Part shown: piece by piece, positions 1 to 13,070 of the stretch
Numbering within the stretch: the first letter of the stretch is position 1
How the letters are laid out: every line of letters begins with the position of its first letter
Virus record (IMG/VR): IMGVR_UViG_2541047681_000003
DNA: 13,070 nucleotides
From: a virus
Lineage: Duplodnaviria; Heunggongvirae; Uroviricota; Caudoviricetes
Direction: 5' to 3' (one strand)
Translations under genes and position numbers: made by a program
Notes under the pieces: generated by a model
The model's input: only the letters and a program-made list of their open reading frames with translations
What the model was told of the DNA's origin: nothing
Database searches by the model: none

Positions 1-705
1 CTGCCGCTGTTTCCGGCGCATGAATGTTATGTGGAGCCGTTTTGTGGGGCAGCAGCGCTCTATTTTCTTAAGGTACCCGGCAAGATCGAAGTCATTAATG
101 ATATCAACGGTGAGCTGGTGAACCTGTATCGGGTGGTAAAACATCATCTGGAAGAATTTGTACGCCAGTTCAAATGGGCGCTGGTCAGCCGGCAGATCTA
201 CAAATGGCTGCAGATCACCCCGGAAGAAACACTGACGGATATCCAGCGTGCAGCACGGTTCTACTACCTTCAGAAGCAGGCGTTTGGGGGCAAGGTGGCG
301 GAGCACAGCTTTGGTACCTCCACCATATCCCCGCCACGCTTCAACCTGCTGCGTATTGAAGAAGAACTGTCAGCGGCACACCTGCGGCTTTCCAGAACGG
401 TCATAGAACACATGGACTGGCAACAGTGCATAGAACGATATGATCGCCCGCATACGTTGTTCTACTGTGACCCTCCATACTGGGGAACGGAAGGTTATGG
501 TGTGGAGTTCGGACTAGAAAATTATGATCATATGGCAGATTTAGCACGCAGGATCAAAGGGAAGATGATTATATCGGTGAACGATATCCCGGAAATGCGG
601 CAGGCATTCAACGGTCTAAATATTCAGTCGGTTGATATCAGCTACAACCTCAAGATCACTGGCAAATCCAGTCGCAAGAAGGAACTCATTATCCTCAACT
701 TTTGA
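1..705 (+). CDS. DNA adenine methyltransferase, Dam-like; 5'-partial, reading frame is open from base 1
   Basis: Frame is open upstream of the GTG at 31 back to base 1. Translation has CYVEPFCGAAA (compare E. coli Dam motif I, LVEPFVGAG as I recall it) and FYCDPPYWG (DPPY motif IV of N6-adenine methyltransferases). Stop codon at 703-705. Confidence 0.8.
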   Translation: MPLFPAHECYVEPFCGAAALYFLKVPGKIEVINDINGELVNLYRVVKHHLEEFVRQFKWALVSRQIYKWLQITPEETLTDIQRAARFYYLQKQAFGGKVAEHSFGTSTISPPRFNLLRIEEELSAAHLRLSRTVIEHMDWQQCIERYDRPHTLFYCDPPYWGTEGYGVEFGLENYDHMADLARRIKGKMIISVNDIPEMRQAFNGLNIQSVDISYNLKITGKSSRKKELIILNF

Positions 706-1900
706 CCGAATAGTAAGACTTCATGCAGTGAATCAAGTACTGCATGAAGTCAAGGGCTGGTTTTGTGTACCAAAAATAAACAGTGATAGCGGTAATAATT
801 CCCATAACTAGAACACCACGTATAATCCAGAACGTACGTTTCTGCGTGTCTAGTCGCGCAGAAATACTGCTAAATACACCAGCCACGTCATCTTTAATGA
901 AGGAATATTCCTTATTAATCTGTTTTTCTTTGTATTCAATTTCTTCGCCTAAGGCCTTTATAGATTGCATCTGGTTCGAAAGTGCCAGCCAGATTAACGT
1001 TGCAGCAAAAATGCATCCCAGAAGAATTATTGTGTTTGTTATCCCTTGGCCTGACCATTTCGTAGCCACTTTGAATTGGGTAGCTACGATAACAGAGGCA
1101 ACAGGAATGCCAAGTATATGGTTCTGGATATCTGAAAACGCTTTGTGGATTTTACCCATTTCTTCGACTTTTGCAGCACGCAGTTGATCCATTACTTTGT
1201 CATAAGAGAATCCAGAAGAGTAGATACGATACCCTTTCAGAAACTTTTCATGCAGACGCTGAATATTGTCCAGTAAATAAGCGAATACTAGAGGTGAATC
1301 AATTCCATCACTAACTGCTTGAATACTTTCAATCAGAATATCTAGCTTCTGATCCTTATGGGTATCATCATTGAAACAAGCTATAAGGTTATCAAGATAC
1401 TCCCTTTGCAAATTTTGTACATTTTCTGCAGCGAAGTGCGGTAATAGCTTGATAACTTCTTTTTTCAGAAAAACTAACTGACAAGTTGAGTTATCAAAGT
1501 AGGCCGCGGCCTCTTTTAGCAGGTTAACGAACTCGAGAATCTTCCGGTAGTTGCTGATGAAAACGGGGATATCTTCATCATCATTACGAAATTTTGTTTC
1601 TAGGATGAAGTAATTAGCTGGCTCAAGGCACTGATGCTTTGGAGCATTTAGCAATTTTTCATGGGTGGAAAACACAAGTCCCAGTCCACTCCGTGGTGAC
1701 GTCACACGTAGGATGATCGTGTTACCTGGAGCGATAGTGCCTGTATCAATAGAAAGACCATATTCACGAGGATCATCAAGCAAAGTATCAACCAGATCAC
1801 AATCGGACTGATCTAAGAGCAACAGCGAACCGACACGAAACCCCTCTTGGAATTCCATACGACGATACAGAGCTGTCAGCATCTCAAATGAAATCGCCAC
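695..1900 (-). CDS. Membrane-anchored protein of unknown function (401 aa); second gene of the leftward repressor-A-B block
   Basis: GTG start at 1900..1898, 2 bp after the TAA of the upstream gene, with GAGG 7 nt upstream. C-terminal hydrophobic stretches GITNTIILLGCIFAATLIWLAL and FWIIRGVLVMGIITAITVYFWY look like TM helices. The N-terminal ~290 aa look soluble with no motif I recognise. Visibly AT-rich. Confidence 0.6.
   Translation of the reverse strand: MAISFEMLTALYRRMEFQEGFRVGSLLLLDQSDCDLVDTLLDDPREYGLSIDTGTIAPGNTIILRVTSPRSGLGLVFSTHEKLLNAPKHQCLEPANYFILETKFRNDDEDIPVFISNYRKILEFVNLLKEAAAYFDNSTCQLVFLKKEVIKLLPHFAAENVQNLQREYLDNLIACFNDDTHKDQKLDILIESIQAVSDGIDSPLVFAYLLDNIQRLHEKFLKGYRIYSSGFSYDKVMDQLRAAKVEEMGKIHKAFSDIQNHILGIPVASVIVATQFKVATKWSGQGITNTIILLGCIFAATLIWLALSNQMQSIKALGEEIEYKEKQINKEYSFIKDDVAGVFSSISARLDTQKRTFWIIRGVLVMGIITAITVYFWYTKPALDFMQYLIHCMKSYYSVKS
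717..751. repeat. Perfect palindrome, 13-bp arms GACTTCATGCAGT / ACTGCATGAAGTC around a 9-nt loop
   Basis: Read directly from the sequence. It sits 12 bp after the methylase stop and inside the last codons of the convergent minus-strand gene 695..1900. Confidence 0.7.
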
Positions 1901-1902
1901 GA

Positions 1903-2910
1903 TTAAACCTCAGTCATCCACATTTCCCTAAATTCTTCAGGTACATTACGTAGGGTGATAATATTTGTTTCCGGATCATAATCAATATAGCCTTCAGTTT
2001 TCCCTTCCCGGTCAAACTTAAGTTCCCAATATTTAGACTTGCCTTTAAAAGATACCAGAGCCCGAATGACTCGACCATCAGGAACGAAGCCATCCGATAA
2101 CTCCAACTCTTCAGCAGCAAGTTTACCAGATAACTCCTCGGGAGCCTGGGGCCAAATGGCATTAACAAGGGTTTCAAGACTAAGTGGTTCACCAGCCTTA
2201 CTTAGTGCATGTAAGTGTTCAAACGCACTCTTAAGAAATGCATCTTTTTCAGCGCCGTCAAGTCCTTTCTCTGCCGCAAATGCTTTTAAAACGTCACGTA
2301 ACTTTTCAGACTCTCGTTTGGCGATTAAGACATCATTACAGCCTAGGAACTGTTTAAAATAGTTTGAAACATTACCTTGCCCCTTAAGAAAACTGATATA
2401 GCGCTCTGCGCCACTTTCCCACGCGGTTAAGTCAATGCGCCCAGCCATACGCAGCTTAGCAATATCAAGATAGGTACTATCTTGGATGTTAAAATCATCT
2501 GTGACAGTGGACCCAATGGTAGCGCTTACAATAGCTATCAACAGGTGTTCATTGTGTCCTATCACGATATTTGCAAAAAGAACATAACCACCAGTAGCCA
2601 TGTTTTCTCGCTGAGAACGTTCCGTCAGGTGATGCATCATTCGGCAGGAACTTTGGTAGAAATCATCAACACCTTCGAGAAAGTCCCCAGCCATTCGTTC
2701 CATAGGATAGTTATCCGTATCGCCTTCAAAATAGCCATAACCTTTACCTGTGCGTCCTGCATATTTTGCACAAATATCGTTTATAAGGCGCTGAGAGGCT
2801 TCAGTAACTAGACCTTCTTCAGGACTCAATCTCTCAGAAGCGTCTCCATTTTGTTGTTTGTCTAAAATGTGAACTACAACGTGTTTAACTTCAATGGTCT
2901 GCTCAGACAT
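1903..2910 (-). CDS. NdpA/YejK-like nucleoid-associated protein homologue (335 aa)
   Basis: ATG at 2910 with AAGGTGG 6 nt upstream. Same length as E. coli YejK (335 aa). Segments GGYVLFA and LRMAGRIDLTAWESGAERYISFLKGQ resemble my recollection of YejK (GGFVLFC; IRMAARIDLTRWEGGEERYLAFIKGR). This is a by-eye match, not a database hit. Confidence 0.55.
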   Translation of the reverse strand: MSEQTIEVKHVVVHILDKQQNGDASERLSPEEGLVTEASQRLINDICAKYAGRTGKGYGYFEGDTDNYPMERMAGDFLEGVDDFYQSSCRMMHHLTERSQRENMATGGYVLFANIVIGHNEHLLIAIVSATIGSTVTDDFNIQDSTYLDIAKLRMAGRIDLTAWESGAERYISFLKGQGNVSNYFKQFLGCNDVLIAKRESEKLRDVLKAFAAEKGLDGAEKDAFLKSAFEHLHALSKAGEPLSLETLVNAIWPQAPEELSGKLAAEELELSDGFVPDGRVIRALVSFKGKSKYWELKFDREGKTEGYIDYDPETNIITLRNVPEEFREMWMTEV

Positions 2911-2980
2911 TGGCTATCCACCTTATTTTTTATTGCTTAATGGCAAATAATTTCTGCTATATGTTCTCGTTAGGAACACA

Positions 2981-3388
2981 TTAACCCACATTTTTTAACC
3001 GCTCAATCGTTGCGGATAATTCCTTCAGTTGTTTTTCCATCTCAATCACACGCTGTTTTTCTTCAGCGCCTCGCATGAGATCTCGCCGAACCTCAGGATC
3101 TAACTGGTTTAGAAGTTCAAGCATTTTAAGGTCTGACGGGCTGAATTGATGTTGTGTTGGTACAGCAACAATTTCTTTAGATGGAATATGTTCTTTACCG
3201 GTAAGTAGCCAATCGATTGATACACCCAAATGGGTACTTAGCGCAACAAGAGCCTCTGCGTTTGGTTCTCTCTCTCCACGCAAATAGTTTTGAAGTGAGC
3301 GATATGGAATTTTTGATAAGTCAGATAATGCCTTTATTGTCATGCCATTAGCATCCATCACTTCACGCAATCTCTCTTTTGTACTCAT
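2981..3388 (-). CDS. XRE-family helix-turn-helix repressor; candidate prophage immunity repressor
   Basis: Start taken at the internal Met (MSTKERLREVMDANGMTIKALSDLSKIPYRSLQNYLRGE...), which gives a typical N-terminal XRE HTH. It is divergent from the early operon and is followed by a C-terminal coiled-coil-like region. The longer ORF-track N-terminus would cover the promoter region and has implausible composition. Confidence 0.75.
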   Translation of the reverse strand: MSTKERLREVMDANGMTIKALSDLSKIPYRSLQNYLRGEREPNAEALVALSTHLGVSIDWLLTGKEHIPSKEIVAVPTQHQFSPSDLKMLELLNQLDPEVRRDLMRGAEEKQRVIEMEKQLKELSATIERLKNVG

Positions 3389-3404
3389 TTGAACATATCT
3401 CAAT

Positions 3405-3432
3405 TTGACACACTCATTTGGGTGTGTACAAT
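3405..3432 (+). promoter_or_regulatory. Sigma70-like early promoter (-35 TTGACA, 16-bp spacer, -10 TACAAT) overlapped by inverted repeat ACACAC-N8-GTGTGT (3408..3427)
   Basis: Hexamers read directly from the sequence in the divergent repressor/ner intergenic region. The 6-bp-arm inverted repeat spans the -35 and spacer. Direct repeat CAATAGA x2 lies at 3429..3444. Confidence 0.55.
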
Positions 3433-3476
3433 AGACCCAATAGAGTACATCATAACCTAACAGGAACACGGTGCAT

Positions 3477-3701
3477 ATGAACAAACAACAAGTTCGGGCA
3501 CGGCTGGTTGAACGAGGCAGTAGCTTGCGCCAGTTCGCGCTTAACGCGGGCTATGAACCACGAACAGTCACCCAGGCAGTCAGTCGCTGGGCTGGTAAAA
3601 GTGAACTACCTCGCGGTCGTTTGACTTATCGGATTTTGCGAGATCTATCGGTTGCAATAGGTAAAGAAGTTACCCCCGGTATCCTTAAGGAGGCGTCATG
3701 A
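3477..3701 (+). CDS. ner: Ner-like DNA-binding protein (Mu Ner / Nlp family)
   Basis: ATG at 3477 with AGGAA upstream. SLRQFALNAGYEPRTVTQAVSRWAGKSE resembles Mu Ner LSALSRQFGYAPTTLANALERHWPKGE. First rightward gene next to the repressor, as in Mu. Confidence 0.7.
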   Translation: MNKQQVRARLVERGSSLRQFALNAGYEPRTVTQAVSRWAGKSELPRGRLTYRILRDLSVAIGKEVTPGILKEAS

Positions 3702-4006
3702 ATAAACCAAATACATCAAGCTCAGGTATCCGTATTTTGCGCGTTCTTAAGGCCTTACGTGGCCACGCTTTGAACGGTGTTTCTAACGGGGAACTAGCGG
3801 TTGCACTGCACGAATCACCGGCAAACATCAACCGGGCACTTAACACGCTCATTGAAGAAGGGTTGGCTCTGAAACTAGAAAACGGGCGTTTCGCACCAGG
3901 CATCCAGTTGCTGCAGATCGCCATGGCCCACAGTAACGAGATGGCACGTGCACAGGATCGCATTAACGAAATCAACCAACGTGTTATTTCAGGTAGTCGT
4001 TTGTAA
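3698..4006 (+). CDS. Winged-helix DNA-binding protein (IclR/MarR-like HTH)
   Basis: ATGA start/stop overlap with ner. IRILRVLKALRG...VSNGELAVALHESPANINRALNTLIEEGLA looks like a winged HTH. Confidence 0.5.
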   Translation: MNKPNTSSSGIRILRVLKALRGHALNGVSNGELAVALHESPANINRALNTLIEEGLALKLENGRFAPGIQLLQIAMAHSNEMARAQDRINEINQRVISGSRL

Positions 4007-4016
4007 GGAGTAATCA

Positions 4017-4928
4017 ATGGGACGCACCAAATCACCGGTTAGCACTGAACTGAACGTCGAGGTACCGCTGTCGGATGATCTCAATGTCAGTCTAAACGCC
4101 ATGACACAGCATCGCATGGAAATCATGCAACAGTTCGGCGATGGTCTGCCTTATGAGCGCGATCGTGTTGTCCATGAGGCACGCTTTTATATGGCACAGA
4201 GCGCTGAGGCCATGCTGGAGGCAGGTAAGCGGCTGATAATCCTTAAGGAAAATGAACCACACGGGGAGTTTATAAAGATTCTTGAAAGTGAGTTGGGGCT
4301 GGCATACCGGACATCTGTGAGAATGATGCAAGCATCGACAAAATACTTATCCCCGGCGCTGAAACCAAATGTGCCAACGTTGGCACATTTGGGAAAAGCC
4401 AAACTTTTCGAATTAATGACAGAAGACGACGAAGAGCTTGCCGAACTGGCCGACGGCGGCACAGTTGCCGGCCTGACGCTTGACGACGTTGATCGCATGT
4501 CAGTACGCGAACTTCGCCAGGCCCTGCGCGAAGCGCGCGAAACCAACGCAGCACAACAGCGCGTACTCGCCGATAAAAATGAAAAAATTGATTCTCTCTC
4601 TACCAGACTGGAAAAGAAATCCCGTATTCAGCTGCCTGAGCCTGATGAGGAGGTTAAGAAGCTGCGGGCGGAAGTGACAGCATTAGCGGTTGAGGCGGAA
4701 TCTGCTATCGCCGTCCGACTGTCCAGCGCTTTTGAGACACTGTGCGCATATTGTGCTGAAAACATGATTGATACTCCCAGAGACTTCATGGCAGGCCTGG
4801 TCTGTCAACTGGAAAGCACAGCGCGTAGCCTGCGCTCCACATTTGACCTGCCGGACGAGCCAACAGGCGATGTCGCGCCTTCATGGCTGACTGAGCCGAC
4901 GCCACAGATTAACGGGCTGGAGGCATAA
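4017..4928 (+). CDS. Hypothetical protein (303 aa), acidic with a coiled-coil-like centre
   Basis: Strong RBS AGGAG 7 nt upstream of the ATG. Same strand and coding compositional style as the early operon. No motif recognised. Confidence 0.6.
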   Translation: MGRTKSPVSTELNVEVPLSDDLNVSLNAMTQHRMEIMQQFGDGLPYERDRVVHEARFYMAQSAEAMLEAGKRLIILKENEPHGEFIKILESELGLAYRTSVRMMQASTKYLSPALKPNVPTLAHLGKAKLFELMTEDDEELAELADGGTVAGLTLDDVDRMSVRELRQALREARETNAAQQRVLADKNEKIDSLSTRLEKKSRIQLPEPDEEVKKLRAEVTALAVEAESAIAVRLSSAFETLCAYCAENMIDTPRDFMAGLVCQLESTARSLRSTFDLPDEPTGDVAPSWLTEPTPQINGLEA

Positions 4929-4931
4929 CCA

Positions 4932-6701
4932 ATGAATGCTGCCCTGACTGAACGACTGGTTTATGTCGCCCGCGCGGCACGTGACGCGGGGCATGGTAAA
5001 CGCGGTGCAATATACGACGCTGCCTGTGCTGAACTTGGCATGTCCCGCGCCACTCTGCTGCGCAGGCTGAAGGAGGTCTCTGTGACTGATAAACGCAAAA
5101 AACGCGCCGATGCCGGGCGCAGCGCCCTGACCCGCGACGAAGCCGCGCTGATATCTGCCACACTGCGTGAGGCCACCCGCAAGAACGGTAAGCGTCTCTA
5201 TTCCATCGCAGATGCAGTGGAAACCCTGCGGGCTAACGGCTTTATCTCCGCAGGCAGAACAGATGAAACCACCGGTGAGTTTTTCCCGTTGTCCGAAGAT
5301 GCCATCAGCCGTGCCCTGCGTAACTATGGCCTGCACCCGGAACAACTGGATGCCCCTGCGCCGCATACCGAAGTGGCCAGTCTGCATCCCAATCACGTCT
5401 GGCAGATTGATGCCTCGCTCTGCACGCTTTACTACCTGAGCAATGGACACAAAGGGCTGCAGGTGATGGACAGCGCGAAATTCTACAAGAACAAGCCCGC
5501 TAACCTTGCCCGTATCGCCAGTGACCGCGTGTGGAGTTATGAGATTACCGACCATGCCAGCGGCTGGATTTACGTTGAGTATGTGACGGGTGCGGAATCC
5601 GGTGAGAACCTGTGTTCTGTGCTTATCAACGCCATGCAGGAGCGTGGCGGCGCAGACGTGCTGCACGGCGTGCCAAAAATACTCTATCTCGACCCCGGCT
5701 CGGCAAACACCGCGGGTATGACGAAAAACATGTGCCGCTCACTGGGCATCGACCTGATAGCGCACAAGCCGCATAACGCCCGCGCCACCGGACAGGTGGA
5801 AAAGGCGCGGGACATTATCGAACGCAAGCTGGAGCCGGGTCTGAAGTTCCGGCCGGTTCACAGTCTGGAAGAACTCAACGCGCTGGCCGCGAAATGGCGC
5901 AGCCACTTTAACGCCACGGCTGTTCACAGCCGCCACGGTAAAACCCGCACGGATATCTGGCTGAAGATTACTGCTGAGCAGCTGAAAAAAGCGCCTTCCG
6001 TTGAGGTATGTCGTGAACTGGCTGTGGCGGCACCAGAACTCCGCAAAGTCACGCCAAAACTTCGTGTCTCGTTCCGGGGCACTGAATTTGACGTATCAAC
6101 GGTACCGGGCGTACTGGTTGGTGAAAAACTGATGATTACCCGTAACCCATGGCGCAGCGATGTGGCACAGGTGGTTCTGACCGGTGAGGACGGCCACGAG
6201 ACGTTCTTCCTGGTCGAAGAGGTCAGAAAGAACGAGTTTGGCTTTGCTGAAGGCGCGGCGGTATTTGGCGAAAGTTACAAAGCCCTGCCGGAAACCCCGG
6301 CACAGATGGCGGCAAAAGAAACTGAAGCGCTGGTTACCGGTACAGACAACGCCGCAGATGCAGCCGCCGCACGCAAGGCGAAGGCGCTGCCGTTCGGCGG
6401 GCGGCTTGACCCGTATAAACATATCGACGACACCACACTTCCGGCCTATATGCCGAAGCGTGGTCAGGCCTCTGACGTACGCGGGCCGCGCACTGAACAA
6501 CGTCCCATGACTCATGTGGAGGCCGCGAAAGCCCTGCGCGATAAGTTCAGCGCCGACGGCCTTACCTGGACGCCGGAACATTACCGCCAGTTAACGGCAC
6601 AGTACCCGGACGGCGTACCGGAAGCCGCACTGGATGAAGTCATGGCCACGCTGACCACACCGGCCAGCAGCAGTGTTATCAGCATTGTTAACGGCAACTG
6701 A
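4932..6701 (+). CDS. DDE transposase, rve/integrase-core type (Mu A-like role)
   Basis: GGAGG RBS. Candidate catalytic triad D160 (HVWQIDAS), D254 (ILYLDPGS), E290 (ATGQVEKARD), with the D-35-E spacing typical of rve-fold transposases. N-terminal HTH-like MSRATLLRRLKE. Confidence 0.85.
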   Translation: MNAALTERLVYVARAARDAGHGKRGAIYDAACAELGMSRATLLRRLKEVSVTDKRKKRADAGRSALTRDEAALISATLREATRKNGKRLYSIADAVETLRANGFISAGRTDETTGEFFPLSEDAISRALRNYGLHPEQLDAPAPHTEVASLHPNHVWQIDASLCTLYYLSNGHKGLQVMDSAKFYKNKPANLARIASDRVWSYEITDHASGWIYVEYVTGAESGENLCSVLINAMQERGGADVLHGVPKILYLDPGSANTAGMTKNMCRSLGIDLIAHKPHNARATGQVEKARDIIERKLEPGLKFRPVHSLEELNALAAKWRSHFNATAVHSRHGKTRTDIWLKITAEQLKKAPSVEVCRELAVAAPELRKVTPKLRVSFRGTEFDVSTVPGVLVGEKLMITRNPWRSDVAQVVLTGEDGHETFFLVEEVRKNEFGFAEGAAVFGESYKALPETPAQMAAKETEALVTGTDNAADAAAARKAKALPFGGRLDPYKHIDDTTLPAYMPKRGQASDVRGPRTEQRPMTHVEAAKALRDKFSADGLTWTPEHYRQLTAQYPDGVPEAALDEVMATLTTPASSSVISIVNGN

Positions 6702-6711
6702 GGAGGGAAAC

Positions 6712-7878
6712 ATGCTGGTACTGAAGCAGCAACTGAAAGAGGCCCGTATTCCACAGGCGGTGGTGGCGAGAGCTGTCGATGTTTCTGAGGCCACGCTGGC
6801 CCAGATTGTGAATCATAACGCGTGGCCCCGCACCAGCCCCGGAGAAGTGCGCCGGCGTCTTGCGTCCTGGCTGGAAAGTCAGGGGATTGATACAACGAAG
6901 AGTTTTGATGCTGTACAGGGCGCGGCCACGCCCCGTACAGCGGGTACCACAGATAAAACGAGCCTCAGTGAGGAAGAGAATATGTTACTCAAAAAACAGG
7001 TGTTATTTCCAGCAACCAAAAAAGCGTTTGGTCTTTTCCGTGACCCGTTCGCCGACGAAGCCATGCAGGGTTCTGATGATGTGTTCACCACCCCGGACAT
7101 TCGCTACGTGCGTGAGGCGCTGTACCAGACAGCCCGTCATGGTGGGTTTATGGCCGTCATCGGTGAGTCCGGTGCGGGTAAATCCACGCTGCGCCGCGAC
7201 CTGACTGAACGTATCAACCGCGAGAATGCGCCGGTAATTGTTATCGAGCCATACATCATCGCTATGGAAGACAACGATGTGAAAGGGAAAACCCTGAAGG
7301 CAGCAGCTATTGCCGAAGCCATTATCAGTACCATCGCACCACTGGAAAGCATCAGACGCAGTCAGGACGCCCGCTTTCGCCAGTTGCATCGCGTCCTGAA
7401 AGACAGCAGCCAGGCGGGGTTCAGCCACGTTCTGGTGATTGAGGAGGCCCACAGTCTGCCCATTCCGACACTGAAACACCTCAAACGCTTTTTTGAGCTG
7501 GAGTCCGGTTTCAAAAAACTGCTGTCCATCGTGCTGATTGGCCAGCCGGAACTGGCGACAAAACTGTCTGAACGCAATATGGAAGTCCGTGAAGTCGTTC
7601 AGCGCTGTGAGGTGGTCGAACTTCTGCCTCTGGACAATAACCTTGAAGAGTTTCTGACGTTCAAACTGCAACGGGCCGGTAAACAACTGACGGACATTAT
7701 GGACGCCAGCGCAGTGGATGCCATACGTGCCCGCCTGAGCAATCCGGGAAGTCATCGTAAAAATATGGTCAGCCTGCTGTATCCGCTGGCCGTCAGTAAC
7801 CTGGTAATAGCCGCCATGAATCTGGCCGCTGAAATCGGGGTTCCACAGGTCAACGCTGACGTTGTCAAAGGGGTTTAA
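6712..7878 (+). CDS. Transposition ATPase, AAA+ (MuB / TniB / TnsC-like)
   Basis: Start at the internal ATG 6712 with AGGAGGG RBS just after the transposase stop. Walker A GESGAGKST, Walker B-like VLVIEEAH, N-terminal HTH-like segment. Confidence 0.8.
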   Translation: MLVLKQQLKEARIPQAVVARAVDVSEATLAQIVNHNAWPRTSPGEVRRRLASWLESQGIDTTKSFDAVQGAATPRTAGTTDKTSLSEEENMLLKKQVLFPATKKAFGLFRDPFADEAMQGSDDVFTTPDIRYVREALYQTARHGGFMAVIGESGAGKSTLRRDLTERINRENAPVIVIEPYIIAMEDNDVKGKTLKAAAIAEAIISTIAPLESIRRSQDARFRQLHRVLKDSSQAGFSHVLVIEEAHSLPIPTLKHLKRFFELESGFKKLLSIVLIGQPELATKLSERNMEVREVVQRCEVVELLPLDNNLEEFLTFKLQRAGKQLTDIMDASAVDAIRARLSNPGSHRKNMVSLLYPLAVSNLVIAAMNLAAEIGVPQVNADVVKGV

Positions 7879-7880
7879 TA

Positions 7881-8150
7881 ATGAAATCCACCACAGGTAT
7901 CAACCAGCAAATCAGCAAAGTGCAGTCAGCCATTATGGCGCTTAAGGCGACGAACACGGATGTACAAAGCATCACCATCAGGGGTAACAAACCTGTCATC
8001 CGCGTTTCCCGGAGTGCGCATTGCATGCGCATGCTTGAGCAGGGAAAGGCCTGTTATCTGTATACCGGTCATGACCACAGGGGACATTTCCGTCAGGGCG
8101 TTTTCGAACTGCACGGCTGTCGCGTCGTGTGGCCGGAATCTTTGTGGTAA
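7881..8150 (+). CDS. Hypothetical small protein (89 aa), Cys/His-rich C-terminal half
   Basis: Starts 2 bp after the ATPase stop. Sits where Mu has kil, but no sequence similarity could be established. Confidence 0.5.
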   Translation: MKSTTGINQQISKVQSAIMALKATNTDVQSITIRGNKPVIRVSRSAHCMRMLEQGKACYLYTGHDHRGHFRQGVFELHGCRVVWPESLW

Positions 8151-8177
8151 TCAGCACAACAGGAGGAGTCATAAAAT

Positions 8178-8708
8178 ATGGCAAAAAGTACAAAAGGGGC
8201 AAAACGTATCAAAGCCGCAGCAGCACTCTGGGTGCCGGGGACACGCGAAGAGGTCATTGAGGGAATCAGACTGCTTGGTGACGCGCAACGTGAACTGGTC
8301 AGGGCTGAAACAGAAATGAATGACACCATTGGCGACATCACTGCACGTTATGCCCCGCTCACCGAGAGCCTGAAAAAACGCATGGCCGAACTGCAGTCCG
8401 GTATCCAGACATGGTGTGAGGCGCACCGTGATGAACTGACCGGCAACGGGAAGGTGAAGTTCGCTAACCTCACCACCGGCGAGGTGCAGTGGCGAAACCG
8501 TCCGCCGTCAGTCAGCATTCGCGGGGCGGATAATGTTATTGAATTACTGAGACGTCTGGGGCTTGAGCGCTTTATTCGTGTAAAGGAGGAAATAAATAAA
8601 GATGCCATTCTGAATGAAAAAGAGGCTGTGAAAAATATTCCCGGTATTACCATAAAAAGTGATATTGAGGATTTTTCAATAATTCCTTTTGAGCAGGATG
8701 TGCAGTAA
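8178..8708 (+). CDS. gam: Host-nuclease inhibitor protein Gam (Mu Gam family)
   Basis: AGGAGGAG RBS. Length and sequence (RLETEMND-like AETEMNDTIGDITARYAP, WCEAHRDELT, SVSIRGADNVIELLRRLGLERFIR, ITIKSDIEDFSIIPFEQ) closely follow Mu Gam as I recall it. Confidence 0.85.
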   Translation: MAKSTKGAKRIKAAAALWVPGTREEVIEGIRLLGDAQRELVRAETEMNDTIGDITARYAPLTESLKKRMAELQSGIQTWCEAHRDELTGNGKVKFANLTTGEVQWRNRPPSVSIRGADNVIELLRRLGLERFIRVKEEINKDAILNEKEAVKNIPGITIKSDIEDFSIIPFEQDVQ

Positions 8709-8750
8709 ACACACCACGTTAATTATTTAATAAAAACATTTTCTTTTTTA

Positions 8751-8787
8751 TTCCGGCGTCAGCGCCGCGGGCTTCTGCACGCCGGAA
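8751..8787. repeat. GC-rich inverted repeat TTCCGGCGT / ACGCCGGAA (9-bp arms, 19-nt loop) in the gam-downstream gap
   Basis: Read directly from the sequence. Preceded by an AT-rich tract, with no T-run after it on either strand. Confidence 0.5.
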
Positions 8788-8805
8788 ACAGAGGAGAATT
8801 AAATT

Positions 8806-9000
8806 ATGATATTTAAATGTATTCAGTGCGAGAGGGATATAACAGCCCTGCGTTTTCACAGCGCCATCGCCGTGATGTCCGGTAAGTATCACATACCTGC
8901 AGTACGTGTCACCCTGGTCTGCCCGTACTGCAGCCAGCATTTTTCGGCGGACGTGCCCGTCATAGAATTCTCCCGCCCTGACAGGGAGGACGCGCAATGA
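8806..9000 (+). CDS. Small zinc-ribbon-like protein (64 aa)
   Basis: GGAG RBS. Two CxxC pairs (CIQC ... CPYC). Confidence 0.5.
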   Translation: MIFKCIQCERDITALRFHSAIAVMSGKYHIPAVRVTLVCPYCSQHFSADVPVIEFSRPDREDAQ

Positions 9001-9269
9001 TTACCCCACAGGAAGCACGACAGCGCACCCGAACTCTTGTTGAACACTATGTCAACGAGTGTGAATGCCGCGACCTCACCGATGTGAAGCACGTCCTGAC
9101 GGCGCTAATCAGCATGGCCACACAGGCCATTGTGGCGACCAACGGAAAGGAGGCTGCCCTGCAGGTACTGATGAACACACTCACCCACACGGCAGAGCAT
9201 GAGGTGCCGTACCGGATGGAAACCACTGCAGAAGGCGGCCTGCACATCACCGTCAGCCGGAAGCACTGA
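8997..9269 (+). CDS. Hypothetical protein (90 aa)
   Basis: ATGA overlap with the upstream stop suggests translational coupling. No motif recognised. Confidence 0.45.
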   Translation: MITPQEARQRTRTLVEHYVNECECRDLTDVKHVLTALISMATQAIVATNGKEAALQVLMNTLTHTAEHEVPYRMETTAEGGLHITVSRKH

Positions 9270-9278
9270 GGGCGCGGC

Positions 9279-9575
9279 ATGACACGAAACACCGAACTCA
9301 CCCGCACCGCCCTCTACCGTCTGGCCCTGCAGCGTTTCGGGCCGGACGCACAGGCCCTGAAACTGACAGAAGAGGCCGCTGAACTGGCGGCCAGTGCTGC
9401 CCGCAATCTGAACGGACAGGGCAGCGAAAGTGACCTCGCGGCAGAGCTGGCAGACGTGGAAATCATGACAGAGCAACTGCGCCTTCAGGGGATGGACCGG
9501 CTGATTGACTTCCACAAACAGAAAAAACTGGAACGTCTGGCTGCACGACTGGGCGTGATTTACACGAACGAGTAA
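9279..9575 (+). CDS. MazG-like nucleotide pyrophosphohydrolase (small all-alpha NTP-PPase)
   Basis: GAGGG RBS. EEAAELAASAARN ... ELADVEIMTEQL fits the E-x2-E ... E-x2-D metal-binding pattern of MazG-like proteins. Confidence 0.5.
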   Translation: MTRNTELTRTALYRLALQRFGPDAQALKLTEEAAELAASAARNLNGQGSESDLAAELADVEIMTEQLRLQGMDRLIDFHKQKKLERLAARLGVIYTNE

Positions 9576-9589
9576 CCGGGAGGCATTCA

Positions 9590-9805
9590 ATGGCTGACAT
9601 ACTCAGGGAAATCACCGCATGGACACTGATTCTTACTGGCCTGGCGACATGCCTCAGTGCGGGGGCAGCCCTGGCTGCCCTGCTGATGCACATAACAACA
9701 CAGTGGTTATGGGAAAAGCTTAAAGCAGCATACAGCCTGAAAGAGCTGTCCGACGCTGTCCGGGCATGGAAACGGCAGAAAAATACCGGAGATACAGAAC
9801 AATGA
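9590..9805 (+). CDS. Small membrane protein (71 aa, one predicted TM helix)
   Basis: GGGAGG RBS. Hydrophobic stretch ITAWTLILTGLATCLSAGAALAALLM. Confidence 0.45.
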   Translation: MADILREITAWTLILTGLATCLSAGAALAALLMHITTQWLWEKLKAAYSLKELSDAVRAWKRQKNTGDTEQ

Positions 9806-10485
9806 CAGACCAGAATAAACACATTGAGAAACTGAAAAAGTTGCTGGCGCTGGCCGCATCCGGCAACCCGCACGAGGCCGCTCTGGCACTGCGCCGAGCC
9901 CGTAAACTGATGGATGTTCACGGCATCACACATTCCGACATTGCTATGAGTGATATTGATGAAACCATCAGTCATTACTGGCCGACAGGCAGTCTCCGTC
10001 CACCGCGCTACATGCTGGGCCTGATGAACATCATCCGCGAGGCATTTGGTGTTAACTCCATCATTCACCCCGGCACGCATCCGTCTGTGGGGTTCTACGG
10101 TAACCGGGAACGAGCGGCACTGGCTGCGTACACCTGGGAAGTGCTGGTCCGCCAGCTGAAAAAGGCGCGTCAGCAGTATATCAGCGCACAGAACAAAAGA
10201 ATAAAAAACGCCACCCGTACCAGCCGTGGAGACCAGTTTGCTGAAGGCTGGGTACTGGCCGTTATCAGTGAAATACAGTCCTTTGCCCTGACCGATGATG
10301 AGCGTGAACTGATGCAACAGTGGCTGGAACATAAATACCCGCAGACGCAAACCACCAGGGCGCGTAAACCGGGAAGAAGCCGCAATGGCGACGCCTCGCG
10401 CTATGCGGGGTTTCGTGAAGGGCAGAACGTCAGACTGCACCGCCCGGTCAGTGGGCAGGAACAACAGAAACTGGAGGCCAGATGA
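9802..10485 (+). CDS. Phage protein with DUF2786-like N-terminal motif (227 aa)
   Basis: Start at internal ATG 9802, overlapping the upstream stop as ATGA. KHIEKLKKLLALAASGNPHEAALALRRARKLMDVHGIT resembles the DUF2786 signature as I recall it. Confidence 0.5.
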   Translation: MTDQNKHIEKLKKLLALAASGNPHEAALALRRARKLMDVHGITHSDIAMSDIDETISHYWPTGSLRPPRYMLGLMNIIREAFGVNSIIHPGTHPSVGFYGNRERAALAAYTWEVLVRQLKKARQQYISAQNKRIKNATRTSRGDQFAEGWVLAVISEIQSFALTDDERELMQQWLEHKYPQTQTTRARKPGRSRNGDASRYAGFREGQNVRLHRPVSGQEQQKLEAR

Positions 10486-10712
10486 TTACGCTATCAGGTA
10501 AAAGCCGGAAATTAAAAGCCTGCCGAATATCTGCCAGATACCTTTTTGCCCGCGCCTTTTTTAAGAACGTCAGGCCGGGGATCACAATTGGTGTTATTGC
10601 CGGACGCGAACAGGTTGAAAAATACATGTCAGGTGCATGGTGGAATAACGACCCTGTCATTGCTGCCCGTAATATTCATATCGAATGGGGAGGTATTCAG
10701 AATGACTACTGA
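10482..10712 (+). CDS. Hypothetical protein (76 aa)
   Basis: ATGA overlap with the upstream gene. Basic N-terminus. No motif recognised. Confidence 0.4.
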   Translation: MITLSGKSRKLKACRISARYLFARAFFKNVRPGITIGVIAGREQVEKYMSGAWWNNDPVIAARNIHIEWGGIQNDY

Positions 10713-10908
10713 AACCATTGTCTGTTTTCTTTTCTGGTATATGTACGCAGGATCATGCAGCGCAAGACTTCATCGTTCCCTGGGCTATGGCAGGCACTAC
10801 GACACCGCGCATTACATCCTGTACATGACCGCCGTCATGTTGTTCTGGCCAGTCACCCTGCCAGCTGCAACCGACATTGTTGCCGACAGACTGAAAAAAA
10901 GGAGATGA
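10702..10908 (+). CDS. Small membrane protein (68 aa)
   Basis: Internal ATG of ORF 10546..10908 with GGGGAGG RBS. Hydrophobic stretches IVCFLFWYMYAG and ILYMTAVMLFWPVTL. Confidence 0.4.
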   Translation: MTTETIVCFLFWYMYAGSCSARLHRSLGYGRHYDTAHYILYMTAVMLFWPVTLPAATDIVADRLKKRR

Positions 10909-10909
10909 T

Positions 10910-11359
10910 ATGCAGAAAAAACGCCTGATACAGCTTATCCATATTGCCCGTAATGAACTGGGTATGGATGAAGACACCTACCGCCAGATGTTACAGGGGC
11001 TGACCGGTAAAGCCTCAACCAAAGGAATGGATACCACACAACTAAACTGCGTGCTGGAATCCATGAAAAAGAAAGGCTTTCGCGTTAAACCAGCCAGAAA
11101 AGCCAGCTCCGGTTTACCGCTGGATAACCATCCGCAGTCCAGGAAAATTCGTGCGCTATGGCTTGAAATGGCTGCTGCCGGCATTGTTCGTGACCGTTCA
11201 GAAAATGCATTAGCGCGGTGGATCAAGCGGGAAACGGGCATCAGCGCCCTGCGCTGGCTCAATACTGAACAGGCAAGCAGTGTTATTGAGAAACTGAAGA
11301 AGTGGCAGCACAGAGCTGCGGGAGTAAAACATGAGCGACCTGAATCAGTTTCGAAGTAA
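10910..11359 (+). CDS. gemA: GemA-like protein (Mu gp16 family)
   Basis: AGGAG RBS. N-terminus KKRLIQLIHIARNELGMDEDTYRQML resembles Mu GemA (KAQLIAKIHIAKKQLNMDDDTYRAML as I recall it). Lies immediately upstream of the Mor-like gene, as in Mu. Confidence 0.65.
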   Translation: MQKKRLIQLIHIARNELGMDEDTYRQMLQGLTGKASTKGMDTTQLNCVLESMKKKGFRVKPARKASSGLPLDNHPQSRKIRALWLEMAAAGIVRDRSENALARWIKRETGISALRWLNTEQASSVIEKLKKWQHRAAGVKHERPESVSK

Positions 11360-11729
11360 AGGGCCGGAACTCCTGGTGGAGCTGGCACAGCATACCTCTG
11401 AGACCGTTCGCGAGATTATTGATATTGAGCCCGCAATTGCCGACCAGATTGGTCAGGCCGTCGCGAACCGAATGATGCAGGTCTGGGGCGGGCAAAACGT
11501 TTATTTCCCGATGGGCATGGTATGGAAGGTCAGTCAGCGCGACCGGGAAATCTTCAGGGAGTTTAACGGACGCAACCACCACGAACTGGCCCGCAAGTTT
11601 GGTGTTTCGCTTCAGTGGGTCTACAGCGTGGTTAAGCGGGTCAGAAAAGAAGAACTGGATCGGATGCAGGGCAGGTTGTTTGATGAAGATCTGCCAGAGG
11701 AGACGAAAGACGTTAACAAATCCAGATAA
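11331..11729 (+). CDS. mor: Mor-like transcriptional activator (Mor/C family)
   Basis: GGGAG RBS. C-terminal HTH region REFNGRNHHELARKFGVSLQWVYSVVKRVR resembles Mu Mor (NDFNGRNVSELTTRYGVTFNTVYKAIRRMR as I recall it). Last gene before the terminator. Confidence 0.7.
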   Translation: MSDLNQFRSKGPELLVELAQHTSETVREIIDIEPAIADQIGQAVANRMMQVWGGQNVYFPMGMVWKVSQRDREIFREFNGRNHHELARKFGVSLQWVYSVVKRVRKEELDRMQGRLFDEDLPEETKDVNKSR

Positions 11730-11771
11730 TTCCTGCTTGTTAAAGTCCTTTCAAAAATCTCCTTATTGTAT

Positions 11772-11805
11772 AAAAGCACGGTAGACCCCTTACCGTGCTT
11801 TTTTT
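11772..11805 (+). terminator. Rho-independent terminator ending the early operon
   Basis: Stem GCACGGTA / TACCGTGC with 7-nt loop GACCCCT, followed by seven T residues, preceded by AAAA. Located 43 bp after the mor stop. Confidence 0.8.
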
Positions 11806-11843
11806 ATGCTCTCTCTTTAGTATTCAGGATGCAGGGAGAAAAT

Positions 11844-12476
11844 ATGTTTGACGTTTCGTTGTTAAATCTGCCATGGGCAACACTGGTGACCCTGACCAGT
11901 GGCTATATTGGGTATTTTATTGCGAATGTGGGACTGAAGGATCACCACAAGCCCATTGAGGTGACTTTTTCTTCGCTGATTTTTGGCCTGACAGCAATGA
12001 TGGCTTACCAGGCTGTTATGTGGGCAGGTCTGAATGCCTGGCTGGCAACACCACCAGCACTTCTGTGTGCCGTTACATGCGGTGCGTGGTGGCGCAGGTA
12101 CGGTCGCAAATGGATGTACAGATTACTGTGGAATAATGATGTTTCATGGTCTGACGATACCAGCTCAGCATGGCAGGCAATGTTTGATCAAACAGGCTTC
12201 AGCGTTACCGAGGTCAGAGTGATTCTTCGCGATGGTTCCGGTATGATGTCACGGCTGCCAGGGAACTTTGAAGAGTGGCCTAACGGTCCGTTTACCCTGG
12301 GGAATAAAGGCGATATGGTTCTTTACGTCACGCACAGCAGCCCTTCAGGCAGTAACGAATGGGAAGAGTATAAAGGCGTGGTTGATAAGTACTGGGGAGC
12401 TCTGGCAACCTATATTCCAGCAGATCAGATTGCCAGAGTGGAGATCAGGCGCGTTCGTGCAACGAACGATGAATGA
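11844..12476 (+). CDS. Membrane protein of unknown function (210 aa): about three N-terminal TM helices plus a soluble C-terminal domain
   Basis: ATG at 11844 with GGGAG RBS. The ORF-track start at 11766 would read through the terminator hairpin. Hydrophobic stretches WATLVTLTSGYIGYFIANVGL, SSLIFGLTAMMAYQAVMWAGL and PALLCAVTCGAWW. Confidence 0.55.
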   Translation: MFDVSLLNLPWATLVTLTSGYIGYFIANVGLKDHHKPIEVTFSSLIFGLTAMMAYQAVMWAGLNAWLATPPALLCAVTCGAWWRRYGRKWMYRLLWNNDVSWSDDTSSAWQAMFDQTGFSVTEVRVILRDGSGMMSRLPGNFEEWPNGPFTLGNKGDMVLYVTHSSPSGSNEWEEYKGVVDKYWGALATYIPADQIARVEIRRVRATNDE

Positions 12477-12720
12477 TGTTTATTTTTTCCCTGGGGCAGG
12501 GGCTGCCGGCATAGTGGTTTTATTGGCAGAGGAAGACGATTCTCCTTTTCTACCGGAATCGCGCTCGAACGTCACGATGTGCTTGCTTTTGGGCTTTTCT
12601 GAGTAATCCAGGCTATCATGCTTATTGTTTTGAGTAGTCATTGGAATCATCCTTTTTGTTGCGGGTCATGTTTCAGCAAACTCGATTCTAAGTTGCCAGG
12701 AAGGATGATTTCAATGCCCG

Positions 12721-12837
12721 ACTTATCTATCGTATAGCGGAAAAGAATTTCAGTTCTGTTCACCAGAACCCATGTTAACCCACTCCAATTCGTTATTTAT
12801 CTCACGGATCCCCCTTCATTTATCTCATGTCTGATCA
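12721..12837. repeat. Terminal non-coding region with direct repeats ATTTATCTCA (12795..12804 and 12818..12827) and a degenerate copy ACTTATCTAT (12721..12730); candidate transposase-binding sites at the element's right end
   Basis: Repeats read directly from the sequence, two perfect copies 23 bp apart. Element-side sequence ends ...TCTGATCA (CA at 12836..12837) next to host kefC-derived sequence. No ORF on either strand between 12607 and 12837. Confidence 0.5.
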
Positions 12838-13070
12838 CTTTGTGGATCGAGTTCGAGGCCGATAATAAACAGCATCAGCACCACGCCAATCTCGGCAAAG
12901 TGCAGAATAGATTCGGCATCGGTCACCAGTCGCAGCCCCCACGGGCCAATAATGCAGCCGGCGATCAGGTAGCCAAGAACCGATCCCAGACCGAGACGTA
13001 CCGCAATGGGAACAATCAGCGCCGCCGAACCGAGATAAATCAGCGCCTGAATAAGCGTATGGCTATCCAT
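12838..13070 (-). pseudogene. kefC: kefC 5' fragment: first ~78 codons of the glutathione-regulated K+ efflux gene, then unrelated sequence and a stop
   Basis: Translation [77 protein letters not shown] matches the E. coli KefC N-terminus as I recall it. The reading then becomes SDQT-stop instead of RLWKL.... Junction uncertainty is about 3 bp. Confidence 0.75.

Follow-up and report, generated by a model that had tools for sequence, protein, structure and literature searches.

Our analysis of the window, the whole 13,070-nucleotide stretch of DNA studied here (IMG/VR record IMGVR_UViG_2541047681_000003), identified positions 687-2960 as a likely mobile two-gene anti-phage cassette, in which a nucleoid-associated protein (NAP) would act as sensor and a membrane protein as effector. 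The pair would be a divergent relative of DS-1 with the architecture of type II PANGU, and thus probably a defence module of an already known kind, judging from its sequence, and no new kind of system. The sequence-only reading, in which this pair was first singled out, had considered it not to be a named defence system. That view is outdated: DS-1 and type II PANGU, both published in 2025-26, each combine an NA37 protein with a transmembrane (TM) protein, and NCBIfam models for DS-1 already exist. The features of the locus are as follows:

2981..3388, minus strand: XRE/CI-type prophage repressor, 135 aa (Pfam HTH_3 E=3e-12, Phage_CI_repr E=1.5e-6).
2911..2980, minus strand: spacer of 70 bp between the repressor gene and gene A, with the backbone/cassette junction at 2960/2961 (blastn breakpoints against L011 and L012).
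687..2960, minus strand: swapped cargo cassette, comprising genes A and B and a 50-bp leader (blastn against L011 and L012; GC content).
1903..2910, minus strand: gene A, 335-aa NA37/YejK-family nucleoid-associated protein, putative DNA-clamp sensor (Pfam, PDB and NCBIfam profiles).
695..1900, minus strand: gene B, 401 aa, GTG start (open reading frame; start backed by an N-terminus conserved among homologues).
1121..1900, minus strand: gene B residues 1-260, soluble acidic N-terminal region (AF2 model, charge).
695..1120, minus strand: gene B residues 261-401 and stop codon, membrane region (hydropathy, alignment, AF2, NCBIfam).

An open reading frame check of the window found the minus-strand trio of XRE repressor, gene A and gene B where the sequence-only reading had placed it, and RefSeq annotates the same three coding sequences in 19 E. 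coli genomes. Homology of the window to L011 and L012 is confined to positions 1-686 and 2961-4200 (blastn), and beyond position 2960 the backbone, repressor included, shares 82% identity with KP12-type prophages. In related prophages a 615-bp segment that contains a 175-aa ORF takes the place of the cassette, and the GC content of the cassette is 0.38-0.44 versus 0.51-0.61 in the early operon. This low GC, together with the exchange against another gene in sister prophages, identifies 687-2960, at the level of sequence, as accessory cargo in the slot that follows the repressor gene of a BcepMu-like transposable prophage. When the module was compared by megablast with a phage collection, the repressor flank alone was matched, in two records. 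The repressor itself belongs to the phage backbone and lies outside the mobile cassette, as its neighbour and possible transcriptional driver. Neither alternative cargo of the sister prophages (the 175-aa ORF and a DUF2441 gene) had a PADLOC or NCBIfam match, and the A-B cassette is therefore the one basis for regarding this repressor-side slot as a defence hotspot.

The proposed NdpA/YejK-like nature of gene A was borne out by Pfam NA37 (PF04245), which matched with E=1e-80 over profile positions 1-324 of 325 and a score of 272 bits against a cut-off of 24.6. The protein aligned end to end (residues 4-330) with E. coli YejK (PDB 9be2; E=7e-30, 28% identity), and the NCBIfam YejK model (NF001557) gave 9e-55 and 186 bits, under its equivalog cut-off of 341. 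Gene A lies on a mobile cassette and was paired with gene B at all loci checked, whereas the host has a separate yejK elsewhere; by these sequence comparisons, gene A is classed as a mobile paralogue and not an orthologue of the host gene. The dimer-interface residues of YejK (Y140, F285, G287, F296, P320) are kept in gene A. Mutation work on YejK found six pore-lining basic residues (R173/R176/K177 and R276/R280/K284) to be needed for DNA binding, and only R280 is kept at the aligned position in A, the N-domain triad R173/R176/K177 being unconserved. Other basic residues (R280, R283, K289, K291, K293 and R301 in the numbering of A) are clustered in the same segment of the C-domain. DNA binding by gene A is a prediction.

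Gene B had zero matches in Pfam. In its AF2 model the N-terminal region (residues 1-260, pLDDT about 90) contains an alpha/beta domain at about residues 1-212, followed by the start of a long helix, and a structure comparison found no solved relative of the N-terminal region. With a net charge of -11 and a pI of 5.0, residues 1-260 are acidic, as is the corresponding region of 26/26 homologues. The C-terminal TM helices described earlier were recovered both by hydropathy (hydrophobic segments 262-280, 285-311 and 356-378) and as long AF2 helices (213-275, 285-331 and 333-378); the membrane region also holds an amphipathic linker of roughly 45 residues. The most conserved motif of the B family, FSYDK...IHK.FSDIQN.ILGIPVA, as defined by invariant alignment columns, extends from residue ~231, in the N-terminal part, past the boundary between the two domains and into the first hydrophobic helix. 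Strong purifying selection acts on both genes (dN/dS of 0.039 in A and 0.075 in B).

Both proteins are homologous to those of DS-1, or DefensePredictor system 1, composed of DS-1A (WP_000355468.1; NCBIfam NF053868) and DS-1B (WP_000150292.1; NF053869). This two-gene system was validated against Bas1, Bas26, Bas3 and T3, with weaker activity on T5 and T7 (DeWeirdt et al., Science 2026). Its -log EOP values in MG1655 were 7.6 for Bas1, 2.7 for Bas26, 1.7 for Bas3 and T3, and 1.0 for T5 (Table S7, PMC13092281); the main text of the DefensePredictor paper does not discuss DS-1 individually, and details are given in the supplementary tables. Gene A matched the DS1_1_antiphage model (NF053868) at 1.4e-17 and 63.7 bits, under the equivalog cut-off of 330, and DS-1A itself by BLASTP at E=8e-9 with 20-23% identity, so that housekeeping YejK, at 28%, is closer. 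Gene B matched DS1_2_antiphage (NF053869) over residues 74-366 at 3e-21 and 75.9 bits, under the equivalog cut-off of 315; the same model was matched by 26/26 B homologues (best 2.4e-27). Direct comparison of B with DS-1B gave E=6e-10 and 23% identity over 302 aa (BLASTP), and the B-family profile aligned to DS-1B over 269 columns with an hhalign probability of 95.3% (E=2e-8).

The two systems also share their layout, with the NA37 gene first and the genes abutting at a 2-bp spacing, and both are E. coli accessory genes. Their proteins are 335 and 401 aa long in the window versus 391 and 404 aa in DS-1, and both second proteins, of ~400 aa, combine a soluble N-terminal part with hydrophobic C-terminal helices. 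However, the pairs are only about 23% identical, both proteins of the window scoring far under the equivalog cut-offs, and DS-1A has an N-terminal zinc ribbon that is absent from gene A, whose sequence begins at NA37 profile position 1. The sequence evidence thus places the window pair as a distant relative of DS-1, with both proteins homologous and neither an equivalog.

The expectation that the two genes would be conserved together was confirmed: a same-strand NA37 gene lies directly upstream of B in 44/44 IMG/VR loci with room for one and in 5/5 other genomes checked, down to 29% B identity. Contigs are common to 27 A and B clusters, and the identities of A and B drop in parallel. The pairing is far beyond chance, and the pair is a real conserved module. 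Two unrelated phage types, Mu-like and lambdoid, carry it in classic moron slots; in about 20 lambdoid prophages it lies by the Q antiterminator, often antisense to Q, and in Paraburkholderia it was found at a non-phage chromosomal site beside an Mrr-like restriction enzyme. Tight linkage to the repressor is confined to the prophage lineage of the window, and the other Mu-like relatives have a convergent Dam gene that separates the repressor from A. Since repressor linkage is not general, with Dam-separated and Q-lysis placements elsewhere, the cassette is autonomous.

This distribution bears on whether the pair might instead be a regulatory or nucleoid-remodelling module serving its mobile element, a reading to which we assign a low probability. 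In that case A, a paralogue borne by the mobile element, would adjust gene expression of prophage or host, or else DNA topology, much as NdpA2 acts for the PAPI-1 ICE, and might assist Mu-like transposition, with B as an accessory membrane anchor. The greater similarity of A to YejK than to DS-1A, the location of the cassette in the regulatory centre of the prophage and the mobile-element NA37 regulators that have been described (NdpA2/PAPI-1; reviews of foreign NAPs) would all be consistent with such a role. However, the pair is unchanged in Mu-like phages, in lambdoid phages and at the non-phage site beside a restriction enzyme, and is therefore not tied to the biology of one element; sister prophages manage without the cassette; and regulation leaves unexplained the strict coupling of A to a homologue of a validated defence membrane protein. 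Because both proteins are homologous to DS-1 and the gene arrangement matches type II PANGU, a nucleoid-remodelling function by itself is the weaker alternative.

Type II PANGU consists of a YejK-like protein, Pag2A, and of Pag2B, which has an acidic N-terminal domain and a C-terminal TM domain; both genes are required, and the system acts by abortive infection with growth arrest at high MOI (bioRxiv 10.64898/2026.04.06.716658). During T4 infection Pag2A departs from the nucleoid, and its binding to the Pag2B N-domain has a KD of 19 nM; nucleoid release, Pag2A-Pag2B binding and abortive infection were reported for PANGU-Ecu only (bioRxiv 10.64898/2026.04.06.716658). The window and type II PANGU have in common a bicistronic operon with a YejK-like NAP, and B shares with Pag2B the acidic N-terminal domain, termed 'DNA-mimicking' in Pag2B, and the C-terminal TM region, a likeness seen at the level of architecture. 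E. coli is also the source of one tested type II example, and the abortive-infection logic fits the anatomy of the window. However, PANGU systems were found through their linkage to defence islands, whereas the window cassette sits in a prophage regulatory slot. Homology to DS-1 and the type II PANGU layout lend good support to the original proposal of a soluble DNA-binding 'sensor' and a membrane 'effector' forming a prophage defence or exclusion module.

By analogy with PANGU, gene A would sit on chromosomal DNA as a YejK-like dimeric clamp in the uninfected lysogen. An infecting phage that degrades or displaces host DNA would release A, which could then bind the acidic N-terminal domain of B. 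This binding would switch on the C-terminal membrane domain of B, presumably permeabilising or depolarising the inner membrane, so that growth of the infected cell would stop and the phage burst would be aborted.

The same two proteins could in principle protect the cell directly rather than abortively, by superinfection exclusion at DNA entry, with B sensing attachment or envelope perturbation and A clamping and blocking incoming DNA, in a manner similar to Kiwa. The KwaA/KwaB layout is that of a membrane protein with a DNA binder, and the window pair, with DNA binding predicted for A, resembles it in reversed gene order. The A family comprises sequence-nonspecific dsDNA clamps, and the PANGU authors call the sensor versus effector roles in type II unresolved. 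PADLOC (2023) had no match for A, and the TM region of B weakly matched KwaA (E=8e-5). However, the KwaA match was present in 2/26 homologues and limited to hydrophobic helices, and is probably compositional, and a profile search found no KwaB/DUF4868 domain in gene A; a relationship to Kiwa was therefore rejected. The growth arrest of type II PANGU at high MOI and the departure of its NAP from the nucleoid also point to abortive infection triggered at the chromosome, and we consider direct exclusion improbable.

A lysis cassette lies directly downstream of the pair in most Mu-like and lambdoid contexts, which might suggest a toxin-antitoxin-like addiction or lysis-timing module, with B as a holin-like toxin restrained by A that stabilises the prophage or modulates lysis. 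This appears very improbable: many lambdoid loci carry the pair antisense to their lysis genes, DS-1 cloned by itself protected against phages, and neither PANGU gene is toxic alone (bioRxiv 10.64898/2026.04.06.716658).

The probable defence cassette of the window recalls lambda Rex in that a prophage encodes a soluble and a membrane protein immediately behind its repressor gene and no terminator intervenes. Lambda Rex is believed to abort infections by way of the membrane. However, neither A nor B matched the RexA or RexB Pfam families at E<=0.01, and sizes and topology are different, B having 401 aa and a large cytoplasmic domain and RexB being small with four TM segments. Nor is co-transcription with the repressor, as in cI-rexA-rexB, a conserved property of the A-B cassette. 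In the window itself, the absence of a terminator from the 70-bp gap was upheld by a consensus scan that gave zero terminator-like sites, and the sole inverted repeat in the gap is 5 bp long with no T-run; the gap also carries an AAGGTGG ribosome-binding site at ~2917-2923. No convincing promoter was recovered either, the sole nearby minus-strand promoter-like match (9/12, at 3045-3016) lying within the repressor gene. Promoter-like matches in the window were at shuffle level (9 found versus 8.0 expected), and promoter and terminator scans of the window and two other contexts yielded no matches above shuffled controls, so that the mode of transcription is not settled by them. The stop of A and the start of B are 2 bp apart, and the internal ribosome-binding site noted earlier is a GAGG 7 nt upstream of the GTG. 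Lacking a terminator-like site in the gap, and with only 50 bp of cassette-specific leader, the locus is compatible with read-through from the repressor; expression in lysogens by this route, and co-transcription with the repressor, are plausible from the sequence, although not general among relatives.

A stronger version, which we consider unlikely, is that the cassette, having brought along a leader of only 50 bp, has lost its own promoter in this transposable-phage lineage and has as its one route of expression the repressor transcript, of which it forms the distal part, wiring a genome-integrity abortive-infection sensor to lysogenic maintenance. Mu-like replicative transposition fragments and rearranges the host chromosome and should itself tend to free a nucleoid-bound sensor. 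If this reading is true, repressor coupling or another immunity feature would keep an induced prophage from setting off the cassette it carries; another possibility is a fail-safe role, in which the cassette kills cells whose induction goes wrong.

Within the DS-1B-like effector family, the analysis delimits a large and divergent branch with 1275 clusters at 50% identity, paired with an NA37 gene at all loci checked. Prophages carry this branch as cargo in two recurrent slots, the BcepMu-like centre and the lambdoid Q-lysis region, neither of which is a classical defence island. A reading of raw sequence had here recognised a defence architecture whose experimental validation dates only from 2025-26. 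With its cassette abutting the repressor gene, the window offers a natural case for asking how such systems are expressed in lysogens, and prompts one to ask how a transposable phage can live with a chromosome-damage sensor.

Three consecutive minus-strand open reading frames were read in the window at the places proposed by the sequence-only reading, and RefSeq annotation has the same three CDSs in 19 complete E. coli genomes where the segment is present (91.7-100% identity):

2981..3388, minus strand: repressor gene, encoding an HTH_3 / CI-repressor-type protein (Pfam)
1903..2910, minus strand: gene A, 335 aa, end-to-end match to Pfam NA37 (E=1e-80)
695..1900, minus strand: gene B, 401 aa, GTG start, hydrophobic C-terminal segments

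The full-length NA37 match confirms by HMM search the NdpA/YejK-like identity suggested for gene A, whose product also matches the solved structure of E. coli YejK (9be2; E=7e-30). No Pfam family was found for gene B. Residues 1-260 of its product form a soluble, acidic part (net charge -11), and in all 26 of 26 homologues the corresponding part has a net negative charge (mean -9); hydrophobic stretches at residues 262-280, 285-311 and 356-378 agree with the C-terminal transmembrane helices proposed earlier. An AlphaFold2 model (26 homologues in the alignment; pLDDT 82) predicts an alpha/beta N-domain with confidence and, after it, very long helices. The 2-bp spacing between A and B with an internal ribosome-binding site was likewise seen, with GAGG upstream of the B start.

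The claim that such a pair is not a named defence system did not survive comparison with NCBIfam, where this kind of system, already published, is modelled as DS-1: gene A matches 'DS1_1_antiphage, nucleoid-associated anti-phage protein' (E=1.4e-17) and gene B matches 'DS1_2_antiphage' (E=3e-21), both well below the equivalog cut-offs, and the DS1_2 model is matched by all 26 of the 26 B-family members tested. Homology of both partners to the DS-1 proteins is supported by direct sequence comparisons (A with DS-1A, E=8e-9; B with DS-1B, E=6e-10, 23% identity over 302 residues), and hhalign of the B-family profile against DS-1B gave a probability of 95.3% (E=2e-8). DS-1 is a two-gene unit of an E. 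coli isolate; its products are DS-1A (391 aa, with a zinc ribbon and NA37) and DS-1B (404 aa). Under its native promoter in MG1655 the unit lowered plating by 7.6 logs for Bas1, 2.7 for Bas26, 1.7 for Bas3 and T3, and 1.0 for T5, and T7 and SECphi27 plaques were small; the YejK domain is listed there as newly validated in defence, without a mechanism (DeWeirdt, Mahoney and Laub, Science 2026; PMC13092281). The DS-1 genes are spaced by 2 bp, as are A and B; the window pair differs in its low identity (~23%), in an A protein without the zinc ribbon and in scores under the equivalog cut-offs. Judged from these sequences, it is a putative, divergent member of this kind of system and belongs to a large prophage-borne branch.

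Relatives of B form 166 clusters at 90% identity, and the B profile matched 1275 clusters of a 50%-identity representative library at E<=1e-3 (391 of them at E<=1e-30); of the full-length matches listed, nearly all have ~380-460 aa. An NA37 gene lies immediately upstream of the B relative in five divergent contexts (Paraburkholderia, Shewanella, Salmonella, Citrobacter and Morganella). In IMG/VR, 46 loci carry a B relative (29-100% identity), and in 44 of the 44 loci with room the adjacent upstream gene, likewise oriented, is an NA37 homologue, the other two having lost that side to a contig end; the co-occurrence across unrelated prophages that had been put forward for checking was found in both Mu-like and lambdoid contexts. 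In 27 cases an A and a B cluster occur on one contig, with identities of both declining in parallel. Compared with an E. coli copy of 92% identity, the window gives dN/dS values of 0.039 (A) and 0.075 (B). A and B form a conserved module. That the element uses the pair for its own regulation or for nucleoid remodelling does not fit a cassette found in unrelated elements, nor an obligate membrane partner, and we consider this reading unlikely.

Two slots recur: the centre of BcepMu-like phages, between the early region and the holin (~23 loci), and, in lambdoid prophages, the Q-antiterminator/lysis region, in which the pair often runs antisense to Q (~20 loci). One Paraburkholderia chromosomal copy adjoins an Mrr-like restriction enzyme. 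In L009, a Morganella lambdoid prophage, the Q-like gene is directly followed by a promoter-like site (TTGACA/TAGTAT) and by a strong terminator-like hairpin, after which comes the NA37/B pair, an arrangement resembling pR'/tR' that would place the cassette in the late-transcript leader; the promoter/terminator-like features lie at 4666-4770 and 7237-7258 of that locus, and a second terminator-like hairpin stands after the pair, ahead of the holin. The late-transcript leader is also the position of the stx genes in Stx phages. This closeness of lysis genes to the cassette, together with generic helical-bundle structural matches, might suggest a holin or toxin-antitoxin-like role; these are the sole hints of it, and we regard such a role as very improbable.

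The window itself comes from a BcepMu-like transposable prophage, of which it holds the early half with the regulatory centre. Rightward from the repressor come a ner-like gene, genes for a DDE transposase, a MuB-like AAA+ protein and Gam, and gemA-like and Mor genes; in strain M-17 (NZ_CP068394) lysis and late genes extend leftward past the Dam methylase. The ner-like gene is separated from the transposase (3698-4928, plus strand) by genes for an IclR-type wHTH protein of 102 aa and a DUF3102 protein of 303 aa, early-region genes that to our knowledge are absent from classical Mu. After the Mor-like activator, the last genes are 11766-12476 (plus strand; product of ~211-236 aa with hydrophobic segments, without a match in PADLOC or NCBIfam) and a small antisense ORF at 12480-12650 (minus strand), and this region may be another accessory slot. 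The prophage right end falls at ~12,842, within kefC, the 5' part of this host gene (12825-13070) being cut off after ~76 codons by the prophage end. Other E. coli genomes have the same end next to fadM, yecR, mdfA, yeiB or further genes, as would be expected of random, Mu-like transposition; the exact kefC junction was found in none of the complete genomes of the collection. The Dam-family DNA adenine methylase gene (1-705, plus strand; PADLOC type II/orphan MTase, E=9e-101) is convergent with B, overlapping it by 11 bp (695-705), and its start lies outside the window, the RefSeq CDS beginning ~65 bp before position 1.

Homology to sister prophages (E. coli CFSAN051542; Klebsiella phage KP12) is limited to 1-686 and 2961-4200. 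Because it stops at 686 and resumes at 2961, the intervening 687-2960, with A, B and a 50-bp leader, is a swapped cassette; GC of the cassette region is 0.38-0.44, compared with 0.51-0.61 in the early operon. In the sisters (43 E. coli genomes and Klebsiella phage KP12) the slot holds an unrelated 175-aa hypothetical protein, as in loci L011 and L012, where two genes are cargo of the same variable region:

L011 5455-5982, minus strand (same in L012): 175-aa ORF in the post-repressor slot
L011 3827-4393, minus strand (same in L012): additional DUF2441 gene, located between the Dam and holin genes

Searches with PADLOC and NCBIfam found no match for either protein.

The mechanism proposed here is modelled on PANGU, in which a YejK-like nucleoid-associated protein senses phage-induced genome degradation. 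Type II PANGU consists of the nucleoid-associated protein Pag2A and of Pag2B, whose N-terminal domain is acidic ('DNA-mimicking') and whose C-terminal domain is transmembrane; both genes are required, each alone is non-toxic, and protection against T4 has abortive-infection features, with Pag2A-GFP leaving the nucleoid during T4 infection and Pag2A binding the Pag2B N-domain with a KD of 19 nM (Li et al., bioRxiv 10.64898/2026.04.06.716658). The window's B shares this layout of acidic N-terminal part and C-terminal transmembrane domain, a likeness of architecture only. By analogy, A would clamp the chromosome as a dimer, the loss of intact host DNA through phage would free it, free A would bind the acidic domain of B, and the putative membrane domain of B would harm membrane function and abort infection; beyond homology and anatomy, we infer all of these steps. 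Comparison with YejK gives partial support to a YejK-like behaviour of A. The YejK dimer-interface residues Y140, F285, G287, F296 and P320 are conserved in A. R280 is the only one of six pore-lining basic residues, mutation of which impairs DNA binding in YejK, to be kept at its aligned position, and further basic residues of A cluster in the same C-domain segment. Kiwa-like entry exclusion is a doubtful alternative to such abortive infection, the KwaA match of B being weak and unsupported across the B family.

The proposed linkage to the repressor is narrower than the module. An AAGGTGG ribosome-binding site is present in the 70-bp gap between repressor and A, where reading and scanning of the sequence detected no hairpin of terminator type. 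The cassette brought only a 50-bp leader, and read-through from the repressor is plausible in the window. Promoter scans, here and in two further contexts, yielded counts no higher than in shuffled sequence and are little guide to how the cassette is transcribed. A near-consensus sigma-70 site (TTGACA, 16-nt spacer, TACAAT; 11/12) at 3405-3432 on the plus strand lies where the repressor and the ner-like gene diverge and is probably the early promoter; a minus-strand site of comparable quality for the repressor itself was not found. The tight repressor-A arrangement (~74 bp) occurs only in the window's own lineage (L013-L016 and L022). In the related Mu-like phages L017 and L028 the Dam gene lies between the two, on the strand opposite to both, more distant Mu-like loci have gaps of 0.7-1.3 kb, and in lambdoid prophages the repressor is not near the pair. 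Repressor linkage is therefore not a property of the module, and the parallel drawn with lambda cI-rexA-rexB is retained as one of position and function at best, a Pfam search having found no homology of A or B to RexA or RexB. There is a small chance that in this Mu-like lineage the cassette is expressed only with the repressor; if true, this would bear on how a chromosome-shredding transposing phage avoids tripping its own genome-integrity sensor.

Follow-up and report, generated by a model that had tools for sequence, protein, structure and literature searches.

Phage BcepMu (Bcepmuvirus; Summer et al. 2004, as cited in PMC2771037) has a published layout of two divergent gene clusters. In this layout, genes 1–13 occupy the bottom strand; lysogeny control comes next, and then the genes for lysis, the head and a P2-like tail (PMC2771037). 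B3-like phages have an early operon that is inverted relative to Mu and D3112 (PMC5977238). BcepMu gene 1 encodes the Mor/C activator and lies 364 bp from the genome end. Phage Mu is ordered c-ner-A-B-…-mor-C-lys-head-tail-(gin)-mom from attL to attR, with mor internal. In the Mu cascade, Mor activates Pm for the expression of C, and C activates the late promoters. The target duplication of Mu is 5 bp long.

We analysed a stretch of 13,070 nt, here called the window. It very probably covers the early arm, up to the right terminus, of a BcepMu-like (Bcepmuvirus/B3-type) transposable myovirus prophage inserted in kefC, with the late genes in a second, divergent cluster. A sequence-only reading had compared the window with Mu and had offered three explanations for the short distance between mor and the right end: a prophage that is defective or has undergone deletion, a smaller mobile element based on a Mu-like early module, or a permuted gene order with the late genes to the left. 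The Mu gene order is the wrong reference for this element and BcepMu/B3 is the right one. The position of mor beside the genome end is the ordinary, already published layout of the BcepMu/B3 family.

Early arm of the prophage

The window contained the following genes of the early arm and the lysogeny region:

31–705, plus strand: D12-class DNA adenine methylase, first 66 nt missing since the window opens inside the gene (Pfam PF02086, E 1.6e-18)
2981–3388, minus strand: repressor of the HTH_3/CI type at the interface of the two divergent clusters (Pfam HTH_3 3.4e-12, Phage_CI_repr 1.5e-6)
3471–11729, plus strand: early operon, directed toward the right end (ORFs with Pfam and PHROG matches)
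4932–6701, plus strand: BcepMu/B3-type DDE (rve) transposase, distinct from the MuA type (Pfam rve only; phrog_310, E 1e-147)
6712–7878, plus strand: ExeA-type AAA+ transposition protein, MuB analogue (Pfam AAA_22, E 3.8e-20; phrog_296, DNA transposition protein)
10910–11359, plus strand: GemA/gp16 family gene (Pfam GemA, E 9.8e-41)
11331–11729, plus strand: mor, the final conserved gene ahead of the terminus (Pfam Mor PF08765, E 1.1e-43)

The early operon encoded, in this order, a ner-like HTH protein, an IclR-type HTH protein, a DUF3102 protein, the transposase, the AAA+ transposition protein (RefSeq name 'ExeA family protein'), Gam, small ORFs, a DUF2786 protein, GemA and Mor. It was collinear with BcepMu genes 16 to 1, and the position of the repressor equalled that of BcepMu gp17. 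As in BcepMu, the cluster of regulators, rve transposase, ExeA-type ATPase, GemA and Mor reached the genome end, with Mor/C last. In this family the early operon is inverted with respect to Mu, starting by the repressor and running outward to the genome end, and because of this orientation no conserved gene normally lies between mor and the TG…CA terminus. No RNA genes were found in the window with Rfam at the gathering threshold or with a tRNA scan.

The transposase was 68.5% identical to BcepMu gp09 over 98% of its length and belonged to the same class, gp09 being annotated as 'Tn552/IS1604 rve transposase'. The transposase of Pseudomonas phage B3, of the same family, was 56.6% identical, which is below the value for BcepMu. 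The Pfam search returned rve only, and Mu-specific transposase domains were not found in the protein. The transposase matched 69 phage records, from phages of Pseudomonas, Burkholderia, Escherichia, Stenotrophomonas, Klebsiella and Ralstonia and from cyanophages; neither Escherichia phage record among the matches listed was Mu.

The element resembled Mu in its TG…CA ends, its Gam, GemA and Mor homologues, its tail-end invertase and its Mu-like genes for terminase, portal and F/G head proteins; a replicative-transposition life style is implied. Unlike Mu, it had a transposase outside the MuA family, an ExeA-type ATPase (AAA_22) as the B analogue and a P2-like tail. We consider it very unlikely that the window derives from a Mu-like prophage that lost C and about 25 kb of late genes after mor, so that its right end moved beside mor. 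Nothing late follows mor when the window is measured against Mu, and the left part of the kefC copy lies outside the window. However, since the transposase is not of the MuA type, the Mu order is not the ancestral state from which such a deletion would have started.

Right terminus and host junction

The true transposon terminus was located at position 12837, 1,108 bp past mor (11331–11729), in the sequence …TCATTTATCTCATGTCTGATCA|CTTTGT…. This confirmed the earlier estimate of about 1.1 kb. The features at the junction were:

12793–12826, minus strand: two terminal repeats GAGATAAAT(G/A)A, at positions 12–22 and 35–45 from the end
12816–12826 (R1) and 12793–12803 (R2), minus strand: putative transposase-binding sites
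12836–12837, plus strand: terminal CA dinucleotide that closes the element on the right (three independent insertions read TGAT…ATCA)
12838–12843, no strand assigned: CTTTGT, presumed right copy of a 6-bp target-site duplication, by inference from the sister insertions
12838–13070, minus strand: 5' fragment of the host gene kefC, interrupted by the insertion (NCBIfam KefC equivalog)

Among the matches listed for a megablast search with positions 11000–13070, the alignments ended at window positions 12837–12847, and each match bordered another host gene (fadM, fliC, rstB, ptsP, mdfA and others). The same right end was present in 114–119 complete E. coli genomes at varied host sites. Positions 12838–13070 encode residues 1–77 of KefC on the minus strand (NCBIfam KefC, E 8e-43, profile positions 2–78), so the terminus is a real insertion junction. 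This kefC stretch was matched by 5,423 of the 5,426 E. coli genomes. The identical kefC junction was absent among the complete E. coli genomes, in which the best records matched the phage part only (89% of the query).

Target duplications of 6 bp flanked all three complete insertions checked (GCTGGT, GAAGAA and CTCAGA), compared with 5 bp in Mu. A length of 5 or 6 bp was ambiguous from the insertion in strain M-17 alone, and those in strains JJ1887 and KE50 settled it at 6 bp. In the kefC copy, CTTTGT is presumed to be one half of the duplication, the left half lying beyond the window. TG…CA ends (TGAT…ATCA) were present in all three complete copies; for the window copy, the right junction only is visible.

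The ends were of the BcepMu kind, with TG…CA and, at each end, two copies of the repeat G(A/C)GATA(A/T)(A/T)T that start at positions 12 and 35. The two-repeat layout with its 23-bp spacing was also found at the left end of the prophage in E. coli M-17 (copy L001) and at both BcepMu ends. Similarity was end-specific, each end being homologous to its BcepMu counterpart, and the mor-side end read TGAnnAGAnnTGAGATA in the E. coli element and BcepMu alike. The left terminus of the element begins TGATGCGCCGCGCGATAAATG…, and the left-end repeat was not found anywhere within the window. The right end has the paired repeats that an intact terminus should have and is homologous to the end of BcepMu on the mor side, which argues against displacement by deletion, as does the occurrence of the same mor-proximal end in the complete 37–39-kb prophages fetched, in BcepMu and in the 114–119 genomes.

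Late genes in sister copies and in the population

Positions 1–12837 of the window were 99.74% identical to L001, without gaps. L001 is a complete 38.8-kb prophage, in which window base 1 corresponds to position 32808 and the methylase gene to 32742–33512. Sister copies with a full late complement and a normal left terminus were 99.4–99.7% identical to the window. The complete insertion in M-17 measured 38,849 bp, and the other two complete insertions had sizes of 37,045 and 38,007 bp.

To the left of the methylase, the minus strand of L001 encoded a holin, an SLT endolysin, terminase, portal, head, sheath and tube proteins, and further a tape measure, baseplate, fibres and an invertase, with a P2-like tail. 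The holin gene (L001 32144–32494, minus strand) ended 248 bp upstream of the methylase and opened the leftward late cluster. KE50 and JJ1887 had the same layout as L001. In the sister copies, the lysis, head and tail set began 314 bp left of the window start. The RefSeq annotation of copies L001, L005 and L006 listed a DUF935 portal, F/G morphogenesis proteins, sheath, tube, gpD, gpV, gpW, gpJ, gpI and an SLT transglycosylase. A Mu-like head, a P2-like contractile tail and an SLT endolysin were thus present in the sister copies, outside the window, and two divergent clusters were seen in the ORF map of the window and in L001, L005 and L006. As in BcepMu, the repressor occupied the interface, and beyond it came the genes for holin, SLT endolysin, a Mu-like head and a P2-like tail. 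The prophage here, judged by its sister copies, has a contractile P2-like tail, whereas phage B3 belongs to the siphoviruses (PMC5977238).

In this family, the cluster of lysis, head and P2-like tail genes diverges from the repressor region to the other end; in the sister copies it begins some 0.3 kb beyond the left edge of the window. In contrast to the Mu order, an accessory module separated mor from the terminus, and the late genes lay across the repressor (sister copies). The suggestion that the gene order is permuted, with the late genes to the left, is correct at the family level: the window opens inside the methylase gene, and the late region was seen in sister copies. These carried the full lysis, head and tail set and a normal left end, as that suggestion implied, but not the C-like activator expected with them. 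The late genes on the other side of the repressor also speak against a deletion, and the proposal of a defective prophage found no support.

The contrast with Mu, and nothing else, would favour a strain-specific rearrangement (an inversion) or an assembly artefact of a Mu-ordered phage, an explanation to which we gave next to no credence. The same order occurred in independent complete genomes of unrelated strains, in the record of Klebsiella phage KP12, which shares sequence with the element, and in BcepMu. Moreover, B3-like phages are described with an inverted early operon (PMC5977238), and both ends of the element are individually homologous to the corresponding BcepMu ends.

Phage PhiKM (PQ738613), which is classified in Bcepmuvirus, and the prophages of M-17, KE50 and JJ1887 were 95–99.7% identical in the early arm at the nucleotide level; the PhiKM record is partial and differently permuted. 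The right end and accessory module of M-17 and KE50 were identical to those of the window. JJ1887 and PhiKM had no membrane-protein module after mor and different genes beside the repressor, and the insertion sites differed. Fibre and tape-measure regions varied among the fetched copies. At its tail end, the E. coli element had a DNA invertase and an invertible fibre segment; BcepMu has an O-acetyltransferase in this place and, according to its description, lacks a fibre inversion system. The E. coli element had Gam and DUF2786 genes instead of the HU, SSB-like and DUF3164 genes of BcepMu, a 1-kb accessory module between mor and the end where BcepMu has a non-coding stretch of 364 bp, and, unlike BcepMu, a methylase and defence-like morons beside the repressor. 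The region beside the repressor was a second variable accessory locus, alongside the one after mor.

The early module, containing the A and B genes, was found in 638 of the 5,426 complete E. coli genomes (about 12%), including the ST131 strain JJ1887, at 707 places; the late sheath-tube segment was found in 639 genomes at 710 places. Up to three copies occurred per genome, for example in M-17, which is compatible with the replicative transposition and headful packaging of BcepMu-like phages, whose virion DNA has random host DNA at its two ends. The 24.9-kb late region of L001 was at least 80% matched at megablast level in only 97 genomes; the differences in the fibre and tape-measure parts between the fetched copies would reduce such coverage. 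A minority of the carriers may hold deleted copies.

These counts bear on whether the window could come from a small autonomous element or satellite that consists of the early module only (repressor, transposase, B, mor) and obtains its particles from a helper phage. In favour of this, the window has a true terminus with both regulators and every transposition function within about 10 kb of it, and mini-Mu-like derivatives can be built artificially. However, the early and late counts were virtually equal (638/707 and 639/710), which leaves nothing over for a population of early-only elements. The three E. coli copies that were fetched whole were all full length. Towards its left side, the window continues past the repressor and into the methylase gene; it is collinear with the full phage and contains no left-end repeat. 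We regard a satellite as extremely improbable; the same counts left the earlier proposals of a small element and of a deleted prophage unsupported. A very common E. coli prophage thus looks truncated by the Mu order, yet is, at the family level, a complete BcepMu-type phage. The BcepMu/B3 layout is the proper reference when this transposase family is scanned for defective prophages, mini-Mu elements or satellites. As by-products of the comparison, the ends were precisely defined with their 6-bp duplications and two variable accessory loci were located.

Mor, late promoters and the accessory module

A phmmer search over all ORFs retrieved one Mor/C homologue each from L001, L005 and BcepMu. A separate C gene was not found in the whole phage (phmmer over all ORFs of sister copies), and the C-like activator expected from Mu was not borne out. 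The element therefore resembles BcepMu in its single Mor/C homologue and differs from Mu, having one activator and no two-step cascade from Mor to C. The element TAA-N7-TAAWATC preceded four late operons in L001 (4 found versus 0.05 expected, all on the late strand), one of the four matches being independent of the derivation of the pattern. The four sites were L001 32545–32561, 25351–25367, 19434–19450 and 12804–12820. It sat about 19 nt upstream of weak −10 hexamers. BcepMu shared this late-promoter element (TAA-N7-TAAWA), with copies ahead of its holin and protease genes. The motif matches suggest that one Mor-type activator could drive late transcription directly via the shared element; since a C paralogue is absent and the element is shared, Mor probably activates the late promoters directly. 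Acting in trans, Mor would not be affected by its distance from the late genes. The conservation of the late element from E. coli to Burkholderia makes it testable whether a single activator replaces the Mor/C cascade.

TAA-N7-TAAWATC was not found in the window, where the sole match had one mismatch and was at chance level. As the late element is absent there, positions 11730–12837 showed no sign of a Mor-dependent promoter, including for the membrane-protein gene, and the Mor-dependent middle promoter that had been anticipated gained no support. ORF, Pfam and PHROG searches agreed with the earlier statement that no head, tail or lysis genes lie between mor and the right end. The segment held two ORFs, a terminator-like hairpin and the terminal repeats with predicted transposase binding. 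Its features upstream of the repeats were:

11772–11802, plus strand: intrinsic-terminator-like hairpin directly after mor, with a 13-bp stem, a 5-nt loop and a T-run
11844–12476, plus strand: accessory membrane protein of 210 aa, distant DUF6338 relative, ATG start
12480–12641, minus strand: convergent hydrophilic ORF of 53 aa with a Ser/Pro/Lys-rich tail (phrog_15726, E 1.2e-41; RefSeq-annotated copies)
12685–12714, minus strand: match to the σ70-type promoter consensus, TTGAAA-N18-TAGAAT (10/12)

The membrane-protein gene had been described as the only gene in this interval; it was found, and with it the 53-aa ORF as a second gene. Their stop codons were 3 nt apart. A TTG start at 11766 for the membrane-protein gene was an artefact of ORF finding, and the ATG at 11844 was used. 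The protein had three predicted transmembrane helices and possibly a C-terminal Sm-like beta-barrel, for which the fold matches were weak. Neither protein had a Pfam, PADLOC or NCBIfam match, and PHROGs placed both in families of unknown function.

The last 1.1 kb past mor may be viewed as an optional accessory module that comprises the hairpin, the membrane protein and the small ORF with its own candidate promoter. The σ70-type match would read inward from the end to the 53-aa ORF. Between mor and the membrane-protein gene, the plus strand showed no σ70-like promoter, and read-through of the hairpin is one possibility for the transcription of this gene. The module is probably expressed in the lysogen.

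Prophages of Klebsiella and Salmonella also had the module, there downstream of mor genes that have diverged. In these diverged phages Mor was 33–41% identical, compared with 54–65% for the membrane protein, and the promoter was nearly identical: the sequence CATTGAAAyCATCCTTC…CTAGAATC recurred almost unchanged in prophages L010 and L011, whose Mor proteins were 33–41% identical. Syntenic ORFs of 48–57 aa adjoined the membrane-protein homologues in Klebsiella, Salmonella and Bradyrhizobium, and the enterobacterial copies of the small ORF kept the ribosome-binding site AAGGAT. Upstream of the Bradyrhizobium homologue, an 89-aa HTH protein matched Mor weakly (E 0.03), too weakly to establish a mor remnant beside it. 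The position of the module was constant at the end of otherwise diverged transposable phages, and the gene pairing was kept even in Bradyrhizobium. We tentatively propose that the two genes of the module, the membrane protein and a disordered 53-aa protein, might form a system that is complete in itself, passes horizontally between phages and is expressed in the lysogen, with superinfection exclusion, abortive infection or a toxin-antidote function as candidate roles; superinfection exclusion or defence is our best guess. In JJ1887, which lacks the module, mor stopped 163 bp from the terminus.

Early region and right terminus

Open reading frame mapping and domain searches identified a Mu-like early region in the window, with mor as its closing gene.

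Early-arm features (window positions; ORF map and domain searches unless stated)
2981–3388, minus strand: CI-type repressor
after the repressor, plus strand: ner-like HTH, IclR-type HTH and DUF3102 genes
4932–6701, plus strand: rve transposase, 589 aa
6712–7878, plus strand: AAA_22/ExeA-type ATPase
between ATPase and GemA, plus strand: Gam, several small ORFs and a DUF2786 gene
10910–11359, plus strand: GemA (domain searches)
11331–11729, plus strand: Mor (Pfam Mor, E 1.1e-43)
12838–13070, minus strand: KefC residues 1–77 (NCBIfam KefC equivalog, E 8e-43)

The mor gene was separated by 1,108 bp from a sharp junction at 12837/12838, where kefC was cut after codon 77; the kefC frame enters the phage DNA and reads four foreign codons before a stop. 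The insertion should deprive the host of KefC, a glutathione-gated K+ efflux system. The phage part of 11000–13070 was found with megablast in 114 of 5,426 complete E. coli genomes, none of which had the kefC junction of the window. Among the matches listed, the similarity ended at window positions 12837–12847 beside differing host genes (fadM, fliC, rstB, ptsP, mdfA and others). Together with the KefC junction, this establishes 12837 as a real terminus and the element as mobile. The sequence-only reading had correctly placed the terminus about 1.1 kb past mor. Its statement that 11730–12837 lacks late genes also held, but the interval contained two ORFs instead of a single gene.

All three complete insertions examined, in E. 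coli M-17 (L001), JJ1887 (L005) and KE50 (L006), had TGAT…ATCA ends and target duplications of 6 bp (GCTGGT, GAAGAA and CTCAGA), in contrast to the 5-bp duplications of Mu. The right flank of the window starts with CTTTGT (12838–12843). The repeat G(A/C)GATAAAT was present twice per end, at positions 12–22 and 35–45 (at the right end, window 12816–12826 and 12793–12803), and BcepMu had the same layout at both of its ends.

Terminal sequences of this element and BcepMu
mor-side end: this element TGATCAGACATGAGATAAATG; BcepMu TGAAGAGAGGTGAGATATTTC
tail-side end: this element TGATGCGCCGCGCGATAAATG; BcepMu TGAAGCGCGGCGCGATATTTC

The likeness to the BcepMu ends was end-specific, and by this comparison the right end of the window is the counterpart of the BcepMu gene-1 end and not a secondary breakpoint. 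A 145-bp fragment matching the right end of the phage (window ~12684–12828) at approximately 90% identity was located on plasmid pAPEC-O2-211A-ColV (L015, 3001–3144). It occurred on about 105 APEC ColV-type plasmids, where the surrounding DNA is unannotated and has IS1/IS3 remnants on one side and a LysR gene on the other. An old insertion probably left this relic.

Late genes and the BcepMu/B3 layout

The lack of late genes after mor had been read as a sign of a defective prophage, a small mobile element or a permuted gene order. Window positions 1–12837 aligned to the M-17 prophage with 99.74% identity and zero gaps. This prophage was 38,849 bp long and flanked by two rstB halves. Its late genes were all on the opposite strand, left of the methylase gene, reading toward the other end, and the holin gene ended 314 bp left of the position equivalent to window base 1.

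Late genes of the M-17 prophage (left of the methylase gene, opposite strand)
Lysis: holin, SLT endolysin and spanin-like genes
Packaging and head: small and large terminase, DUF935 portal, F-/G-like morphogenesis genes
Capsid: protease/scaffold and capsid candidates
Tail: sheath, tube, tape measure, P2-type baseplate D, V, W, J and I
Tail-side end: tail fibres, DNA invertase

The KE50 copy (38,007 bp, right end identical to that of the window) and the JJ1887 copy (37,045 bp) had the same layout. The full late cluster left of the methylase gene in all three copies confirmed the permuted order. A defective prophage was rejected at the family level, as complete sister prophages of 37,045–38,849 bp carry late genes. 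The left edge of the window falls within the methylase gene, and the kefC copy is presumed complete on the strength of its near-identical relatives.

A small element built on the early module was likewise rejected at the family level. In the complete E. coli collection, the transposase and ATPase module occurred in 638 genomes (707 places) and the sheath–tube–connector segment in 639 genomes (710 places), so early-only elements are not a detectable population. At least 80% of the 24.9-kb late region of the M-17 prophage was matched in only 97 genomes at megablast stringency. Fibre and tape-measure parts vary among the fetched copies, which would reduce late-region coverage, and some truncated copies could exist. 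The late-gene probe matched three places in the M-17 chromosome (NZ_CP068394.1), corresponding to three phage copies; three was also the maximum per genome in the collection.

The gene order, permuted relative to Mu, is the already described BcepMu/B3 layout and as such an ordinary finding; about 12% of the complete E. coli genomes carry it. BcepMu has two gene clusters: genes 1–13 on the bottom strand (among them transcription regulators, the transposase and small genes) and a top-strand cluster for lysis, head and P2-like tail, with the lysogeny control genes 16/17 where the two meet (PMC2771037). Its termini are CA, and its transposase belongs to the Tn552/IS1604 family, not to that of MuA (PMC2771037). 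In its record, gene 1 ('Mu protein C / Mor', 365–736, minus) comes last, with 364 bp between it and the end of the genome. The window transposase was 68.5% identical to BcepMu gp09 and 56.6% to the B3 transposase, and the window Mor matched BcepMu gp01 (phmmer, E 1.3e-41). The early arm was shared with Klebsiella phage KP12, whose record agrees in gene order with M-17-type prophages, and, at 95% identity, with Escherichia phage PhiKM (PQ738613), which is classified in Bcepmuvirus. The PhiKM record is partial and differently permuted, and its gene order is therefore not to be taken at face value. In its minus-strand orientation, the right end lies at 14074–14098 of the reverse complement, directly followed by other sequence.

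A DNA invertase and oppositely oriented tail-fibre/assembly genes were present at the tail-side end (L001 6874–9130, record L002 24–1116, L005 3149–5796). This end of the E. coli and Klebsiella members resembles the G/Gin region of Mu, whereas BcepMu has an O-acetyltransferase there and is described as having no fibre inversion system (PMC2771037).

Mor and candidate late promoters

Exactly one Mor homologue each was found among all ORFs of at least 40 aa in L001, L005 and BcepMu (phmmer). The same search with Mor detected no C gene among these ORFs, and a Mor-to-C middle step is therefore not expected. Non-coding gaps in the late cluster precede the holin, protease/scaffold and tail chaperone genes. 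These three gaps shared the pattern TAA-N7-TAAWATC, 19 nt upstream of weak −10-like hexamers (GATGCT, CAAACT and CATACT) that had no −35. The pattern matched four times in L001, versus 0.05 expected, always on the late strand. The fourth match, not used in deriving the pattern, fell in the gap that precedes baseplate gene W. The pattern did not occur within the 13,070-nt window.

Matches to the late pattern
L001, 32545–32561, minus strand: before the lysis operon
L001, 25351–25367, minus strand: before the protease/scaffold operon
L001, 19434–19450, minus strand: before the tail-chaperone operon
L001, 12804–12820, minus strand: before the baseplate-W operon
BcepMu (L004; pattern search), 11486–11502, 18813–18829 and 30770–30786, the third on the opposite strand

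In BcepMu, TAAAGCCGATTAAAAGA precedes the holin gene and the protease gene; the third match was in the same V–W gap but on the opposite strand. The placement of the pattern in the late gaps resembles that in Mu promoters dependent on Mor or C, which have no −35 and whose activator site overlaps its position. We infer that these sites are candidate Mor-dependent late promoters. One Mor-type protein, produced from the last part of the early transcript, would then switch on four late promoters in trans.

Accessory loci

Features between mor and the right end (window positions)
11772–11802, directly after mor: strong terminator-like hairpin
11844–12476: 210-aa membrane-protein gene (phrog_12870)
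12480–12641, convergent with the membrane-protein gene: 53-aa hydrophilic ORF (phrog_15726)
12714–12685, minus strand, before the 53-aa ORF: promoter consensus match TTGAAA-N18-TAGAAT

The membrane protein had 72 homologues in Enterobacterales and beyond, the most distant of which bear DUF6338. Its AlphaFold model (pLDDT 84.5) has three transmembrane helices and a C-terminal beta-barrel, and its conserved motifs include DHHK, SWSD, GxxGD and YVTH. An AAGGAT ribosome-binding site precedes the 53-aa ORF.

The same succession, from mor through the membrane-protein gene and the small convergent ORF to the end of the prophage, recurred in transposable prophages of Klebsiella (L007–L010) and Salmonella (L011), with Mor 33–41% identical, the membrane protein 54–65% identical and the promoter almost unchanged. 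In the window, L010 and L011, CATTGAAAyCATCCTTC…CTAGAATC and the AAGGAT before the 48–53-aa ORF were almost invariant. Such conservation beside so divergent a Mor suggests exchange of, or constraint on, the module as a unit. A Bradyrhizobium homologue of the membrane protein was also accompanied by a convergent ORF, of 57 aa. JJ1887-type E. coli copies lacked the module, their mor ending 163 bp from the terminus, and only 119 of roughly 638 phage-bearing E. coli genomes had it. The module is thus an accessory locus and optional; the corresponding position in BcepMu is empty. The most plausible guess for its role is lysogen-expressed exclusion or defence.

Beside the repressor (window 695–2910, minus strand), a gene for a 401-aa membrane protein adjoins one for an NA37-family nucleoid-associated protein. 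The 401-aa protein had a sub-threshold match to NCBIfam 'DS1_2_antiphage' (E 3e-21; 75.9 bits, where the cutoff is 315), and PADLOC matched it weakly to KwaA (8e-5). The pair, located between methylase and repressor, was absent in the JJ1887 and KP12 copies, which suggests a variable accessory locus of defence-like character.

Follow-up and report, generated by a model that had tools for sequence, protein, structure and literature searches.

A two-gene accessory cassette encoding a predicted three-helix membrane protein and a proline-tailed small protein at the right end of an E. coli Mu-like prophage

The right end of a Mu-like prophage and its cargo

The window, by which we mean the whole 13,070-nucleotide stretch of DNA analysed here, contains the right-hand 12.8 kb of an E. 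coli Mu-like transposable prophage that follows the BcepMu gene order and is inserted in a kefC-like gene (kef). Besides a repressor gene, it carries a rightward early operon encoding a 589-aa transposase, an ExeA/MuB-like ATPase, Gam, GemA, and Mor; the late genes (holin, SLT, terminase) face leftward and lie outside the window. The prophage transposase shares 98.6% identity with its counterpart in Escherichia phage PhiKM (classified Bcepmuvirus) and 68.5% with its BcepMu counterpart. When four independent insertions are aligned, the right end of the element falls at 12837 (...TGATCA), beyond which the four diverge into different host genes, namely, kef, fliC, fadM, and rstB; these differing flanks fix the element end and demonstrate random transposition. 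The terminal ~40–44 bp are kept in PhiKM, as seen by blastn. Between mor and this end lie two genes of an accessory cassette, the larger of which stops 360 bp before the right end.

2981–3484, minus strand: repressor gene
11331–11729: mor (Pfam Mor, 1.1e-43)
11687–12797: accessory cassette of 1.1 kb, delimited as an indel relative to PhiKM
11834–11839, plus strand: large-gene Shine-Dalgarno sequence (GGGAGA), 5 nt ahead of the ATG, by direct reading
11844–12476, plus strand: large coding sequence, 210 aa, WP_000460690.1 (ATG at 11844, TGA at 12474–12476)
12480–12641, minus strand: small coding sequence, 53 aa (MTTQNNKHDSLDYSEKPKSKHIVTFERDSGRKGESSSSANKTTMPAAPAPGKK), WP_001571575.1, PHROG 15726; convergent with the large gene, tail-to-tail, across a 3-nt gap
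12793–12837: Mu-type right end, two 12-bp repeats plus terminal ...TGATCA, from the four-insertion alignment
12793–12804 and 12816–12827: the right-end repeats, TTATTTATCTCA and TCATTTATCTCA, respectively

Both coding sequences are annotated simply as "hypothetical protein," the small one in RefSeq. An earlier note, made from the letters of this DNA alone, had singled out the large gene as moron-like cargo with its own ribosome-binding site, situated between the early terminator and the element end. The open reading frame is indeed real and preceded by a Shine-Dalgarno sequence, with GGAGG or AGGAG at an equal distance in homologues, and it is bracketed by a terminator hairpin at 11772–11802 and the element end as described. 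What did not stand is the portrayal of a stand-alone, single-gene cargo, given the conserved 53-aa gene that ends 3 nt beyond its stop codon on the other strand and co-occurs with it across phyla.

The moron-like character is borne out by comparison with related phages. When the window is aligned with PhiKM by blastn, homology at 96.9% breaks off at 11686, within the 3' end of mor, and picks up again at 12798, so that PhiKM is without the whole cassette and the boundaries are clean. The absence of the cassette from a phage with a 98.6% identical transposase marks it as moron-type cargo. Furthermore, BcepMu has nothing between Mor and the element end, and phage KP12 has a different, 109-aa open reading frame in the same slot. 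In enterobacterial Mu-like relatives whose transposases are only ~50% identical, the pair is still found after Mor, and in two unrelated, HK97-like prophages it is located between the Phage_connect_1 (head-tail connector) and Phage_HCP (head-closure) genes, the large gene being co-oriented with the late operon. Presence and absence between near-identical phages is thus combined with unrelated positions in other phages.

Outside such prophages, on alphaproteobacterial islands, the cassette stands beside a serine recombinase (resolvase) in Bradyrhizobium and Afipia, and adjoins a DUF4411/Peptidase_M78 pair in Allosphingosinicella. The resolvase and a 156–183-aa gene that flank the Bradyrhizobium and Afipia cassettes were considered as core members and rejected as lineage-specific. 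Among 5426 complete E. coli genomes, 118–133 carry the cassette, on chromosomes only; carriers include probiotic and asymptomatic-bacteriuria strains (M-17 and ABU 83972). A plasmid search returned no enterobacterial plasmid copies, and a plasmid-stability context was dropped on that account; earlier plasmid matches did not recur with the query restricted to the cassette. Taken across these loci, the sequence comparisons indicate that the cassette is transferred in one piece among unrelated phages, genomic islands, and a small plasmid.

Two proteins and a recurrent partnership

The AlphaFold2 model of the 210-aa protein (pLDDT 81, pTM 0.61) comprises three hydrophobic helices (residues 11–27, 37–60, and 65–97) and a beta-rich C-terminal domain (residues 119–205), in good agreement with the approximately three N-terminal transmembrane (TM) helices and soluble C-terminal domain that the earlier note had described. 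The linker that follows TM3 is modelled with low confidence and contains an SWSDD motif with invariant S101 and D104. Near the N-terminus, a very conserved NLPW motif is predicted to lie at the periplasmic face. Averaged over 25 homologues, the number of lysines and arginines is 0.4 at the N-terminus, 1.9 in loop 1, 0.1 in loop 2, and 5.4 after TM3, a distribution that points to an N-out/C-in topology with the soluble domain in the cytoplasm. Only about 10 + 5 residues are predicted to be periplasmic, the rest being membrane or cytoplasm; by inference, this topology would suit a cytoplasm-sensing membrane effector better than a periplasm-facing blocker of DNA entry. The predicted soluble domain has a short N-terminal helix and five strongly bent strands and can be superimposed on Sm, as is characteristic of Sm/LSm-like folds. 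Sm and Hfq folds are usually RNA-binding. On the strength of these models, the gene encodes an inner-membrane protein in which three TM helices precede a small, Sm-like beta-barrel on the cytoplasmic side.

The family affiliation of this protein is less direct. It matches full-length the function-unassigned phage family PHROG 12870 (E 7.6e-134, residues 1–210 against profile positions 1–210 of 210), yields no Pfam match even at E ≤ 10, no NCBIfam match, and no PADLOC match, and gives nothing significant in a sequence-profile search of the PDB. Fifteen of 25 homologues match Pfam DUF6338 (PF19865) below threshold (best E 8.5e-6), in a region (residues 43–136 against profile positions 54–144) that runs from TM2 and TM3 through the linker into the beginning of the barrel. 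For the best homologues, the scores are 23.9, 25.4, and 25.9 bits; membership of the window protein in DUF6338 is rejected, as the gathering threshold of 26.5 bits is not reached. DUF6338 proteins are bacterial and archaeal membrane proteins of ~170–230 aa, and the window protein shares their length and architecture. Some database entries of homologues are named "DUF6338 family protein." In sum, the profile matches describe a family that is a divergent sister branch of the uncharacterised DUF6338. The earlier note recognised no family, which holds for Pfam, NCBIfam, and PADLOC and is superseded by PHROG 12870 and by homologues close to the DUF6338 cut-off; of the HMM and structure searches it proposed, the former led to PHROG 12870, with DUF6338 only sub-threshold, and the latter to the Sm/LSm-like fold.

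An exhaustive profile search of a library of 1.84 billion proteins recovers 523 family clusters at 50% identity, which places the gene far beyond chance. Among the 150 clusters listed of these 523, most are about 200–215 aa in length, and the longer homologues inspected have variable tails only, with no informative domain fusions. Hosts of homologues include Enterobacterales, Bradyrhizobium, Afipia, Sphingomonas, Devosia, Ochrobactrum, a Rhodobacteraceae plasmid, and one Synechococcus phage. Literature searches on PF19865 and on BcepMu-like E. coli prophages returned nothing on the large gene. Membership among the holins was considered and rejected, as Foldseek matches in a viral library involve the TM bundle only (TM-score ~0.3, E at least 0.01).

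The 53-aa protein is hydrophilic, ends in a Pro/Lys tail (...PAAPAPGKK), and is predicted to be disordered, AlphaFold assigning it no secondary structure (pTM 0.14). It matches PHROG 15726 over its full length (E 9.9e-42, residues 1–53 of 53), a family matched by 7 of 25 partner proteins, and has no PADLOC match; a database search with a small-protein profile returned "hypothetical proteins" only. In informative pairs, dN/dS of the small open reading frame is 0.14–0.25, which indicates purifying selection.

More than 100 loci were collected from genomes, viral contigs, and metagenomes, and pairing was scored on 30 non-redundant loci. A strict partner rule is satisfied by 20 of the 30, against a background of 0.0018 per equivalent window, and a partner is present in ~27 when homology is used. 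Wherever the flanking DNA sufficed, nearly all non-redundant loci have as partner a hydrophilic, convergent open reading frame of 38–65 aa, separated from the large gene by a stop-to-stop distance of −20 to +43 nt at loci other than the window, and typically with [NS][YFH]xPxT repeats and a ...PPxPKK tail; tails such as ...PPPSPKKK and ...PPPPKK are found. Several enterobacterial versions are acidic with weak proline tails. Hidden Markov models built from gammaproteobacterial or alphaproteobacterial small proteins match, among 9385 open reading frames, only those in the partner position. The reciprocal search from the small protein confirms the pairing: two new matches, in Ochrobactrum and Devosia, each have as their convergent neighbour a homologue of 207 or 210 aa that is 43–44% identical to the window protein.

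Variation among the loci is informative in its own right. Tandem small open reading frames occur, with four to five following the homologue on the Rhodobacteraceae plasmid and ending in ...PPPPKK, ...PPPPKR, or ...PPPPKPKR, and two copies at a Pseudorhizobium locus. At three Bradyrhizobium loci, one of them a metagenome-assembled genome, the large gene is frameshifted at different sites and the small gene is intact, as would be expected if the large protein were the costly component. At three further loci (L016, L050, and L055) the large gene is intact and no recognisable partner was found.

A further parallel comes from Pseudomonas stutzeri, where three abundant, unannotated proline-rich proteins of 36–47 aa (SEP1, SEP5, and SEP2) are encoded beside the DUF6338 gene Pstu14405_RS12030 (PMC10433244). 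They were seen at full length by digest-free mass spectrometry with 44–114 PSMs and ~100% coverage (Anal Chem 2023, PMC10433244), and their C-termini read ...TAPPPPKK, ...APPPPPKRDSK, and ...PPPPPKKGG. The authors judged them species-specific and unconserved beyond P. stutzeri, found that they accumulate harmlessly in the cytosolic fraction, and raised an antimicrobial role as well as the occurrence of DUF6338 in biosynthetic clusters (PMC10433244). The locus resembles the cassette in combining a DUF6338-type gene with short, basic, proline-rich open reading frames that share the tail motif, the two large proteins being likened by their relation to DUF6338. It differs in that its small genes form three tandem copies, which are reported to share the strand of the DUF6338 gene, whereas the window has a single, convergent one. 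The gamma- and alphaproteobacterial models detect neither each other nor the P. stutzeri proteins. What the three groups have in common is position, size, composition, and the C-terminal motif, and by this likeness the "species-specific" P. stutzeri micro-proteins take their place in a recurrent partnership spanning gamma- and alphaproteobacteria. We therefore claim a conserved partnership, as judged from sequence and gene position, a claim that does not extend to common ancestry of all partners.

Expression signals of the cassette

The cassette is provided with a set of candidate regulatory elements, distributed around both genes.

11772–11802, plus strand: intrinsic terminator, a 13-pair hairpin followed by T7, directly after mor (terminator scan)
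11782–11810, plus strand: putative weak sigma-70 promoter inside the terminator (−35 TAGACC in the loop, 17-nt spacer, −10 TATGCT)
12639–12654, minus strand: 3' arm of a fold-back (anti-Shine-Dalgarno) structure, covering the small-gene Shine-Dalgarno sequence AAGGA (12650–12654) and start codon (12641–12639)
12685–12714, minus strand: sigma-70 promoter of the small gene (TTGAAA, 18-nt spacer, TAGAAT; 10 of 12 consensus positions; promoter scan)
12701–12716, minus strand: 5' arm of the fold-back, overlapping the −35 hexamer and spacer of the small-gene promoter
12752–12770, minus strand: terminator-like hairpin between the element end and the small-gene promoter (terminator scan)

The terminator after mor insulates the cassette from the early (Mor) operon and, with a run of A before the hairpin and a run of T after it, looks bidirectional. 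Other enterobacterial elements have a hairpin with a different stem at the equivalent place, 40–51 nt before the ATG, followed by TTTTTTTATTCT. The putative promoter of the large gene is embedded in this terminator. It agrees with consensus at 8 of 12 positions, below the threshold of the scan tool, and its −35/−10 register (TAGACC or TGGATA, 17 nt, TATTCT) recurs in lineages with different terminator stems, from which we infer that the large gene may be transcribed from within the terminator. The small-gene promoter keeps its hexamers and spacing in Citrobacter, Salmonella, Serratia, Symbiopectobacterium, and other lineages. As regards the independent promoter characteristic of a moron, the cassette thus offers a clear terminator, a well-matched promoter for the small gene, and, for the large gene, a candidate that overlaps the terminator. 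This pattern suggests an asymmetry in which the small gene has a strong, conserved promoter and the large gene at best a weak one. Comparison of the region upstream of the large gene with the late (holin) promoter region for a common Mor-binding motif gave only a short TTTCAAA at differing spacing.

Downstream, the terminator scan finds none between the two convergent genes, which together with the small stop-to-stop distances means that their transcripts must overlap. Upstream of the small gene, the two arms of the fold-back are complementary at 15 of 16 bases, with a duplex energy of −18.7 kcal/mol (z −6.2), and the pairing covaries in seven of eight lineages (z between −3.4 and −9.4). As the 5' arm overlaps the promoter, only transcripts entering from beyond that promoter contain it. 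The fold-back would in this way guard the small gene against read-in from the interrupted host gene, and the hairpin at 12752–12770 may likewise insulate the cassette against read-in from the disrupted host gene.

Possible functions and known parallels

The reading we favour, with a probability of roughly 0.4, is that the cassette encodes a membrane effector restrained by a small partner and acting in the manner of a toxin-antitoxin or abortive-infection system. The large protein would be the effector, its cytoplasmic barrel sensing or binding a cytoplasmic ligand and its self-association perturbing the inner membrane. The small protein, abundantly made, would keep it off by binding of its proline tail to the barrel, by convergent antisense transcription running over the large gene, or by both; antisense control cannot be universal, as the P. 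stutzeri micro-proteins are on the same strand as the DUF6338 gene. Were a short-lived partner lost, for instance because an infecting phage halts host gene expression, the effector would be set free, and the prophage would benefit from the resulting toxin-antitoxin-like, abortive-infection, or exclusion phenotype. Several observations speak against such an effector. The convergent layout is atypical for protein toxin-antitoxin pairs, and it is not evident why a harmless antitoxin should need a fold-back that prevents its translation from read-in transcripts. Three loci have no recognisable partner, the evidence from frameshifts comes from three loci, and neither protein has a PADLOC match.

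A wider proposal, which we hold to be unlikely though still of some weight, is that DUF6338-type proteins and proline-tailed micro-proteins constitute a widespread, unrecognised two-component membrane system. Sm-like barrels would form a ring pore or a membrane-disrupting oligomer, plugged or kept apart by the disordered Pro/Lys tails of micro-proteins made constitutively, and loss of the micro-protein upon phage takeover would fire the effector. Such a system would amount to a new class of abortive-infection or addiction module gated by a micro-protein. The carriers that bear on this proposal are phages, islands, and plasmids of Proteobacteria, with a homologue of the large protein also in one cyanophage.

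Classical superinfection exclusion, one of the functions suggested in the earlier note, whereby a lysogen-expressed membrane protein would block phage DNA entry at the inner membrane with the small protein as regulator or accessory, appears distinctly improbable. Many prophage exclusion proteins are small inner-membrane proteins, such as P22 SieA, T4 Imm, and HK97 gp15, and the window protein would be at home among them as an inner-membrane protein with a very conserved NLPW at its periplasmic face, encoded at a terminal moron position of a temperate phage and insulated from the early operon. Yet only ~15 residues are predicted to be periplasmic and the conserved soluble domain is cytoplasmic; exclusion proteins are not known to have an obligate small partner, whereas the partner here is conserved across phyla; and the cassette is also found outside prophages, beside resolvases and on a plasmid.

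Ranked below exclusion, and in our estimation very doubtful, is a role for the pair in the cycle of the phage itself, be it lysis timing, membrane remodelling, or the anchoring of nucleic acid via an Sm-like ring. Such a role would account for a position right after mor that is conserved in enterobacterial Mu-like prophages with transposases only ~50% identical, for the co-orientation of the large gene with the late operon in HK97-like prophages, and for a weak, TM-only Foldseek similarity to class I/III holins, and it would draw on the RNA binding usual for Sm/Hfq folds. On the other side, the cassette is dispensable, being absent from PhiKM, KP12, and BcepMu; it is found outside phages and is separated from the early operon by a terminator; the prophage is already equipped with a holin, an SLT endolysin, and spanin-like genes; and the holin matches remain at the low scores given above.

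The least probable of the readings makes the small proline-rich proteins the active product and the membrane protein their anchor, exporter, or immunity factor, with the C-terminal tail as recognition tag. Insect proline-rich antimicrobial peptides are loosely resembled by the Y-x-P-x-T repeats and basic proline-rich tail, and tandem arrays in which the tail is conserved and the bodies vary (4–5 on the Rhodobacteraceae plasmid, 2 in Pseudorhizobium, 3 in P. stutzeri) would fit. Although the P. stutzeri proteins are abundant and an antimicrobial role has been raised for them (PMC10433244), the small proteins have no signal or leader peptide, those of P. stutzeri accumulate harmlessly in the cytosolic fraction, several enterobacterial versions are acidic with weak proline tails, the small gene is kept beside a frameshifted membrane gene, which would be dangerous were the membrane protein an immunity factor, and a three-TM protein is not a known exporter type.

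Should the pair prove to be an effector–inhibitor module, it would represent a new architecture of prophage defence or addiction, composed of three TM helices, an Sm-like barrel, and a proline-tailed micro-protein, and would provide a first functional handle on DUF6338. In addition, the conserved promoter, the terminator-embedded candidate promoter, and the covarying fold-back offer a compact example of how Mu-like phages that insert at random can shield their cargo from transcription of the host.

Among known systems, the type I toxin-antitoxin loci txpA/RatA and bsrG/SR4 of B. subtilis prophages are convergent and overlap at their 3' ends, with the stronger promoter on the "anti" side, and their toxin is a hydrophobic peptide of less than 60 aa and their antitoxin a non-coding RNA. 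The cassette is likewise prophage-borne and convergent, with transcripts whose 3' ends must overlap and the stronger predicted promoter on the "anti" side. Membership in type I is rejected, in view of a 210-aa product with a soluble domain and an opposite gene that is protein-coding under purifying selection (dN/dS as given above), and membership in type II is rejected because the genes are convergent and not operonic. In MscS-type channels, too, three TM helices precede a beta domain, one that SCOP classes as Sm-like. The window protein resembles them in the order of elements, the N-out/C-in topology, and an Ala/Gly-rich TM3; membership in the MscS family is rejected, there being no MscS among the structural matches listed.

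Fold-back inhibition of translation is a feature of the IS10 and IS50 transposases. Like these, the small gene has a sequence upstream of its own promoter that is complementary to the Shine-Dalgarno sequence and AUG and enters only read-in transcripts, in which it would sequester the ribosome-binding site. Here the structure belongs to a cargo micro-protein gene at the end of a phage and not to a transposase, and its proposed function would be of use to an element whose insertions fall randomly within host genes.

The closest mechanistic analogy to the reading we favour, a membrane effector restrained by a small partner, may be found among the S-2TMbeta effectors of nucleotide-signalling defence systems, which combine TM helices with a cytoplasmic beta-barrel whose ligand state controls oligomerisation and membrane disruption (PMC12657218). 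Of these, Cap15 of CBASS is switched on by its ligand, and OptE of Panoptes is held off by a ligand that is made constitutively (PMC12657218). The window protein shares with them the fusion of N-terminal TM helices to a small cytoplasmic beta-barrel. Membership is rejected, since it has three TM helices and not two, has no PADLOC match, and has no Cap15 among the structural matches listed; nor was a nucleotide cyclase gene (CD-NTase/mCpol) found in the neighbourhoods examined. By analogy, the TM-plus-barrel effectors Cap15 and OptE would nonetheless provide a precedent for the logic proposed here.

Neighbouring cargo and the record of a related phage

The prophage possesses a second cargo slot (window 695..2910, minus strand), bounded by the Dam methylase and the repressor, whose two genes are listed here together with the methyltransferase gene at the left edge.

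Within 695..2910, minus strand: membrane protein of 401 aa; PADLOC matches it weakly to KwaA of Kiwa (8.1e-5)
Within 695..2910, minus strand: 335-aa protein of the NA37 nucleoid-associated family (Pfam, 1e-80)
31..705, plus strand: Dam-like adenine methyltransferase, type II or orphan (PADLOC MTase_II, 9.4e-101)

The 401-aa and 335-aa genes may constitute a Kiwa-like defence pair, and the same slot between methylase and repressor is occupied by different genes in the related phage PhiKM and in KP12. The methyltransferase gene adjoins the late-promoter region and extends past the left edge of the window.

PhiKM itself was deposited as a "partial genome" (PQ738613), in which the phage right end is followed by host-like DNA of approximately 350 bp, where the annotation gives an Fe2+ ABC permease, and then by tail-fibre genes (region of interest 14100..14480). 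The record looks like a permuted assembly that runs through packaged host flanks.

The large gene and its small partner in other bacteria

Loci L019 (5263..5922 and 6789..7313), L021, and L004 show the setting of the cassette in Bradyrhizobium and Afipia: a serine recombinase with Resolvase and HTH_7 domains lies on its flank, and an ORF of 156-183 aa, for which a Pfam search returned no match, directly adjoins the small gene on its upstream side. These surroundings are lineage-specific. At the Bradyrhizobium loci L022, L024, and L025, a frameshift interrupts the large gene, each time at a different position, and leaves an intact small partner ORF beside it; on Bradyrhizobium plasmids the large gene persists only as a 35-residue remnant.

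A Rhodobacteraceae plasmid (CP081163; locus L102) carries four to five small ORFs in tandem on the minus strand (4143..4917), downstream of a distant homologue of the large protein (26% identical) and with the first of them overlapping the 3′ end of that homologue's gene. Their C-termini read PPPPKK, PPPPKR, or PPPPKPKR. Small partner proteins such as those at L102 4143..4256 and at locus L023 (6597..6713) bear motifs including GRVYIPD...PPPPPPHRD and SYxPRTT, which loosely resemble the insect proline-rich antimicrobial peptides apidaecin, drosocin, and pyrrhocoricin; this likeness may be purely compositional.

The interrupted host gene and a predicted fold-back at the small gene

At its right end, the prophage disrupts a host K+-efflux gene after approximately 77 codons (window 12825..13070, minus strand; junction at 12837), the N-terminus of which we take to be that of kefC. 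Because the prophage interrupts this gene, transcription from the host promoter enters the prophage end and runs the same way as that of the small gene. In an inverted repeat (12639..12716, minus strand), whose arms covary, the −35 element and spacer of the promoter that serves the small gene pair with that gene's Shine-Dalgarno sequence and AUG. The repeat resembles fold-back inhibition of the IS10 type, which curbs the translation of read-in transcripts.

Follow-up and report, generated by a model that had tools for sequence, protein, structure and literature searches.

A probable BcepMu-type prophage terminus interrupting kefC in Escherichia coli

Positions 12795–12837 of the 13,070-bp stretch of viral DNA analysed here (IMG/VR record IMGVR_UViG_2541047681_000003; hereafter the window) very probably form the terminus on the early side, the counterpart of the BcepMu 'left end', of a transposable, BcepMu-like myovirus prophage of ~37.7 kb that lies in codon ~78 of E. 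coli kefC. The position of this terminus, an inverted far end, 6-bp duplications, varied insertion sites, the homologies of TnpA and TnpB and a conserved site layout were all observed directly. From the conserved position of two terminal sites and their co-occurrence with tnpA, we infer that the transposase binds both. These results locate to the base the edge of a mobile prophage, which here inactivates kefC and in ~2% of complete E. coli genomes occupies many other genes.

The junction with kefC and the opposite end

The last base of the element is the A at 12837, which closes a terminal hexamer, TGATCA, at 12832–12837 on the + strand. Homology among E. coli prophage copies stops at this point, and identity to kefC begins at 12838. 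Across the junction (12780–12850) the + strand reads ccactccaattcgtt ATTTATCTCA cggatcccccttc ATTTATCTCA tgtc TGATCA and then, on the host side, ctttgtggatcg. The 233 bases from 12838 to 13070 match the intact E. coli D8 kefC at 100% identity, are found in 5,423 of 5,426 complete E. coli genomes, and represent the 5′ fragment (~77 codons, – strand) of the gene interrupted by the insertion. Intact kefC reads ...CACAGC CTTTGT GGATCG... through the site where the window turns foreign, and the gene is unbroken across the insertion point in 5,422 of the 5,426 genomes. Because kefC is continuous across this site in the intact gene, the element ends at A 12837 and kefC is disrupted; the truncated reading frame terminates at a TGA (12825–12827) within the outer of the two repeats described below. 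The initial annotation had proposed an element terminus ending in CA and marked by short direct repeats, and the junction bears this out. The contrary outcome that it had named, in which the region would be ordinary intergenic host DNA lying upstream of intact kefC, is not what the genomes contain. Its description of the terminal ~120 bp as non-coding also agrees with RefSeq copies of the element, which have no annotated gene in the final ~197 bp; the nearest open reading frame encodes 53 residues on the reverse strand (12641–12480).

The same terminus is found at many other places. The 198 bp ahead of 12838 recur at full length in 124 of those 5,426 genomes, a set that does not include the source of the window, and they do so at a wide range of genes (rstB, yeiB, mdfA, gcl, fadM, irp1, clbG and others). 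An exact-match scan of metagenome contigs with the terminal 23-mer added 16 junctions whose flanks could be used; counting also four complete genomes and the window, there are 21 independent flanks, all of which differ directly after TGATCA. The flanks show a mild target bias: in 17 of 21 the third position of the duplication is T, and in 17 of 21 the fourth is A or T. This distribution bears on one alternative, that the segment is ordinary host DNA beside kefC carrying a chance repeat. First-order Markov simulations of the window produced a mean of 0.34 exact 10-mer direct repeats at 11–40 bp per 13-kb sequence; such repeats arise by chance in ~29% of random 13-kb sequences, and another one is indeed present in the window, within kefC at 13014. 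Nevertheless, given the uninterrupted kefC of nearly all E. coli genomes and the recurrence of the full-length 198-bp segment in so many different genes, we regard this alternative as refuted.

Four E. coli genomes (ABU 83972, S7, A24 and STIN_95) carry complete sister copies of the prophage, with termini TGATG...TGATCA. Read from the outside inward, their far end is TGATGCGCCGC GCGATAAATG CACTCTATCTTGT GCGATAAATG, whereas the end in the window is TGATCAGACAT GAGATAAATG AAGGGGGATCCGT GAGATAAATA. The far-end layout, TGATGCGCCGC-GCGATAAATG-N13-GCGATAAATG, is thus the inverted counterpart of the window's end and keeps its 11-nt offset and 23-bp register; in both ends the sites lie at nt 12–21 and 35–44. 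Both of the signs that the initial annotation had suggested looking for are therefore present in these sister copies: an inverted copy at the other end (TGATGCGCCGCGCGATAAATG...) and a short target-site duplication, which is 6 bp in 4/4 complete prophages (ATTTGT, CTTTAT, ATTTGC and CCTGAC). From intact kefC and these duplications, the first 6 bp of the host flank in the window, CTTTGT (12838–12843, + strand), are predicted to be one copy of a 6-bp target-site duplication, and a second CTTTGT is predicted just past the opposite boundary of the element, which the window does not reach.

Two sites at a fixed distance from the tip

The 10-mer ATTTATCTCA occurs exactly twice in the window, at 12795–12804 and 12818–12827, as had been noted from the sequence at the outset; the copies are 23 bp apart from start to start, and the window holds no other exact copy. 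Both are on the + strand. The outer copy (12818–12827; TGAGATAAAT when read from the outside inward) has its core at nt 12–20 from the terminus and is a predicted transposase-binding site on the basis of the exact repeat and its conserved position. The inner copy, 23 bp further in, has its core at nt 35–43 and is predicted to be a second such site. Beyond this 9–10-bp core, the two 23-bp units of one end share little sequence. The repeat is meaningful because of its position relative to the tip and its conservation across the family, rather than because of the repetition itself.

This conservation was assessed in a scan that used a TnpA alignment and a single genome for each species; it recovered 80 loci, distributed over Enterobacterales, Burkholderiales, Neisseriales, Pseudomonadales and others. 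The two-site motif was defined by cores matching at ≥8 and ≥7 of 9 positions and a spacing of 22–24 bp. In 52 of the 80 loci it occurs exactly once, in the expected orientation, 3–8 kb downstream of tnpA, and in 52/52 of these a TGA stands exactly 11 nt ahead of it. The opposite orientation, used as a control, gave eight weaker matches in 1.55 Mb, which lack the TGA offset with one exception. That exception (locus L076) is a probable genuine end. A tip that begins TGA when read from the outside inward is invariant across 49/49 non-redundant related ends, and the 3′-CA at 12837 is the predicted cleavage and strand-transfer end.

The family consensus is TGAt..Gg.gT GAGATAAAT N13/14 gaGATAA.T. 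Its core, G(A/C)GATAWWT, occupies the same position in BcepMu L and R, in PhiKM and at the opposite end of the E. coli prophage, and is looser in B3. The layout TGA-N8-G(A/C)GATAWWT-N13/14 followed by the second site is common to BcepMu, B3 (again in looser form) and the window's end. The full signature, TGA-N8-G(A/C)GATAWWT-N13/14-G(A/C)GATAWWT, is a simple locator for ends of BcepMu/B3-type prophages across Proteobacteria. The boundary fixed here also aids prophage annotation, given that RefSeq leaves these ends unmarked and names the transposase only as an 'integrase catalytic domain' protein.

The family comparison does not extend to a third repeat, which the initial annotation had described as a degenerate copy. 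The candidate, ACTTATCTAT at 12721–12730, has three mismatches, and the window contains 86 such matches where 87.9 are expected. No third site at ≥8/9 is present within 300 bp of the window's end; the early end of the close relative PhiKM lacks one; and 49 non-redundant related ends yielded only scattered, position-inconsistent matches within 300 bp, with no conserved third site. The candidate at 12721–12730 was accordingly rejected, and the array reduces to two sites.

The repeats could instead be operators or promoter elements of the inward-facing small open reading frame, or the sites of another regulator. A sigma-70-like promoter (10/12 matches) does face inward at 12714–12685, upstream of the 53-aa frame. 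The repeats lie outside this promoter, however, and their distances from the tip are identical at both ends, although the far end has no such open reading frame. They are also kept in PhiKM, BcepMu and B3, all of which lack the region of the 53-aa frame. We therefore regard a regulatory role of this kind as distinctly unlikely.

Genes of the element and its phage relatives

The genes of the window are those of an early region. A CI-like repressor is encoded on the reverse strand (2981–3484), and the + strand encodes an HTH protein (3698–4006), a DUF3102 protein (4017–4928), a 589-aa rve/DDE transposase, TnpA (4932–6701; Pfam rve; phrog_310 transposase, E = 1e-148), an AAA+ (ExeA-like) transposition ATPase, TnpB (6712–7878; Pfam AAA_22, E = 4e-20; phrog_296 'DNA transposition protein', E = 2e-93; 'ExeA family' in RefSeq), and Gam (8178–8708). 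Toward the end, the order is repressor, HTH, DUF3102, TnpA, AAA+, Gam, GemA-like and Mor. From this order and its Pfam match (Mor, E = 1e-43), mor (11331–11729, + strand) is the last conserved early gene and is transcribed toward the 12837 end. The + strand genes from 3698 to 11729 all head in that direction, so that the early operon has the reverse orientation to that of Mu. Across the early region from this end are the genes for a Mu-like head and a P2-like tail, and that of a Gin-type invertase.

The complete E. coli copies (ABU 83972, S7, A24 and STIN_95) are ~37.7–39 kb long. They carry lysis genes, a terminase, a portal, a Mu-like head, a P2-like contractile tail, an invertible tail-fibre segment and a Gin-type invertase, and sheath, tube, tape-measure, baseplate and tail-fibre genes also lie between their two ends. 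The genome plan is of the B3/BcepMu type, and B3-like phages have been described as having an inverted early operon and transposition proteins unlike those of Mu (PMC5977238).

The closest deposited phage is Escherichia phage PhiKM (PQ738613), which is classified as a Bcepmuvirus. PhiKM, KP12 and Phi06_2974 B share 86–95% nucleotide identity with window positions 1–11689. The TnpA of the window is 93.5–98.6% identical to those of PhiKM (98.6%) and Phi06_2974 B, and ~94% identical to that of Klebsiella phage KP12. The PhiKM early end reads TGATTAGACTT GAGATAAATG N13 GAGATATTTA. These three phages differ from the window in lacking the cargo at 11730–12700 and in having another subterminal sequence, in which canonical TGGGA repeats are kept; of the deposited records, that of KP12 has lost ~50 bp from each end through trimming and that of PhiKM is incomplete. 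In the PhiKM record, a fragment of a host ABC-permease gene adjoins the early end. The fragment may be host DNA carried along in packaging, a hint of replicative transposition, or may result from misassembly. Bcepmuvirus-type prophages have been reported in the literature from E. coli ST131 and from human gut isolates.

More distantly, the TnpA of the window is 68.5–69.4% identical to those of the Bcepmuvirus phages BcepMu (NC_005882; 68.5% to gp09) and phiE255, and 56.6% identical to the A protein of Pseudomonas phage B3, with the BcepMu and B3 alignments covering ≥98% of the length. BcepMu and phiE255 share with the window's element an ExeA-like AAA+ partner, an early operon that runs toward the nearest end with Mor last, TGA...TCA termini, and two sites per end at nt 12–20 and 35–43 in a 23-bp register. 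From the outside inward, BcepMu L reads TGAAGAGAGGT GAGATATTTC N13 GCGATATTTC and BcepMu R reads TGAAGCGCGGC GCGATATTTC N13 GCGATAAATT. The differences are several. The element here has E. coli as its host; it begins with TGATCAGACAT over the terminal 11 nt, where BcepMu has TGAAGAGAGGT; its core has AAAT in place of what is mostly ATTT; ~950 bp of extra cargo separate Mor from the end; its phased GGGA repeats are degenerate; and at its far end a Gin-type invertase with an invertible tail-fibre segment takes the place of the BcepMu acyltransferase.

Phage B3 (Beetrevirus) resembles the window's element in its TnpA, its inverted early operon, its TG-starting ends and its sites at nt 12 and 34/35. 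Unlike that element, it is a siphovirus with different late genes, and its site cores (GAGAAATAC, GCGAAATTT and GCAATAAAT) are more degenerate. From the outside inward, B3 L reads TGAGAGAGAGT GAGAAATACC N13 GCGATAAAGT, in which only the inner site reaches 8/9, and B3 R reads TGTAGCGCGGC GCGAAATTTG N12 GCAATAAATG, in which both sites reach 8/9 at a 22-bp spacing.

The gene content and the phage relatives also bear on whether the terminus could belong to a simple Tn552- or Tn7-like transposon, or to a genomic island, and not to a phage. Tn552 has two directly repeated ~23-bp transposase sites per end, an AAA+ partner and 6–7-bp duplications, and the window has both the same arrangement of two directly repeated sites and an rve/Tn552-like transposase beside an AAA+ partner. 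However, Tn552 is a small staphylococcal resistance transposon and not a phage, and the likeness to it is one of general description. The ends of the complete copies, moreover, enclose a full set of phage morphogenesis genes, and the relatives PhiKM, KP12, BcepMu and phiE255 were isolated as phage particles. A non-phage element is therefore extremely improbable. The BcepMu transposase has itself been placed in the Tn552/IS1604 rve group (BcepMu annotation; PMC2628397), and BcepMu-like prophages have been described as having 5′-TG...CA-3′ termini and a Tn552-related Rve transposase (PMC2628397). In BcepMu and phiE255, imperfect direct repeats of 23 bp that lie at the ends were proposed as recognition sites of the Rve transposase (PMC2920897). 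The end type is thus already described, and the element here is an E. coli member of it, with no new mechanism.

Relation to Mu, proposed transposition and the subterminal region

The initial annotation had likened this terminus to those of Mu-type and other DDE transposons, and the rve/DDE TnpA with its AAA+ partner, the inverted far end and the short duplication in the sister copies support that general comparison. Its further suggestion of a distinct end type holds in a limited sense relative to the MuA type, from which the element differs in its rve-only transposase, the lack of an hhalign match to MuA and its 6-bp duplication; the end is not new, however, in that the type is known from BcepMu and phiE255 (PMC2920897, PMC2628397), and the Mu right end is similar.

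With respect to the transposase, Pfam finds only an rve domain in TnpA, whereas MuA has DDE_2, HTH_Tnp_Mu_1, HTH_Tnp_Mu_2 and Mu-transpos_C, none of which is present in TnpA. Profile comparison gave no sign of homology between TnpA and MuA: hhalign with 4- and 30-sequence profiles returned probabilities of 0.1–0.4%. A profile search of the PDB with TnpA gave no match to MuA or TnsB, and only marginal matches to retroviral integrase cores (best E = 3e-4). At a broader level, MuA and TnpA both match phrog_310, and MuB and the window's AAA+ protein both match phrog_296.

With respect to the ends, both phages have TG...CA termini and contiguous sites in a ~22-bp register that begin a few nucleotides from the tip. 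The Mu right end (AF083977) reads TGAAGCGGCGC ACGAAAAACG CGAAAGCGTTTC ACGATAAATG, and so carries TGAAGCGGCGC-ACGAAAAAC...ACGATAAATG in nearly the same register as the window's phage. Its tip (TGAAGCGGCGCACGAAAAACG) matches the far end of that phage at 16 of the first 21 nt. The Mu right end also has a nearly identical inner core, shifted by one base in register, and Mu R2 contains ACGATAAATG. On the other side, Mu has three sites per end (L1–L3 and R1–R3) whereas two were found at the window's end, early genes are oriented oppositely in Mu and in the window's element, and the Mu target duplication is 5 bp whereas that of the window's element type is 6 bp in 4/4 complete copies.

These comparisons allow us to weigh the possibility of a classical Mu-type (Muvirus) end, with repeats that serve to bind MuA. 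Gam, Mor, GemA, the head genes and the Gin-type invertase of the element are Mu-like, and the right-end similarity and the shared phrog_310 match point the same way. The domain content of TnpA, its hhalign probability of <1% against MuA, the 6-bp duplication, the inverted early operon and the missing third site all argue against it and largely refute it, and we consider a Muvirus end very improbable. The resemblance of the ends may reflect either shared ancestry of an end-recognition module or convergence.

Under a BcepMu-type assignment, a pathway can be drawn by analogy with what is established for Mu and Tn552. TnpA (4932–6701) would bind two sites per end, each with the core G(A/C)GATAWWT, at nt 12–20 and 35–43 in a 23-bp register. 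The ends would then be synapsed by TnpA and nicked at the terminal 3′-CA. TnpB (6712–7878), predicted to be a target-DNA activator analogous to MuB, would supply target DNA, and TnpA would join the ends to it across a 6-bp stagger. Repair or replication would leave a 6-bp duplication, with the insertion sites close to random apart from a mild preference in sequence, and a replicative form of the same reaction would copy the genome during lytic growth. Both the chemistry of these steps and the part assigned to TnpB are modelled on the better-known systems. The phased G-runs inside the inner site are probably part of a packaging or architectural region.

In related early ends, the sequence just inside the inner site contains 2–5 GGGA motifs that are 9–11 bp apart, with a spacing peak at 10–11 bp. 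At least two GGGA motifs are found in nt 45–90 in 94% of 48 non-redundant family early ends, compared with 0.3% of background (interior) windows, and the array is absent from 4/4 late ends examined. The phased pattern is also present in B3 L and at the Mu left end, the part of Mu to which pac maps. By comparison with that region, the G-runs may have a packaging or architectural role at the early end. The window's own end has no GGGA in nt 45–90. In their place, helically phased but degenerate G-runs (TGGAG, TGGGT and TGGGT, respectively 52, 57 and 67 nt from the terminus) lie on the – strand at 12763–12793, with the motifs at 12769–12786. Because canonical GGGA repeats are missing, the packaging competence of this end is uncertain.

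A broader evolutionary reading is possible but tentative, and we think it rather less likely than not: Mu and the BcepMu/B3-type phages may share an ancestral end design in spite of transposases that look unrelated by sequence. The shared design would comprise a TGA tip, two sites in a ~22/23-bp register, a CGAWAAAT-like core and phased GGGA on the early (packaging) side only. The GGGA array would then be a pac or architectural element of the whole group, and the E. coli lineage a variant in which cargo insertion eroded it.

The cargo between Mor and the end amounts to ~950 bp and was not found in PhiKM or KP12. It contains a 210-aa open reading frame (11844–12476; phrog_12870) and the inward-facing 53-aa frame on the – strand (phrog_15726). 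An Rfam search of 11700–13070 returned only sub-threshold noise. One terminator-like hairpin is present on the reverse strand at 12770–12752, where 0.6 are expected. The promoter of the 53-aa frame is accompanied by a 16-bp inverted repeat in which both the Shine-Dalgarno sequence and the start codon of this frame would be base-paired.

Repeats and target preference at the early end

The early ends of this family, that is, the termini near the tnpA-to-mor operon, carry helically phased GGGA repeats, spaced 9–11 bp apart and lying directly interior to the inner predicted transposase site. We counted these repeats in the region 45–90 nt from each terminus among the early ends of the related loci found with the TnpA alignment (L011–L090). 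At least two copies of GGGA were present in 94% of 48 non-redundant family early ends, versus 0.3% of background windows. Phased GGGA repeats also occur in the left ends of phages B3 and Mu, and the window has a degenerate version at 12763–12793. They were not found in the four late ends examined. The array is probably a pac site or an architectural element.

Insertions of this E. coli element show a bias in target choice. Of 21 independent insertions, 17 have T at position 3 of the 6-bp duplicated target, and 17 have A or T at position 4. The sample comprised 16 metagenome contig flanks (L097–L112), four complete genomes (L001 and L006–L008) and the window itself (12838–12843).

The terminal 21 nt of Mu's right end agree with the far end of the ABU 83972 prophage (L002, ~18230–18266) at 16/21 positions. 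The sequence ACGATAAATG lies within Mu R2, its register shifted by one base relative to the inner site. Despite this likeness of the ends, hhalign detected no sequence similarity between MuA and the E. coli prophage transposase.

Cargo and possible cargo genes of the element

The interval between mor and the terminus holds two cargo ORFs, one of 210 aa (11844–12476, plus strand; phrog_12870) and an inward-facing one of 53 aa (12641–12480, minus strand; phrog_15726). Neither has a match in Pfam or PADLOC, and both are absent from PhiKM, KP12 and BcepMu. A reverse-strand sigma-70-like promoter (TTGAAA-18-TAGAAT) lies at 12714–12685, and a reverse-strand inverted repeat at 12639–12716 has 16-nt arms that are 94% complementary and a 46-nt loop. 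Its predicted RNA fold has an energy of −22.9 kcal/mol (z = −2.4), and the upstream, anti-Shine-Dalgarno arm would pair with the 53-aa ORF's ATG and Shine-Dalgarno sequence. The inverted repeat may provide translational control of this small cargo gene.

A second gene pair, with the repressor on one side and a truncated ORF for a Dam-type methylase on the other, encodes a 401-aa protein (695–1900, minus strand) with a weak match to KwaA of the Kiwa defence system (E = 8e-5) and an adjoining 335-aa NA37 nucleoid-associated protein (1903–2910, minus strand). The region at the same position in ABU 83972 differs from that in the window. The pair may represent anti-phage or accessory cargo.

End sequences in deposited records and at other sites

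In the PhiKM record (L005, 20200–20577), part of a host permease of an Fe2+ ABC transporter directly abuts the early end; it is either an assembly chimera or packaged host DNA, as would be expected of a transposable phage. In the KP12 record, ~50 bp have been trimmed from each end and the predicted binding sites are missing.

The kefC coding sequence itself contains another exact direct repeat of a 10-mer, AATCAGCGCC, at 13014–13023 and 13038–13047 (24 bp apart), which shows that repeats of this kind turn up by chance at the scale of the window.

An orphan ~145-bp copy of the phage end lies on plasmid p1 of E. coli 181.1 (L092, 4001–4144). Such copies, next to remnants of IS1 and IS3, recur on many plasmids of ~190 kb, most of which come from poultry isolates, and occupy about 105 plasmid places. 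The orphan is 89.7% identical to the end in the window, keeps both repeat cores intact and lacks the terminal 9 nt; it is presumably the dead relic of an old insertion.

In Oceanospirillum beijerinckii (L076, ~3969–4015), a well-formed end-like motif, TGTAGGGCCGC GAGATATTTC N12 GAGATAATTG, is found 6 kb upstream of tnpA and points the opposite way; an adjacent element, or a truncated one, may end there.

Follow-up and report, generated by a model that had tools for sequence, protein, structure and literature searches.

The window, by which we mean the whole 13,070-nt stretch of DNA analysed here, consists of one arm of a prophage joined to the beginning of a host gene, kefC (Table 1). Alignment to complete E. 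coli genomes accounts for nearly all of it, as 98% of its length matches prophages of strains N61 and GIMC1410 at 99.9% identity, and the prophage arm is 99.4-99.7% identical to the copies in KE50 and M-17.

Table 1. Features of the window and target duplications flanking complete copies of the prophage in other E. coli genomes
Feature	Position	Strand	Basis or remark
BcepMu-type transposable prophage, early-gene arm (12.8 kb of ~38 kb)	1..12837		alignment to complete prophages
dam-type DNA adenine methylase, partial	1-705	+	PADLOC type II MTase E=9e-101; first ~30 codons outside window
HTH repressor, CI/Cro type, divergently transcribed	2981..3391	-	Pfam HTH_3 E=3.5e-12, Phage_CI_repr E=1.5e-6
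Transposase, 589 aa, rve/DDE integrase core	4932..6701	+	Pfam rve E=1e-8
MuB-like AAA+ ATPase (ExeA family)	6712..7878	+	Pfam AAA_22 E=3.6e-20
Gam host-nuclease inhibitor	8178..8708	+	PF07352 Phage_Mu_Gam on identical gene (L004); RefSeq annotation
GemA	10910-11359	+	PF06252; RefSeq annotation
Mor middle-operon activator	11331-11729	+	PF08765; RefSeq annotation
Prophage terminus ...TGATCA (terminal CA)	12791..12837		same end abuts unrelated host DNA elsewhere
Chimeric 81-aa ORF	12825..13070	-	77 KefC residues + S-D-Q-T, then TGA
Host kefC 5' fragment	12838..13070	-	codons 1-77 + first two bases of codon 78
6-bp target-site duplication, one copy, CTTTGT (ACAAAG in kefC sense)	12838..12843		repeated at other prophage junction
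Target duplication GCTATC, N61			site: cysteine hydrolase gene
Target duplication GCTGGT, M-17			site: rstB
Target duplication CTCAGA, KE50			site: flagellin gene
Target duplication TCGTGG, GIMC1410			site: fadM
Target duplication ACAGGA, MS1494			site: kefF

The kefC fragment and its boundary

The minus-strand open reading frame that closes the window begins with the kefC start ATG, which is the window's last 3 nt, and its translation runs MDSHTLIQ...GLELDPQ, followed by SDQT and a stop. The first-pass annotation had matched this frame to the N-terminus of KefC, in agreement with our searches: the fragment agrees at 233 of 233 nt with kefC from many E. coli genomes (100%, E = 8e-118), and it matches kefC in 5,423 of the 5,426 complete E. 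coli genomes. At the point of divergence the intact kefC of strain D8 reads ...CACAGC|CTTTGTGGATCG where the window reads ...TCTGATCA|CTTTGTGGATCG (with longer flanks, ...TTTCCACAGC|CTTTGTGGATCG and ...CATGTCTGATCA|CTTTGTGGATCG respectively). This comparison therefore places the break exactly at 12837|12838, between the second and third bases of codon 78 (AG|G, Arg), which sharpens the earlier estimate of an interruption after about codon 78. The stop reported four codons after the divergence is also there: the codons past the break are AGT GAT CAG ACA and then TGA, and the SDQT they specify is encoded across the junction and the prophage terminus. In the Pfam Na_H_Exchanger model (E=1.7e-12), stub residues 16-77 correspond to model positions 3-65 of 375, and therefore only the first ~17% of the transporter domain is left in the 81-aa ORF.

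An exact look-up found the 81-aa protein only on scaffold KE698823.1 (74,679 bp) of the E. coli HVH 4 assembly GCA_000456065.1, where its entry is EQN25168.1, named 'kefC', and in a Logan contig from SRR785151. On this scaffold the fragment lies directly behind an intact kefF (176 aa) with the usual 8-bp overlap, and yaaU, fixXCBA and the cai genes follow upstream in normal order; the kefC fragment sits at its native locus. This bears on the possibility, raised in the first-pass annotation, that the divergence reflects a real alternative KefC sequence of the species or that the fragment duplicates a kefC intact elsewhere. All that speaks for a genuine short KefC variant or a duplicated pseudogene is that an 81-aa ORF annotated 'kefC' exists, but the divergent tail is the end of a prophage, present at many unrelated loci, the fragment occupies the native position after kefF, and kefC is single-copy in complete genomes. 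We give such a variant or duplicate a negligible probability. The prophage on KE698823.1 runs toward the scaffold end, and the second junction therefore had to be elsewhere.

The prophage, its ends and its insertion sites

Inward from the terminus in the window, the prophage encodes a 53-aa ORF, a 210-aa membrane protein, Mor, GemA (gp16 family), a DUF2786 protein and Gam, then an ExeA-family AAA+ ATPase, a 589-aa rve "integrase catalytic domain" protein, a DUF3102 protein and two small HTH proteins. Innermost in the early arm are a divergent CI-type repressor, an NA37 nucleoid-associated protein, a 401-aa protein and the dam methylase. Past dam, on the opposite strand, come holin/transglycosylase/spanin, terminase, DUF935 portal and head genes, and further on sheath/tube/tape-measure/baseplate genes, tail-fibre genes and a Gin-like recombinase. 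The N61 and GIMC1410 prophages likewise continue into lysis, head and contractile-tail genes; the contractile-tail late genes are P2-like, and the full element in related copies is ~38 kb by RefSeq annotation. Pfam confirms the rve, AAA_22, HTH_3/CI, NA37, Gam, GemA and Mor assignments.

By tblastn the transposase is 98.6% identical to that of Escherichia phage PhiKM, the closest deposited phage, which is filed in GenBank under Bcepmuvirus, and 93.5% identical to that of Klebsiella phage KP12. The rve (Tn552-like) transposases of the Burkholderia phages phiE255 and BcepMu are 69.4% and 68.5% identical, and the match to BcepMu gp09 spans 98% of the 589-aa protein. The prophage has in common with BcepMu, phiE255 and PhiKM an AAA+ MuB-like ATPase beside the transposase, the presence of Gam, GemA and Mor, an early operon that reads toward the closer genome end, lysis, head and contractile-tail genes on the opposite strand, and TG...CA termini. 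An ExeA-family annotation directly follows the transposase in all related prophages, and from this position and family the MuB-like ATPase is presumed to be the target-DNA activator. It differs in being a lineage of E. coli, in its DNA, of which just 66% of the arm is matched by PhiKM (at 95% identity), and in having its own accessory cassette (NA37 protein and membrane protein) between the repressor and dam. Judged from its sequence, the prophage classes as BcepMu-type transposable (Mu-like) and Bcepmuvirus-like.

The cassette consists of two low-GC genes (0.37-0.44; window 695-2910, minus strand). One encodes a 335-aa nucleoid-associated protein of the NA37/NdpA family (Pfam E=1e-80), and the other a 401-aa protein for which no Pfam family was found and whose C-terminal residues 262-394 weakly match KwaA, the membrane subunit of the Kiwa defence system (PADLOC E=8e-5). 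The pair may form a moron with an accessory or defence role. In other prophage variants the match to the window covers only 74% of its length. Between Mor and the terminus, the 210-aa predicted membrane protein (window 11844-12476, plus strand) and the 53-aa protein (window 12480-12641, minus strand) are conserved in all prophage copies examined, and neither gave a Pfam or PADLOC family.

The terminus at the kefC break contains ATTTATCTCA twice (12795-12804 and 12818-12827), so that GATAAAT occupies nt 14-20 and 37-43 counted from the tip; the other end of the prophage begins TGATG, again with GATAAAT at nt 14-20 and 37-43. These terminal repeats are probably transposase-binding sites. Five complete copies (N61, M-17, KE50, GIMC1410 and MS1494) start TGATGCGCC... 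and end ...TCTGATCA, and such TG...CA termini are typical of prophages related to BcepMu whose transposase is Rve and Tn552-like (PMC2628397). The terminus ...CATTTATCTCATGTCTGATCA is joined to unrelated genes, among them fadM, rstB, yecR, mdfA, yeiB, flagellin, irp1, flgA, yfaV, clbG, tdh, xylR and kefF, and the prophage right end has at least 24 different flanking genes among the matches listed. A complete right end is present in 118 of the 5,426 complete E. coli genomes, and in every lineage examined the insertion site is different and has its own 6-bp duplication. This phage lineage of E. coli inserts at many sites, often inside genes. An integrase-type prophage acting as a reversible switch ('active lysogeny') was considered and rejected, there being no integrase and no fixed att site, and the sites being variable: the prophage annotations contain no tyrosine integrase, and the sole recombinase annotated is the Gin-like resolvase adjoining the tail-fibre genes.

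The prophage resembles coliphage Mu in being temperate, in transposing to near-random sites where it inactivates the gene hit and leaves a short target duplication, in its TG...CA ends with repeated transposase-binding sites (putative in this phage), and in its pair of A (DDE) and B (AAA+) proteins. Target duplications of coliphage Mu are 5 bp, in contrast to the perfect 6-bp direct repeats seen here in six of six junction pairs, the kefC insertion included; this 6-bp figure for the lineage comes from the junctions measured here. The gene order is also inverted relative to Mu. In the phage collection the transposase matched 69 records; the 25 listed are phages of BcepMu, phiE255 and Pseudomonas type, with no Mu record among them.

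We also note that a 144-nt piece of the prophage end (window 12684-12828), 89.7% identical and without the last 9 nt, occurs in many listed E. coli plasmid records, with 105 of the 305 places found in this search lying on plasmids. In pSA186_2 (L021 3001-3144), the sole copy examined, the piece has no annotation, with IS1/IS3 debris and a LysR gene nearby. It resembles the fossil end of a related phage.

The second junction and the rebuilt gene

The other junction was predicted from the 6-bp duplication rule before it was found. In window orientation it was expected to read ...CCACAGCCTTTGT|TGATGCGCCGCG, with the phage start at that position as ...CCACAGCCTTTGT|TGATGCGCC. The ORFs possible in the remainder of kefC were enumerated from ten candidate start codons; the 535-, 529-, 526-, 504- and 501-aa versions were absent from the protein collection, and the 527-aa version (start M94), which is the longest ORF of the kefC 3' part, was present as EQN24413.1, 'kefC' of E. 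coli HVH 4. This ORF lies on scaffold KE698830.1 of the same assembly, GCA_000456065.1, in the order baseplate gp25, N-gaps, tail-fibre assembly, Gin-like resolvase, phage end, 527-aa ORF, folA, ccdAB and apaH. The junction on KE698830.1 reads ...TTATCGCGCGGCGCATCA|ACAAAG|GCTGTGGAAACTGCG, which is exactly the predicted junction with the duplication. The second copy of CTTTGT is at L010 9561-9566 on this scaffold, and intact kefC has a single copy. The remaining kefC codons, which the first-pass annotation had suggested looking for beyond the element, are found here after the duplication and are followed by folA. No in-frame start was found in the phage-derived leader of the kefC 3' half, and there is therefore no chimeric protein on that side.

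When the 5' piece (233 nt) is joined to the 3' piece minus one copy of the duplication, the product is identical to D8 kefC at 1863 of 1863 nt, which answers the comparison with an uninterrupted locus that had also been proposed, and the annotated distance between folA and kefC is the same as in D8. The exact rebuilding of the gene, together with the matching duplication, therefore shows a simple transposition insertion, as the first-pass annotation had supposed in the first of its two readings. No host bases were lost at the insertion and neither half has decayed since; this, and a prophage arm 99.9% identical to copies in other strains, indicates a recent event. The two deposited HVH 4 'kefC' proteins are halves of one disrupted gene. 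What might have been a duplicate is thus one half of a single split gene in the kefF/folA neighbourhood, and a second, intact kefC would be improbable in HVH 4, given that essentially all of the 5,423 genomes having the gene carry one copy.

The second reading in the first-pass annotation was that a rearrangement had ended at kefC. A larger deletion or inversion, produced for example by recombination between two prophage copies, would be compatible with a window that holds one junction only and with HVH 4 scaffolds that end inside the prophage, and some E. coli genomes have 2-4 copies of related prophage sequence, which would permit such recombination. However, the same assembly contains the complementary junction with an identical 6-bp duplication; kefC is rebuilt from its two halves without gain or loss of a base, and each half has its usual neighbours (kefF-yaaU-fix and folA-ccdAB-apaH, respectively). 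At most, a later inversion could have occurred on top of the original simple insertion. Given the reciprocal junction and the exact rebuild a rearrangement is not needed, and we consider it very unlikely.

The two kefC junctions are on different scaffolds, each of which breaks or has N-gaps inside the prophage. On KE698830.1 the N-gaps (L010 690-6759 and 8067-8836) fall in the tail and tail-fibre region adjoining the Gin-like recombinase, and the scaffold break is inside the prophage; an invertible tail-fibre segment could have confused the short-read assembly here, as could a second related prophage. As HVH 4 is a 2013 short-read draft with prophage gaps, one could suppose an assembly chimera in which a prophage contig was mis-joined to a kefC contig. 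However, the junction is also present in an independent Logan assembly of SRR785151, a mis-join would need to coincide with the true terminal CA of the phage, and the reciprocal junction is on the other scaffold with a 6-bp duplication, the length found in five other genomes. The probability of a chimera is accordingly close to nil.

We hold it almost certain that a BcepMu-type prophage of ~38 kb transposed into kefC of HVH 4, splitting the gene and leaving the strain kefC null. At the sequence level, the insertion can be regarded as proven and an alternative allele as excluded. This explanation draws on both junctions, the duplication, the exact rebuilding of the gene, the transposase family and the multi-site insertion seen elsewhere; the strand-transfer chemistry is inferred. 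A temperate BcepMu-type phage would have integrated into kefC by DDE-transposase strand transfer, with its two 3'-CA ends attached at kefC cuts staggered by 6 bp, and gap repair would have duplicated CTTTGT. The gene would thereby have been cut within codon 78, leaving an 81-aa stub and, 38 kb away and adjoining folA, a 3' part without a promoter. The stub (TM1 to about TM3) would stay behind kefF and its promoter, and neither piece should be able to form the 13-TM K+/H+ exchanger with its RCK gate, giving a kefC null. Precise excision would not occur at a useful frequency, and we infer that the kefC mutation is effectively permanent, not a switch; the lack of precise excision at a useful frequency in Mu-type prophages is established for Mu and assumed for this phage.

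Distribution of the insertion and predicted consequences for KefC

The kefC/prophage junction was found in none of the 5,426 complete E. coli genomes, where no record covered at least 80% of window 12300-13070, and an exact search of IMG/VR viral contigs with the junction 30-mer gave 0 matches. Contigs with the exact match came from 2 NCBI and 4 Logan samples, possibly all of one strain. Because none of the 5,426 complete genomes shares the junction, the insertion is strain-specific, and it is a private, recent event of HVH 4. In the literature, a search for prophage insertion in kefC found nothing relevant, one ST131 paper treating a kefC SNP only.

All 5,426 complete genomes have the kefFC operon, and in 5,422 of them it is contiguous. 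In the avian isolate MS1494 (NZ_CP097724.1; L019 3819-3864, L020) the same type of prophage lies in kefF, at nt 146-151 of 531, in the opposite orientation and ~612 bp from the HVH 4 kefC site. The kefFC operon has here been hit a second time, independently. By a rough, post hoc estimate the chance of a second hit in the same 2.4-kb operon is ~2-3%, given perhaps 40-70 independent insertions among the complete genomes, and the two hits are suggestive but post hoc. That kefFC is a recurrent target of this phage family, or that its loss is selected in extraintestinal E. coli, seems to us improbable.

Other contigs with the same 527-aa C-terminal KefC ORF have different lesions in kefC. In GCA_964049275.1 (L009) a 1-nt indel yields 94-aa and 527-aa ORFs, in ERR264278 (L011) there is a 208-nt deletion near the 5' end of kefC, and in contig L015 kefC has several small gaps. 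This variety of lesions indicates that kefC is occasionally inactivated by other routes.

KefC is a 13-TM CPA2 K+/H+ exchanger with a TM1-TM8 dimer interface, an ion site comprising S125/T127 (TM5), Q155/D156 (TM6) and K307 (TM11), and a glutathione-binding RCK gate at the C-terminus (PMC11150392). The HVH 4 locus agrees with E. coli KefC (PDB 8BXG) in its 77 native residues, which are identical, and in having kefF upstream and folA downstream. Unlike in KefC, the gene is split, and the 13-TM core and RCK domain are not in one polypeptide: the 77-residue stub holds none of the ion-binding residues, TM1 is absent from the 527-aa ORF, and no single HVH 4 polypeptide unites the 13 TMs, the ion site and the RCK/KTN gate. 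As predicted from its sequence, the 3' part would be without a promoter, a ribosome-binding site and TM1-3, and, lying behind the Gin-like gene, it could receive at most read-through transcription. HVH 4 should be kefC null, with kefF intact and its partner apparently lost.

Glutathione gates two systems in E. coli, KefFC and KefGB; methylglyoxal acts chiefly on KefB, through S-lactoylglutathione, and N-ethylmaleimide (NEM) adducts activate Kef efflux (PMC10224563). Because of this second system, KefGB, loss of KefC should reduce rather than remove glutathione-gated K+ efflux, chiefly for N-ethylmaleimide-type electrophiles. The first-pass annotation had expected the loss of KefC to remove this efflux; its expectation holds as regards a reduction and fails as regards complete removal, since KefB, a paralogue of KefC, is normally encoded in E. 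coli too. The prediction for HVH 4 would be weaker K+ efflux and cytoplasmic acidification under N-ethylmaleimide-type electrophiles, with KefGB remaining.

What happened to kefC is of an ordinary, textbook kind: a transposable phage of a known genus inactivated a well-studied gene by inserting into it. It corrects the reading of two deposited 'kefC' proteins (EQN25168.1 and EQN24413.1) of the HVH 4 assembly, and it documents 6-bp target duplications and many insertion sites for this phage lineage of E. coli. Its meaning beyond HVH 4 is small, that of a clean, resolved example of BcepMu-type insertional inactivation in clinical E. coli.
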